Shown: one piece after another, positions 1 to 64,000 of the stretch
How the letters are laid out: each line of letters starts with the position of its first letter
How positions within the stretch are numbered: position 1 is the stretch's first letter
Source of the DNA: an uncultured Planctomycetaceae bacterium
Lineage (GTDB): Bacteria > Planctomycetota > Planctomycetia > Isosphaerales > Isosphaeraceae
DNA length: 64,000 bases
Reading direction: 5' to 3'
NCBI GenBank assembly: GCA_963833985.1
Contig: CAWIAD010000002.1
Location: forward strand, 5,152,001-5,216,000
Notes under the pieces: generated by a model
Databases searched by the model: none
What the model was told of the DNA's origin: nothing
The model's input: only the letters and a program-made list of their open reading frames with translations
Program-made: the position numbers and the translations under genes

Positions 1-1545
1 ACGGACGATGTCGCCGAGACGCTTCTCCAGGTCTCATGGACACGCCGTGGACGTTCGCGAACGAATCGCTCGAGAGGACTGGCGGGGGCATTACGGTAGC
101 GCTCGCTGTCGATCAGCAAGTACGCCACATGATAACGATCGATGGCGGCCTCAATGTCGTCCGCAGAAGCGTCCGCGTCACCGGGCCGTTCCGCGGATGA
201 AATCTTCGAGCGCTTGACGACCGGTGGCCAGGAAGACTTCCCCTGGATGGCGCGTCAGGATCGGGCCTGAGCGATCGCCATGTTCCGCAAGCCAAACACA
301 CGCCGCATCGAACCCCTGGTTCCTTGCATCACGCCCGCGCCGCGCTTGAGTGGCCAGAGAATAGCCGGTATAGGGAAGCGTGATCGCCAGGATCATCGCC
401 GCGGCCATCGGCCGGATCAGTCGCCCTGGCAAGTGCAGGTCCAGGAAGCGCAGGACCGACCGAAACAACCACGAAATCCCATCAACGGTTCCGATCAGCA
501 GACCGGGAATGAGCGGGATCAGGAAGCGGCCGGCTTCGGTGTATGGCCAGACCAAGAGCAGGGCCAGGGAGCCAAGGCAGACCAGCCCGGCCAGCCGCCG
601 ATGCGGCCACCTCTGGGCCGCGAGCCATCCGGCAATCACAATGCCTGAGAATCCCAGGGCCCACAGGTTCGCCAGGCACTGCCAGACCGCTCCGCGACCA
701 AGCTCTGTGGCAAGCTCCACGACCGGACCGGTGAACTGATCGGGTATTCGCTGGAGGTAAAACAGAGCCTGACCGACGGCACGTCCGGGAAGACCCACAC
801 CGGCAGCGAAGAGCAAGCTCGCCTGAGTACTCTGCCGGGCTCCTGCCGCGACCATCCAGACGAGCCATGGAGTGATCAGAAGCAAGGACAGCAGCGCGGA
901 GCCAAGGGCCATACGCCATCGCCTGCGCAAACAGAGATCCAGGAGGATGGCCAGAATCAAGGTCAGTGCAACATGCCGCGTGAGCAGACAGGCCGCCAGC
1001 AAGCCGCCAAGCGACAGAAGCTGTCTCACGCCGTGACGATGGACCGCACGCACCGACGTCAGGATCGCCAGCTGGCAGAGCAACATGTAAAGCGGCTCCG
1101 ACAGAATCGCGGAGCCGGCACGGGTCCACACAGCGTTCAGCGCAAGGGCCAGCCCGAGCAGCAAGGCGACTCCGGGCCGATAGAGACTGCGGAACCAATG
1201 CCAGGCCGCCAGTGTGGCGCCCAAGGTGCAAGCGGCTGATACCAGGTGCGCCGCGAGATTCGATGGTCCTGTCACTCGCCAGACGATGGCGAGCAATAGC
1301 GGATAGCCGGGTGGGAAATGAGCGTGAGCGGGCCGCTCAGGGTGATCGATGGCGCGATAGCCTGTCCCGCCGGCCAGTGACCTGGCAAGCACGGCGTAGC
1401 CCGCCCCGTCATAGCGTGGAGAGGAGCTGAAGTCTCCCTGGGCGAGCATTCCCGCGATCACGGTCGTGGTGATGAGCCCCCTGGCAATACTCGGCTTGCA
1501 AAGACGACGTAGCAGTACCTCACTCCCGGCCAGCGACGCTCTCAC
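1..1545 (-). CDS. ArnT/GT39-like polytopic membrane glycosyltransferase; frameshift near 205, 3' end runs off the window
   Basis: Many TM segments and N-terminal 'PRYDGAGYAVLARSL...HFPPGYPLLLA' and 'LSEPLY' motifs typical of GT-C fold enzymes. After the ORF-track stop at 178, another frame reads on plausibly (ISSAERPGDADASADDIEAAIDRYHVAYLLID...) to the window edge. Confidence 0.65.
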
Positions 1546-2888
1546 GGGCAGGAGCTCCGGCTCATCGTGTTTGCTTTTCCTTCGCCCTGTTGCTTGATCG
1601 TCATGATCACGGTCTTGGCAACGAGCTCATGCCCGGCCCGGCTGAGATGGACGTGGTCATGGACGAAGTAAGGATTCGGATCTGGTTTGCCGGCTTCCAC
1701 GAAGGCACGGTCGGTATCGGCCAGGCCGGCGTGTCGGTCGGCGGCGGCTGCGCGACAGGCCTGAGCCATCTCTTCGATGGCGCCCCACCGCGCCGACGAG
1801 GGGTTGGCAGTGATCAGCAGCACGTCGGCCTTGCCTCGGGTCGCACTCCGAACGCGGTCAATCGCATCGCAGCAGACGCGTCGGAATTCCTCACCACGCA
1901 TCCCGGCATCCCAGTCGTTGCCGCCAAAGAAGATCGTGACCAGATCGGGATCGGGGGCTCGTGCAATCCAGCGCGGAATCAAGATCACGTTCTGGCGCAG
2001 CTGCGTGCCGCCAATCTCCGGGTTGACGATGGACACCTCCGATTGGTATGTGTCCTTCAAACTCTGCTTCACAAGATCGATCCAGCAGACCTCGCGGTTG
2101 GCCCGGTGCCGCTTGTCTGTCAGGGAGTCTCCCATGGTGATCATCGTCACTGGCTTGCCGGCAATGAGCTTGGCCAGCACTCTGGCGAGCGGGGGCCCGG
2201 AGGGAACTCGGTCGGTGGTATCGCGGTCGACCTTTGGCTCCAGCCTGACCTCGTCGATGTCGAAGCAGACCGGCGGATAGTCGCCCCAGTACCACCACCG
2301 GCCGATCATGATGGCGGAGAGCTTCGACGGCGGGTTGCCGCCGGGGGTGCCCAACGGCTTCGACCTGAGCCCGGGGAGGACCGGAATCAGGTCTTGCCAG
2401 GCGACCGAGAACCTGGACCACTCTCCGTTCCGGACCGGAAAGCACACATCGTAGCGCACCGAATAATCATCATCGTAGATGAACTGGAAGCCGCAGAACC
2501 CATCGCAATCCACTCCGCGAACCCAGAAGGAAAAGCCCTCGGCAATGTCCCACTCCGGCCTGCCGCGGATGTTGCTGGCGAAGAACGCGCTCTGCGCATC
2601 GGCCTCGAAACGAAACCGGACCGCCTTGCCAACCTGTCCGTTCACCAGCCGGGCCGAAGCTTTTTCTTTCGGAGACACAAACCGCAAGTCATCCATGGAG
2701 GCGATCAAGTTCGACTCCTGAGCCTTGATCGGCGGCATCGCGAACGAGATCGAGATCAGGAGCAACCAGAAAAGGCTGGTCTGGAACACGATACCTCCAG
2801 AGAGACTCACGCCAGTGTGCGAGGGTCCGCGTTTCCGAGCCCAGGTACTGACCGCGGCGCAGATCAATTGTACGATAGTCTTCCGCAC
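1542..2888 (-). CDS. Secreted SGNH/GDSL hydrolase with N-terminal carbohydrate-binding-like (CBM11/CIA30-like) domain
   Basis: SGNH blocks GDSLT, GG, FGGND and DHVH; hydrophobic signal-like segment; beta-rich N-domain. Stop overlaps the start of the downstream gene. True start may be further downstream. Confidence 0.75.
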   Translation of the reverse strand: MRKTIVQLICAAVSTWARKRGPSHTGVSLSGGIVFQTSLFWLLLISISFAMPPIKAQESNLIASMDDLRFVSPKEKASARLVNGQVGKAVRFRFEADAQSAFFASNIRGRPEWDIAEGFSFWVRGVDCDGFCGFQFIYDDDYSVRYDVCFPVRNGEWSRFSVAWQDLIPVLPGLRSKPLGTPGGNPPSKLSAIMIGRWWYWGDYPPVCFDIDEVRLEPKVDRDTTDRVPSGPPLARVLAKLIAGKPVTMITMGDSLTDKRHRANREVCWIDLVKQSLKDTYQSEVSIVNPEIGGTQLRQNVILIPRWIARAPDPDLVTIFFGGNDWDAGMRGEEFRRVCCDAIDRVRSATRGKADVLLITANPSSARWGAIEEMAQACRAAAADRHAGLADTDRAFVEAGKPDPNPYFVHDHVHLSRAGHELVAKTVIMTIKQQGEGKANTMSRSSCP

Positions 2889-3101
2889 CCTTCACTTGAG
2901 CAAAATGCCAGATGCCCGATGAACGCGCCGGGCACGGGGGTGAACGCATCTCGCCGGCCCGCCCGCGGTCCGCGCGTACACCCGATTGAAAGATGACCGG
3001 TTGCCATGCGCCGGTCAACAAGGCTCGAAAACCATGGACCCAAAAGCAGTCTTCCGGGCAGTATTCTTCGGTAGCGGCCTGATCCGGCACTGGAGCACGG
3101 C

Positions 3102-4893
3102 ATGAGGACAAGCAACAAGCCATTGGTATCCCGGGACATCGAGCAGCTTTTTCGACACGGGATCGCGGCCTCGCGGGACGCCTCCCCGGTTGACCCGCGT
3201 ACCGCGAACCGTGGCGAGCTGGCCTTCGAGGCTCTGGTGGCACGCCACGGACCGATGGTTCGCGGCGTTTGCCGGCGTTTACTGTTGAGCTCTCATGATG
3301 CGGATGACGCCTTCCAGACGACATTCCTTGTCCTGGCTCGCAAGGCCAATCAGGTTCGCCATCCCGACCGGCTCGGTCCATGGCTCTATGGCGTGGCGCA
3401 GGGTGGCCACCAAGGCCCGCAACCGCGCCGCCCGCTATCGCCACGAGCCGCCGGTCGAGGTTTACGATCGAGAGCCAAGCCGGGTCGAGTGGCTTGATGT
3501 GATGCCGATCGTCGATGCCGAACTCCGGCGGCTGCCGGCCAAGCACCGCGAGGTGCTTACCCTTTGCCTCATCAACGGAGCCACGGCCGAAGAGGCGGCC
3601 GCGCAACTTGGCTGTCCGGTCGGGACGGTCAAGAGCCGGCTCGCGCGCGGCCGGGACGTCCTGCGTGAGCGACTGATGGCCCGGGGCGTTGCTCCTGCCG
3701 TCGCACTGATGGCCGTTGCGTCCGGCGAAGCGTTCGCGTTCCCCGTTCCTGAAGCACTTGCCCGGGCGACCGTGGAACTGATGGTCTGTCGCTCGACGAC
3801 ACCAGGGTTCATCGCTTTACTTCAAGGAGTTATACCGCCCATGGTTCCAAGATCCTTCGTGTATTCGGGATTGATTCTCGGAGGCCTTGCCCTTGCCGGA
3901 GCGGGTACGGCGGTCTGGCTGAGCCCCTCCAGCGCCCAAGAGCCTCTGAGCGCGGGCGAGGCCGCGAGGCCGGTCCCTCCCCGGGGAGGAGCCAGAGATG
4001 CCAAGATCATGCATATGAAGCAGATCTTGCTGGCTTTTCACAACTGGCACTCGACGAACGGCAAGTTCCCTCCGGCGGCCAATTATGGTTCGGACGGCAA
4101 ACCCAAGCTGAGCTGGCGGGTGGCTCTGCTTCCGTACCTGGACAGCAACGACCTGTTCAATAAGTTTCACCTGAATGAGCCCTGGGACAGCCCGCACAAC
4201 AAGGCATTGATCGCTTACATGCCCGAAGTGTTCCAGACGCCCGACTTGCCGCCTGTTGCGCCGGGTTACACCAGAATTCGCGGATTTGCCGGCAAGGGCG
4301 CGATGTTCGAGGAACCAGGTGGTACCGACCTCTCACAGGTCACGGACGGAACCTCGAACACCCTGCTCATCACAGTGGCCAATGACGCAGTTCCCTGGAC
4401 GCAACCGGCCGAACTCGCATTCGCCGAGTACCAGCCCTTGCTGCCGGCACTGGATCATAGCGACCCGCACGGTTACACGCTCGGCATGACGGACGGGTCA
4501 GTCCGGTCTCTATCGACGATGAGCGAACCGTTCCTGCGCTCCCTCATCACCCGCAACGGCGGCGAGGTGATCCAGTGGCCGCAGGAGGACAACCGAGGTG
4601 CACCGACCACCGTTCAACCCTTACCAGGCTTCTCTCCGACCCCGGCGCCTACTCCACCTCCGACTCCCACGCTCGCGCTCGCCCCGGGGCAGGTGGTGCG
4701 TCACGCAGTCACTGTCGCCTCAACTCCGGTCATCGGCTCGCCTCCTCAACCTGTGAGCGGCGTGACCTATGTCGTCGGGCCCGGCTCGCTTCAGGATATT
4801 GACCAGCGGCTCCGCAAAGTGGAGGACAAGCTCGAGGTCATCCTCCAGAAGCTCAACCGGCTGGTTCCCGAAAACACTCCACTAGCGCGCTAA
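3102..4893 (+). CDS. Planctomycete-type ECF sigma-70 factor with TM helix and C-terminal DUF1559 domain; frameshift near 3397
   Basis: Region 2 'AFEALVARHGPMV...DADDAFQTTFLVLARKA...WLYGVA' (ORF 3102-3497) continues in ORF 3295-4893 with region 4 'EAAAQLGCPVGTVKSRLARGR', a TM segment and DUF1559 motifs (LSWRVALLPYL, EPWDSPHN, DGTSNTL, DGSV). Confidence 0.8.
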
Positions 4894-4969
4894 CCCACCG
4901 CGACCCGGAGAGCAGAGCCGTAACGGCTCGCTTCTCGAATCCAGCTCCGGACAATTCAATCCGCGCCCG

Positions 4970-5013
4970 AGGGCGCCGCCACCTTCTGCCAGGGTGTCGG
5001 CGCCCTTTCTTAT
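4970..5013 (+). terminator. Probable intrinsic terminator
   Basis: Stem agggcgccg-ccacctt...agggtgt-cggcgccct followed by ttcttat, about 75 bp after the sigma gene stop. Confidence 0.5.
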
Positions 5014-5410
5014 GTTACACAGGCGCAATTTGGGCGCGATTGTTCCGAAGCCTTGGGTTTCTTCGCTGTCGGCCCTCTCCCGAGCATGCGCACGCAGGAT
5101 GTTTTGTGCCATACGTCCCAAGTATCTCTGATCTGCAATTCTCTTTTAGAAGTGCCCCGCTCGTCTCGTAGACTGAGACTAGACCATCGAGGCGCGCTGT
5201 CCAGGGCGCCTTGAGAACTCCCGAGGAGCCGGGAGAGCCATCCACACCGTTCTCCGGGCCGCGCGGTCCATGGAAACCGCTGCGCACCGCGCTGGCCGCG
5301 GAGTGACAGCGCGCGGTGTGGAATCCAGTACGGTCCAGGCTGCGTCAGGTCTTGCGCTGCATGGCAGACACTGTGCCCACAAATCCCGATTCGAGAGAGG
5401 AGGCCGTAAG

Positions 5411-5941
5411 TTGTCTCGCGCAGTTTTGATCTTCTCGATGCTTTGCGCTGTCTCGACCGCGAGCGCGCAGTCCCCGCCAGTAATCGTTTACCCGGCAGGC
5501 ACGTATTCGATCACCACCACGGGGCCCACGACAATCACCTACACAGCCACCAGTGTCACGCTGTCCTGGGCGGTGGCGCCGGGCCCAGTCCCGCCGACGC
5601 CGGTCCCTCCCGCACCGGCTCCCACGCCGGTACTTTCCGGCCATGTCTGGGCACTGGCGATCTATGACCCCGCTGTCGCATTGCCCACCGCGCAGCAAGC
5701 GGCCCTCACCAGCCCCACGCTGAAGGCCGCGGCACTCTTGCAGGACGTGGACATCCAGCCCTTCAAGAGCAATGACCCGAGCGTTGCGAGCTGGCTGCCA
5801 CACTTGCCCAAGAGCGGTTTGCCGGCCCTGCTGTTCGTCCAGAGAACAGCGGCGGGAACCGGTGAGCTTGCCCACGCGGTTGCGCTGCCCGCTTCCGAAG
5901 CCGATATCCTTTCCCTGGTGAACAAGGTGAGGGGCAAGTGA
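5411..5941 (+). CDS. Exported hypothetical protein (signal peptide, Pro linker, thioredoxin-like C-domain without CxxC); phage-like
   Basis: GGAGG RBS before TTG at 5411; signal peptide ending ASA; linker PGPVPPTPVPPAPAPTP; stop overlaps the next start (TGATG). Confidence 0.6.
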   Translation: MSRAVLIFSMLCAVSTASAQSPPVIVYPAGTYSITTTGPTTITYTATSVTLSWAVAPGPVPPTPVPPAPAPTPVLSGHVWALAIYDPAVALPTAQQAALTSPTLKAAALLQDVDIQPFKSNDPSVASWLPHLPKSGLPALLFVQRTAAGTGELAHAVALPASEADILSLVNKVRGK

Positions 5942-6903
5942 TGTACACCGCCTCGACGGTTCGCCGCTGGCTGCCATTCAAAGAGCAATTCGTCCACTTC
6001 ACTCCGCGCTGCCGGATGCCCGCCCGGCGACCGATGGCCCGGCTCTTCGCGGCGACCATGCCGCCGGTCACGCTGCCGGTGGACTGGACAAAGAACAACA
6101 CCCTGTCGTTCCCTTACGACGGTAACGACCAGTACGGCGACTGCATGTATGCCGCGGCCTGCCATCAAGACAACAGCATGACCGGCATGGTAGGCACGGA
6201 ATCGGTCTTCGACACGAAGGCCATCATCAAGGCGTATCTGGCGCTCAGCGGGGGCGACAACGGGCTTGATGAGGAGATGATCGTCGGCGAGTGGAAGAAG
6301 GGGCTGGCCGGCGTAGCGGCAGCCAACATCTTCGATTCGGTGGACATCGACCCGACCGACGCGAACTTGATGCAGGCAGCCCTCTACCTGTTCGGCGGTG
6401 TGCAATTTCAGCTCAGCGTGCCGGACAGGTGGATCAACAACTTCAAAACCGGTGCCGTCTGGGACGCACCCGCGCTTCCCAACCCGATGAACGGCCACGG
6501 CATCACATTCTGCGGTGTCGACTCGAACGGTAACTACAAGCTCCTGACATGGGGCACTTACGGCTGGATCACGCCCGCCGGTGTGGCGCACTGCGATCCG
6601 TCCGCGTTCGCCGTGGCCAGTTTGCGGTGGTTCAATGCACAGGGCTACGCCCCCAACGGCATGCACTACACGCAGCTCGCCCCCCTCTGGGTGCAACTTG
6701 GCGGAGCTGCCTGGCCGGCGTCTCCATTCCCTGCGCCAGCGCCCACGCCAACACCGGTTCCCACGCCAACACCGGTTCCCACGCCAACACCCATTCCCCC
6801 CTTGCCCGGCCCTGTGCCTGACCCCGTGACCGTACAGTTCGCCGGATGGAACGTGACTCTTTCGGCTTCTCTCATCGATCCCCCGCCCGTGGCGGGAAAC
6901 TGA
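5941..6903 (+). CDS. Papain-like (C1-type fold) cysteine peptidase, putative lysin-like enzyme
   Basis: 'GNDQYGDCMYAA' (catalytic Cys), 'GGDNG', 'GHGITFCGV' (catalytic His) and 'LTWG', in papain order; Pro/Thr-rich tail. Confidence 0.65.
   Translation: MYTASTVRRWLPFKEQFVHFTPRCRMPARRPMARLFAATMPPVTLPVDWTKNNTLSFPYDGNDQYGDCMYAAACHQDNSMTGMVGTESVFDTKAIIKAYLALSGGDNGLDEEMIVGEWKKGLAGVAAANIFDSVDIDPTDANLMQAALYLFGGVQFQLSVPDRWINNFKTGAVWDAPALPNPMNGHGITFCGVDSNGNYKLLTWGTYGWITPAGVAHCDPSAFAVASLRWFNAQGYAPNGMHYTQLAPLWVQLGGAAWPASPFPAPAPTPTPVPTPTPVPTPTPIPPLPGPVPDPVTVQFAGWNVTLSASLIDPPPVAGN
6742..6795 (+). repeat. 18-bp tandem repeat encoding PTPTPV linker
   Basis: cccacgccaacaccggtt twice, plus a third degenerate copy. 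Confidence 0.85.
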
Positions 6904-6910
6904 GGACACC

Positions 6911-7180
6911 ATGACAACAGGATTCACTCCCGCGGTTCAGTCGTACTCCGTCGTCCCCAATACTGATGGGACGATCGATATGGTCGTGAAGCTTGGACCG
7001 GCCTCCGTTAACGCGCAGGGCATCAACTGGTCCGGCCTGCTTCAGCTCCTGGTGACCTACGGTCCCAGCATGATGTCCGCGCTGTCGGCGCTGCTGGCGA
7101 TTTTCGCCAGTCCCTCGCCGGCTCCAGCTCCCACACCTGTCCCGGCCCCGACCCCGAGCCCGACAACCACCATTCATTGA
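6911..7180 (+). CDS. Small hypothetical protein with amphipathic/hydrophobic helix and Pro-Thr tail
   Basis: GAGGA RBS; 'GINWSGLLQLLVTYGPSMMSALSALLAIF'. Confidence 0.6.
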   Translation: MTTGFTPAVQSYSVVPNTDGTIDMVVKLGPASVNAQGINWSGLLQLLVTYGPSMMSALSALLAIFASPSPAPAPTPVPAPTPSPTTTIH

Positions 7181-7188
7181 GGACCATC

Positions 7189-7371
7189 GTGAAAGCGACA
7201 CACATTTCCTATGCGGCCCTGCTCGCCGCTCTTGGCCAGTTGCTGATTGCGGCAAGCGCAGCTGATGAGAAGGCAGTGGCCGCGTCGATCACCGCAGTGA
7301 TCCTGGCGTTCTTGCCCGCGATCTGGCCAACGCCGACTAGCGGCTCCGACGTCCCAAGCTCTCCGGCTTGA
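7189..7371 (+). CDS. Small two-helix membrane protein, holin-like
   Basis: RBS context tgaggaccatc-GTG resembles that of the previous gene (tgaggacacc-ATG); two hydrophobic helices in 60 aa. Confidence 0.5.
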   Translation: MKATHISYAALLAALGQLLIAASAADEKAVAASITAVILAFLPAIWPTPTSGSDVPSSPA

Positions 7372-7379
7372 GAACCCGT

Positions 7380-7447
7380 GGCCAGTGGCCGGGACATTCG
7401 ATGCCGGCGCGGCTCGGTCTGCCGCCCCGGGCTTCCGGTCACTGGCC
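7380..7447. repeat. Long intergenic inverted repeat / hairpin
   Basis: ggccagtggccgg ... ccggtcactggcc (13-bp arms with one G:U pair). Confidence 0.5.
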
Positions 7448-7490
7448 TGGCTAGACCCGTAACTCTATCTCCATCTGGCAGTTCACGCCC

Positions 7491-7733
7491 ATGAGCACAT
7501 TTACCTTGCGCCTCGTCACTGCCGTGGTCCTGTTCGTTTTCAGTATCACGCTGTGCGCTTATGATTACTGGATGAGCTGGGCCAACAATGACGCCACAAT
7601 TTCCAAGCTGCTCCTGTGGATTGGGGCCCACGCACCTGTCACGTCGATGGTGTTCTGCTTCTGGGCCGGCATCCTGGTGGGGCATCTCTTCCTGCCTCAG
7701 ATTTCTCTGGACCAGAAGCCGGCGCGAGACTGA
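7491..7733 (+). CDS. Small two-TM membrane protein (phage-like)
   Basis: 80 aa, two TM helices, pattern YD...TIS...P...GILVGHLFLPQ. Confidence 0.6.
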   Translation: MSTFTLRLVTAVVLFVFSITLCAYDYWMSWANNDATISKLLLWIGAHAPVTSMVFCFWAGILVGHLFLPQISLDQKPARD

Positions 7734-7865
7734 AGCAGTGCGAATCCTCGGCCCCGAAGCCATCGCACGGACAGCAACGTCCGAGTGCGGCAGTTCGCGG
7801 CCGCACTCGTCCCATGGCGGTGGCGACAAGGCTTGGCCACCGCGAGGTGAGCCCGTCCGCTTCCT

Positions 7866-8945
7866 TCAGGAGGCCACCGAGATCGCCGGGAATTCCAGAC
7901 GTGCCAGCGGCAGCCGAGCGTGGTACCCGGCGTCTCTCGGCTTTGCGGCCGGGCCGCGCGAAGCAGCGACCTGCGTGCTTGCCGGTGCGGCGGCGTTCTC
8001 TTGATGTGCTTCGGCCACCCGGTGGCGGCGCCGCTCGGAATGCCTCGTCCGCGACGAACTTGCGATGGGGGTCAACGGAGACGAGGCGGTGAGCTTGCTG
8101 ACAGCGCGAAGCTCGATCTTGCGCACCCATTCCCGGGTCACTCCCACGCGACGGCCAATTTCCTTGAGCGTCAGCGGCGGTTCGTCGAGCAGGCCGAATC
8201 GGAGTGAGACGATCAAGCGCTCACGCTCATCGAGGCGGTCCAGCCGGCGCAGGACCTCCGTCCGGTCGTCGTTGAGCTCCAGTGCGATCTCCGGCGTCTG
8301 AACGCTGGTTGTCGACTCATCGGGAGACCACACCGTGTCCTCGTCTCCCATGTTGCTTTCCAGCTTGAGTTGACTGGCCCGCCGCGCCTTGGCCACCAAC
8401 ATCTTCTGGTTCTCGGTCAGGCCGAGATGAGCCGCGATCTCGTCAAAGGTGGGTGCCCCACCGCGTTCCCGACTGAGCTGTCGTTCCGCCCTGCGCCACC
8501 TGGTGAGCAAACCGAACATGTGGGCAGGTAGACGGATCGTGCTGGATGTGTTGATCAGCGCGTGGCGGATCGCTTGCTTGATCCAGTAACTGGCATAAGT
8601 GCTGAAGCGCGTCCCGAAGCGAGGGTCGTACTCTTCAGCCGCCCGGATGAGCCCCAGGTTCCCCTCGCCGATCAGATCATCCATGACCATTCCTCGTCCG
8701 AGATAATCGCGGGCGATCTTCACCACCAATCTCAGATTCGCCTCGATCATCCGGGCTCGAGCATCGCTGTCCCCGCGTGCGATGGCGTTCGCCAGATCGC
8801 GTTCATCGTCCGCCGACAGCAAGGACACCTGGTTGATATCGCGAAAATAGGTTTGTAGCTCGTTCGGGACACCGTATCCCTTCGTCGTGTTGTTCATCGA
8901 GGTGCTCCCTGATTCCAGTTGCTTCCGATCGAGGCTCTCACTCAC
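7866..8945 (-). CDS. Sigma-70 factor, RpoD/RpoS-like without region 1.1 (group-2-like)
   Basis: Region 1.2 'LQTYFRDI', region 2 'MIEANLRLVVKIARDY...GNLGLIRAAEEYDP...RFSTYASYWIKQAI', region 4 'TLKEIGRRVGVTREWVRKIE'. Confidence 0.9.
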   Translation of the reverse strand: MSESLDRKQLESGSTSMNNTTKGYGVPNELQTYFRDINQVSLLSADDERDLANAIARGDSDARARMIEANLRLVVKIARDYLGRGMVMDDLIGEGNLGLIRAAEEYDPRFGTRFSTYASYWIKQAIRHALINTSSTIRLPAHMFGLLTRWRRAERQLSRERGGAPTFDEIAAHLGLTENQKMLVAKARRASQLKLESNMGDEDTVWSPDESTTSVQTPEIALELNDDRTEVLRRLDRLDERERLIVSLRFGLLDEPPLTLKEIGRRVGVTREWVRKIELRAVSKLTASSPLTPIASSSRTRHSERRRHRVAEAHQENAAAPASTQVAASRGPAAKPRDAGYHARLPLARLEFPAISVAS

Positions 8946-9462
8946 GCCGCGGCCGTATCAGAGCTTCCCTTCACGCACCGTGCTGGGGTTGACCCATCCG
9001 GATTCCTTGGATGCACCCACGTTCGCGACAGCCGAGCGATCCTGCGGGCTGTCTGCGTGCTTCCTGCCATGGAAGCGAGCGTCATCCTCACTCAGTTGCA
9101 AATCAGCCCGAAATCCGGCAAGGAAAAGCGGATTTTTTTAGCGTGACCTCGGCCCTCGGGTTTTCTGGGCTCACCTGGGAGGACACTGCCGAGTCGTGAC
9201 CGCGTGTCCTGATTCCGAGCAATGGGCCAGTACTTTACAAAGGAAATCAAATTGAAACTCTTGACGTGCCGCGTCGCCTGACGACTATGAATCTGTCCGG
9301 CGATGATGTTTAATTAATGGCGGGCCCCGGTTTCGAAATGAGTATGTGCAAGGCCGGAGTGCGGCCGCTCGGAGTGCCTCGCGGTAGGCTGATCGACCCG
9401 ACGATACCGCCACCGAAGGCAAGCCGACACGCATCGACCCGTTCCGAGAGGGGGAGGCGCCG

Positions 9463-10056
9463 ATGCCCGAAGAGCCCGACATTGACGATCTGCTCACGCG
9501 AGCCCGAACGGGCGATGAACAGGCCATTCGCGAGTTCCTGGCACGGTTCGAGCCCGAAGTGCGGATCATGGTCCGAGGCCGCCTGCCGCGCATGCTCCGC
9601 GCGCAGTTTGATTCCATGGACTTCGTGCAGGCGGTGTGGAAGAGTTTCTTCGTCGACCTGCGCGACAGTCCGCGCCGGTTCGACAACATCCAGCATCTGC
9701 GGAAGTTCCTCTCAGGGGTGGCCCGCAACAAGGTGTTCCAGGAGCATCGCCGGCTGACGCGCACCAAGAAGCGCGCGCTTTCGCAGCAGCAGAGTTTCCA
9801 TCTCCACCGCGGGTCGCGCGAGGCGGAGCAGGAACCGGTCTCGCCGGATCCGACCCCCAGCATGGCGCTCCAGGCCAGTGAACGGCTCGCGCAACTTGTG
9901 GCGGGATGCAAGCCGCTGGAAATTCAGGTCATCACGCTCAGGCATCAGGAGCTGACTTTCGACGAGATTGCCAGGCGGACCGGGCTCAGCGAACGCGCGG
10001 TCCGCAGGATCATCGATCTGGCACGTGAGCGGATGGAGGCCAGGGGATGGCGTTGA
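9463..10056 (+). CDS. ECF sigma factor (kinase-associated planctomycete type)
   Basis: 'LLTRARTGDEQA...DSMDFVQAVWKSFF...VARNKV...TPS...EIARRTGLSERAVRR'; overlaps the kinase start. Confidence 0.8.
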   Translation: MPEEPDIDDLLTRARTGDEQAIREFLARFEPEVRIMVRGRLPRMLRAQFDSMDFVQAVWKSFFVDLRDSPRRFDNIQHLRKFLSGVARNKVFQEHRRLTRTKKRALSQQQSFHLHRGSREAEQEPVSPDPTPSMALQASERLAQLVAGCKPLEIQVITLRHQELTFDEIARRTGLSERAVRRIIDLARERMEARGWR

Positions 10057-13000
10057 ACCCTTTGAGCGTCCTGAGTGTCGCCTCGCAGTGCTCCATCACG
10101 TCCAGCGAATGCCCGGCGCAGGGCGATGCGTCCGAGCACAATTGCGTGCGCTCCAGGCCGCCTGCTGCCCCTGATGCGTCTGGCCGCGAGGTTTCCCCGG
10201 CCGCTTCGACCGTGCTGCGCAAGACGGCTCGCCAGGCTGGCCTGACGGCGGAACTCGCCTCCCGCCTGCTCTCCGGCACCAGCACGACCGGCGCAGGGTC
10301 GATCTCCGGCGAGCATCAGTGCTTGCTCGATGAGTTCACCGAGAAATGGACGAGGGGAGAGGTCCGCGATGTGGAGACCTACCTTGCCCACATCGCTGCG
10401 CCCTCGCCTTCGATCACCATCGAGTTGATCTACCGAGAGTACTGCCTGGCGGAACTCTCAGGAGCACAGCCGGACGCTGCGTCCATCTTGAAGCGGTTCC
10501 CGCAGCATCGAACGTTGCTCGAGCGCCTCTTTTCGGTCCACCGCGAGTGCTCTGCCTCTGAACTGGACAACTGGCTTGGGCCCGCCGCAGTCGAGGCTGT
10601 CTTACCCGAGGTCGGTGACGAGATCGGGCCCTACCTGTTACGGCGCGAGCTGGGCCGGGGATCGTTCGCACGAGTTTTTCTGGCCGAGCAATGCGACCTG
10701 GAAAACCGCCTGGTCATCCTCAAGCTCTCGACCACGCCCACCCGCGAGCCCTGGCTGCTGGCACGCGCACGGCATGCCCATATTGTCGAGATCCTGTCGC
10801 ACGCCATGGTGGATGACGGGGCGTTCCAACTCATCTGCATGCCCTTTCTGGGGGGTGCAACGCTGTCGGCCGTCCTGGAGGGGCGCCGCGCGAATCCACG
10901 ACCCCGCCGCGCACGCGGTGACTTGCTCGCCGATCTGGACGCCGTGGCCGCTCCGGAATACGCCAGCGTCAATCCATCTCGTCCGGCACGTGAAATCCTC
11001 GGCCGTCTAACCGATCCCCAAGCCTTGGCGTGGATCACGGCCCGGCTGGCCGATGCGCTGGACCACGCCGCACGGCCGCGACGTGACCCACGGCGACGTC
11101 AAGCCGTCGAACATCCTGCTCACCGCCGATGGCAACCCGATGCTCCTGGACTTCAACCTGGCACGGAACTGGTCTCTTGTGAAGACTGAAGGCCCGCCCG
11201 GCGACCTGGGCGGAACACTGGTCTACATGGCGCCCGAGCGGCTTCGATCGCTGGTACAGCGGGGCTCTCTCGAAGGCAAGGACGAGGGGTCCGACGAGCG
11301 GCCTGCTGGCGTCTGGGACGACCCACACCGATCTGATATCTACTCTCTGGGACTGGTACTGCTGGAAGGGCTCACCGGCGCGTCCCCGGCGGAGGTCATC
11401 CACGACGGTGCGGCCACGGTGGGTTCTTCCACCGGGATCCGCGCACTGGCTGAAGCGTATGCCCGGTTCCACGAGAATGGAGCCACAGCCGTGATTCGCG
11501 CCTTCGAGGCCGCGGGCCGTCGGACCGTCCCGGCTGGGCTGCGCGGAATTCTGGAACGCTGCCTCGCGGCTGAGCCCGCGCGGCGGTTTCGCCGGTCGCT
11601 CGAGCTCGCGGAAGACCTGGACCGCTGGCGATCAGACTTGCCGCTGGCCTACACCACCGAGCACTTCTGGTCGCAGACCCTGCCGCGCGCGGTCCGCCGC
11701 AACAGGAGGCCGCTCGTCGCTACGGGACTGGTCCTGTTCCTCGGATCGGTTGTCGCACTCCTGGTGGTCAGCCACGACCGCTCTCACGCGTTGCTCGAGA
11801 ACCTGGCCGAGGACAAGCTGGCGAGGATCTGGGACGACATCGAAGCGCACGCCTTCCAGTTCCAGCGCCCGGGCAGTCCACATCTTCAGGACCCAGACGA
11901 GCCCGAATTGCTGGCCGCTGCGATCCGCGCGCTCAAGGAATACGATGTCTTCAGTCGCGGCGACTGGCGAGAACGAGTAGACGTGCGGAGCTTGCCGGAG
12001 AGCGACCGCAACGAGCTGGTGCTCTGGCTCATGGAACAAGCCTACCGCTACTGCCACGCACTGAGTGACCGCCCCGGGTCGCCAGCAGACTGGCGCCGGG
12101 CCGTCCATGCACTCGACCAGGTGCGTACAAGATCGGCACTTCAAGCCATGGAGCGGTTGCGCCATCGGCTCGAAGGCCGGATTGAAGCGACACAACCAGG
12201 TCCCTCGGCAGAGCGACAGCTCGTCCCAACGGTCGCTCGACAAGTGGTGCCTGAGGACGCCACGGTCGCCCCGCTAGATCCGCCCTGGCTGGACGACTAT
12301 TTGCTGGGTATCGAGGCAGAGGTTGACGGCGCGGCTAACCCTGAGCTGGTCCTCAAGCGCCAGGGCCAGGTATCAGGCCGGGGTCCAACCGAGTTCGACG
12401 CGAACGCGGAACCAACCGCCGAAATAGCTCCCGGCCTGCCCCGGGCGGCAGCAAGAGCCTTGCACTATTACGAGCGCGTCCTGTCCCGCTGTCCGGAGTC
12501 GTTCTGGGGCCATTATCGGGCCGCGGTCGTCTGCTTCCAGCTAAAGGAATGGTCCGAAGCCACCAGGCATCTCGAACGCTGTCTGAGACGGCGTTCACAG
12601 AATGCCGCCCTGCGCGGCCAGTTTGCCGCCTGCCTTCTCCAGCTCGGCTACCCGGATGATGCCTTCACGGAGGTCAGCCGTGCGGTGGACTCGTCGCCGG
12701 ATTACGCGGAGTTCTATCGCTCGCGTGCCTTCGTCCGCGTCAGTCGCGGTCAGATTGAAGGGCTGGAGGACGACCTGGGGCGCTTTGAGCTGCTCACCAG
12801 GCGGCTGACGCGGGCCTTCTTCCGCGATCCCCCGGGTCAGACCGCCGGGAATCCCCGATCTGCCCTGGTGCCGGCATCGCAGCGCGTCCTCGACCTGGAG
12901 ATGAACCCGCAGTTCACGGCCCAACCAGGCGACCCGCTGGTGGAACCCGAGGAGATTCAGCCTGATGAGCTTGACGCCCGCCTTGCGCTGGCGGCCACGA

Positions 13001-13602
13001 TCATCGGCAAGGTCAGTGCGAAACCGGCGCGTGAGGATGTCGGCCTGGTTGAGCACGACACTCCAATAGCAAAGATCAGCACCCCGGCGGCGCTCAAGAT
13101 CGCGGACGCCGAACTCGAGAAGATCCTCGTTCTCGACCCGCAGCACGTCACCGCCCGCATGGAACGGATGATGCAATACCTGGAGCTCGGACGATACCGC
13201 GAGGCCCGCAACGATCTCGATGTCGTCCTCGACCGCGCCCTGCTGATCCGATATCTCCGTGAAGACCCACAGGGCTTCAAATTCTTCTATCTTGCGGCTC
13301 AGCGGTTCGCCCGCTACGGTCTGCACGCCGAGGCTTTGAAGCTGGCAGACATGGCGGTTCGTTGTAGCAACGAGCTGAGGCGATATCAGGGCCGGTCGCA
13401 TTACTACAAGGCGACCGTGCTGAGCCTCGCCGCACGATCCGAACCGGCCCAGGCCGCCCTCGCCGCACAGGAGCTTCGGTTCGCGTTTCTGGCCAACCCC
13501 AGGTACAAGGAGTGGTACCAGCGCGACAGGCTCTTCGACCCGGTGCGGATCCAGGTCGACGCGGCGCTCGATCAGTCACCCGAAATCAGCAGGGTCGAGT
13601 AA
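10047..13602 (+). CDS. Membrane Ser/Thr protein kinase with C-terminal TPR-like region; frameshift near 11070
   Basis: ORF 10047-11189 has the G-loop LGRGSFARVFLA and VILK. ORF 11053-13602 has HGDVKPSN, DFNL, GTLVYMAPE, SDIYSLG, a TM helix and helical repeats. Confidence 0.85.
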
Positions 13603-13689
13603 CTTCCTCCGCACCTGTCAGCGCGGATGCCGATCTCTGCCGGTGCAACGCCGGCAGCCTGGATCGATCGGATCCGCGGGGCGAACGGT

Positions 13690-14466
13690 TCAGTGGCCGG
13701 CGTGTCGTCTCCCGGCCCGCCACTTCGACACTCCGCAGCTCACACATCCAGAATGGCTGTCCGCGGTGCCGCAGTCCGCGGACTGCCTCGGACCTTCGAC
13801 CGCCTCGGCCGCGCTCACGGATTGACCGGCAAGTGAGGCACGACTGCAACCCCCGTCCCCACAATCACAGTCTCCGCACCGCCGGGACATCGCGGGATCT
13901 GATGGAGGCGGCTCAATGCCCGAACCGTTCGCTACGGCCGGCTCGAGATGAATATCCAGATTCAGTCGAGCGCGAAACTCGGCGCGCAGCAACGAGACTT
14001 CACCATCCACCGCGCCCAGCACGTGGAGGATTGTCGTCTCCGGGTCCAGCAACGGCTCGACATCAATCAACTCCAGCGGCCATCCCCCATCCTGGAGGAT
14101 CCGCAGGCAGAGCGGAAACCGCTCGGCACCGAGCCATCGCGATCGCCTGGCATCCTCCAGATCGGCCTGCGCGGCCAGGCGCAGCAGCGCGGGATGATCC
14201 AGGCCGGAACGGGTGTGGGAATCTGGCTCGCGGTTTTCTGGTCCGGAAAATGACAGGCCCGGCTGCGCCTCCCGAGAGGCCTCGGAGGAGCTGTATGGGC
14301 CTCCAGCGACAAGCACCTCACCGAGCTCGACCCCGCGATCGGTCTGAACCACCACGGCCTGCCCGCGCTTCAGACGCGCGGTAAAGCCTGCGCCGGGATC
14401 AACCCGGAATCGTCCCACGTGGCCCATGAGTCCATAGCGAACCAGGCAAGCCGGCACTTCGTCCAT
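13690..14466 (-). CDS. PSP1/RicT-like protein with Cys-rich C-terminus
   Basis: 'LVRYGLMGHVGRF...RGQAVVVQTDRGVELGEVL', 'LIDVEPLLD', tail CGDCDCGDGGC...CVSCG. Confidence 0.6.
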   Translation of the reverse strand: MDEVPACLVRYGLMGHVGRFRVDPGAGFTARLKRGQAVVVQTDRGVELGEVLVAGGPYSSSEASREAQPGLSFSGPENREPDSHTRSGLDHPALLRLAAQADLEDARRSRWLGAERFPLCLRILQDGGWPLELIDVEPLLDPETTILHVLGAVDGEVSLLRAEFRARLNLDIHLEPAVANGSGIEPPPSDPAMSRRCGDCDCGDGGCSRASLAGQSVSAAEAVEGPRQSADCGTADSHSGCVSCGVSKWRAGRRHAGH

Positions 14467-14802
14467 GGCATGATCTCAATCGGCAGAAGCCCAGCCTGGC
14501 TCTTCAGGCCCGAGGGGCCAGTCTCATCGGCATTCCATGAGACAGGAATTACCTGTTCCTGGCAAGGTGCCATGCCCGATCACCAGTCTCCCTGACAGGC
14601 ACTGATTGGCGGACAAGGGAAACATTTGAACAGAACGGGTGTCAGAAGGGTCGGGTTCACGCGACTGCCGACGAGTTCTATAATTGCAAATCCTGAAGTC
14701 AGTGCCAATGGAGAGCCGCATCCGGGATGAGCCGTGAAACCGGACGCGCTTTCGACCGGGGGGAGTCGGTGACGTGCGTGTGGAATGCACAAGGCAAAGC
14801 CG

Positions 14803-16989
14803 ATGAGCCAGGCGCGATGCACCCTGAGCGTGCAAGGGCTGGATTGCCCCAACGAGATCGGTATCCTGCGCGCGCGCTGGAGGGCCTGCCCGGCGTCCAC
14901 CGCCTGGGATTTGACCTGATCAACGGGTTGATGACCGTGGATTATGAGTCCGGTGTGACCGATCCAGCCCTGCTCTTGCGGCGGGTTCGCGAGCAGGCGG
15001 GTATGCACGCGGAGCTGGCCGGACAGCCTGCGCCGTCGGCTCCCGCGAAGCCTCACTGGTGGACGCGCAACGGGCGCTGGGCCGCGACCCTCAGTTCCGG
15101 GCTGATGCTGGCGGTCGGCCTGGTGGCAGTCTGGTCGGGCAGGATGCTCGGACTTGATCAGCAAACCCTGCGGAGGCTGGTCGAGAGTTGTTTCGCCGCC
15201 TCGGTGTGTTGCGGGGGCGTCTGGCTCGGTCCCCGCGCGTTTCAGAGTGTCCGCCGCTTCCGGATGGACATCGATGTGCTCATGGCGCTGGCCATCCTGG
15301 GTGCGATCGTGCTGGGGCAGTGGGACGAGGCGGCCACCGTGGCCTTCCTCTTCGGGCTTTCCGAGTCGCTCGAGTCTCTCAGCCTGGAGCGCGCCCGGCG
15401 GGCGATCCGCAGCCTTCTCGAGGTGGCACCCCAGAACGCCGAACGAATCTCGGCCGACGGATCCACCGAGCGAATCCCCGCGGGGCAGGTTCGTACGGGC
15501 GACCGCGTCCTGGTTCGGGCCGGCGATACCATCCCGATCGACGGCCTTGTGACCAGGGGACGGTCGAGCGTGGATCAGAAGTCGATCACGGGCGAGTCCG
15601 TCCCGGTGGACCGCGGTCCCGGCGACCCCGTCTACGCGGGGACGGTCAGCGGGGAAGGCACGCTCGAGATCGAGGCCAGCGGTCCGGCGAGCCATTCCTT
15701 GATTGCGCGGATCGTGGCCCAGGTCCGCGAGGCGCAGTCGGGACGGGCGGCCGTCGAGCGGCGGATCAGCCGGTTCGCCGCCGTCTATACGCCCATCGTC
15801 GTGGCCCTCTCACTCCTGGTCATGATCGCTCCACCGCTATTGTCCTGGGCGTCGGCGGCGAACCGCGCCATGCCCGACGGGTCGGTCTGGCAGGCCTGGT
15901 TCTACAAGGGGCTGGTGATCCTGGTCATTGCGTGCCCGTGTGCCCTGGTCATCGCCACGCCGGTGGCCGTGGTCAGCGGCCTGGCGGCGGCAGCCAGGGC
16001 GGGAGTGCTCATCAAGGGGGGTGAATTCCTGGAGGAGATTGGTCGCCTCCGTGCCCTGGCCTTCGACAAGACCGGAACGCTCACGCTCGGCCAGCCGGAC
16101 GTCGTTGAGGTGGTCTGTGCCCCGGGGAACGATGATCAGGAGCAGGTGCTACGCATCGCCGCGGCACTCGGGGACCGGGGCGGCCATGTTCTGGGGAAGG
16201 CCATTGCGCGCGATCGCGCGGCTTGCGGCTGGACGTGCCCATGGCCGACGATTACCACGCCATTCCGGGCAAGGGCGCGCTCGGACGGGTGGACGCGGTC
16301 GAGTACCACGTGGGAAGCCACCGCTACATCGACGAGGCCGGACTCTGCCATCCGGCCTTCCATGACGAGCTGGGCAAGGCGGAGAACGGAGTCGGAACAT
16401 CGGTGGCCATCACCACGCCGTCCGGTCCGCTGGGCTGGATTCGTCTGGCCGACCAGCCTCGGCCCGAGGCGGCAGGAGTTGTCGCCGCGCTGCATGAGCT
16501 GGGGCTCCGCACGATCATGCTCACCGGGGACAATGCCCGGACGGCCTCCGCGATGGCCCGCGCGCTGGGCGTCGGCGAAGAACGCGCCGAGCTCCTGCCT
16601 GCCGATAAGGTTTCCGCCATCTCGGATCTCTCCGCCCGCCATGGTCCCACCGGCATGGTCGGCGACGGCGTCAATGACGCCCCTGCCCTGGCCGCGGCCC
16701 GGGTGAGCATTGCCCTCGGCGGCATCTCCAGCGGCGCCGCGCTGGAAACCGCCGACATCGTCCTGATGGGGGACGACTTCGCCGCCTCCCCTGGCTGATT
16801 CGCCACAGTCGCGCCACCCTCCGGCGCATCCGGCAGAATATCGCCCTGGCCCTTCTCACCAAGGCTTTCGTGCTCTTCCTGGCTCTTTTTGGATACGCGA
16901 ATCTGTGGATGGCCATCGCCGCGGATGTCGGCACGACGCTCGTGGTGATCGCCAATTCACTGCGGCTGCTCCGCCCGGAAGGCCGCTGA
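14803..16989 (+). CDS. Heavy-metal-translocating P1B-type ATPase (ZntA/CadA-like); frameshifts near 14870, 16215 and 16790
   Basis: HMA-like start 'VQGLDCPNE', TGES, CPC, DKTGTLT, MLTGD, GDGVNDAPALA, and C-terminus 'ADVGTTLVVIANSLRLL', spread over several frames. Confidence 0.85.
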
Positions 16990-17118
16990 CCCTTCCTGGT
17001 GGTGGCACGCCTCTCCCTTCACGACGGCCCGATTTGATTGCGTGACGGCACCGTTTTTTCTGGCAGAAACAAAGAATTCCGCCCCCGCGACCTGCAACAT
17101 CACGTTTTGAGAGCTGGC

Positions 17119-17814
17119 ATGGACCTTTTGCACCCCCGAGAACCGATCAATACGTGGAGCCATGGATTGTGGCTGCTAATCGCCCTGGCCGGCATCATCG
17201 TGCTCTGGCAGCGAGGTCGCGGCGACCGCGCCAAGCAGGCGAGTCTCCTGGTCTACGGGTTTTGCCTGGTGTTCTGTTCGTTGTGCAGTACGCTCTATCA
17301 CGGCGTTCGGCTTCCTCCTAGGAGCATCAGGCCGTTCGAGCTTCTGGATCATGTCGGGATCTACATGCTCATCGCGGGAACCTATACGCCGATTGCCTGG
17401 TCGTTCCTGCGGCGGCACTGGAGAAGCGGTGTTCTCGGCCTGGTGTGGTTCTGGGCGGCAGTGGGGATCACGATCCGTCTCACGCATGAGTCCTTGCCGA
17501 TCTGGCTGTCCACGGGGTTCTACCTGGGAATGGGATGGGGCGCCATCTTCTGCTACTTCGAGATGGCACGCCGACTGTCTCATCGCGCGATGTTCCCCAT
17601 TGTCGCAGGCGGTGTTCTCTATACCGTGGGAGCCATCTTCAATCTCCTCAAGGAACCGGTTCTGTGGCCCGGGGTGTTTCAGGCCCACGAGCTCTTCCAC
17701 CTCTTCGTGGTGGCCGCAAGCATGTGCCATTTCTACTTCATGGTCTCGGTGGTGGTTCCGTCCGAGATCGAAGCTCAACCCACGGCCGGGTGTGCTCTGG
17801 GACTCGAGTCATAG
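17119..17814 (+). CDS. Hemolysin III / PAQR family membrane protein
   Basis: 'EPINTWSHG', 'STLYH', 'LDHVGIYMLIAGTYTP', 'HELFHLFV'; about 7 TM helices. Confidence 0.9.
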   Translation: MDLLHPREPINTWSHGLWLLIALAGIIVLWQRGRGDRAKQASLLVYGFCLVFCSLCSTLYHGVRLPPRSIRPFELLDHVGIYMLIAGTYTPIAWSFLRRHWRSGVLGLVWFWAAVGITIRLTHESLPIWLSTGFYLGMGWGAIFCYFEMARRLSHRAMFPIVAGGVLYTVGAIFNLLKEPVLWPGVFQAHELFHLFVVAASMCHFYFMVSVVVPSEIEAQPTAGCALGLES

Positions 17815-19125
17815 CTCGGGACTCGAACCGCCCCCCCCGTAGAGACGAGAAGCAACCGACTGAACGAACTTCAGGAGCCTCTGAAGACCCCACCCTGCCC
17901 AACCCTCCCGCGCAGGCTCAGCCTGCGAGCGGCTCCGCGCATAGGGTTCAGAGGGCTGGGCGTTGAGGGTTGGCTGGCCCTGCGCCTGAAGTGATTCGAT
18001 CTCGCGCTCGAGGTCGGCCACGCCGGCGACGCTCGTGAGCACTTCGAGTGTCGTCTCGACCACGTAGCGTCCATCCACGGGGAGGGTGACCACCCGGTCC
18101 CTGGACTTCTCGAAGGCTTTGGGATTGGGATAATTCGTGCCGGGCTCCAGCCCCGTGACGTAACCCTCGCGCTGGCCGGCGGTGTTCTTCCAGAGCGTGA
18201 AGCAGGGAAGCTGGTCCTTGTGAAAGCGCAGTACGACGGCCTTGTCGCCCTCGCTGTTCCTCAGCATGGCGAGCGTTTCGCTGCCGCGGCCTGATTGTGC
18301 GTGTAGCTCGTAGAAGTAAACTTGCTCGTTGAAACCTGGCTCGGGCGGCCTGAAGCGAAGATGCTCCGCGAGGCCCTCCGCGGCGTGGGCGTCTCGCGGG
18401 GTGATCGCCCGCAAGGGAGCGGCAAAGCGTGCGCCCGCTTCCAGAAACGGGGGCCCGAAGTTCCAGTGGTAAAGGACCTGCATGTCCACGGGCCGGTCCC
18501 TCAGGTTCACGAACTCGTCGCGCACGACCAGCCGGTTGGACCCGGGGATTGTCGAGACCTTGCAGATCATCCGGACTTGCGGACCAAAGAGGTGCGACTC
18601 CTCGACGTGCCCTTCAACAGTAATCTCGTGGGGAGGCTGATCGGCCACGTGCACCGCGACGAACGAGGCCGGCGTGTTGGCGATCTTGCCGTGCAAGCCG
18701 TAAGTCGTGTTGCTCTCCGAGCCATCGGCCTGCCTGACCTTGATCTCGAAAGGAGCGCCACTCCAGCCAAGACCGCAACGCGCCAGCAACTCGTCGAAGC
18801 CGTCTAGCCAGCCCAGGCCGCCAAGACCGCTCAGGTTTACGAAAGCCGGATTTACGGGACCGTCGGTCACCGGGGAATCCCAGCCCAGCCGGAAGTCCTG
18901 GTACGAGCCTTTCCACAGCCCCATCCCGCGTGTGGGAATGACCGCAAAGGAAATGGCTCCGCCCTGGACCTCGACCAGATCGACGCCGTCCCTGCGACCC
19001 CCACGCAGCCTTCGTTTGCGCACCGAGCAGCGGGATGGCGAGGAGAGGCCCAGGCTCTGTTCGTCGATCCTGAAGTCTTCCACCCACACGTCGTGGGCCA
19101 GATCGGTGAGCACGAAGGTCGCCAT
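17809..19125 (-). CDS. Aldose 1-epimerase-like DUF4432 protein
   Basis: 'LRGGRRDGVD', 'PTRGMG', 'LHGKIAN', 'LYHWNFG', 'YVTGLEPGTNYPN'. The C-terminal end may be affected by an indel. Confidence 0.8.
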   Translation of the reverse strand: MATFVLTDLAHDVWVEDFRIDEQSLGLSSPSRCSVRKRRLRGGRRDGVDLVEVQGGAISFAVIPTRGMGLWKGSYQDFRLGWDSPVTDGPVNPAFVNLSGLGGLGWLDGFDELLARCGLGWSGAPFEIKVRQADGSESNTTYGLHGKIANTPASFVAVHVADQPPHEITVEGHVEESHLFGPQVRMICKVSTIPGSNRLVVRDEFVNLRDRPVDMQVLYHWNFGPPFLEAGARFAAPLRAITPRDAHAAEGLAEHLRFRPPEPGFNEQVYFYELHAQSGRGSETLAMLRNSEGDKAVVLRFHKDQLPCFTLWKNTAGQREGYVTGLEPGTNYPNPKAFEKSRDRVVTLPVDGRYVVETTLEVLTSVAGVADLEREIESLQAQGQPTLNAQPSEPYARSRSQAEPAREGWAGWGLQRLLKFVQSVASRLYGGGGSSPEL

Positions 19126-19418
19126 GGCGGTTCGCTCTTGCGTTTGGTGGATGTTGTGGGGGAGCGGCCGGTGTCCTGTAGCATGCGCCAGAGACATTGC
19201 CGGGGCAATGACCCTCCCGGCGATCCGCCTGGGCCTCTTGCATGGTTGACTCGAAGCGCCGCTCGCGATTAGCCTGAGCAGAGCGCACCAGTCGCCTTCG
19301 CGGCCGGATTCTCTCACTTCGGGGCCCGATTTGAGCGTTCCTGCTGAATTTCATCAGAGCAGCCGGTCGAGCGTCGAACTCCTCAACACGATTACCTCAC
19401 CAGAAGGAGTGCACCGCC

Positions 19419-20453
19419 ATGGCGCAGCCTCACGACTTGCATGACCGAGAGGCGGAGAACTGCATGGAACTGTCGCGCCGCGATCTCTTGCGGACCCTCA
19501 GTGCGGGAGTCCTCGCGGGATCCGTCCCGCTGCTGGGCCAGACGGCGGCCGCCCGCGCCGGGCAAGACAAGGTCGGGCCGTCTGCATCCGAGCGTGCCGA
19601 GACGGCTGTGGCGCGATTCTACACTTCGCTCTCGAAGGACCAGCGGCAGCGCATCTGCTTCCCGTTCAACCACCCGCTTCGCTCGGTGGTCAAGAACAAC
19701 TGGGCCATCGTCGACCCGAGCATCGGTGACATGAACAAGGATCAGCAGGCGCTTTGCCGCGAGATCATGAAGGGCCTTTGCAGCGACGAGGGCTACGAGC
19801 GATTCATGAAGCAGATGAGCGACGACGAGGCGGACGGATTTGCCGCCTACCACGTGGCCGTCTTCGGCGAGCCGGGAACCGACAAGCCGTTCGAGTGGGT
19901 CCTGACCGGACGGCATGACACCCTCCGGGCCGATGGCAACAGCCTCGAGGGGGCCGCGTTCGGCGGACCGATTTTCTACGGGCACGCTGCCGACGGCCAC
20001 TTCAACGAGGACGCCAAGCACACCAACAACGTCTGGTGGTACCAGGGCGAGCAAGCCAACAAGATTTTCCAGACGCTGGATGACAAGCAGCAGGCCGAGG
20101 CGCTGATCAACAAGGGGGAGGAGGACGACTCGCGAAGCGTCCAGCTGAAAGGACCGAAGCTGGCTCCCCGCGGCCTGGCGGTCGCCGGGCTGGACAGCCA
20201 GCAGAAGGAGATGGTCCGGGTGCTCCTGGAGATGATGCTTCGTCCTTTCCGGGCCTGCGACGCCCTCGAGGTCCAGGAATGCCTCGCCTCTGCTGGCGGT
20301 CCTGACAAGCTGCGGCTCACCTACTTCAAGGAAGGCGATATCGGCCAGGACAGGATCTGGGATATCTGGAAGCTGGAAGGCCCTGCCTTCGCCTGGTACT
20401 TCCGGGGGTCCCCTCACGTGCACACCTGGCTGAACGTGGCTCGGAAGGCCTGA
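19419..20453 (+). CDS. Tat-exported DUF3500 domain protein
   Basis: SRRDLL twin-arginine motif; 'VFGEPG...WVLTGRH', 'GGPIFYGH', 'FRGSPHVHTW'. Confidence 0.75.
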   Translation: MAQPHDLHDREAENCMELSRRDLLRTLSAGVLAGSVPLLGQTAAARAGQDKVGPSASERAETAVARFYTSLSKDQRQRICFPFNHPLRSVVKNNWAIVDPSIGDMNKDQQALCREIMKGLCSDEGYERFMKQMSDDEADGFAAYHVAVFGEPGTDKPFEWVLTGRHDTLRADGNSLEGAAFGGPIFYGHAADGHFNEDAKHTNNVWWYQGEQANKIFQTLDDKQQAEALINKGEEDDSRSVQLKGPKLAPRGLAVAGLDSQQKEMVRVLLEMMLRPFRACDALEVQECLASAGGPDKLRLTYFKEGDIGQDRIWDIWKLEGPAFAWYFRGSPHVHTWLNVARKA

Positions 20454-20698
20454 ACCTGCCGGCAAGAGCCAGATCTCGGGCCCGGGTCGCTTTCGAGGTC
20501 CCGGGCCAACTGCACCCGAATCGCCGGCCTCGTGGCCGGCATGTACCAGCCGGATCGAAAAGGCGCCGTGGGCCACTACCAGGCTCTTGACGGCGGAAGT
20601 GGTGGTTCCAGAGAATTCAATGCGAGCTACGAGATCCATGACGGATCATTCCCTGCGATACCTGGATTGGTTTCCAACAACGTGAGCGAGGCGGCCCC

Positions 20699-21727
20699 AT
20701 GAGAGCGATCTGTGTACGGATCGGTATCGTTGCGTTAGCCGGTAGCGGGCTCGTCGCCGCTTCGTCTCAGCCCCCGCGTCCGGCTTCCACCCCGGCCGCG
20801 CCGGCTACCGCGCAGCCAGCCAACGCGCAACCGCCAGCAGCGCCGGCGGTCCCGCCGGAGCAGAAAGCGATTGCCGACCGGATCGCGGGATTCGCGAACG
20901 CCTTCAGCACGGCCGACGCAAGGGCCCTTGCCGACTTCTTCACCAGCGAGGTCGTGGTGACCGATCCCGAGGGCGCCGAGACGCGCGGCAAAGATGCCGT
21001 GACCCAGATGTATGCCGCCTCATTGCAGGAGAACCCGGGCCTGCGGCTCGAATCGCAGGTCGAGGAGACTCGCTTCATCACAGCCGACGTCGCCCGGGTG
21101 GAAGGACGGTCAAGGCTCTTCTCGGCCAAGGGCGACGCCGCGGAGTTCACCCGCTTCAGTGCGCTGCTCGTCCGCAAGAACGGGCTCTGGCAAGCCGCCG
21201 AACTTCGGGAATCGGCCGCGCCGGCCGAAGACGTCGCCCCCTATGACCGGCTCAAGGAGCTCGAGTGGATGGTCGGGCACTGGATCGACGACAGCGGGAC
21301 GAACCGGGTCGAGGCCGACGTTCGCTGGGCGGACAACAACAGCTATCTCGTCCGCACCTACAGTGCCCAGGTACAGGGCCAGAAGCCGACCTCCGGCACC
21401 ACGTTCATCGGCTGGGATCCGCAATCCGGCCAGATCAAGTCCTGGAACTTCGACTCCGATGGCGGCCATGGCGAGGGTCTCTGGACCCGGACCAACGAGA
21501 CGGTGTGGGTCGTCAAGGCTCAGGGCGTACTGCGCGACGGCCGCCCGACGTCCGCAACTCTCATCCACACAACGCTCAACAAGGATTCGATCAAGACCAA
21601 CTCGGTCGACCGTATCGTTGGCGGCCAGGTGGCTCCCGACATTACCGACGTGGTGATGGTCCGTCAGCCGCCCCAGCCAGGTCTGGCTACGCCCGCCTCG
21701 GGCGCTGCCGCAGGAGCTCCGAAGTAA
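20699..21727 (+). CDS. Secreted NTF2-like (DUF4440/SgcJ-type) two-domain protein
   Basis: Signal peptide; SnoaL-like N-domain; 'LKELEWMVGHW...IGWDP...IKSWNFDSDGGHGEG' C-domain. Confidence 0.7.
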   Translation: MRAICVRIGIVALAGSGLVAASSQPPRPASTPAAPATAQPANAQPPAAPAVPPEQKAIADRIAGFANAFSTADARALADFFTSEVVVTDPEGAETRGKDAVTQMYAASLQENPGLRLESQVEETRFITADVARVEGRSRLFSAKGDAAEFTRFSALLVRKNGLWQAAELRESAAPAEDVAPYDRLKELEWMVGHWIDDSGTNRVEADVRWADNNSYLVRTYSAQVQGQKPTSGTTFIGWDPQSGQIKSWNFDSDGGHGEGLWTRTNETVWVVKAQGVLRDGRPTSATLIHTTLNKDSIKTNSVDRIVGGQVAPDITDVVMVRQPPQPGLATPASGAAAGAPK

Positions 21728-21814
21728 CGTCTCAGCGGATCCTTGCCTTCGACATTCCATGTGACATACCAATCCCTCGTCTTCTCCGGCCGGAATGGGC
21801 CTTCGAGGATCTTT

Positions 21815-24100
21815 ATGCTCAGGCGACGACATCTCATTCCCTTGCTGGGATTGCTCACCTTCTTGAGTGCAGAGGAACAGGCCCTTGCCCAGCGTGGCAG
21901 GGGTGGAGCTCGGCCTGGAGGTGGTGGCGGGGGCATGGCTCGGCCTGGAGGCGGTGGCGGGGGCATGGCTCGGCCTGGGGGCGGTGGGATGACAAGACCC
22001 GCCATGCCCCAGAGCCGGCCGGCCATGGCGCGACCGTCCATGCCCCAGAACCGGCCCAATTCGGGCGGTATGACGAGACCTGCCATGCCTCAGAACCGGC
22101 CGAACACCGGTAACGTGCAACGGCCAACCTTGCCAAACTCTCCGGGAGGAGGCGGTGTTCCGAACCGTCCTGGACCGGGTGGCGGCGCCGGGCGGCCCAC
22201 GCCATTGCCCGGTCAACCCGGCGGTAACAGGCCCGGCGGCGGGGGCGGCCTTCCCGGAAATGGCGGCAACAGGCCCGGCGGTGGGGGCGGCCTTCCAGGA
22301 AATGGCGGCAACAGGCCCGGCGGTGGGGGCGGCCTTCCCGGAAATGGCGGCAACAGGCCCGGCGGTGGGGGCGGCCTTCCCGGAAATGGCGGTAACAGGC
22401 CCGGTATCGGCGGAAACTACCCCGGCAACGGTGGCAACCGGCCGGGAATCCCTGGCAACAGGCCGGGCGGTGGCAACGTCCCGGGCAACGGCGGGAACTG
22501 GGGCAACCGACCGCCTTGGGGGAACGGAAACAACTGGACCAACAACCGGCCCGGTGCTGGAAACGGTGGCAACCGGCCCGGTGTCGGGAACGGTGGCAAC
22601 TGGGGGATCGGCAACGGAGTCGGAAACGGCAGCGGCAACGGCAACTGGGGTATTGGCGGCGGTAACAACATCGGCAATACGGTCATCAACAACAATGGCG
22701 GCCGGGGCGGTGGCCGGTTCAACTCCGTTTCCAGCAACGTCGTTAATAATAATATCACCAATGTGAATGGGGGCTGGGGCGGCGGTTACCGTGGGGGCTG
22801 GGGCGGCGGATACCGTGGGGGCTGGGGCGGCGGTTACGGCTCGCCGTACTATGGCAACTGGTACCGCGGTGGCTGGGGCGGAAACGGGTTCTGGGCCGGA
22901 TTTGGCACCGGAGCACTGACCACCTTCGGTCTGGGCTCGCTCGGCTCCGTGCTCGGTTACGGAGGTTACGGCTATGGCTCTGGGTATGGTTACCCCGCTT
23001 ATTACTCCGGCTATGGCGTTTATGACTACTTCCCGACCTGGGGCATGAGCAACTATGCCGGCTGGGGACTCGGCTCGGTGGCCAGCAACTGGCTCTACAG
23101 CGGGTACACCAACCCGTACAACACTGTTGTTGTCGCGGCTCAGCCCGCCCAGACCACCGTGGTGTACGACTACTCGCAGCCGATCAACATCGCCGCATCC
23201 GCTCCGAATCCGGCCACGGAGTCCAGCACCGACCAGGTCTTTTCCGCGGCGCGTGACTCCTTCCAGGCGGGCGACTACCAGCGCGCTCTGGACTTGACCG
23301 ACCAGGTTCTCAAGGAGACACCGAACGTGCCCGTCGTGCACGAATTCCGTGCGCTCTGCCTGTTCGCGCTGAAACGGTATGATGAGGCCGCGTCGGTGAC
23401 CTATGCCGTGCTCTCGGCCGGACCTGGCTGGAACTGGTCCACCCTGGTCGGCCTCTACCCGGACGTCGACACCTACACGAACCAGCTTCGAGCTCTGGAA
23501 AGCCTGGTGAAAACGAACCCGAACGCACCCTCCACGCAGTTCTTGCTGGGCTACCACTATCTGGTGGAAGGGTACAAGGAAGCGGCCGCCAGCCAGTTCG
23601 AGAAGGTGACCCAGCTTCAGCCGGGCGATCAGCTCTCGGCATCGTTCGTCAAGGCATTCAAGAAAGCCTCGGAGCAGCCCGCGAGTCAGCCGGCCGCGCT
23701 CCATGTTGCCGCGGCCGGCCAGCCCGCAGCCCCCTCTGCTCCGGGACAGTCCAGTGCACCGGCCCCAGCGCCGCCGGCAACAGCGGAGCAGCCCGCCCAG
23801 CCCGAGCCTCCCCCACCTCCTCCGGCCAGTCTGGTCGGCACATGGAAATCTCAGCCTTCACCAGACGTCTCCATCGTCCTGACTCTTCAGGCCGATGGCC
23901 AGTTCGCCTGGGACGTGGACACCAAGGGGCAAAAGCAAACTTTGACCGGCCAGGCCGGCTACAGGGACAACACCCTGGCGCTCCTCCAGGAAGAGGGCCC
24001 GCCGTTGGTCGGCAAGATCACCGAGGAAGGCGGATCAAAGTTTGTCTTCACGCCAACCGGGGCAATGAAGGCCCCCGGGATCACCTTCACCAAGTCGTGA
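21815..24100 (+). CDS. Secreted Gly/Asn-rich low-complexity protein with TPR domain and C-terminal beta domain
   Basis: Signal peptide ending ALA; G/N/R/P repeats; G/W/Y-rich segment; TPR 'ARDSFQAGDYQRAL...HEFRALCLFAL'; Pro linker; 'LVGTWK' beta domain. Confidence 0.75.
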   Translation: MLRRRHLIPLLGLLTFLSAEEQALAQRGRGGARPGGGGGGMARPGGGGGGMARPGGGGMTRPAMPQSRPAMARPSMPQNRPNSGGMTRPAMPQNRPNTGNVQRPTLPNSPGGGGVPNRPGPGGGAGRPTPLPGQPGGNRPGGGGGLPGNGGNRPGGGGGLPGNGGNRPGGGGGLPGNGGNRPGGGGGLPGNGGNRPGIGGNYPGNGGNRPGIPGNRPGGGNVPGNGGNWGNRPPWGNGNNWTNNRPGAGNGGNRPGVGNGGNWGIGNGVGNGSGNGNWGIGGGNNIGNTVINNNGGRGGGRFNSVSSNVVNNNITNVNGGWGGGYRGGWGGGYRGGWGGGYGSPYYGNWYRGGWGGNGFWAGFGTGALTTFGLGSLGSVLGYGGYGYGSGYGYPAYYSGYGVYDYFPTWGMSNYAGWGLGSVASNWLYSGYTNPYNTVVVAAQPAQTTVVYDYSQPINIAASAPNPATESSTDQVFSAARDSFQAGDYQRALDLTDQVLKETPNVPVVHEFRALCLFALKRYDEAASVTYAVLSAGPGWNWSTLVGLYPDVDTYTNQLRALESLVKTNPNAPSTQFLLGYHYLVEGYKEAAASQFEKVTQLQPGDQLSASFVKAFKKASEQPASQPAALHVAAAGQPAAPSAPGQSSAPAPAPPATAEQPAQPEPPPPPPASLVGTWKSQPSPDVSIVLTLQADGQFAWDVDTKGQKQTLTGQAGYRDNTLALLQEEGPPLVGKITEEGGSKFVFTPTGAMKAPGITFTKS
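21908..21991 (+). repeat. 30-bp tandem repeat (ARPGGGGGGM) x about 2.8
   Basis: gctcggcctggaggYggtggcgggggcatg repeated. Confidence 0.85.
22223..22404 (+). repeat. 42-bp tandem repeat (GNRPGGGGGLPGNG) x about 4.3
   Basis: Near-identical units ggYaacaggcccggcggYgggggcggccttccMggaaatggc. Confidence 0.9.
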
Positions 24101-24145
24101 CGGTCTGGCCTTCGCGTCTGCCACAGGGCCCGCCGGTGGCTCGAT

Positions 24146-25057
24146 TTACTTCGATGCCGCCGGCGGCAGGATCTGCCGGTCCCGCAGCCAGTCCGCACAG
24201 CGATCGGGCCACGTGCAGGAGGGATGGGCGCTGGGGCGAAGGCCGAAGCCGTGGCCTCCCGAGGCGTAGATGTGCAGTTCCGCGGGAACCTTGGCGCCCT
24301 TGAGTGCCAGGAACATCTCCACGCTGTTCTTGCAGCTCACGGGATCGTCGGCGGCGTGGGCGAGGAACATCGGAGGCGTCGTAGAGGATACATGGTTGAT
24401 CGGGCTGGATGTGTCGCCCTTTCGATCCATGCCGCCAGGGTAGACCAGTACCGCGAAGTCGGGACGGCAGCTCACCTTGTCCACGTCGTCACTCGCCGCG
24501 TAGACGCGGTCGTCACTGTGTGTGGCCGCCCAGGCGCTGAGGTGCCCGCCGGCCGAGAAGCCGAGGATGCCGATCCGTTTCGGATCAATGCCCCATGCGC
24601 TGGCGTTGCTCCGCACCAGGCTGAGCGCGCGCTGGGCGTCCATCAGGGCCTGGATCGGAGGCTGTTCGCGCGGAGTGCCCTCGCGCCGGGGCACGCGGTA
24701 CTTGAGCACAACACCCGTCACACCGATCGAGTTCAGCCAGGCCGCGACCTCCTCGCCCTCCAGGTCGAACGCGAGAATGTTGTAACCGCCGCCCGGGCAG
24801 ATCACCACGGCCACGCCGCTGTCCTTCTCACGCGCCGGCCGGAACACCGAGAGCGTCGGGTGCGTGATGTTCGTCAGTATCTTGATTGGCTTGTCACCGG
24901 GTTTCTGTTCGACAACCTTCTCGGCGCCCATCGAGCCGGTCTCGCCGGGCGGATTGCCGGGCCACACATCCAGTGTCAGCGCCGGCTCGTTCGCTGTGGC
25001 TGTGATCGCCCATCCAATGCAGAGCAATGTGGCGGCAAGGCGTAAGCATGTTCGCAT
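24146..25057 (-). CDS. Secreted alpha/beta hydrolase (acetyl-xylan/feruloyl esterase-like)
   Basis: PGGGY oxyanion loop, GFSAGG nucleophile, 'DDPV', 'GGHGFG'. Confidence 0.85.
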   Translation of the reverse strand: MRTCLRLAATLLCIGWAITATANEPALTLDVWPGNPPGETGSMGAEKVVEQKPGDKPIKILTNITHPTLSVFRPAREKDSGVAVVICPGGGYNILAFDLEGEEVAAWLNSIGVTGVVLKYRVPRREGTPREQPPIQALMDAQRALSLVRSNASAWGIDPKRIGILGFSAGGHLSAWAATHSDDRVYAASDDVDKVSCRPDFAVLVYPGGMDRKGDTSSPINHVSSTTPPMFLAHAADDPVSCKNSVEMFLALKGAKVPAELHIYASGGHGFGLRPSAHPSCTWPDRCADWLRDRQILPPAASK

Positions 25058-25175
25058 TATTCCAGGTCCTTTCCAGGAGGCCGCAAGAGTGATGACGGAT
25101 GGCAACGTCAAGAAGTCGATGCCATGCCTGATGATCTTACGCCCGCCATTCCCCATCTGCCATTGTTGATTTATC

Positions 25176-28100
25176 TCATGGGCGCGCAGGTGTGGGGCGC
25201 TCGGCGTTGACTGAGGCCGTGGTGTTTCCAAGCATGTGAATGGTGTTATGAATGGCGCCGTCCACGGGCTGGCCCCCCTTGCCGCGGATGTGATACGTGA
25301 TCTCCATGCAGCGTGTCGGCTGGATGTCTGGGATCTTCAGGAAGACGGTCTGCCTGTCGGCCGACAGGCTAGCCCCCGCAACCTTGAGCGGCCGCTCGTC
25401 ATGATGGTCCGAGCCGTACTCGACGGTTCGCTTGATCGTCCAGATCCGGGCCGTATAACGCGCGGCGTCGCTGGCCGTCTCGGTGTCCAGCGGCTCCGTG
25501 AAGCAGAGACGCAGACCGTCCTTGCAGGCGCTCAGCCCAACGGGCAGGAACATGGGCTTGCCGGTGGCACGCACGCGATAGAAACCGCCGGGCTCTGTCT
25601 GGTCGCCCGCCCACCCAAAAAGGCCGCATGTGTAGAGCTCACCATTCCCCGGGTGAAATCGCCCGCGCATCACGCCAGTGGGGAACCGTGGCAAGGGCAG
25701 GGCGCACTCTCCCCCCTGCATCTGTCCCGCGACGATCTCGTGCGGCACCACGAAGATCTTACCGTAACCGTATGAGAGGCAAAGGAGCCGACCGGCCAGC
25801 GGATTCCAGGCCGGGTTCCGGGTCTCGACCCAGAGCAGCTCAGCCGGGGAACGGTCAAAGGCGTTGGTGATCCAGCAGACGGGCTGCTCCATGGCCGAGT
25901 CGGCAGTGTCGGTCACATCCGTGAAACCCCACATGTTCCCGTAAAAGCCGTTGCGTTTCACCCAGTTGATCCGGTTCTTGGGGGTCCAGAATCCTTCCTG
26001 GTCGGAAAGGAAGAACGTGCCGTCGCGGTTCAGGCAAACGCCATTCGGTGCGCGGAATCCTGTGGCCAGGATCTCCGTACGGGAGCCGTCCTTGCTCACC
26101 TTCAGCAGCGTGCCATGGTGCGGCACCAGCGCGGGCAAACCGTGACGTGCGGCCCTGGCATAGTAAAAGTTGCCCTCCGCGTCGGTTTGCAAATCCATGG
26201 CGAATTCATGGAAATGCTCGGTCACCTGGTGATCGTTATTGAAATTTTCATAGAAATCAGTTTCCCCGTCATCGTTCAGGTCACGCAGCCGGACGATCTG
26301 GTCGCGACAGCAAACGTAAATGGCTTCGTCAACGACCTTCAGCCCCAATGGCTGGAACAAACCCGAGGCGATGCGCCGCCAGGTGAGTCCCTTTTCCGGG
26401 CGATCAATTCCATCGGCCAGCCAGACGTCGCCGTCCCATGTGCAGACCGCGGCGCAGCGCCGCGCTCGAAAAAGTCGAACCCGGAAAGCCGCAACTGGCA
26501 GAGCCACGGGTTGCTGCTGGGCACTGGCAGCAGGTCGACGGCGAACGGCCCGTCATCGCGGCCGATCACGGCCTTTGCCGGCAAGCGCTCGGGCCAGCGC
26601 GGGACCGCCATGGGTGAAGCGCGACAGGTCCTCGGCCGGCGCTGATTGACGCGCCAGCTGCGCCAGGTGCAGAGGCTCTCCGCTCGAGAGCAACAGCTTG
26701 AGCTTCAGCGGGGTGGCGGCAGCCGGGATCTCGAGCTCCCGCCAACCCTCGTCATAGGTCAAGCGGGCCCCGCCGCGGGCCGCTGCCTCATCCACCGCGA
26801 CAGCCGTTCTTTCGGAGGCCGCACGCAACCTGAGCGGGTGCGGCGAGCGACCGATGTTCAGAGTCCGTGTGAAGACAGCCGGCGCACAGGCCGCAAAGCC
26901 TGCTCGATTCCGGGCGATTCGAGAATCTCCGCCTGGCCGACCGTGTAGTCCAGGACCATCCGCCCGGCATGCTGGTAGAGCCCCCGGTAATGGACCCAGG
27001 CACGCGGCAACGGGCCATAGCTGCGTCCGTCGCGGCCGCGTAGGCGGAGATCGTCAAAGCGGCCGTCCTTCGGGTTTGCCCAGGCCGGCACATCCGGATT
27101 GGAGAACTCGACCTTGCCGGTGATCCGAGGGTGTACCTGGTGCACGCCATTGAAGTTAATGCCGTTCCAGTCGATGAAGCCCTGTCCCGTCCATGCGGCC
27201 GCGAAACGCATCGTGTCCTGGTTGTAGACCACCCAGGCATGCCCGCGCGAGATGCCGCCGGGCCCGGGATCGACCCGCAACGCGATTCCCTTGTTCGCGA
27301 TGTTCGAGCCGTCCCCCGCGCTGATCTCGTAAGTGGCCATCAAGCTGGGCCCGTAATCCATGGTCATCCATGGCTGGATCTCGACCGGATCGGCGCCCCG
27401 GCTTGTTCCCTTCGGCAGCCGTGCGAGGTAAACCGGATCGACGCTCGTGAACTGGCCGGGATTGTAAGGCTTGAGGAAGGCCTCGCGAATGTAATGGATC
27501 ACGTCATACTTCTGCCTGGGAACCATCCAGGTCTGCGGCGTCATCTGGCCGAAGCCGAGCGTGAGCGTGCGGTACATGCTGAACGGGTCCGAACCATTCT
27601 TGAAGATGCCCGTGGCGAAGCGCAGCGAGGTCGGCAATGAGCCGAGCCGGTCTTTTGTCCCATGGCAGTTCGCGCAGACGCGGTTGTAAATGGCCTCGCC
27701 GCGTGCGCTGCTGCGCGCATCCAGGCCGCTGATGAGGCCGGCATGGTCGATCTCGCGTTCCGACTCCGGCAAGGGTGCGACGGCCACGAGCGATGGATCA
27801 GGCTGCAACTCTTTCGCCCGGGCCGGTCCCTTCTCGGCGATCTCCATCACGTACCGCACCAGGTCGAGGAATTGCTGCCGCGAGCTCAGGTTATTCGCCA
27901 GACCCATGGGCATGATCGAGACGCCACCGTCCTTCCGCTCGTCGATCTGTCTCCTGGGAACGGTGACCATTTTCCCATCCTGGGCGGGGTCGCGAAGCAC
28001 GACCGCATCGGTCCGATCCTCGGCAAGCAATCCCGTGAGAGTCCGGCCGTCCTCGAGGCTGATCGTGACGGTCTCGAAACCCTTCTTGATCGTTCTGGAT

Positions 28101-28389
28101 GGTTCGAGGATCGACTCGACGATGTAAGCATCAGTCACATCCTTGCTCGCTGTCGCCAGATCCGGACCAAGCGCAGGAGCACCGCTCGCGCTCGTATGGC
28201 ACTTCGTGCAGGTCAGCGAGGGCTGATAAAACAGGGCGGCGCCGCGTCGAGCCTCGCCCAGCTTGCGGGCGTCGCGCGCAGCGCCGCGGGATCTTCACTG
28301 CGCAGCCTGGCGTCGAGCGCACCGGCTGCCAGATCCCCGGATGCCTGCGCCGCCAGCACCAGGCCCATCGCGATCTCAAGAAAACTCAC
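25176..28389 (-). CDS. Large c-type heme protein with beta-propeller dehydrogenase-like C-terminus (DUF6797-like); several frameshifts
   Basis: GTG start with GGGGAG RBS; CTKCH near 28200 and CANCH; 'ESILEPS...GF', 'SIMPMGL'; propeller segment 'GFRAPNG...SDQEGFWTP'. Assembled from ORFs 26858-28138, 26553-26828 and 25176-26507. Confidence 0.7.
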
Positions 28390-28581
28390 GGTCTGGTCTC
28401 CCCGGCTCTCCGCCACACGCGGTCGAATTCTCGCCAGGTGCCATTCTACAGGCTCGGGAATCGCCTGTCTCAAGGAACCGAATTCCGCGCCCATCGTGGA
28501 AAATGGAAGAAAGTTGCAGCATTCCCGCCTTCCTGGGGAAACTACCTGGAGATGATGACCGGGTCTGCGGGAGACGTTGGG

Positions 28582-31500
28582 ATGGCGAGCGCACCGATCA
28601 GCGATGTCTGCACGCATCTTGAGACGCTCTTTGACCACGGGGTCCTGGGCAGTCTGCCGGATGGCCAGTTGCTGGATCGTTTCATCCGGAGTGAGGACAC
28701 GCAGGCCGAAGCGGCGTTCACGGCCCTGGTGCTGCGTCATGGTCCGATGGTGACACGCGTCTGCCTGGGCGTTCTGGGTGATCTTAACGATGCCGAGGAT
28801 GCCGCCCAGGCGGTGTTCCTCGTGCTGGCACGCCGCGCCTCTGCGGTTCGCCGGCACGAGTCGGCGGCAAGCTGGCTCTACGGCGTCGCCCGGCGGATCG
28901 CGGCCCGGGCACGGCGCGACGCCGCCCGGCGGCGCAAGCACGAAATGCGGAGGGCCGAGATGGCGCGGCAAAGCATCGAAGATCAAGACTCCAGCCTGAG
29001 CTGTGACGAGATCCATCAAGAGATCGACAGGCTGCCGGCCATTTACAGGGCGCCCCTGCTGCTCTGCCATCTGGAAGGCCTGTCGCACGAACAGGCTGCC
29101 GGCCAGCTTGGCTGCCCGCTCCGGACGCTCCAGAGCCGGTTGCTCAGGGCGCGGGCACGGCTGCGCGAGCGGCTCATACGGCGGGGCGTCCGTCTGCCGG
29201 CGGTTTTCCCGCCCTTGCTGAAACCGGTGACACTGCCGCGCGCCTGGATCGAGGCCACGGCGCGATCCGCCAGGCCGTTTGCCCTGTGCGAACCCGCCTC
29301 GCCAAGCGCGCTGGCGGCTTCGCGAGCGGCTGTCGCTCTCGCCCAGAGAGCCCTCCGTTCCGCGCTGATCGCGCCGCTGCTGGCGTCCGCCTCGATCGTT
29401 TGCGCCGCGGCGTGCACCCTGGTGCTGGCGGTGATACTTGCGCGTGGCGGACTGGCCGCCAGCTCAGCGACCGCCCAGGCCCCAGCTCCCTTGAATCTCG
29501 TGCCACTCCCGCCCCCCCGCGAAGATGACCCGGAAAATCGCGTGCTCGAGATTCAGATTGTGGACCGGCAATCCAGGGCGCCGGTGGATGGAGTGGCGAT
29601 CACCGTCGAAACGGACACCGGCGCGAGACGGCCTCGGAGGCGATGTGCGATTGCTGACGCGAGACACGACAGACAGAGAAGGGAAATGCCGCATCGCGTT
29701 CCCGCAGGTCTTGCCCAGGCGCGCCTACATCACGGCACGGAAAGCGGGCTACGCCGTCCGCGCTTACTCGCCCTTGCAAGAGACGGGCGGCCGTGCCCTG
29801 CCGCGGGCTCATACGATGGAACTGGAGCACGGAGTGACGATCGGCGGCATCGTGAAGCGCCGGGACGGTCGTCCCATTCCCGGAGCTACCGTCACCATCA
29901 TGGCCCGCGCCGGTGCCGATGCCTCGCCGGATTACAGCTATGTGGATTATGAGAACGTCACGACCGACGCCAGCGGCCACTGGATCTTCGGTGCCATGCC
30001 CCTGGGCTGGAGCTTCGTTTCTGTAAGCGTCAGTCACCCCGACTACGTCGCCACGTTCATGCAGCGCGACACGCCCAGGCTGAGCGACTTCGACCTCAAG
30101 GCGCGCAAGGCGCAGATCATCCTCGACGAGGGAGTCGCACTCTCCGGCCGCGTGCTGGACGATCAGGGACGGCCCATCGCCGGAGCAACCGTGGGTCTCG
30201 GGGCCGACCGCCGGATCGGCAATCGCGGATGGCCCAGCGTGACCACCGATGCCGACGGCGGGTTCCGGTTCGGTCACGTGCCTGCCGGCACACAGACCGT
30301 GACGGCCATGGCGCCGGGCCGCGCCCGGAGCTGGCCGATGTGGTTGCCGCGGCGAACAGGAAGCCCGTGGAGTTTCGACTCGGGGCCAGCCATACCCTGC
30401 GCGGGCGCGTCGTCGACCGTGACGGCAAGCCGCTAGAAGGCGTGACCGTCCAGGCCATGAACTGGCGGGGGCACATGTCACTCGACTGGACCACGAAATC
30501 CGATGCGGAGGGACGTTTTGTCTGGGACTCGGCGCCGTGGGATCTCATTCTTTGCACCCTGACGAAGCCCGGCTTCGTCATGGCCGGCCAGCGCGAATTC
30601 CGGGCGGGACCGAATGAGATGCTGGTGACCATGTATCCCCCATTGCGAGTCCGCGGCAAGGTCGTGGACGCGAAATCAGGACAACCCATTCCGCGATTCA
30701 CGGTGGTGGACGGCAATTACTACCGATTCTCCAACCGGGATGGAAAGCTCGGTCAGGTCAACTGGGATCGGGGTGGAATGGTACGGAACTTCACCAAGGG
30801 TCATTACGAGGCCGAGTATGCACACCCGCTGGTCGCTGCGGTTGCCGTGCGTATCGAAGCCGAAGGCTACCTGCCGGCGACCTCCGAACCGTTCAAGATG
30901 GAAGCCGGTGATGTGAGCTTCGACGTGAAGCTGGAGCGGGGCTCCGGTCCCTCCGGCGTGGTTCGCGGTCCCGATGGCCGGCCCCTGGCCGGCGCCACGG
31001 TCGTGCTCTCTACCCGGTCGCTGCGTGCCCAGCTTTACAATGGCAAGTTCCATGAGACGGGTTATCCACAGGTGATCACGGGCCGTGACGGACAGTTCAG
31101 CTTTCCCGCCCAGACCGAGCCTTACCGCCTCTTTACCTATCACGAAAAAGGCTTCGCGGAAGCGGACCAGAAAACGTTCATGGAATTGCCCGACCTCACG
31201 CTCCATTCCTGGGGACGGGTGGAGGGGACCGTGAAGATCGGTGCGCGGCCGGCCGCGGGGGTCCAGGTGAGGCTGAACGAAATTGACGGCGGAGGCCCTG
31301 CCGACGTGGCCCTGCCGATCACCCAGGCTCAGCAGCAAAGCTCCGATTCCCGCGGGCACTACGCCTTCGAACACGTGATTCCCGCCGAGCTTTCGGTGAG
31401 CCGGCTCTTCACGCTTGATCGGTCGGTCCACCACGTTGGTACGGGCGAGTGGCGGGCGATCAAGGTTGAGCCGGACAGGACGACGTACGTGGATCTGGGT

Positions 31501-31941
31501 GGGACAGGACGGCCGGTCATCGGCAGGTTCGTTCTTCCTCCGGGCATCAAAGCCGGCGCGGTGTTTCCTTACTTCTTCCAGACGCTGACCAGGATCCTGC
31601 CCGATCCGCCGTACCCCGAAGGTCTGAGCGAGCAGGATCGCCAGGCCTGGCTGGTGCAATGGACGACAAGCGACGCGGGCAAGACTTATGAGCGGTCCAG
31701 GCGAACCTACGACACGAACGTTCGTGCCGACGGCCTCTTCCGTGTCGAAGATGTTCCCGCGGGCAAGTACGAGATTCAGGCCGTGGTTCACGAACCTGGA
31801 GACGGCATCCCCGGCAACTACGGTCCCATGCTGGCAAAGATCTCCAGGGAGATCACCGTGCCGGAGATGCCTGGAGGCCGCTCCGACGAGCCGCTGGATC
31901 TCGGCAGGATCGAGCTTGAGCCTGTCAAACCCGGCCGTTAA
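28582..31941 (+). CDS. ECF sigma-70 factor with TM helix and repeated carboxypeptidase-regulatory-like beta domains; frameshifts near 29630 and 30322
   Basis: 'DGQLLDRF...AFTALVLRHGPMV...DAEDAAQAVFLVLARRA...WLYGVARR', region 4 'AAGQLGCPLRTLQSRL'; repeated 'GRVLD..GRPIAGATV...TDADG.F' units in ORFs 29525-30436 and 30229-31941. Confidence 0.8.
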
Positions 31942-31961
31942 GCCCGGATGACGGACCGAGT

Positions 31962-31998
31962 CCGGGAGCCTCCGGGTTGACTCGCCGGAAGCTCTCGG
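31962..31998. terminator. Hairpin between convergent genes, possible bidirectional terminator
   Basis: ccgggagcctccgg ... ccggaagctctcgg. Confidence 0.4.
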
Positions 31999-32040
31999 CC
32001 CACGAATTCACATCTGCGGACGGTCAAAAAGGTCCGTTTT

Positions 32041-35000
32041 TCAAGAGCAGCCCATGCTGTTGCCGCAGTTGAAGCAGCGGTAGCAGGTGCCGCAGCGGAC
32101 GGTGAGAGCGCCGCAGTTGTCGCAGGCGGGCGCGTCGCTCTGGAAGTGGGCGAACTGGCGGTCCTGCTCGCTCAGGCCGTCGCTGAGCTGGGCTTCTTCC
32201 ACGTCCACGACAGACTGCGGTGCGGCCTGCTGAAGGGCCTTGGCACCCATCACGGCCTCGGCATGCTCGAGATCGGCGATCGTGGCCGAGCGCAGGCCGT
32301 TGACCTTGAGCACAGGCGCGGCAAGTGGGGCCGGTTCGGCTTCGTCGGGGCCTGGGCGGCGGGGCGCGTTCGCCTCGCGGTAGCCGGGAATGAACTCCAT
32401 GCCCATCCAGCGGAAGATGTAATCGGCAATGCTCTTGGCGATCGGGATATCGGGGTTCTTGGTGAACCCGGCGGGCTCGAAGCGGCTGTGGGCGAACTTG
32501 TTGACGAAGACCTCCAGCGGCACGCCGTACTGCAAACCGATCGAGATGGCCGTCCCCAGCACGTCCATCAGGCCGCCGATGGTCGAGCCTTCCTTGGCCA
32601 TGGTGATGAACAGTTCGCCGGGGCGGCCGTCGGGGTAGAAGCCGACGTTGATGTAGCCCTCGTGGCCCTGGATGTCGAACTTGTGGGTGACACTCCGGCG
32701 GGTGTGGGGCAGGCGCTCGCGGCGCGGCTGGTAGATGATCTGCGGAGCCGGCGCAGGAGCCGGCGCTTCGGCGGGGGCGGGCGCCGGCGCGGATGCCGCG
32801 ACGTCCTTCGCCTTCTGCCTCTCCTTCGACTCGTCCTTGGTGGAAACCGGCTGGCTTCCCTTCGAGCCGTCGCGGTAGATGGCCAGCGCCTTGAGGCCCA
32901 GCCTCCAGCCTTCCAGGTAGGCGCCGCGGATGTCCTCGACCGTGGCGTCGTTGGGCACGTTGCAGGTCTTGGAGATCGCACCGGAGAGGAACGGCTGCAC
33001 GGCGGCCATCATCTTCAGGTGGCCGCGGAAGTGGATGCTGCGGCCGCCTTGCGGCGGTGCGAAGGCGCAGTCGAAGACCGGCAGATGCTCCTCGCCAAGC
33101 CCCGGCGCCTGCTCGATGGTGTCGTGCTCGTCGATATGCTGGAGGATGCCGCGGATCACCGGCTCGTCGTAGCCCAGCTTCTGCAAGGCCATGGGGACGG
33201 TCCGGTTGACAATCTTGAGCATGCCCCCGCCGGCCAGTTGCTTGTACTTGACCAGCGCGATGTCGGGTTCGATGCCGGTGGTGTCGCAGTCCATCATGAA
33301 GGCGATCGTGCCGGTGGGGGCCAGCACCGTGACCTGGCTGTTGCGATAGCCGTGCTTGCGGCCGTGGTCCAGGCACTCGCCCCAGACCGCGCTGGCCGCG
33401 GCCCGCAGCTCAGCGGGCGCACGGTCGTCGATTGCCAGGGCCGCGGCACGGTGCATCTCCATGACCTTGAGCATCGGCTCGCGGTTCAGGCCAAAGCCCT
33501 CAAAGGGGCCAAGATGCGCGGCGTGCTCGGCGCTCGTGAGATAGCACTGGCCGTGCATGATCGCCGTGATCGACGCGGCCAGCGACCGGCCGGCGTCCGA
33601 ATCATAGGGCAAACCGCAAGCCATGAGCAGGCTGCCCAGGTTGGCATAACCCAGCCCCAGAGGCCGGAAGCGATGGCTGTTCTGAGCGATCTTCTCCGTG
33701 GGATAGCTGGCGTGATCGACGAGGATCTCCTGAGCGGTGATGAAGATGCGCACAGCCGCCCGGAACAACCCGACGTCGAAGCTGCCATCCTCGCGGTAGA
33801 ACTTCATCAGGTTCAGCGACGAGAGGTTGCAGGCCGAATCGTCGATGAACATGTACTCGCTGCACGGGTTCGACGAGTTGATGGGCGCGGTATTGGGGCA
33901 GGTATGCCAGCGCTGGATCGTGTCTTCGTATTGCATGCCCGGGTCGCCGCACAGCCAGGTGCCCTCGGCAATTCTGTCCAGCAGTATCCCGGCCCTGTGC
34001 GCCTGCATGGGACGGCCCGTGGTCACCGCCCGCGTGGTCCAGTCCTGGTCGTTCTCGGCGGCCTTCAAGAACGCGTCGCTGCACCGGACCGAGAGATTGG
34101 CGTTCTGGAACATCACCGAGCTGTAGGCGTCACCGTTGAAGTTCGCCTCGTAGCCCTCGCGGATCAGCGCCTGGGCCTTGGCTTCCTCCTTGGTCTTGCA
34201 CTCGATGAACTCGAGGATATCGGGATGCCAGCACTTGAGAGTCTGCATCTTCGCGGCGCGGCGCGTCTTGCCGCCCGACTTGACCACGCTGGCGATCGCG
34301 TCGTAGACCCGCATGAAGCTGACCGGACCGGAAGGCTTGCCGCCGCCGGAGAGTTTCTCGCGGCTGGAACGCAGGGTCGAGAGGTCCGTTCCGGTCCCCG
34401 AGCCGAACTTGAAGAGCATGGCCTCGCTGTGGGCCAGCCGCATGATGCTCTCCATGTCGTCGCTGACGCTCTGGATGAAACAGGCCGACGCCTGGGGCGT
34501 CTGGTAGGCGCTGGTGGCGCGGACCACCGTGCGCGTCTCCTCGTCCCACCTCCAGTTGTTGGCGGGACCGGCAAGGCCGTAACAGTGGAAGAGCCCGACG
34601 TTGAACCAGACCGGCGAGTTGAACGAGCCGTACTGGTTCACGCACAGCGAGGTCAGCTCGTCGTAGAAACGCTCGGCGTCCTCGGGGGTGGCGAAGTAGC
34701 CGTCGTCCCGTCCCCAGTCGGCGATGGTCCGGGTCACACGGTGAATGAGCTGGCGCACCGAGTACTCGCGCTTCCCCTCCGACGGAGAGCCGTTGCCGCT
34801 GGCCACGTCGCCATAGAAGTACTTGCTGGCCACCACGTTGGTGGCAAGCTGGCTCCAGTTCCGGGGAATCTCGCAATCGGCCTGCTGGAAGAGGGCCCGC
34901 CCGCGCTCGTCCTTGATCTCGGCGGTCCGCAAGTCCCACTCGATCCGGTCAAACGGGCTCGTCCCCTCGGTGCTGAAGACCCGGGGGACCCCCATCCCCG

Positions 35001-35094
35001 CTCGTTTCCGGCCCCGTTCCCGGGCGCCCTCCGCCTCCGCTCCCGCTTGCCCCGCGGCGGTCACCGATCCTGCCCGTTCGCCTACTGCTGCCAT
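32041..35094 (-). CDS. nrdJ: Adenosylcobalamin-dependent (class II) ribonucleotide reductase
   Basis: 'FNSPVWFN', 'QASACFI', 'SGGKTRRAAKM', catalytic 'NPCSEY', 'APTGTI', TSCPD-like domain and C-terminal Zn ribbon CDNC...CFNC; no intein visible. Confidence 0.95.
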   Translation of the reverse strand: MAAVGERAGSVTAAGQAGAEAEGARERGRKRAGMGVPRVFSTEGTSPFDRIEWDLRTAEIKDERGRALFQQADCEIPRNWSQLATNVVASKYFYGDVASGNGSPSEGKREYSVRQLIHRVTRTIADWGRDDGYFATPEDAERFYDELTSLCVNQYGSFNSPVWFNVGLFHCYGLAGPANNWRWDEETRTVVRATSAYQTPQASACFIQSVSDDMESIMRLAHSEAMLFKFGSGTGTDLSTLRSSREKLSGGGKPSGPVSFMRVYDAIASVVKSGGKTRRAAKMQTLKCWHPDILEFIECKTKEEAKAQALIREGYEANFNGDAYSSVMFQNANLSVRCSDAFLKAAENDQDWTTRAVTTGRPMQAHRAGILLDRIAEGTWLCGDPGMQYEDTIQRWHTCPNTAPINSSNPCSEYMFIDDSACNLSSLNLMKFYREDGSFDVGLFRAAVRIFITAQEILVDHASYPTEKIAQNSHRFRPLGLGYANLGSLLMACGLPYDSDAGRSLAASITAIMHGQCYLTSAEHAAHLGPFEGFGLNREPMLKVMEMHRAAALAIDDRAPAELRAAASAVWGECLDHGRKHGYRNSQVTVLAPTGTIAFMMDCDTTGIEPDIALVKYKQLAGGGMLKIVNRTVPMALQKLGYDEPVIRGILQHIDEHDTIEQAPGLGEEHLPVFDCAFAPPQGGRSIHFRGHLKMMAAVQPFLSGAISKTCNVPNDATVEDIRGAYLEGWRLGLKALAIYRDGSKGSQPVSTKDESKERQKAKDVAASAPAPAPAEAPAPAPAPQIIYQPRRERLPHTRRSVTHKFDIQGHEGYINVGFYPDGRPGELFITMAKEGSTIGGLMDVLGTAISIGLQYGVPLEVFVNKFAHSRFEPAGFTKNPDIPIAKSIADYIFRWMGMEFIPGYREANAPRRPGPDEAEPAPLAAPVLKVNGLRSATIADLEHAEAVMGAKALQQAAPQSVVDVEEAQLSDGLSEQDRQFAHFQSDAPACDNCGALTVRCGTCYRCFNCGNSMGCS

Positions 35095-35611
35095 GTGCTC
35101 GACTCCATCTGAGACGACGACCTGGACCGATCCTCAAAAAAGATCGGTGCCCAGCGTAGCCACTTTATGTCCAAAAGTCCAGAGGTGCATCTTCGTCTAG
35201 CTAAGAATCGGCAGTTCGCGCCGGCTCCATGAGATCCAGCAGTCCGGCACTCGCTCGCAGAGTATCCATCAAAGAGCAGGGTTTCCGGAAGTCCTCATCG
35301 CATTCCCTTGCTGCACGACTGCACTTAGCAAACGCAATGCCGCGCCCAAACTGATGCCGCTCAATACTTAGAGACACCCCCAAGTAGTGTACGGCATAGC
35401 GGCCGCCGTGATCGCGCAGATCGACCATTGACCCGGTCCGGCCGGCGCTACACCGCCCCGATCAACGGGCTCCTCGAGTGGCTCGCCGCGACTTCATCAT
35501 GGTAAGCATTGGCCACCTGAATGGAAGAAAAAAACGTCTTATCCGCCAAAAATGACGAGTTTGGCCAATGCTCTGTTTGATGGGACAGGGCCCAGTCCTG
35601 GGAAAGTGCGG

Positions 35612-35932
35612 TCAGCGCGACGCTGCCACGCTGGTGATCCGCACGGTCGTGTAAGATTGCCGGTGGCCCCGGCGGCGCCGTACGTTCTTGCGGCGACGGA
35701 ACTTTTGAATGATGATCTTCTTCGTACGGAACTGGTCCACGACGACGGCGCGAACTTCGGCGCCCTCGATCACAGGAGTACCGATGGTCGGACCGGCCGG
35801 GGCTCCGGCGATCAGCAGGACTTTGGGAAAGACGACTTCGTCCCCTGCCTTCCCATCGCGCCGGTCGACCCGTACATGGTCCCCTTCGCTGACCCGAAAC
35901 TGATGGCTGCCGTCTTCAAAAATTGCATACAT
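35612..35932 (-). CDS. rplU: 50S ribosomal protein L21
   Basis: 'MYAIFEDGSHQFRVSEG...KFRRRKN.RRRRGHRQSYT'. Confidence 0.95.
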   Translation of the reverse strand: MYAIFEDGSHQFRVSEGDHVRVDRRDGKAGDEVVFPKVLLIAGAPAGPTIGTPVIEGAEVRAVVVDQFRTKKIIIQKFRRRKNVRRRRGHRQSYTTVRITSVAASR

Positions 35933-36213
35933 TCCGAGCGCTCCTTGCGAGGACTCAAACTCACTCGATCAGGACGTCGCCGCCGTCCCGAGTTCCATAA
36001 TGCCTCGCGACCCGTACGAGTTCACCGGGCAGGTCCACTGGCCTTCCACGTGTGATGGGTAAAGTTCGGATTGTACTGGCCCGCACCCGAAAATAAAAGA
36101 GCCCTGCGGTCCGTACGCAACAGCTCGCCGGCCTTCGGACGGCGCCGCACCTGGAAACGGAACTCCTGTTCCTGAAGCCTTTTAGTTCGACAGGCCCGAA
36201 CCTCTCGTTGTAC

Positions 36214-36242
36214 TTGACAGGGTTCCCGCTCCGGAGTATGAA
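36214..36242 (+). promoter_or_regulatory. Sigma70-type promoter
   Basis: TTGACA-N17-TATGAA upstream of the gene at 36306. Confidence 0.5.
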
Positions 36243-36305
36243 ACCCTTGAGCCAGCCGATGTTGCGGCATGCCGTCGAGTCTTCGCGGCAGCCGAGCATG
36301 AGGAA

Positions 36306-37056
36306 ATGCCGTTGGTCGTCTTTGAAATGCTCGTCAAGGTCGCCTGCCTGCCAGCTCTCTGCGTGATCGGCGATCACGGCGGCCCGCCCGCGGCACGCGA
36401 TCCCCAGGCGCGGGCAGCCGGCCCGGTCCGGCAGGCCACGCCCGCACCCGCGCCGGCCGCCCATTCCCAGGCGGAAGCCACGAGGCAAAGAGTCGATGAT
36501 CCCGCAACGCAGGCCAGTTCCGCCGAGCTTCGGCGACTCGACAGCATGCACCAGATGGTCATTTCCAGCCAACCGGTCGCGGAATGGCGGTTCGAGACCA
36601 TCCGACTGGGCTATCAGAGGCTGCTCAAGCAGGCCGGGAGCGACCTCGAGCTGGAAGAAGCCCTGCGCACCCGGCTGAACCGGCTCACCCAGCACGAGCA
36701 GGCAGCCAGGGCAGCGCGGAGCATCGAATCGATCCTGGCCGAAAGCCATCGCAGGGACCACGACGTGGCCGCCATCCGCAGGAAGCTTGCACAGGTGGAG
36801 CGGAGCCGGGCTGCGCAGTTATGACGCGGTCGGATTTGTCCAGCCCTCGGCCCGGCAGGTGGATGGCCACAGGGTGTACGCCCTGATCGGCCGGCAGGGC
36901 TCGACGATCGCTTACCTCGACATCCCTCCCGGGCTTGACCCCCAGCCGTTCCTGGCACGCCGCATCGGCGTGCGCGGCCAGGCCCACTACAGCGAGGATC
37001 TCGGCACCCGGCTCATCTCCGTTCGCGACATGGAGAACCTCGAGGCCCGGAAGTAA
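36306..37056 (+). CDS. Hypothetical protein (coiled-coil plus small beta C-domain); frameshift near 36810
   Basis: ORFs 36306-36824 and 36787-37056 join into one coherent protein. Confidence 0.55.
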
Positions 37057-37103
37057 CAACACTCGCTGATTCCGAGCAGGTGAACACTGGCCTGCCGGAC
37101 GCG

Positions 37104-38630
37104 TCAGCGATTCACTCGGCTGATCAGGTCGAGCACGGCCCTGGAAACTCCTGGCCCGGGCGGGAAGTGGCCCTCGCCTTCCCGGATGATGACCGTGATC
37201 GGGCCGCCAAGCTCATGGTATCGCTGCTCCACGACGCGTGTCTGGCTCTCCAGCCATGGGTCGAGGCTGCCGCAGAGGTGGATGAGCGGCACGCCGGCCC
37301 TTGCCAGGACGTCCAGATGATCGAGCAGCGGACCTTTGGTCATGAGGCTGCGCAGGGCGGGGTTCTCGGCGTAGATGCACGCGACCTGTGCGGGATGCGC
37401 AATGGCCCAGGCGTATGCCTCTCCGGCGCCCGTGCCGGTGCCTTCCAGCACGGGCTTCCTGGAAAAGCCGCGGTCGGTGAAGAAGCGGTAGACAGCATCC
37501 CACTGTTCCCGGACCGGTCCGGACTGGGCGGTGACGGGGGCCGCGACGATGTGGAACCCCCTGGCAAGCAGCTCCAGGTCAAGAGCCTCCGCAGCGCGGC
37601 CGATCCGATTGGCCCGGAACACCCAGGGCTTACCCGGCGCGACCGCCGCGGGCACGATCACCGTCATGCCTGTCACTCCCCAGGGGCTCTTCGTCGTGGC
37701 GTCGTATCGGTCGTAGCACGCCACGAACCCCGGCCCGCGGCAGACCGCATAGGTATTCTCTTCCTCGAGCTTACTGTACGTGCTGGCGAAGCTGTAATGA
37801 GACGACCGAGCAAACGAGTCGTCGGCGAAATCAGGGCGAGGTGCGGGCGATCGGCTGTTCTGCTCGATCCAGTCGGCGATGCGTTTGGGGTTGCGCAGGC
37901 TGTGCGGATGGTGCGCCGCGCCTTCCTTGATCAGCACCGTGATCCGCCCGCCCAGTTCGTGGTAGCGACTCTCGATGGCCAGCGTATGGCGCTCCAGCAG
38001 GAAGTCGAGGCTGCCGCAGATATTCAGAAGAGGGATGTCGCGCCGGGCCAGCTCGTCAAGGCTGGCGAAGGCGGCCGGCCGGATCGCGGGGTTGTCGGCG
38101 TAGATGCAGGATACCTTGTCGGGGTGCGCCGCGGTCCAGTCGTACTCGTTGACCCCTCCCTTGCTCATGCCGATGAACGCGGGCTTGCCGGCGAGCCCGT
38201 GCTTCCCGGTCAGGTACGCGTACCAGGCATCCCAGGTTTTGTCCGGATCCGGAGTGATGAAGACCACGTGAAAACCCCGGCGGAGCAATTCCAGCTCGGC
38301 CTGGGGCTCGTGGTCCCAGTAACAGCCGCGCCAGGTCCAGGGGCTGCCCGGCGCGACCGTGCGAGGAGCCACCACGATGCAGCGCCGCTTGCCTGGAGGC
38401 GGAGGCTTGACTCCGAAGCGTTCGTCCGTAGCCCTCTGGAACGGCTCGACGGACAGGGATTGCTCGTCCATCACGAAGTCGTAGCGGTCAAATTCGCCAT
38501 GCCAGTCGGTGTGCTGCCCCGTGAACGGGGTGTACTCCGCGCTCCTGGTGGCGGGTAGCACCCCGAGCAGCGTCGCCAGCAGAATGGCAGACGGCCCCCG
38601 GCGCAGTCGGATCAACCATTGCAGGTTCAT
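37104..38630 (-). CDS. Secreted tandem alpha/beta-hydrolase-fold protein
   Basis: Two internal repeats (APG.PW...ELL.RGFH...CIYA.NPA...CGSLD...YHELGG.ITV.I.EG..H). First has GMSKGG; second has GTGTGA with no nucleophile Ser. Confidence 0.75.
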   Translation of the reverse strand: MNLQWLIRLRRGPSAILLATLLGVLPATRSAEYTPFTGQHTDWHGEFDRYDFVMDEQSLSVEPFQRATDERFGVKPPPPGKRRCIVVAPRTVAPGSPWTWRGCYWDHEPQAELELLRRGFHVVFITPDPDKTWDAWYAYLTGKHGLAGKPAFIGMSKGGVNEYDWTAAHPDKVSCIYADNPAIRPAAFASLDELARRDIPLLNICGSLDFLLERHTLAIESRYHELGGRITVLIKEGAAHHPHSLRNPKRIADWIEQNSRSPAPRPDFADDSFARSSHYSFASTYSKLEEENTYAVCRGPGFVACYDRYDATTKSPWGVTGMTVIVPAAVAPGKPWVFRANRIGRAAEALDLELLARGFHIVAAPVTAQSGPVREQWDAVYRFFTDRGFSRKPVLEGTGTGAGEAYAWAIAHPAQVACIYAENPALRSLMTKGPLLDHLDVLARAGVPLIHLCGSLDPWLESQTRVVEQRYHELGGPITVIIREGEGHFPPGPGVSRAVLDLISRVNR

Positions 38631-38645
38631 GGCGTGCTGTTCCCG

Positions 38646-39995
38646 TCAGTGCTGGGGAAAAGGGATCGTCTCGGGTATGCTCCGCGACAGCGGAGCATCG
38701 CCGCGGATCATCCGGGTCGCCGCGCCCGTCAACCTGAGGTACCAGTCGCCGGGCTTCCCCTCATAGGTCAGGAAGTATTTTCCCACGGGGACCTTGTCGG
38801 CCACCTTGTAGATGGCCGTTCCCTCGTCGACCTCGTCGAACATGCCCACGAAGACGGTGCGGATTCCCAGCTCCCGGAAGATCGCGATCTGGCGCCAGAA
38901 GAAGGCGCCTCCGCGGCGATCGATCTTTGTGCGGCCCGGCGCGGTCCTGCGCAGGTTGTCCCAGGAGAAACCCGGGAAGGCCGTTGGCATGTAGCCCTTG
39001 CCGGCGGGGCTCAGCGCGGCGAGGTCGCCTTCCCAGACGGCCTTGCGAATGTGGTCCATGGACGCGTCGTCGCGATAGCGGCCGGGATCCCACGGGCTGA
39101 TCGCGTCGAAGGAACGATAGACCGGGAGCCAGGCGGGGTCGGGCCGGGATTCGCCGCGGAGCGTGCGCCAGAAGGGATCGACGCCGCCGATCAGGTAAAC
39201 GCCCCCGTACCTGGGATCGTCCTTGAAGAAGGCGACCAGCTCCGCTCCTTGCTCGGGCGACCACGGGCGGTCCTTGAAACCAAGGCCCCAGAGCAGGACC
39301 ACCGGCTTGCCCTGGTGGTGCAGGTAGCGAGAATCGTCGCGCACCTTGACCTGGTCGCAGAGGAACTTCCAGTCGTCCATGACCATCCTGGTCGTGGCGC
39401 GGCGTCCCATCGACAGGTCGAGCATCATCGCCCAGACGCGGCCCTCGCGGTGGCAGCCCTCGCGGAGACTGGCCAGGACCCGGTTCACGTGGCGCGACCG
39501 CGCCGGGCTGGCCGCCTCGCCGATGAACCGGCTCACGAAGACGCCGTCGATGCCGTACTGCCGCATCCATCGGGTGTGCAGCAGGACCGGTCCCTTCCTG
39601 TTGGCACTGTAGAGCCGTGCGGCTGCGCCGTCGGGGAGCTTCAGCCCGGGAACCGCGCACAGGTCGTCGGATGCGTACTCGGAAACGTCCGGCCAGAGAT
39701 CGACGGTGAAGCGGCCCGCACCGGGCCGTTCAAGTCCCTGGCCCCAGTGCGTGAAGCCGAAGCCCGCGCCGTCGCAGGGGGTGTTGAACCACCCCTGGTA
39801 CCCGCAGAGAACCTTGCCGTCGAGCGTCGTGGCGTCGACGTCGGAGCGGGTCGGACCGGCGTAGGGATGCAGCCAGGGCTCGTCGTCCGGAGTATCGGCC
39901 GCGGGGGTGCGCCCTGAAAGCCATGCCAGCAAGGTAACAGCCAGGACAGCTCGTCGCCAGCGGCGTTGCGTTGGTGGATGGCCTGGTAACTTCAT
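38646..39995 (-). CDS. Secreted GH71/GH99-like glycoside hydrolase
   Basis: 'KVLCGYQGWF', 'WMRQYGIDGVF', 'YLHHQGKPVV', 'FPGFSWDNL', 'MFDEVDEGTAI'. Start overlaps the upstream stop (ATGA). Confidence 0.8.
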   Translation of the reverse strand: MKLPGHPPTQRRWRRAVLAVTLLAWLSGRTPAADTPDDEPWLHPYAGPTRSDVDATTLDGKVLCGYQGWFNTPCDGAGFGFTHWGQGLERPGAGRFTVDLWPDVSEYASDDLCAVPGLKLPDGAAARLYSANRKGPVLLHTRWMRQYGIDGVFVSRFIGEAASPARSRHVNRVLASLREGCHREGRVWAMMLDLSMGRRATTRMVMDDWKFLCDQVKVRDDSRYLHHQGKPVVLLWGLGFKDRPWSPEQGAELVAFFKDDPRYGGVYLIGGVDPFWRTLRGESRPDPAWLPVYRSFDAISPWDPGRYRDDASMDHIRKAVWEGDLAALSPAGKGYMPTAFPGFSWDNLRRTAPGRTKIDRRGGAFFWRQIAIFRELGIRTVFVGMFDEVDEGTAIYKVADKVPVGKYFLTYEGKPGDWYLRLTGAATRMIRGDAPLSRSIPETIPFPQH

Positions 39996-41273
39996 TGAAC
40001 GTGAGATCCTCTCGTTCCCCAGAGGTCCCGAATGGTCTCTTCGGTGTTGAAGCCCTGAGGGCAGGCGTCGCTGCGGGTGTTGGCCCAGTACCAGTGCGGG
40101 GCATCGGGCTTGCCGGGTGTCAGGACACGGCTGCCAGGCATTTGCAGGTGGCCGTCGAGATCCGTCTGTTTGAGCCACTTCCAGGCGTATCTGAGCCACA
40201 AGTTGCGCTCGGATTCGGGCTGAAGGGCAAACCAGGTGATCTCGTCCCATCCCCAGATGAACGGCGGCTTACCGGGCTTTCCCGGGTTGTGAGCGCCGAA
40301 GTTGTCGAATTCCACCAGGTATGGCAAATGCGAGCAGGACCAGCCGCTGGGCGTGACACCTCCACGGCTCTTGAGGTAGATTCCGTCGCTGTAGCCAACC
40401 TTGAGCTCTCCCTGAAACGGATGATCCGCGACCTCGGCGATGCGCATGGGGAAGGAGTGGAAATCGAAGAGCAGCTTGCCGTCTTCCACGTATCCTCCGG
40501 TGGGCGTGTGGGCATCGCAAAGCACGAAGTGTCTGCGGGCATGTTCGCGGGCGTACGCGCGCACCCGGCTCAGCATCTCGAGCCAGTGAACGTGGCCGGG
40601 ATCATGCTTGTCCATCAGGCCCACCTGGCCGAAGTGAATGGCCTCGATGCCGGCGTTGATGTAGCTGCGCGAGAAAGTCAAACCACATGCGCGTTTCGGG
40701 ACGGCTCATGTCCGGGACCGAGCCATGGCGCCCCCAGTGGTTCACGAAGCGGCCATCGGCGTAGAGCATGTCCTGGTACCGGAAGTGGCGGTCCTGAACG
40801 GGCAGCCCGAACGAGCGGAAGACTTCCTCGGGGACTGCGATCGATTCCACTCCCGGTGTGACGATCTCGAACTCGGCCGCCTGGAGGATGACCTCGGGGT
40901 CGGCCTCGTGGATCGCCCGGGCGTAGGGCTTCGCCGTTTTCAGGAAAACCGCGAGCTCCGGCTCACGGCCCCAGACCATGAGTGCCCGGCCCACGAACTT
41001 GGCCTTGCACGCCAGCAGGAGCCGCAGGTTGTCGTGGGGATCGACGCCCCGCTGGTTCCGCGGCCGGGTCAGGTCATCATGCAGAAGCTCCGTGAAGGAG
41101 ATCGATCGATCGAGATAGCTCTCGAGCACCGATCTCGGCATCGAGCCGTCGAACTGGAACGACTGGCCGAAGGCCGGCCCGCTCCAGCCCGTGAGTGCGG
41201 CCAGAAAACCGAAGACTCGCAGAGTGTCGCGAGCCGCCGTTCGCCCGATCGTCATGCCACTCGGTATCCGCAT
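39992..41273 (-). CDS. Secreted hypothetical protein (possible glycoside hydrolase barrel); frameshift near 40678
   Basis: Signal peptide; ORFs 40602-41273 and 39992-40681 join (SVPDMSRPETRMWF / SYINAGIEAIHFGQV). Confidence 0.6.
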
Positions 41274-41319
41274 CTGAGATCCTCAGCCTCCGTCCGTTTC
41301 CGTCATCTCCGGGGCCAGT

Positions 41320-44300
41320 CTACTTCCGCAAACTTTCGATGGCCTCATCGAGCCTGGTGCGAAAAGCCGACCAGTCCGATATGGGCAACAGTGCCTCATG
41401 GTCGCGCTGGCCGAGGTGGAACAGCTTCATGCGGCCGTCAATCAGGGCCCGGCCCGTTCGCGCGGCCGGCGCAGTCGGGATGCACCTTCACCAGCCGCTC
41501 CAGCGTGATCAAGCGGCGGTAGTCGTCCAGGCCTTCGCGCAGCCGCTCGAACTCGACCGACGGGATCAGGCCACCGTCGGGCGCGGCGCTGCACCAGGCG
41601 TAATCGTCCTCGCGGCAATCGAGGGCGTAGTACGGGTCTCCGGCGGCGGCGTTCCAGTGCCAGGAGGTCCGGAACTTCATGCCGAACTCGCGGACGGCCT
41701 TGTACATATAAATCCCATACGTCCAGCGGTCGCCTCCGTTATAGAAGGCCCAATCGCTGCCCGCGGCGTGCAGCAGCGCCACGCCGGGCTCGTCGTGGCC
41801 GTTCCAGCTCACCACGTGCAGGGCTTTCGAGAGCCGGAAGTGGGGGTTGTTCGGGTCGTTGCCGGTGAAGCTGCTGGCGCCCGTGAAGCAGGGCGGTCCT
41901 CCGGGAAAGGCACGGCGGTACGCCTCGGCATTCTCGGCCGCGCGGATGGTGTCGTCGCCCAGGGGTTCGTCGGCCAGGTTGTAGTAAACGGGAATCCAGC
42001 CGTTGTGCTGCGCGTGCGCCTGCACGGCGCCGTAGACCGCGACCAGGAAGGCCGAGTACTCCTGGAACCCGGCGGCCGCCATCGCGCTCTTGTCCTCGAA
42101 GTACGGCTCGAAGCCGGACACGCCTCCGCCGTAGGAGGTCACGGCCAGGAAGCCAAGGTCTCTGGCCAGCTTCATCTGCCTGTCAGCCGTGCTGAAGTCC
42201 ATCACGGGTCGGCCGTTCTTGAAGCCCTGGTACGCCAGGCGCGGCAGGCCGGTGCACGCGGTGAAGCCGTACTCGCGCATCGCCCGCAGGCTCTGCTCGA
42301 GCATGCGCTCGTTGTACCTTGCCGCGCCCGGGTCGTCGTCGAACCAGGGCATGCCGAGCGAGTGTCCGAACGGGCCAGCCGGGACGTCGAGCGGGTCCAG
42401 CGTACCGGCCCGGACGCGGAACTCGAGGGGGACCTGATCGATGCGCCCGCTGGCGGTTTGAATCGACAGCGTTCCGCGGTAGTCGCCCGGCCGGGCGCTG
42501 GGCGGTGCGTGCACCGTCAGCCAGAATCTCCGGGTCAGCCCGGGGGCGACGCGCGCCGACCCGCCCGCCATGACCAGCCGCGGCTGGATGGTGTACACGG
42601 CCCCGTCGGCGGTGACGCGGGTGATGCGGTTCGAGACGTGGCCGAGCCTGATGGAAGGCGACGGCAGCGTGCCCGCCGGACCGGCAAGGTCGCTGACGGT
42701 GAGCTTGACCGTTCCCAGGTCGGCCAGCGGACAGATCGACAAGGTGAGCGGCTCGTACTCACCCGCGAAGGCGCTGCCGTGCAGGACCTGAACCACCTCG
42801 CGCTGTAAGGGCGTATCGTTGTACGAGACGTCTTCCATGGGATCGCGCTGGAAGAGCACGAATCCCCGCTGGCGGTCCTCAGCCGTCGGCTTCAGCGGGT
42901 CGCCGTGCGGCAGGGGCAAGACGCGCTTGAAGGCGTTGTTGAAGTAGAACCTGCGCTTCGCCTCCACGTAACGCAGGAACGCGTTGCCCTGCTCGGCTTT
43001 CGTGACCGGGAAAATGATCACGGCCGATACGCAGCAGGCCCAGTTCTCTCCCTGGAAATCCAGGTTCAACTGACCGTCGGTGACCTCGACGTCGAACCGC
43101 TTCTCGCTGAAGTAGGTCTTCTGGTACTTGTCGAACGTGTTGTCGCCGGCAAGGTCCTCGACGTTCCAGTAGCGGAAGTACTTCGTACGGAACGAGTCGA
43201 AATTCATCGTCCCGGCCACGACGGGCTTTCCCTCGGCCAGGATCGCTCGATTGCGGTACTTCTGGTATTCGCCCCAGAAGCCCGAGGGGCTGTCGATGTT
43301 CACGAATACGCGGTACTTGCCTGCTGGCAAGTCGACGGCCATGCCGCCGGATTCGATGCAGAGAAAATCCTGATAGAGCGGGTCCGGCTGGAGAGCGTCG
43401 AAGGCGCGCCAGACCCTGGCGTTCTTCAGCCCGTAGCCACGGCCCCGGCTGTACAGGGTCGCTGGCGAGACCTGTGTGAAGCCTTCCATCACCGGGCTCG
43501 TGCTGGTGCCGAGGTCGAATGCGAACAGGCCGTCGAAGGCGGCCCGCCGCGGCGATTCGTCCCGCTCCAATCGCAGGTTGTCCAGGTACAGGGGTGCCGG
43601 CGGCTGATCGCTGATCGAGAGCACGAGCCGGGTGACGTGCGCCAGATCGAGCATCCGTCCCGGGCGCGATTTCTCGCCGACATAGAGCTGCTTGACCGGG
43701 ATGACGAGTGTGCTCTTCCCCGGAGGCACGACCGTGGAATGATTCACCCGCGTCCAGTAATCGCGCGTGGCGGCGTCCCGGATCTCCACATACAGATCCA
43801 GCGGTCTGGCCGCGGCGGTGTACAGATCGGCCTTGAGGAAATCATAGCCGTGCCAGTCCTGGGGCTCTTCCAGGCTGGCGAACGAGCGATCAATGCGCAG
43901 CGCCCGTCGGCCTGCGCTGGCGTGCTCGGCGACAAGGGTCCCTCCGGAGAACGGATTGCGATCCTCGAACGAAGCGACGACTTTCAGCCTGGGGCCCGCG
44001 GTAGCCCGCACCTGCGCGACCATCGCCGCCCCGCAGGCGTAGCAGCGTCCGCCGGCTGCATTGTTGCGGTACCCGCACTCGGAGCAACGAACCGCGCTGG
44101 CCGCGATCTCGTCGCGCGGCGCGATCGGCGTTTCTTCTGCTCCCAGCACCGGCACCGCAGTCAGCGGCACGTCGTCGCCAACCTGCTCCAACGACACGTC
44201 GTCGATCCAGAAGTACCCTGGAGCCATCAGTCCGAACGACGGCCCAGCCTTCTTCTTCTCGGTGATCTGCGCCACGTAACTCAGCCTGGTCCAGCCAAAT

Positions 44301-44698
44301 GTTCCATTCTTATTCAACTGAATATACTTATCATCGAACATGAACTCGGTGGTGAAATGATAGGTCCCCGTGCCGATATCAAGGCCCCGGAGGTAGGCCG
44401 TCACCCGGTATCGCCCCGGGGGAATCTCGACGTTCTGCGCGACCCGGATCTTGGCGTTCATCCCGCCGTGGAGCAGGCAGGAGTGCTTTCCGGTATGGGC
44501 CACGTCGCCAACCCGGAACTCGCAGTCCCCCTCATACTTCCACCCCCCCCACCTGGCGAAGACCAGGCCGAACTGGTCCTTGCTTTTGGTGATCTCAAAG
44601 GAGGAGTCAGCGAGCAGGTTGCCGCCTTCGGCGTTGCACGCCCCCGAGATGGTCATGAGTGCGGCGGTAAGAAACCACAGCAGTTTCGGGCTGCGCAT
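41320..44698 (-). CDS. Large secreted multi-CBM glycoside-hydrolase-like protein; frameshift near 41460
   Basis: GGAG RBS, signal peptide, CBM-like 'GNLLADSSFE...WIDDVSL' and 'LYLDNLRL' domains, catalytic-like 'LADEP' and 'ERLREGLDDYR'. The alternative frame ends ...AIESLRK* at 41320. Confidence 0.65.
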
Positions 44699-44749
44699 CG
44701 TGGAATCTCCAGAAACGCGGTGACGTCGGTAATCGGCGGTGATGAGCAT

Positions 44750-44875
44750 CCGCCCATGGCGGTGGCGTTGATGGCGTTCGCACGCAGGTTAAGCACGACC
44801 CGGTTCACCTCTCCAGGGTAGCACAGCAGCGAGGGCAATGATTCAAGCTTCTCGACCAGCATGACGTTCTCTTCT
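44750..44875 (-). pseudogene. Short remnant of a histidine-kinase HATPase_c domain
   Basis: 'LESLPSLLCYPGEVNRVVLNLRANAINA..GG' matches the N-box region; no other kinase sequence is present. Confidence 0.45.
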
Positions 44876-45132
44876 CGCTGGCGCCGAACCGGGGTTTTTG
44901 ACCGTCGAGCGGATCCCATCGTCGGGGTCCGTCTCGATCCGCGCGGGGACCGGCATGACACCGGCGGCAAGACCCGCGCGTCCGCGGCCCACGGCCTCGC
45001 ACCGGCTGCTGCGCCCTCTACAAACCAGCCTCCTCTCGCTAGTGTAAGGTGCCTCCGAGTGGGTCAGGCTCGGATCGCCGTGCGAGCAATCGCCATGGCC
45101 GCAAACGTGTCGGAGCCCTGGAAGGACGCATC

Positions 45133-47004
45133 ATGCCGCTCTCCGATTATCTGTTCGGCAGGCCTCTGGCCACCTATGAAGAGGGCGAGCAACGGGTTGG
45201 GGTGATTGCCGGCATTCCGATGCTTGGACTCGACGCACTGGGGTCTGCCGCTTACGGCCCCGAAGCTGCGCTCACGCTCCTCATCCCGCTGGGCGCCGCC
45301 GGACTGGGATACATCGGTCCCATCAGCACACTGATCATCCTGATCCTGCTGGTGGTTTACGTCTCGTACCGGCAAACGATCGGGGCCTATCCGCTTGGCG
45401 GCGGATCCTACACCGTGGCACGCGAGAACCTGGGTCAGGTGCCTGGCCTGCTGGCGGCGGCGGCGCTGATGCTCGACTACGTGCTGGTGGTCGCCGTGGG
45501 CATCTCGGCCGGCGTGGGAGCGCTGGTCTCCGCGATCACGGCCCTCCAGCCGTACACGCTGCCTCTCTGCCTGGCGATTCTGGCTCTGCTCACGCTCGTC
45601 AACCTGCGCGGCGTGCGCGAATCCGGAGTGGCGTTCGTCTTCCCGACGTACCTGTTCATCGTCAGCTTGCTGGCCGTGCTGGGCATCGGTCTGCTCAAGA
45701 CGATCGCGGCCGGCGGCCATCCCGCGCCCCTGGAGCCGCCCGCACCCCTGCCGGAACCGCGGGTGGCCGCCGGTCTCTGGATTCTGATGCGCGCCTTCGC
45801 CAGCGGCTGCACCGCCATGACCGGCGTCGAGGCCGTCAGCAACGGCGTGACGGCGTTCCAGGAGCCGGCCGTGCCACATGCCCGCAAGACGCTCACGGTC
45901 ATCATCGTGGTCCTGGCGGTCATGCTGGCCGGCATCGCCTTTCTGTGCCGGGCGTACGGCATCGGCGCCACCGAGCCCGGCCAGGCCGGCTACCAGAGCA
46001 TCCTCTCGCAGCTTACCGGTGCAGTCGTGGGGCGGGGCGTCTTCTACTACATCACCATCGGCGCGGTGCTCTGCGTGCTGGCCCTCTCGGCGAACACCGG
46101 ATTCGCCGACTTCCCCCGTCTTTGCCGTATCGTGGCCCAGGACGGATACATGCCTCGAAGCTTCGCCCACCGCGGCCGGCGCCTCGTCTACTCGCACGGC
46201 ATCCTCGTCCTGGCCGGACTGTCCGCCGGCCTGCTGGTCGGCTTCGGCGGCATCACCGATCGGCTCATCCCGCTCTTCGCCGTCGGCGCGTTCCTGGCCT
46301 TCACGCTCTCGCAGGCCGGCATGGTGGTGCACTGGAGGCGAGTGGGTGGTCCGCACGCCAGCAAGTCGATGGCCATCAATGCCACGGGCGCAGTGTGCAC
46401 GGGCGTCACGCTCATCGTCGTTCTCGTTTCCAAGTTCGCCGAGGGAGCCTGGGTGATGATCTTGCTCATCCCGGGGCTGATCCTGCTGTTCACGAGCGTG
46501 CACCGCCACTACCAGTCGGTAGGCCGCCAGCTTGCCAGCAACGAACCGCTCGACGTCCAGGGATTGCAGCCGCCCGTCGTCCTGTTGCCGGTCGGCGGCT
46601 GGAGCACCATCACGCGCAGGGCCATGCGGTTCGCGCTCGAGCTCTCGCCGGACGTGTGCGCACTGCATATCGCCGGCGATGAGCATGCCATGCTGGCCCT
46701 TGAGGACGGCTGGAAGACCCTGGTGGTGGACCCGGTCAAGGCGGCCGGACGAGCTGCCCCCAGGTTGTTCGTCGTTTACTCCCCCTACCGCCGGCTTTAC
46801 TCCCCGCTTAAGGACGCCGTCACCGAGCTGCGCAACGCCCACCCCGAGCGCGACATCGCCGTGATCATCCCGCAGCTCATGGGCACTCGCTGGTACCACG
46901 TCCTGCTGCACAACCAGACGGGCATCCTGTTCGAGGCCTATCTCCGGCTCAGCGGCTTCAACCGGGTGATCGTGATCAACGTGCCGTGGTACCTGAAGGA
47001 GTGA
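45133..47004 (+). CDS. APC family permease (YdaO/KimA-like)
   Basis: 'LFGRPL', 'DALGSAAYGPE', 'AYPLGGGSY', 'TGVEAVSNG', 'LIPLFAVG', 'LLHNQT'. Confidence 0.85.
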   Translation: MPLSDYLFGRPLATYEEGEQRVGVIAGIPMLGLDALGSAAYGPEAALTLLIPLGAAGLGYIGPISTLIILILLVVYVSYRQTIGAYPLGGGSYTVARENLGQVPGLLAAAALMLDYVLVVAVGISAGVGALVSAITALQPYTLPLCLAILALLTLVNLRGVRESGVAFVFPTYLFIVSLLAVLGIGLLKTIAAGGHPAPLEPPAPLPEPRVAAGLWILMRAFASGCTAMTGVEAVSNGVTAFQEPAVPHARKTLTVIIVVLAVMLAGIAFLCRAYGIGATEPGQAGYQSILSQLTGAVVGRGVFYYITIGAVLCVLALSANTGFADFPRLCRIVAQDGYMPRSFAHRGRRLVYSHGILVLAGLSAGLLVGFGGITDRLIPLFAVGAFLAFTLSQAGMVVHWRRVGGPHASKSMAINATGAVCTGVTLIVVLVSKFAEGAWVMILLIPGLILLFTSVHRHYQSVGRQLASNEPLDVQGLQPPVVLLPVGGWSTITRRAMRFALELSPDVCALHIAGDEHAMLALEDGWKTLVVDPVKAAGRAAPRLFVVYSPYRRLYSPLKDAVTELRNAHPERDIAVIIPQLMGTRWYHVLLHNQTGILFEAYLRLSGFNRVIVINVPWYLKE

Positions 47005-47169
47005 ACCACATCGCGACGCGGTCGATTCGAGAACAAATCGCACCGGGACGGCGTACTTGCGAGAAATCGCGCGTGCAGTCTGATGATGCGCACCTCTTCC
47101 ACGTCATAATGAGGGAAGCCTCATCATCGCTGGTCACTGAATCGTCCTTCCACGCGAAGACGGAACGCC

Positions 47170-48139
47170 ATGAAACGACACTTCACCCTGAGCGTCTTGC
47201 TGGTCGCGCCCATCCTCGGCTGCTCCGACGCCCGCTATGTCGGGGAGGAGTACTCCAATAAGTCTGCGGAGCCACTCGCGACGACTGCGCCAGCGGGCGT
47301 GGTGCCGCGCAGTGAAGCTGCTCGGGCAGCGGTTCCCTCTACCGTCACGGCCGGGATGATGGGAACCATGGGCACCGCCTTCCAGGCTCCCGCAGGCACG
47401 CCCGCGCTGGCGCAGGATCATCTACGACGGTGACATCGCATTGATTGTCAGGGACGTGGACGCGACCGCCCGAAAAGTATCAACCTTCATTCAAGAGGCT
47501 CGCGGCTACGTCGCCGAGCAGAGCACGACCGGCTCACCCGGATCGCAGCGGTCCATGCACTGGAAGCTCCGCGTGCCCGTCGAGCAGTTTGAACCGCTCG
47601 TGCAAAACGTGCTGGCCCTGGGCGAGATCGAGAAGAACCAGCGAACCTCGCAAGACGTCACCGAGCAGTACTACGACATCGAGGCCCGCATCAGGAACAA
47701 GAAGTCCGAGGAGAAATCGCTCACCAAGATCCTCGACGAGCGCACCGGCAAGCTGGAAGACGTGCTCCGCATCGAGGCGGAGCTGAGCCGCGTCCGAGGC
47801 GAGATCGAACAGCTCGAGGGCAGGATGCGCGTGCTCGAGAATCTCTCGTCCCTGGCCACGCTGAACGTGAGCATCCGCGAACGCGAGAAGTTCGAGCCGC
47901 CGCCCCCCGCCGTGGCCGACTTCCCCACTCAGGTCTCCCGCACCTGGGAAAGCTCGTTGCACGGCCTGATCGATCTTGGCAAAGGCGTGATTCTGTGGGC
48001 CGTGAACTGGGTGCCCTGGATTCCGCTCCTGATCCTCGGTGCATTCCTCGCGTGGATCGTGCTGCGCGTTTTGATCAGGCTTCTCCCCAGGCTGATCGCT
48101 CTGGCGAACACGCCCATCACACCGCCGCGGCCCCGGTGA
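47170..48139 (+). CDS. DUF4349 domain lipoprotein; frameshift near 47413
   Basis: Lipobox-like ILGC; 'LRVPVEQF', 'DVTEQYYDIEARI', 'IEAELSRVRGEIEQLEG'; C-terminal TM helix. Confidence 0.8.
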
Positions 48140-48201
48140 CACCAGGCAGCCCGCGGCGGGTCAGCCGAAAGGGGGCCCACCGCGGCGCCGGGCGCCGCCG
48201 A

Positions 48202-49453
48202 TCAAGCCAGCCGTCGATCCACTTCGGGGAGCAGCCGGGCGAAATCAAGATGATTGGGGCAGGCCTGGCGAGCAGCCTCCAGGTCGGCACCCGACCAGTC
48301 GCGAGCCTCGGCAGAAAGCTTGTCGTAGCGCTGCTTCGCCTCGGTGCGCAGGCCGTGGTGGTCGTGATAGGTAAGAAAGCGGGTCAGGCTGCCGAGCTCG
48401 GCCCTGGTGCCGGCGGCCTCCGAGCAGCGGCCGTCGCAATCGGCGCAGAGTGTGGGGCCGGAGGCCAGCACCGCCTCGCGGAGCTGGCGGAGATCGGCCG
48501 CCTTCACCGGCTCGAATCGACGGGCCGCGTCGGCATTGATCCGCAGGTGATCGGTGTTGTTCATCGACACGCACGCAGAGCTGATGCGCTCGTCGGTCCA
48601 GATCGCGTGCAGCAGACCCTGGAACGGGGTGAGCTTGCGTTCGGCCAGCATCGGCACCTTGCGCGTCACCTCGTCGAGGATATTCCCCTTGTTCTCGCCA
48701 ATGCGGAACTGGCCGGCGATCTGTTTCATCGAGATCAGCCCGATTCCCCTCTTCCAGCAGGCGTCGAGCCCGGTTGAGCGGCGCATCCTTGTCCAGCCAG
48801 GGGGTGTAGGCGACCATGATGGCGTCGACGATCCCTCCCTCGGCGGCCGCCTGGAGGATCTGGGCGCGGTTCTTGTGGTGCGTGGAGATACCCACGAACC
48901 GTGCCTTGCCCGACTTGCGGACGGCGTCGACCGCCTCCTTGAACTCGCGGCTCTTGACGAAGTGAATGGCGTCGTCGAGCGAATGGTTGTCGCCGAAGCT
49001 GTGGATGAAGAACAGGTCCAGGTAATCCGTCCCCATGTTCGCCAGCCGCTGGTCCAGCTTGTTCATGATCTCCGCGGGCGTTTGCGGCAGGTCCTTGGTG
49101 ACCACGAACACCTGCTTCCGCACCGCCGGCTCCTGCTGGAACCAGAGCTTGAAGTCGGGCTCGGACTGGTAGCGTTCCGAGGTGTCGAAGCAGCGAATCC
49201 CCTGCGAGTACGCGTAGCGGAGAATGCGCTGAATGCCCGCGCCCCGGCCCGTCCCGGCGTTCAGGATGGTGATCTCCGCGCCCGTCTTGCCCAGCGGCCT
49301 TCTGGGAATGGAGAGTCCCTTGGCGGCCTCCGGCACCTGGGCTTGGGCGTCAGCGCCCTTCCCCAGAGTGGCGGCCGAGGCGGCCGCGGCCGCCATGGCT
49401 CCGGCCTGCAAGAACGAGCGTCGATCGGTGCTGCTGCACGGTTCGGTGGACAT
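48202..49453 (-). CDS. Aldo/keto reductase with Tat-like leader and Cys-rich C-terminus; frameshift near 48773
   Basis: DRRSFL; 'RRPLGKTG', 'FDTSERY', 'TDYLDLFFIH', 'GIGLISMK'; CADCDGRC...CP. Confidence 0.8.
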
Positions 49454-49561
49454 GGCGGTTGGTTCTCCCCACTCGAGGACGGCTGGAACCGGAAATGCAG
49501 TGATTGTTCTCTCCAGGATCGTAACCACCCCGATGGCGGTTTCCAAGCCGTATCGAGCGCG

Positions 49562-50815
49562 CTACCGCACCCCGGCCGGGCCGGGCATCTCGGCGCGGGT
49601 GTCTTCGATGATCACGGAGAGCAATTCCAGCGCGCACCGGCGCACGCTGGGGTCGCCGTCGCCAAGCTGCCGGATCAATCCCGGAGTCACCTTCGCCTTG
49701 TGCTTGAGCTTTTGCAGCAGGTCCATACGCCACTCCATCGGCTGGGACTTGTCGGCGACCGTCTCGATCATCTCCGCGACGAGGCGAGGATTCTGCGACT
49801 CAAATCCTTCCGTCCCCTCCGCGGCCGGGCCCAGCCCGTCGGGCGAGGCCACAAGCTGGTCCTCGCGGATCGCCAGGATCGCACGCACGGCCGATGCACG
49901 CTTGCCGGGATTGGGATCGTCGAGTAGCGTCTGGAGCGCGGGTACGGTGGACTGGGCGAGTCGGCCAGCCTCGCACAGCGCGGCCAGAGCGCTGGCCCGT
50001 ACCATCTCGTCACCATGGGAGAGCAGCTTCACCAGCGAGGTCAGACCCGTATTGCGCGTCTGGTCGTCCGCTTGTTGCAGCAGCTTGAGCGCAGACCCCC
50101 GATCGACGAGCGGCTCCGGATCGGCGAGAAGTCCGAGCAAGATGGCCGCGGCCGTGCGGTCCTTCGGTCCGCTGATTTTCATCAACGCCCGTGCGATCTC
50201 CAGCCGCACGTCCCGCTCGGAATCGCCGGCCGCAGCGATCAGCAGGGGCGGCACCGACGGGTCGAACCCGCCATGCCCGAGCGCCTCGGCGGCAACGCCG
50301 CGCACGCCGCTGACAGGGTCCTTGAGCAGGTGATCCAGGACGGCGACGCATTTGTCCTTTTGAAAACTCGCCGGGCTCCTCTGGCTGTCAGCCGTCGAGC
50401 GAACCTCGTGGCCCAGGCGGGCGAGGACCTCGCCCAGGATGCGCGCGGCCTCGGCCCGCACCTCGCCCTTTTCATCCGCTGCGGCCGCCGAGAGCGCGGC
50501 AACCAGTGGTTCCAGGTCCGTATTCCTCCCGGCCAGGACCCGGCAGGCCTCGAGCCGCACCTCCGTGCTGGGGTCGTCCACCGCCTGGACCAGCAGCCTG
50601 GTGACGAACGGGGCATGCTCCCGCTCGAGCATCTTCAGCACGCTCTGCCGGTGCTTGTCGTCCCGGCTTCGCATCGCCTGCTGGTAGTTCCGCTCTTCGA
50701 GCCAGCTCTGCACCCTGGGCGTGAAGATCTCGATCCCCGAGTACAGCCCCACCAGCGCCCAGGCCAGCAAGGTCGCGAAGGTGAGCGGCCCAAAAATTCT
50801 CTTGCGCCGGGACAT
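49562..50815 (-). CDS. Membrane-anchored HEAT-repeat protein
   Basis: N-terminal TM helix; repeated D....VR..AA..L motifs. Confidence 0.75.
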   Translation of the reverse strand: MSRRKRIFGPLTFATLLAWALVGLYSGIEIFTPRVQSWLEERNYQQAMRSRDDKHRQSVLKMLEREHAPFVTRLLVQAVDDPSTEVRLEACRVLAGRNTDLEPLVAALSAAAADEKGEVRAEAARILGEVLARLGHEVRSTADSQRSPASFQKDKCVAVLDHLLKDPVSGVRGVAAEALGHGGFDPSVPPLLIAAAGDSERDVRLEIARALMKISGPKDRTAAAILLGLLADPEPLVDRGSALKLLQQADDQTRNTGLTSLVKLLSHGDEMVRASALAALCEAGRLAQSTVPALQTLLDDPNPGKRASAVRAILAIREDQLVASPDGLGPAAEGTEGFESQNPRLVAEMIETVADKSQPMEWRMDLLQKLKHKAKVTPGLIRQLGDGDPSVRRCALELLSVIIEDTRAEMPGPAGVR

Positions 50816-51184
50816 GAACAGCCCCCTGATCTTGCCGGTTGGCACGACCCGCGAACGACCGGAACTCCTTCTATCTTGCCATGAATCCGACAAGTGTACA
50901 AGGCGAGGGTGGATGACCCGGGAGAAATGGCCCGGCAGGCTGAAAAGCCAGCGAGGGACCGGCGGAAGCACGCGAAGCGTGGCCATCCGCCGGTCCCTCG
51001 GGTGTGGTGTCTTCCTTGAAATTGTGGTGCGCCGGGGGCCGGCGCTTCGTGATGAAGCGCGGTACCGTGTTGATTCAAGCGGCGCCGGAAAGCCGGTGAC
51101 CTTCGTGCGGGATCGGTTCCCTGTTGCTTCGAAAACACGATATGGGGCGCGAACGAAAGGCGGCTCAGCGCGAGACGCGCGGCC

Positions 51185-51319
51185 TCATTCGAGATCGCCT
51201 TGCAAGCTGCCCGCCGGCGCGGAAGTGCTGGAAGCGGAAAACATCCCGGTCATGGAGATCACCGGCAGCATGCAGAGCGCAGGGACGACAGTGGTGGGCA
51301 GCCAGTAAAGAAAAATCAT
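51185..51319 (-). CDS. Possible 44-aa small hydrophobic protein
   Basis: GGAG RBS upstream of ATG; MIFLYWLPTTVVPALCMLPVISMTGMF... Confidence 0.25.
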   Translation of the reverse strand: MIFLYWLPTTVVPALCMLPVISMTGMFSASSTSAPAGSLQGDLE

Positions 51320-51895
51320 TCGACTCGCTCTCCTGGGTTTCAGAGCGGGGCGCACACGAGCCCCATGAGAAATCCACCCGGCGAACGCAGCAAAGACCAT
51401 GCCCGTAAGGTATTGTGCATGTGCGACATCGGTCACGCGGAGCGTGGTGATCTCGTGTGCTCGCTTGAGTTAAGAACCGGAGCGTTGATTTTTTGGGACG
51501 ACCTTATTCTGAAGTTACTTTCATCATCCGCTCATTTTTTCAGCCATACTGGCATACGATATGTCATTCTGACATCTCATAAAGGCACTCGCGACGGGAA
51601 GCCAGGTTCACACTTTTCGCGATCACTGCCGGGACTTCCAGTCCGTAGCACGTCATTCATCTCACGAAACTTGCTCCGACATCAAGAGCGTGGAGCACTG
51701 CGGGAGCGCAGCCGCGAAACGGCCTTGCGCTTGGTTTGAGAAAGCTCTCGCCTCAGCGTCAAATTGTGAGCGGTTCTAAGGAACAGTCCCGCCGTCCGTC
51801 AAACCAGTTGCTGGCGCAGTTCTTCTCGAGTCGCGCGTGCGCCGTGGGTGGCGCGGCGCGGTAAGCGACACTGCCTTGCCATCGGGAGACAACTG

Positions 51896-53071
51896 ATGCA
51901 ACGGGCTCAGAGGATTCTTGCGTGCGCGGCGATCTTGTTCGCACCGCCGGCCGTCCTGGCCCAGGACAACCCCGCCGCACGGGTCAAAGATGTTGCCGGC
52001 GGCAAAGCAGTGATTGAGCTGGTCTTCGTGATCGACACCACCGGTTCCATGGGCGGCCTGATCGAGGGAGCCAAGCAGAAAGTCTGGAGCATCGTCAACG
52101 AGGTCATGCAGACGCCCTCGAAGCCGGAAGTACGCATGGGCCTGGTTGCTTTTCGGGACCACGGCGATGCCTACGTCACACAGGTTACCCCAATTACCCG
52201 CAATCTCGACAGCGTCTACAACACGCTCATGGCGTACAGGGCCGAAGGAGGAGGCGACGGACCGGAGGACGTCCGACAGGCGCTCGCCGACGGCGTTCAC
52301 AAGGTGGGATGGTCGCCTCGCTCCGCCAGCGTCGCCCAGATCCTCTTTCTGGTCGGCGACGCACCCCCCCACGACGACTACGGCAACGAGCCCGACACGG
52401 TCGCCTCCGCGCTCCAAGCCGTGCAGGCTGGGATCCTCGTCAATACCATCCAGTGCGGCAGCATGCAGGGCACGGACACGGCCTGGAAGAGGATCAGCCA
52501 GGCGGGCGAAGGCCAGTACTTCGCGATCGCTCAGCAGGGAGGCGTCGTGGCCATCACCACACCATTCGACGCCGAACTCTCCCGGCTCGGGACGAGCGTG
52601 GGTAGGACCTACATGGCCTATGGCGGCGGGATGATGATGATGGGCGGTGCAGCCTTCCGGCAGGGCAAGCTCGAAGACCAGAAGAGAATGGAAGCCACGA
52701 TCGCCAAGGACGCCCCGGCGGCCGCTCAGGCCGACCGTGCCTACAACAAGGCCATCAACGCCCGTGCTTATGACGACAGCGACCTGATCCAGGGCGTCGA
52801 GAACGGGACCGTCAAGCTTGGCGCCCTGAAGACCAGCGAGCTGCCTGACGAACTCCAGAAGCTCACGGCCGAGGAGCGTCAGAAAGTCGTCGCCGAGAGG
52901 ATCGAGGAACGCGGGAAGATTCGCCTCCGGATCCTCGAACTCTCAAAGAAGCGCGAAGCGTTCATCCAGGAGGAAAGCAAGAAGCAATCGGCCCATCATC
53001 CTGCCGGGTTCGACGAGGCGGTCCGTGCGGCCCTCAAGCAGCAGATCGCTCGCACGGGGACCCATCCCTGA
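51896..53071 (+). CDS. Secreted von Willebrand factor A domain protein
   Basis: MIDAS 'DTTGSM', 'GGGDGPEDV', 'LVGDAPPH'; signal peptide. Confidence 0.85.
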   Translation: MQRAQRILACAAILFAPPAVLAQDNPAARVKDVAGGKAVIELVFVIDTTGSMGGLIEGAKQKVWSIVNEVMQTPSKPEVRMGLVAFRDHGDAYVTQVTPITRNLDSVYNTLMAYRAEGGGDGPEDVRQALADGVHKVGWSPRSASVAQILFLVGDAPPHDDYGNEPDTVASALQAVQAGILVNTIQCGSMQGTDTAWKRISQAGEGQYFAIAQQGGVVAITTPFDAELSRLGTSVGRTYMAYGGGMMMMGGAAFRQGKLEDQKRMEATIAKDAPAAAQADRAYNKAINARAYDDSDLIQGVENGTVKLGALKTSELPDELQKLTAEERQKVVAERIEERGKIRLRILELSKKREAFIQEESKKQSAHHPAGFDEAVRAALKQQIARTGTHP

Positions 53072-53183
53072 GCCGGGGACAGGGTGGCCAGCGTCGCAAT
53101 GACCGGGAACGACTTCCGCTTCAAAGTCGCATCGGCTACCTTGCCGTAATGGCTCGGAGACGGTTCGTGTTTGGAGGCTGGAG

Positions 53184-54179
53184 ATGATTCCCCCTGACGA
53201 CAAGCCCCTGACTCCCGAGCAGGCCCGAGAGAGACTTCAGCAGGGCCTGATCGATGACCTGGCGGGCAATGATACGGTACCCGTTGTCTTCAGGCTGAAA
53301 CCGACCGGGAAGGCCAGCGAGACCTATCCGCTCAAGCTCACCCGGCTCCAGCGGGAAACACTGCTCGGGTTCACCCGATTGAACCAGGCATTGAGGAACA
53401 AGATCTTGCAGGCCGGAGAAGGCACGCAGATTGTTGGCGTGACCTGGAACGAACTGGACAAGCTGAACGATGAAACGGGAGCAGCCGCAGTATACGCCCC
53501 CAGAGTCCACAAGAATCGCCTGCTGGCGGTCCAGTCAAAGGTGATCAAGTTCTTCGAGGCGGAACACGCAGGAATCTTTGACGGGATCGTCCCGAAGACC
53601 CGCAGAAGGCGCCCCGCGAAGTCCGGGATTCTGTTCCAGTTCAGGATCACCTTGCTCGACATCAAACCGGCGATCTGGCGGCGGATTCAGGTTACCGATT
53701 GCAGGCTGCCCGATTTTCATACGCAGATCCAGGCTGCGTTCGGCTGGTGGGACTATCACTTGCACCAGTTCGAGATCAACGGCGTGCCGTTCAGCCTGCC
53801 AGACCCGGACGGGGACGATTTCGGCCAGGAATTCGAGGACGAGACGCATGTTCTTCTGAGCGACCTGCTGCCGAAGTCGACAAAGAAAACGCGGTGGATC
53901 TACGAGTATGACTTCGGTGACGGCTGGCGGCACGACGTCTTGTTCGAGGGCTTTCCCCCATTCGATCCCAACATGAAGTACCCGCTCTGCCTCGAGGGGG
54001 AGCGGGCCTGCCCACCGGAAGATTGCGGCGGGCCCTCGGGCTATGCGGATTACCTTGCCGCCATCGCTGACCCGGATCATGAGCAGCACGAGGAGATGCT
54101 GAAATGGCGAGGGCCCTTCGATCCCGCAGCGTTCGATGCGGAGCAGGCGACGGCGAAGATGAGAGAGAAGAAACCATGA
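53184..54179 (+). CDS. Plasmid pRiA4b ORF-3 family protein with N-terminal extension
   Basis: 'PAIWRRIQV', 'IQAAFGW..YHLHQF', 'YEYDFGDGWRH', 'GERACPPEDCGG', 'FDPAAFD'. Confidence 0.85.
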   Translation: MIPPDDKPLTPEQARERLQQGLIDDLAGNDTVPVVFRLKPTGKASETYPLKLTRLQRETLLGFTRLNQALRNKILQAGEGTQIVGVTWNELDKLNDETGAAAVYAPRVHKNRLLAVQSKVIKFFEAEHAGIFDGIVPKTRRRRPAKSGILFQFRITLLDIKPAIWRRIQVTDCRLPDFHTQIQAAFGWWDYHLHQFEINGVPFSLPDPDGDDFGQEFEDETHVLLSDLLPKSTKKTRWIYEYDFGDGWRHDVLFEGFPPFDPNMKYPLCLEGERACPPEDCGGPSGYADYLAAIADPDHEQHEEMLKWRGPFDPAAFDAEQATAKMREKKP

Positions 54180-54361
54180 GACAGCAGGGCCGCAAGCTGT
54201 CCGAGGTCCTCAAGGCGACGTCCGAATTGAGATTGCGGTACGCCGGCGAAGTCCCAGCTTCCGGGTCGGCATACCATGCCCTGCTCTTCGCCCATCTCGC
54301 ATGAAACGAGACCGCCAATCTCGATCAGATCCCGACAATGACTTCGCCGTGACCGGGCCGA

Positions 54362-54688
54362 TCAGGTGATCTCGATCTCGTCAAGCTCGTCGGCATCCTC
54401 GATTTCCTCGACCTCCACGCTGAAGGCCCGGATCCTGGTGCCGGGTGGCAGCTCCTCCCGGTGCTTCTGGTACTCGGCGCTGGCATCGTCCCAGTCGGTG
54501 AAGACCAGCACATAATCGGAAAGGTGCGCCAGGGTGGCAATCGGGCCAGTGTACCACCGGGAGGAGTCGTTCAGATTCGAGTCGTCGTCGATCGTCGGAA
54601 TCTTGCCATCCGGGGTGATGACCGCGAAAAAACCAAAATGTCCGTTCATGCCCCCTAAGTCCTGCATCGTGGTCGCTCCTCTGGGCAT
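54362..54688 (-). CDS. Small acidic hypothetical protein
   Basis: Non-shadow ORF with normal composition and an acidic tail; start uncertain. Confidence 0.45.
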   Translation of the reverse strand: MPRGATTMQDLGGMNGHFGFFAVITPDGKIPTIDDDSNLNDSSRWYTGPIATLAHLSDYVLVFTDWDDASAEYQKHREELPPGTRIRAFSVEVEEIEDADELDEIEIT

Positions 54689-54905
54689 TGCCCCATGGAA
54701 CCGGGCGAAACCATCACTCTACCCGATTTTCGCCGCCAGCGTTGGCCTCGGTGCGGAATCCGCATGAGTGCGACCGTCAGCCCGCCGACATCCGGGAGCG
54801 GAGCACGGCTTTCCCGAACCGGATTGCCCGAATAGACGATCGGCGATAGGGTTCGGGGGTTGGTGTCGCGGACGCGGGGACCAGGAAGGTTCCGGGGAGC
54901 TCGGG

Positions 54906-56751
54906 ATGCACGGAGGAACGGTGCGGGTGATCCGCTCGATGAACGGTCGCTGGTGGCCGGAGCTCGTGGCCGCGGTGCTCGCGGTGGGGATCTTCCTGGG
55001 GTTTCTGGGCACACTGGAGTTCTGGGGCAAGCGTGAGCAGCGGGCGGCGGCGGAGACGCTCGATACGCTCGATCAGAAGCACTGGCTGGTGGCCGAGATC
55101 CAGGGGCGGCCCCGACTGGAAAAACCGCCGTTGCCGCGGTGGACGACCGCCGCGCTCATGGCCCTCTCCGGCCGGCGTGACGAGTGGATCGTCCGGCTGC
55201 CGGGCGCCTGCGCGGGGCTGGCCACGGTGGTGCTGCTCTACCTGCTGGGAACGCGCATGGGCGGACGCGGACTGGGGCTGGCCAGCTCCATCATCCTCGG
55301 CAGCATGTGGCTGTTCATCGCCGAGCTGCGGCAGGCCGGCAACGACGGACCGCTGGCACTCTGCACCACGCTCGCACTGCACGCCGCCTGGTGCCAGCTT
55401 CACGGCAAGCCGCGCGGCGGCGCCGGCGTGGCGGAAACGCCCGCAGCCAGTTCGTCGCCATCGCGTCTTGGGGCCCTGGTCTTCTACCTGGCGCTCGGGC
55501 TCGGCTTCCTGTGCAAGGGGCCGATCATCCTGCTCGTCGTCGGGCTGACGCTGGTTCCCTACCGGATCCTCTCCGGGCAGGCGGGCGCGGGCCTGCGCAG
55601 CCTGGCCGACCTGCGAGGGCTGCTCCTCTTCCTCGGCCTGGCGCTTTGCTGGCCGCTGCCGGTGCTGCTTCGCGATCCTCATGCCCTGGGCGTGTGGGCG
55701 TTGGAGATCGGCCAGAAGACTGGCATGCTGCCGATTGTCCACCAGGGCCGTACCGTGCTCGGACTGTCACTGCCGGTTCTTGTGATGCCCTGGCCGGTGC
55801 CGGTCCTGAGCGGAGTGGTGCTTGCCTTGCTGCCACGCCGCGGAGTCTGCCTGCCGTGGCCGCGAGGCGATCTGGTTTCCCTGGTGCTGGGCGGTTGTGA
55901 ACCTGGCGGTATTCAGCACCTGGGCGGTCGCCAAGCCCAACTATTACCTGCCGTGTCTGCCAGGAGCGGCGCTGCTGGCGGGAATGGCCTGGATCCGCCT
56001 GAGCCGTGCGGCGCGCGCCACCGAGCGGCCAGTGATGGCGAAGACCGCTCTGGCGTTGCTGGGTGGCCAGTGGGTCATGATCCTGGCGGCCGGGACCCTG
56101 GCCCCGCTCCTGAGCGGCCATTCCCTGGGCGGGTTGCTGCCGGTCGCCCTCGCGGTGGTGATGGGTTCGGCCGCCTGCGCGGTCGCTGCCAGCGGGGTAC
56201 TCTGGCGGCGGGGCAAGGACGAGTTGGCGCTACTGCCAGTCCTGGCGGCCAGCGCGGTCGGGGTGCTGGTGGGCTACGGGATGCTGGCCCCTGCGGACAA
56301 CCCCGCACGCGGGCATCGCACGCTGGCGCGCGAGCTGGAGCGGCGGGTGCCGGCCAACGTGGGAACCATCCACTTCTTCCATGAGATCGACAAGGGGTTG
56401 TGGTTCTATCTGGACAGGCTCAGGCTTGCGCCCGTGCCGGGGAGCCAGCCCCGCTACAGCGAAAGCTATGACCGCATCGGTGGCCTGCTGAGCGCACCGC
56501 TGGCGTTCGACGCCCCGGCCGACCCGACCCTGCGGCGCGCCGACCGGCAAATGGCGGGGCTGGTGGACTGGCTGAAACTCCACGGTCCGGAACGACCCTA
56601 CCTGGTCCTCCGGAGCGCACTGTATGCCCGCATGGCACCTGATCTGGGCGGCAGAACCACGCTGCTCTACCAGGAGGACGGCATGAAGCGAAACACCTTG
56701 ACCTTGCTCCAGATCCACCCTTTGCAGGAAACCGGCGCACCGACCCGGTGA
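54906..56751 (+). CDS. ArnT-family (GT83/GT39-like) membrane glycosyltransferase; frameshift near 55862
   Basis: 'PRLEKPPLPRW', 'EWIVRLP', 'GFLCKGP', 'KPNYYLPCLP'. Confidence 0.8.
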
Positions 56752-57199
56752 ATCTTGCGGCCTGAAGCGGTTCGGCCGTTGGAAAGCAGCATGCCGGTGG
56801 CGTGAAGCCTGGCGGTCAGCGAAAGCACGGCATGCCAGAAATGCGGTTTGCGCCGATTGTGCGGGCCAATCATGTTATGCATTTTCTCTATTTTGCCCGA
56901 CCCTGACGACCGTCAGGATTTCCGACGTAAAGTGTTGGTACAAAACGTGAAACGAATTCAAGAGGCGGCCATTGGGGGACGATACAACGAGTGGCTCGCC
57001 ATGGAACACCACGGCGAGAACTCGGGAGCACCAAGTTGTGTGGTATCGACCGGCGGGGAGACGGCAACGTCTCGGGTCCCGGGAAGACCTGAACCAAAGG
57101 CTTGATGCCATGGACGATCGACAAGAAACAGGGTCGAGCGAAACGGCCGGCCGGAATCGCTACCCTCGATCAAACGTTAGCCAAGGAGAGTATTCTCCC

Positions 57200-57781
57200 A
57201 TGTTGAAGCCCTTGACGTTGAGCCTCAGCCTTGCCGTCGCCCTTGGGTTTTGCAGCGTGAGCATGGCAGGCGGTCATGACGGTTGTACCACCTGTGGTCT
57301 GGCCTCCCCGCAGGGCGGCCCGATGGCCAGTGCTCAGGGTCCGATCGCAACGGGTTGCGAGACCCCCTGCGCGCCCAAGAAGCACCACTTCGCCGATTTC
57401 TGCTGCAAGCTGAAGTCGGCTCTTCATCCCCCGGTCTGCTACGAGTGGGTCCTGAAGAAGAAGAAGATGTGGGGCCACCACAACAACTCCGGCTGTGAGA
57501 CCTGCGGCGCCGCTGGTGCTCCGGTCTATGCGACCGGCCAGGTTGCTCCCTCCGGCCAGGGCGGCTACGCCGCTCCGTCGGGCCAGGGTGGCTATGCCGC
57601 TCCTCAGGCCGCGCCGATCTACGGTGCTGGCCAGCACGCCTACCAGACGATGCGTCCTTCCACGACGATCGCGTCGGTTCCCGCCGAGATGACCCCGGCT
57701 GTCGCTGGCGACGAAGCTCCCCCGGCCCCGGAAGTTCGCGAGACCAGCGGCCTGCTGCTGCCGACCCCCTCGGGCAACTGA
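57200..57781 (+). CDS. Secreted Cys/Gly/Pro-rich protein with SxQ repeats
   Basis: AAGGAG RBS; signal peptide; CTTC, CETPC, CC, CETC; ASPQ/ASAQ/ATGQ/PSGQ motifs; 27-bp duplication at 57545-57598. Confidence 0.7.
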   Translation: MLKPLTLSLSLAVALGFCSVSMAGGHDGCTTCGLASPQGGPMASAQGPIATGCETPCAPKKHHFADFCCKLKSALHPPVCYEWVLKKKKMWGHHNNSGCETCGAAGAPVYATGQVAPSGQGGYAAPSGQGGYAAPQAAPIYGAGQHAYQTMRPSTTIASVPAEMTPAVAGDEAPPAPEVRETSGLLLPTPSGN

Positions 57782-57983
57782 GTGAGCCGGTCCGTCGCAG
57801 ACCTCTGTTGGAAACCTTGTGAGCCGGTTCGTGGATCCGGTTCCTGACAGGACCGGATCCCGCCGGCCGGCTGATGGCTCGGGTTGGCACGGAAGCAGTG
57901 CAGGGCAAGATGCCGCTCCCGAGCAACAAGATCCCCCTCCCACGTTGATCACCCCAGAAGTGGCGTGACCTGACATCAGCACG

Positions 57984-58026
57984 ACGGTCTCCGCAAAGCC
58001 TCGGCCTTGCGGAGACCGTTCGCTTT
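57984..58026 (+). terminator. Strong hairpin, probable terminator
   Basis: Perfect 13-bp inverted repeat acggtctccgcaa / ttgcggagaccgt followed by tcgcttt. Confidence 0.5.
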
Positions 58027-58395
58027 GGGTGAACACCGCTGCCCCCTGCCGCCGGATGCGGTTGACAGATGAGCCCCCTTATGCGTAACTCTTGCACCGC
58101 AAGAAGCGCCGGACCATGCACCCAGGGATGGGCATGCCGGAGTGGACCAGGATCGACGCGTGTGCCGGCCTCGTCGCCGTGACGGGCCCGAATGGGCGCA
58201 TCCTCGTCTCTGGGGGCGACGCTCGGGTCGCACACAGGGTCGTCCTTTCCTGGCCGTTCCCAGTCGCCGTCCCCGTGTGTGCATCGGTCTCCCGGTGACC
58301 ACGCACACAACTGGCTCGGCCACCGCGCTCAGGGTCCTGGTGAGCTGCCCTCCCTGAGGCAGGTGGAGCGGAGGCGGACGCCCGGAGGATGGTTG

Positions 58396-60071
58396 ATGGC
58401 GAGATTTGCCTGGTTGACGTCCGGTCCAGGCCTCAACAGTCTTGGCCCGCGCCTGGAGAGCTTGCGCCGGCGGGCGGCAGCGCGCAGTCCGGCTGTCCGC
58501 TGGGCGCGGCCGCCTTGTGTACCGTGGCTCTGGGACTGGCGGTGTACCTGAGCAGCGTGGCTCTTTCCACGGGGTCCAGCGTCTATCTTGGCTCCGGGCG
58601 GCGGTTCAGCCCGGAGGACCTCAGCAAGATCTCGCGCGGACTCGATCACCAGCGCCTGACCTACCGCATCGACGACCAGAGGCGGGTGGCCGTGGCAGCG
58701 GAGCAGCTCGAGCTGGCCGGTACCGCAATCAGCAAGCTCGAGCTCGGACCGAGGCCGCCGGGAGAGATTCGCGACGACCAGTCGGCCGCGTCAAGCGTCT
58801 GGGAATCGATCCACGACAAGGAGCTTCGCGAGTTCCAGGGCCGGGAGAAGATCCTCGAGTCCCTGATTGGCGACCTGCCCGGGATCGTCGGCTCGTTCGT
58901 CTGGATCAACCGGACAAAACCGCGATGGGGCCTTCAGCAGGCCGTCAAGCCGTCGGCGTTTGTCCGGCTGGAGACCGAGGGCGATCGCCAGTTGCCCTTC
59001 CGCACCGTGCAGACGCTGAGCACCATCCTGACCCGCACCGAACCGGGTCTCACCGCTGATGCGGTCACGGTCGTGGATCGCCGGGGACATACGTACCTCG
59101 ATGCTGGCAACCCGGCCCTGAGCGCGCTCTCGCATAACCGGGCGCGTGAGGAAGAGCTGAGCCAGCAGATCCTCGAGCAGCTCGACTGGATTGGCGGCGT
59201 GCGCGTCTCTGTCCAGCTTGCCGAGACGACGCGGCCGGGAACGAGCACGGTGGAGACCAGGCCCGCGGAACGGCGCCCTTCACCCGATGGGAAACCGGTT
59301 CAGAGCGCCCTTGAGCCGCCCCGCGGAGAACCGCCGTCACGGTGGAAGCCGGCCTCGGGAAGCGGACCGGAGACCAGAACTCTGGCCCCCGCCGTGGCGG
59401 TGAACCGGCCGCTGACACTCGACCCGGAGTTTCCGGCACCGGTGCCAGCACCACCGTGTGGGGCCGGCGTCACCTCGGCGACGTCGCAGCCGGCCGCGGT
59501 CCCTGCGGCAGACACTGGCCCGCCGACGATACCTCGACCCGGCGCCCGCGAGCTCACCGGCGACACCGGCGTCGTCTGGGTGCGCGTGCCGCGCAGCTAT
59601 TATTACAAGGCCGGCATCGCACTGAACCGCAGGGAACCTTCTCTGGACGAGTTTCAGAAGCTGGTCGCTCGCACCGAGGAGCAGATCAGGACCGGCATCG
59701 GGCTGGTGGTCAACCTGTCCGGGCCGCTGTCCTGGACCGCCAAGATCGACATGATCTCCGACGACGTCCCGCTGGACGCTCCGGCCGCAGTGGCGTCCCC
59801 CAGGGCAAGCCGGCGCGTCTCGATGGAATGGGCCGTCGCCGGAGCGCTCGGGGCCGTGGCAGTGGTGATGGCGGCCATCGGATCGTGGGTCCTGAGCACC
59901 CGGAGGCCGGCGCTCGCACCGGCAGCGGCCCCGCGCAACCTGCGTTTCCACGACGCATCCGCCTTCTCTCCGGGCCCCTCGGAACGGCTTCGGGAATTCG
60001 TCCGCCGGAACCCCGAGTCGGCCGTCAGCGTGCTCGAGCGCTGGACGAGCCAGGGAGGCACAGCCTCATGA
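58396..60071 (+). CDS. fliF: Divergent FliF-like M-ring protein; probable frameshift near 58506
   Basis: GGAGG then ATG at 58396 (MARFAWL...VRWA), joining ORF 58389-60071 at TM1. Ring motifs 'PSAFVRLE...EPGLTADAVTVVDRRG'; TM2; C-terminal 'LREFVRRNPESAVSVLERW'; lies next to fliG. Confidence 0.75.
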
Positions 60072-60688
60072 TCCGTACAACCTCTTCGGCGGCAGATGCG
60101 AAGCACGACCCGGCTGCCCCGGCGGCACTCCAGACGCCGGGCTCGCCGGTCCCGCCTCCGCATGACGATGGCCCGCCCGGCGCGACCATCGCCCCCTTGC
60201 GCAAGGCGGCGATTGTGCTCGTGAGCCTGGACCAGTCGCTGGCGTCCCAGTTGCTGGCACAGCTCGACCGCTCATCGGTGGAGGCGGTCACCTGGGAGAT
60301 CGCCCGGCTGGAGCGGATTGATCCGCAGGAGCAGTCGGCCGTCCTGGATGAGTTCCTGGGGCTGGGCCTGCGCCGGCTCTGCTTCGTCTTTGACGACCTG
60401 CTCCGCCTGGGCAACCCGGACATTCGCGGGGCCTATCATCAGGAAGACATCACCACCTGGGCGCTGGCTCTTGCCGGCGCGGCCCCGCTGGTGCGGGCCA
60501 AGGTGCTGCGCTCGCTCGACGCCGCCGACTCCGCGGCCCTGGAGCGTTGCCTGGAGGGCCTTGGTCCGTTCCGGCTCTCCGACGCCGAGGCCGCCCAGGC
60601 CGAGATCGCCGAGCGATTTCGCCGCCTTCACGACCGGGGCCTGATCGCCCTGCCCGACCCGAGCGGGCGTGAAGCCGTGCTGGTCTGA
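60068..60688 (+). CDS. fliG: Short FliG-like protein (N and C domains only)
   Basis: 'LRKAAIVLVSL...EIARL...AVLDEF' joined directly to 'FVFDDL...LGPFRLSDAEAAQAEI...RRL..RGLI'; 206 aa; ATGA overlap with fliF. Confidence 0.8.
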   Translation: MIRTTSSAADAKHDPAAPAALQTPGSPVPPPHDDGPPGATIAPLRKAAIVLVSLDQSLASQLLAQLDRSSVEAVTWEIARLERIDPQEQSAVLDEFLGLGLRRLCFVFDDLLRLGNPDIRGAYHQEDITTWALALAGAAPLVRAKVLRSLDAADSAALERCLEGLGPFRLSDAEAAQAEIAERFRRLHDRGLIALPDPSGREAVLV

Positions 60689-60746
60689 TGCGGCGAGCGG
60701 CAAGAACCATCCATCGGCTGCTCGACGCGACGCCGGAGACCCGGAC

Positions 60747-61229
60747 ATGAAGACCACTTGCCGCATGCAAGCTCGAAGCCTGCCGCTGTGCTCCGCTCTG
60801 CTGGCGGCTCTGCTGGCGGGCGTGCCGGCCTCCGCGGAACAGGAGCCTTTGCGCGTACCAGGGCCGTCGAGCCGGCTCGTCGGGCGCGACGGGTCCGCCT
60901 CGTCCCGGGGAACGGCTCCCCCCGCAAGCAGCGCGACGGGATGGTGGCTCGGCTCGGCGGGAATCACCCTCGTTCTGGCGGTCTGCGGGGCCCTCTGCGT
61001 GGCGGCGCGGAGGTACTTGCCACAGGCGCCTTCCGGATCGCTACGGGTCGTCGGCCGCGTCAGCCTGTCGCCCCGGCATTCCATTTACATGGTGCGGGCC
61101 GGTGAGCGGGTCTGGCTCATTGGCACCGGCAGCCAGGGTGCGCCCACCCTGCTGGGCGAGCTGACCGCGGAGGCCGCCACGCCCCGCGCGGCGACCGGGC
61201 TCGACGTCCGTCTGGGAGAGGAAGAATGA
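60747..61229 (+). CDS. fliO: FliO-like export-gate assembly protein
   Basis: TM helix then 'LRVVGRVSLSPRHSIYMVRAGERVWLIG...LLGEL'; directly before fliP. Confidence 0.8.
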   Translation: MKTTCRMQARSLPLCSALLAALLAGVPASAEQEPLRVPGPSSRLVGRDGSASSRGTAPPASSATGWWLGSAGITLVLAVCGALCVAARRYLPQAPSGSLRVVGRVSLSPRHSIYMVRAGERVWLIGTGSQGAPTLLGELTAEAATPRAATGLDVRLGEEE

Positions 61230-62146
61230 AGCGCTCCCGGCACGACAGACTGCCTCGAATCGCGGCCGCCCTGCTATGGCCACTGCTCTTGCTGGCGCTG
61301 GGAGCAGCGCCCTCCGGCGAGGCCGCGGCCCCGGCGGGCGCCCACCGCGAAGCAGTCGCCCTGCTCCCGGGCGCGGCCTTCGGCTCCGGCGCCGGCTCGG
61401 ATGCAAGCGTCTTCCGCGCGGGGGACGCTCCAGCACGGGACCTCGCGCCTGGCGGCAAGCCGCCCATTCCCGACCCGCGCGACGCCATGCGCGTCATGCC
61501 GACGATGCTCCTCTATGGGCTGATCTGGCTGGCCCCGATGGCGGCGATGATGGTCACCGCGTTCGTGCGGATCAACATCGTTCTGGTGCTCTTGCGGCAG
61601 GCCCTGGGCAGCCCGCAGATCCCGGGGAACCAGGTGCTCATGGTGCTGTCGCTGCTGCTGACCGCCCTGGTAATGCGGCCAGTGGGCGAGCAAGTCTACA
61701 CGCGAGCGATCGTTCCGTACATGGCGGGGCAGGCCACTCCGGCGCAGGCCTGGTCCGCGGGCTCAACTCCGCTCAAGACCTTCATGGTCGACCAGATCAT
61801 CAGGACCAACCACCAGGACCATCTCTGGGCGCTTTACCGTTACGCGGTGCCCTACAGTCCGGGCCAGGTTGATCCTCAGTATGCCGACGAGTTCCCTTTC
61901 CGGGTGGTGGCGCCGGCTTACATGCTCAGCGAGCTCACCACAGCGCTGGTGATCGGCTTTTATATTTACCTGCCGTTTCTGGTGATCGACCTCGTGGTCT
62001 CGGCGGTGCTGGCGGCCATGGGCTTGTACATGCTGCCGCCGTCGCTCGTGGCTATCCCGATCAAGCTGATGGCCTTCGTGCTGGCCGACGGCTGGCTGCT
62101 GGTAGCGTCGAAGCTGCTCTCAACCTTCGCCGTCGGTGGGACCTAG
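61226..62146 (+). CDS. fliP: Export gate protein FliP (SctR)
   Basis: 'TAFVRINIVLVLLRQALG..QIPGNQVL', 'PAYMLSEL', 'YLPFLVIDLVV', 'FVLADGW'. Confidence 0.95.
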   Translation: MKRSRHDRLPRIAAALLWPLLLLALGAAPSGEAAAPAGAHREAVALLPGAAFGSGAGSDASVFRAGDAPARDLAPGGKPPIPDPRDAMRVMPTMLLYGLIWLAPMAAMMVTAFVRINIVLVLLRQALGSPQIPGNQVLMVLSLLLTALVMRPVGEQVYTRAIVPYMAGQATPAQAWSAGSTPLKTFMVDQIIRTNHQDHLWALYRYAVPYSPGQVDPQYADEFPFRVVAPAYMLSELTTALVIGFYIYLPFLVIDLVVSAVLAAMGLYMLPPSLVAIPIKLMAFVLADGWLLVASKLLSTFAVGGT

Positions 62147-62180
62147 GACAGCCAGGAAAGGAAGGAGGGCCGCCCTGGAC

Positions 62181-62441
62181 ATGAATCATGCGATCGACTG
62201 GTCTCGCGAAGCCCTGCGGATGGCGCTGTTTCTTGGCGGTCCGCTGCTGGCTGTCGCCCTGCTTGCGGGGCTGGTGATCAACATCCTGCAAACCGTCACC
62301 CAGTTGCATGAGCCGGTGGTGGGGCTTGTCCCGCGGCTGGTGGCCGTGCTGCTGGTCTTGCTGGCGATCCTTCCCTGGCTGATCGGCCGCTGGGTCAGCT
62401 TCACCGTCGAGATGATCGGCTCGATTCCCGATTTGTTATGA
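62181..62441 (+). CDS. fliQ: Export gate protein FliQ (SctS)
   Basis: 'GPLLAVALLAGLVINILQTVTQLHE...VPRL...LPW'. Confidence 0.9.
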   Translation: MNHAIDWSREALRMALFLGGPLLAVALLAGLVINILQTVTQLHEPVVGLVPRLVAVLLVLLAILPWLIGRWVSFTVEMIGSIPDLL

Positions 62442-62451
62442 AACACAGGCA

Positions 62452-63222
62452 ATGGCCGTTGACGTGGATTCCATCAACTCCATCTGGATTGAAGCCCATG
62501 CTCCGGTCTGGGCCCTGGTGATCGCGCGTGTGGGCGCGGCCTGCATGACGGCGCCCGTGACCGCGGCTCCGGGGCTCGGCTGGCCCATGCGCCTTGTGCT
62601 TTCCCTCATGCTGGGCGTGGTGGTGATTCCGGTGCTGGAGCCCTCGATCGGGGCGGTTCCGGGCGGACCGATACTGCTCTGGCTGTGCGTGATGGAGCTG
62701 CTCGCGGGGGGGTTGCTGGGATTGACGGCGGGCCTCATCGTGGCGGCCGCGCGGCAGGCCGGCGACCTCGTTGCGGCCCAGGCGGGGCTCTCGGCCTCGA
62801 CGCTGTTCGATCCCGAGACTGGCGAGGAGCTCACGCCCCTGGGCCACCTCTACGGCCTGATCGCGCTGGCCGTGTTCCTGGCCATGGACGGTCCGCTGGT
62901 GCTGGTGGGAACCGTGGTGGAGAGCTACCGCTCCGTTCCTGCGGGCGGCTTTCGGCTTGACGCGAACACGGCGTCGGAGCTCTTCGCCCACCTCGGCGGC
63001 GCGCTGGCCCTTTCGCTCCGCGCCGCCGCGCCCGTCGCCGTCTCGCTGGTCGCGGCCGGAATCGTGCTCGGCTGGATTGGTCGGCTGGCGCCGGCGGTGC
63101 CTCTTCTGGCCCTGTCGCTCCCCGTCCGATCGCTGCTGGGGATCCTCCTTGTCCTTCTGAGCCTGACCACATTGGCCGCGACGTTTGCCCAGGCGTGGTC
63201 CGGCTGGCCCTGGGGACCATGA
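62452..63222 (+). CDS. fliR: Export gate protein FliR (SctT)
   Basis: 'ELLAGGLLG...AGDLVAAQAGLS...FDP', 'FLAMDG', 'ESY', 'AAPV', 'GRLAP'. Confidence 0.9.
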   Translation: MAVDVDSINSIWIEAHAPVWALVIARVGAACMTAPVTAAPGLGWPMRLVLSLMLGVVVIPVLEPSIGAVPGGPILLWLCVMELLAGGLLGLTAGLIVAAARQAGDLVAAQAGLSASTLFDPETGEELTPLGHLYGLIALAVFLAMDGPLVLVGTVVESYRSVPAGGFRLDANTASELFAHLGGALALSLRAAAPVAVSLVAAGIVLGWIGRLAPAVPLLALSLPVRSLLGILLVLLSLTTLAATFAQAWSGWPWGP

Positions 63223-63254
63223 GAACCGTGGTCGATCACAACTGAGGCCGTCTC

Positions 63255-64000
63255 ATGTCCGAGGATCGAACTCAGCCCGCCTCGAAGCGCCGCTTGCAGA
63301 TGGCACGCGAGCAGGGCCAGGTGCCGCACAGTCCCGAGCTCACGGCCGCCGGCGGCTGGCTGGTTGCGCTGCTGGTGCTGGGTTTCTGGGGCCAGGACCT
63401 GATGGCGGGCCTGGTCGGCCTGGTGCGGCAATCGGCCGGCCCGGAGCGCGCGATCCTGTCCGATGCCGACTCGCTGGTGACGCACGTGCACGCGGCCGCA
63501 CTGGCGGTTGCGGTGCCACTGGGCCTCGTCGGGATAGGATTCGCGGCCGGAGCGCTGGCCACCCACCAGATGCAGGTCCGCGGGCTCTGGGCCGTGGGAC
63601 TGGTCGCTCCCGATTTCAGCCGACTCTGGGCCGTGGGCCGGGGCGCTGGATCGAGCGCAGGAGTCGAGCGATTTGCCTGGGCGGCGGTCAAGGCCGTGGT
63701 GCTCGTGGGTGTTTCCTGCTGGGTAATGAGCGCGGAATGGACCGCGATCCAGCGGCTTGGGTCCTTGAAGTTCCCCGCCCTGGCGATTGCGGCAGGTCGT
63801 CTACTGATCCGGCCGGTTCAGGTGCTCGGGGGAGCGATGCTGGTTCTGGGCCTGTGCGACTTCGGCCTGCGCCACTTCCGTTACGAGGCGATGCTGCGGA
63901 CGACGCCGGAAGAGCAGCGTGAGGACCTGAGGGTGATGGAGGGCGATCCTTCCCTGCGAGCCAGGCGCAGGCGCATGGCCCGGGCCTGGCGGGGCGACGC
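63255..64000 (+). CDS. flhB: Export switch protein FlhB (SctU), truncated by the window edge
   Basis: 'MSEDRTQPASKRRLQMAREQGQVPHSPEL' and 'LRTTPEEQREDLRVMEGDPSLRARRRR'; frame open to 64000. Confidence 0.9.
   Translation, partial: MSEDRTQPASKRRLQMAREQGQVPHSPELTAAGGWLVALLVLGFWGQDLMAGLVGLVRQSAGPERAILSDADSLVTHVHAAALAVAVPLGLVGIGFAAGALATHQMQVRGLWAVGLVAPDFSRLWAVGRGAGSSAGVERFAWAAVKAVVLVGVSCWVMSAEWTAIQRLGSLKFPALAIAAGRLLIRPVQVLGGAMLVLGLCDFGLRHFRYEAMLRTTPEEQREDLRVMEGDPSLRARRRRMARAWRGD

What the first reader, a model, noticed from the sequence alone, without database searches (positions are those of the whole stretch)
58396..64000. Minimal flagellar-type export operon: candidate non-flagellar type III export machine in a planctomycete
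Seen: tightly coupled fliF-fliG-fliO-fliP-fliQ-fliR-flhB, with ATGA overlaps at fliF/fliG and fliO/fliP. There is no fliE upstream and only about 60 bp between fliG and fliO. Known: in typical flagellar loci fliE precedes fliF and fliH-I-J-K-L-M-N lie between fliG and fliO; described Isosphaeraceae are not flagellated swimmers; a FliO/P/Q/R/FlhB/FlhA 'core' has been proposed, controversially, to serve non-flagellar roles such as nanotube formation in Bacillus subtilis. Inference: this is a repurposed membrane ring plus export gate, neither a flagellum nor a classical injectisome. The gate genes are intact, which argues against simple decay.
Basis: partly seen in the sequence, partly recalled or inferred. 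Interest (0 to 1): 0.82.

Follow-up and report, generated by a model that had tools for sequence, protein, structure and literature searches.

The report
Flagellum-less export gate switching on sigma-28
A family of non-swimming planctomycete bacteria has lost the flagellum but kept, under selection, its membrane export gate and the sigma-28/FlgM regulator pair; the gate likely works as a switch that pumps the inhibitor FlgM out of the cytoplasm to turn on predicted cell-envelope genes.

Summary
Confirmed, and larger than reported. The operon fliF-fliG-fliO-fliP-fliQ-fliR-flhB continues past the window into flhA-flhF-fliA. fliF and flhF each carry a small frameshift in this assembly, probably sequencing error. 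Among 47 high-quality family genomes, FliP and FlhA are in 47; flagellin, rod/hook domains and FliK are in 0; FliI reaches its cut-off in 0 of 121. All kept genes have dN/dS below 1. The parts are flagellar by descent, not injectisome. Motor and hook features are stripped (FliG torque helix, FliF collar domain, FlhB cleavage motif) while FlhA's charged residues are intact. The only known flagellar export substrate found is FlgM: 37 of 37 family genomes, dN/dS 0.08. It is full-length where a native gate persists and cut to its C-terminal half in 14 of 14 gate-less genomes read. A sigma-28-type promoter is conserved before flgM, fliA and several envelope genes. Other planctomycete lineages made the same reduction independently, usually truncating FlhB, which in Salmonella helps lock the gate into FlgM export. 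Best reading (0.5): an ATPase-free, PMF-driven FlgM exporter used as a regulatory switch. Export itself is not shown.

The parts
56956..56986 (+). Predicted sigma-28 (FliA) promoter, TCAAG-N16-GACGATA type, 244 bp before the Cys-rich gene
   Evidence: Matrix trained on flgM promoters scores it 16.5; a site scoring 14 or more sits before the orthologue in 13 of 19 loci
57200..57781 (+). 193-aa Cys/Gly-rich protein with a hydrophobic N-terminus, unknown family; predicted sigma-28 target, usually just upstream of fliF
   Evidence: No Pfam hit; homologues in 22 of 41 loci; dN/dS 0.23; atlas hits unnamed
57984..58019 (+). G+C-rich inverted repeat between the Cys-rich gene and fliF; possible terminator, untested
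   Evidence: Seen in sequence
58396..60071 (+). fliF, MS-ring protein; RBM1-RBM2 and C-terminal FliG-binding helix kept, collar region replaced by a Pro-rich stretch; one base missing near 58501-58508 in this assembly
   Evidence: YscJ_FliF 34 of 34 family members, YscJ_FliF_C 0 of 34; best PDB hits are FliF; indel
60068..60688 (+). fliG, 206 aa, N and C domains with most of the middle domain lost; torque-helix charges replaced
   Evidence: Pfam, NCBIfam, alignment
60747..61229 (+). fliO, gate assembly chaperone
   Evidence: Pfam FliO E 1.4e-7
61226..62146 (+). fliP, export pore; Met gasket reads LYM instead of MMM
   Evidence: Pfam; MMM in 0 of 40 family copies, 9 of 12 native flagellar copies
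62181..62441 (+). fliQ
   Evidence: Pfam Bac_export_3; scores higher to FliQ than SctS
62452..63222 (+). fliR
   Evidence: Pfam Bac_export_1; scores higher to FliR than SctT
63255..64000 (+). flhB, first 248 of 345 codons (ends at L001:10293); NPTH autocleavage motif replaced. Beyond the window the locus goes on with flhA (L001:10683-12926, intact), flhF (L001:12930-14095, split in this assembly) and fliA (L001:14699-15475); flgM lies at G000:C2:2555896-2556177

Best explanation
This is the inner-membrane remnant of the ancestral planctomycete flagellum (MS ring, short FliG, FliOPQR, FlhB, FlhA, FlhF), kept without rod, hook, filament, stator or ATPase, and it likely serves as a low-flux, proton-driven exporter of the anti-sigma factor FlgM that would free sigma-28 (FliA) to switch on envelope genes. 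Shown: gene content, family-wide retention, purifying selection, flagellar ancestry, loss of motor and hook features, conserved full-length FlgM, and a conserved sigma-28-type motif before flgM, fliA and three envelope or exported-protein genes. Inferred: the ring and gate assemble, probably placed by FlhF; FlhA drives export by proton flow; FlgM goes into the periplasm; freed FliA raises its own and FlgM's transcription, making a feedback switch; gate assembly or membrane potential is the input.
For: FliP 47 of 47 and FlhA 47 of 47 high-quality family genomes against flagellin 0 of 47, rod/hook domain 0 of 47, FliK 0 of 47 and FliI 0 of 121 at cut-off. FlgM in 36 of 36 relatives plus this genome, dN/dS 0.08, residues 1-20 83% identical across 24 family copies against 47% across 16 flagellated copies. 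The D-x-V-x-I-S segment is in 24 of 24 family, 12 of 12 other reduced-gate and 16 of 16 flagellated FlgMs, but 0 of 14 FlgM-like proteins from gate-less genomes. FlhA membrane charged residues are kept in 23 or 24 of 24 rows, one row being partial. Of 13 FlhBs from reduced gates outside the family, none keeps NPT and 10 stop at 220-286 aa. In Salmonella, loss of that domain plus Flk in a rod-hook-less strain gives FliK-independent FlgM export to the periplasm (PMC13344023), and export can run without FliHIJ (PMC4230889). A flgM-trained promoter matrix independently finds sites before fliA (25 of 26) but not before fliF (0 of 35), fliP (0 of 40) or flhA (0 of 24). Complex prediction FlhA cytoplasmic domain with FlgM: 0.55 against best control 0.00, weak support; run contact agreement at least 67%, partner pLDDT at least 56; the mark was reached by 116 of 157 solved and 2 of 215 mismatched pairs, but at 0.60 or under by 18 solved and both mismatches.
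Against: No export was measured. Most family FlhBs (27 of 37 loci with a call are over 320 aa) keep an uncleavable C-terminal domain, and in Salmonella uncleavable FlhB(N269A) blocks late export; the domain is however only 21% identical to flagellar ones and is cut off in 5 loci. FliA is kept at 73-78% identity in 5 of 5 gate-less genomes, so sigma-28 does not need a gate in other planctomycetes, and FliA/FlgM pairs persist without any gate in some Legionella (PMC5655016). The segment lost from gate-less FlgM is partly sigma-binding (recalled), so its loss is not purely loss of an export signal; four gate-less copies keep an N-terminus loosely like flagellated FlgM; the 14 come from only three families. 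The FliP Met gasket is changed (first Met 3 of 40) although it is 99% conserved elsewhere (PMC8239009), which could mean impaired export. In three loci of one genus fliF and fliG are not within 6 kb upstream of fliP, and I did not search those genomes for them. ATPase-free export in Salmonella needed raised PMF or excess substrate.
Confidence: 0.5

Rival explanations
1. The gate mainly exports other cargo, such as sigma-28-dependent surface proteins without a Sec signal, with FlgM export as a coupled checkpoint or not at all.
For: Proteins with an N-terminal LE-x-R-x-LL type motif (family name LEPRxLL recalled; my own regular expression) are enriched among genes with a sigma-28 site in this genome: 5 of 54 against 72 of 8477, odds ratio 12, p 1e-4. 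A distant locus holds a FliG-like and a FliM/SctQ-like gene (the latter in 37 of 47 genomes), which could form a sorting platform. Three reduced gates elsewhere keep FliI.
Against: No conduit across the outer membrane is linked: no rod, no L/P rings, and the three secretins lie far away, two of them of type II/pilus kind. No ATPase, FliH or chaperones. 49 of 54 motif proteins have no sigma-28 site. The FliM/SctQ-like gene was not found in 10 of 47 genomes.
Confidence: 0.17
2. The gate no longer translocates anything; FlhA binds and holds or inactivates FlgM at the membrane, so the complex regulates sigma-28 without export.
For: Uncleavable FlhB and altered Met gasket could close the pore; FlgM is reported to be inactivated, not exported, in Helicobacter pylori (cited in PMC5655016); the weak FlhA-FlgM complex score fits docking equally; the unusually fixed FlgM N-terminus fits a binding surface.
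Against: It does not explain selection on the pore genes fliP, fliQ, fliR and the chaperone fliO (dN/dS 0.17-0.34) or on FlhA's membrane charged residues.
Confidence: 0.15
3. The complex is a membrane scaffold or polar landmark, like the Bacillus CORE proposed for nanotubes, or an aid to pili or budding; FliA and FlgM are kept for separate reasons.
For: All six CORE genes are present. CORE-type retention is reported in some non-flagellated bacteria (PMC6456723) and remnant gate genes affect twitching in Lysobacter (PMC7277350). FlhF is kept, and FliA survives without a gate.
Against: CORE function did not need FliF but FliF and FliG are kept in 38 of 41 loci. It does not predict that full-length FlgM tracks the gate or the repeated FlhB truncation.
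Confidence: 0.13
4. A slowly decaying flagellar relic, or the gate of a flagellum whose other genes were missed.
For: fliF and flhF are frameshifted in this assembly; family branches are long; tblastn from flagellated relatives missed even FliF, FliG, FliO and FliQ here; one flagellin and one rod/hook hit occur among 121 genomes and were not followed up.
Against: Retention in 47 of 47, all dN/dS pairs below 0.68. Profile searches that did recover FliG, FliO, FliQ, FliR, FlhB and FliN found no rod, hook, filament, FliK, FliL or FlbD. Similar small deletions hit unrelated genes in this assembly. Described members have no flagella (PMC5352709, PMC3072084).
Confidence: 0.05

Closest known systems
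Flagellar type III export apparatus and FlgM/FliA checkpoint (Salmonella); closest state is the engineered rod-hook-less, flk-less, FlhB-CCD-less strain of PMC13344023
   Same: FliF, FliG, FliO, FliP, FliQ, FliR, FlhA, FlhB, FliA, FlgM; sigma-28 promoter before flgM; no rod or hook; FliK not needed
   Different: Natural and family-wide; also lacks FliH/I/J, stator and FliG middle domain; most copies keep an uncleavable FlhB C-terminal domain; targets are envelope genes, not flagellin
Remnant flagellar export genes of Lysobacter enzymogenes OH11 (PMC7277350)
   Same: Non-flagellated bacterium keeping flhA, flhB, fliP, fliQ, fliR with a non-flagellar role
   Different: OH11 keeps the FliI ATPase; that paper does not mention FliF, FliA or FlgM (0 occurrences); here FliI is absent and the FliA/FlgM pair is central
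Bacillus subtilis CORE (FliO/P/Q/R, FlhB, FlhA) for nanotubes (PMC6456723)
   Same: Same six membrane proteins, no need for ATPase or filament
   Different: CORE is a second job of a full flagellum and did not need FliF; here FliF, FliG, FlhF, FliA and FlgM are co-retained; no nanotube evidence
Orphan FliA/FlgM of non-flagellated Legionella oakridgensis (PMC5655016)
   Same: Sigma-28 and anti-sigma kept after loss of the flagellum; flgM is sigma-28-dependent
   Different: No basal body or gate there; here the gate is kept. Gate-less planctomycetes (short FlgM) resemble this case more
Secretin-less Myxococcales type III systems (PMC3459982)
   Same: Type III export core lacking some core injectisome genes, once taken for a relic
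   Different: Those are Sct-type and basal to injectisomes; this one is nested in planctomycete flagellar sequences and carries FlhF/FliA/FlgM

Membership tests
Bacterial flagellum | Export gate FliP/Q/R, FlhA, FlhB of flagellar type | tested here: met
   Each scores higher to the flagellar than the Sct model, though below equivalog cut-offs; nested in native planctomycete flagellar FliPQR
Bacterial flagellum | Rod, hook, junction, filament | tested here: not met
   0 of 47 for flagellin and Flg_bbr_C; local profiles negative
Bacterial flagellum | MotA/MotB stator and FliG torque helix | tested here: not met
   MotB plug 0 of 5; only weak MotA/MotB-like hits; torque-helix charges lost
Bacterial flagellum | FliH/I/J ATPase complex | tested here: not met
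   FliI 0 of 121 at cut-off, best 237 of 379.5 bits; FliH 0 of 5; FliJ none with a two-sequence profile
Bacterial flagellum | FliK ruler and FlhB NPT(H/E) autocleavage | tested here: not met
   FliK 0 of 60; NPT in 0 of 37 family loci with a FlhB call, 15 of 15 flagellated
Bacterial flagellum | C ring with FliM/FliN | tested here: inconclusive
   One FliM/SctQ-like gene at a distant locus in 37 of 47 genomes; operon FliG lacks most of the FliM-binding middle domain
Injectisome (non-flagellar type III system) | Sct-type gate, SctN ATPase, linked secretin, needle | tested here: not met
   Gate is flagellar; no ATPase; secretins are unlinked; needle genes not searched
FlgM/FliA partner switch | FliA-family sigma, FlgM anti-sigma, sigma-28 promoter before flgM | tested here: met
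FlgM/FliA partner switch | FlgM removed by export through the gate | not testable with these tools
   Only co-variation and a weak complex score
Nanotube CORE | FliO/P/Q/R, FlhB, FlhA present | tested here: met
Nanotube CORE | Membrane tubes that depend on these genes | not testable with these tools
   Needs imaging of mutants

The most novel reading that the evidence does not exclude
A type III secretion machine whose only job is signalling: planctomycetes have several times independently pared the flagellum down to a ring and gate locked in late mode, which reads gate assembly or membrane potential and exports FlgM to run a sigma-28 envelope programme. In Isosphaeraceae a second FliG-like/FliM-like pair encoded beside response regulators may gate it.
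Probability: 0.35. Interest if true: 0.92.

Novelty: new variant of a known kind. Interest (0 to 1): 0.8.

Why it matters
It would be a natural minimal type III exporter: no ATPase, ruler, rod or cleavable FlhB. That makes two open questions testable: what the smallest working gate is, and whether removing or crippling the FlhB C-terminal domain is what puts the gate in late mode. It shows a motility checkpoint reused as a general regulator, explains flagellar remnants in non-swimming planctomycetes, and gives a predicted sigma-28 regulon (TolC-like channel, ExbB/TolQ-like protein, exported proteins) in bacteria whose envelope biology is poorly understood.

Tried and rejected
RNA evidence: no RNA holder was listed; no evidence either way, and no reads were available to test the two frameshifts. 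A FliE hit from a two-sequence profile was an artefact of nine weak repeats in a kinase-type protein. A FlgI-like gene (C2:342081-344177, 699 aa) is far below cut-off and unlinked; FliI-like hits are taken as F1 ATPase subunits (far below cut-off, present in 14 of 14 controls); MotA/MotB-like hits are weak. tblastn alone was too insensitive and was replaced by profile searches. The PilB-like ATPase after flgM is in only 7 of 23 flgM loci, some too short to show it, so I do not claim a pilus regulon. Genome-wide promoter enrichment is modest: 77 genes against a permuted-matrix mean of 35 and maximum of 73; same strand 16 against opposite 5 at score 18, 44 against 32 at score 14. So the regulon claim rests on footprinting, not on the genome scan. 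The fliA-upstream site was found in 1 of 5 gate-less and 2 of 2 other reduced-gate genomes: too few to use. The alignment of the 339-aa protein found no PDB sequence match; the wide fold search could not be run. An injectisome origin was rejected.
Full report
OBSERVATION. The overlaps and the 58-bp fliG-fliO gap are real. The window is G000:C2:5152001-5216000 of a 10.2-Mb, two-contig genome, 96% complete. Beyond the window come the end of flhB, flhA, flhF and fliA. fliF lacks one base near 58501-58508 against two close relatives and flhF is split by a small deletion. Unrelated genes show the same kind of split, so I read these as assembly errors; no reads were available to prove it.

WHAT IS KEPT AND WHAT IS LOST. 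Of 121 family genomes, 109 have FliP, including 47 of 47 high-quality ones, nearly always as one copy. FlhA is in 60 of 60. Flagellin is in 0 of 47 (2 of 121 at E 0.001, one above cut-off), the rod/hook domain in 0 of 47 (1 of 121), FliK in 0 of 60, and FliI reaches cut-off in 0 of 121. MotB plug, FliE and FliH are each in 0 of 5 near-complete genomes. Profiles built from flagellated planctomycetes and run on all six frames of this genome recovered FliG, FliO, FliQ, FliR, FlhB and FliN but missed FliF (two sequences only), and found no rod, hook, junction, filament, FliK, FliL or FlbD apart from one weak FlgG-profile hit (E 5e-4) outside any matching gene; profiles with one to four members are weak. 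I read 41 loci (this one and 40 of the 108 FliP-positive relatives, chosen for long contigs): fliP, fliQ, fliR in 41, fliO and flhB in 40, fliF and fliG in 38, all seven in 37. A flhG-like gene occurs in 15 loci but not beside flhF here.

SELECTION. Within-genus Nei-Gojobori dN/dS medians (pairs with dS 0.1-2; 8-50 pairs per gene; one saturated pair dropped): FliF 0.42, FliG 0.18, FliO 0.34, FliP 0.25, FliQ 0.17, FliR 0.28, FlhB 0.33, FlhA 0.19, FlhF 0.27, FlhG 0.12, FliA 0.04, FlgM 0.08; no pair above 0.68. Pairs are not independent and high G+C biases the estimate, but decay is not supported.

ANCESTRY. Every gate protein scores higher to the flagellar than to the injectisome model. A FastTree tree of FliP+FliQ+FliR (21 family, 36 other sequences, rooted on two SctR loci) makes the family one clade (support 1.0) inside the native planctomycete flagellar sequences. 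The three secretins of this genome lie far from the gate; two carry type II or pilus marks.

ANATOMY. FliF keeps RBM1-2 (34 of 34) and the C-terminal helix that binds FliG, but the collar-bearing C-terminal family is undetected (0 of 34). FliG has lost most of its middle domain and the charged torque-helix residues (their role is recalled). FlhA keeps its membrane charged residues in 23-24 of 24 rows and the G(Y/F) of the GYXLI motif in 24 of 24 (Salmonella numbering recalled). FlhB has no NPT motif in any of 37 loci with a call, against 15 of 15 flagellated loci, and ends at or just after the site in 5. Its C-terminal domain, where kept, is 42% identical within the family and 21% to flagellar copies. 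The FliP gasket is MMM in 0 of 40. So motor and hook functions are gone and the proton-driven engine looks intact.

THE SUBSTRATE. FlgM is at C2:2555896-2556177 (94 aa) and in 36 of 36 sampled relatives. Its first 20 residues are 83% identical across 24 copies. Across 151 genomes of the class, 76 have flagellin and 123 have FliP. I read FlgM from 12 reduced-gate genomes outside the family, 16 flagellated, 14 gate-less and 6 with an apparently re-acquired flagellum; these are subsets of the hits. The first two groups are all full-length with the D-x-V-x-I-S segment; the last two have it in 0 of 14 and 0 of 6 and match only the C-terminal half. Gate-less genomes keep FliA (5 of 5), which cuts both ways: sigma-28 has a wider role, but the long FlgM goes when the native gate goes.

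CONVERGENCE. Thirteen flagellin-less, FliP-positive genomes lie outside the family. One is an SctR locus and one still has hook genes. Ten tested lack the rod/hook domain; one of five tested keeps the ATPase domain and two more show fliI in the locus. Reduced gates fall in at least three places outside the family's clade. None of 13 of their FlhBs keeps NPT and 10 stop at 220-286 aa. PMC13344023 (abstract and passages) shows that in Salmonella removing that domain and Flk in a rod-hook-less strain gives FliK-independent FlgM export to the periplasm, that early substrates are then not exported, and that uncleavable FlhB(N269A) cannot switch. The first point matches the truncated lineages; the last is the main difficulty for Isosphaeraceae, most of which keep an uncleavable but much changed domain.

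OUTPUT. All 24 family flgM genes have a T(A/C)AA-N16/17-(G/T)(C/T)CGAT-like site 188-255 bp upstream (this is the training set). The matrix then found sites scoring 14 or more before fliA in 25 of 26 loci and before the Cys-rich gene at window 57200 in 13 of 19, but in 0 of 35 fliF, 0 of 33 fliO, 0 of 40 fliP, 0 of 38 flhB, 0 of 24 flhA, 0 of 25 flhF and 0 of 13 flhG. Two top candidates from the genome scan were footprinted in their 29 closest orthologues: a TolC-like outer-membrane protein had the site in 27 of 29 and an ExbB/TolQ-like protein in 20 of 28 (one dropped for short flank), with 0 on the reverse strand. That FliA reads this motif is inferred from its likeness to known sigma-28 promoters (recalled). 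The gate operon is outside the regulon, as in the flagellar hierarchy.

MECHANISM. Shown: content, conservation, ancestry, residue losses, FlgM co-variation, promoter footprints. Inferred: assembly, FlhF placement, PMF-driven FlgM export, release of FliA, feedback. ATPase-free export is possible in Salmonella but needed raised PMF or more substrate (PMC4230889, passages); a 94-aa, largely unfolded substrate at low flux is the easy case (inference). The FlhA-FlgM complex prediction gave weak support only: 0.55 against 0.00, contact agreement at least 67%, partner pLDDT at least 56. Odds: export switch 0.5, other cargo 0.17, docking without export 0.15, scaffold 0.13, relic 0.05.

LITERATURE. 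Nine searches were run. None listed a paper describing this system in planctomycetes; the library lacks most subscription papers. PMC5352709 (passages) says only that flagellar genes are poorly represented and members make no swarmers; PMC3072084 (passages) reports pili and no flagella; PMC4334474 (passages) adds nothing. PMC6456723, PMC3459982, PMC7277350, PMC8239009, PMC5655016 and the FliO preprint 10.1101/2025.05.06.652439 were read as passages. Supplements were not read; Table S2 of PMC6456723 and the FliO preprint's data may list planctomycete genomes.

VERDICT. A real, selected, flagellum-derived export gate coupled to a FliA/FlgM pair; not a flagellum and not an injectisome by membership tests. 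New variant of a known kind; interest 0.8.

Noticed in passing
G000:C2:3115533-3117858 (-); L133:8534-10859: A 339-aa FliG-like gene (model pLDDT 74; top ten Foldseek rows all flagellar C-ring/FliG, E 0.01-0.3; atlas neighbours in Myxococcota and Chlamydiota) overlaps a 439-aa FliM/SctQ-like gene, directly behind response-regulator and kinase genes in most of 21 loci. Possible signal input or sorting platform.
   Followed up: partly
L046, L049, L053, L057-L059, L071, L075 and others, just after fliG: A second ORF of about 102 aa resembling FliG_C lies between fliG and fliO in about a third of family loci; absent in this genome.
   Followed up: no
L081:10175-11806, L088:4362-6365: Reduced gates in other families appear to fuse FliF to a FliG C-terminal domain.
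   Followed up: no
L093/L100, L094/L114 (G230, G146); also G140, G221: Genomes with a native reduced gate plus a second flagellar cluster of a different clade, as if the flagellum was lost and re-acquired while the old gate stayed.
   Followed up: partly
L092 (G158), L091 (G224): Non-flagellar type III loci in planctomycetes, with four CesT-family chaperones in L092.
   Followed up: no
L169-L188: Gate-less and re-flagellated genomes of three families keep a short FlgM-like protein with a new, often basic N-terminus, and those tested keep FliA: perhaps a different way to control sigma-28.
   Followed up: partly
L250:941-4177: flgM sits directly behind an mlaD-like gene (with mlaE before it where the locus reaches) in nearly all 23 family loci read.
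   Followed up: no
window 54768-56751: An ArnT/PMT-like glycosyltransferase gene is split over two frames here but mostly one frame in relatives; one of several small indels in this assembly.
   Followed up: partly
window 58062-58091: TTGACA followed 18 bp later by TAACTC upstream of fliF: possible housekeeping promoter; untested.
   Followed up: no
L033 (G070), L035 (G019): One flagellin and one rod/hook-domain hit in two incomplete family genomes; contamination or transfer not checked.
   Followed up: no
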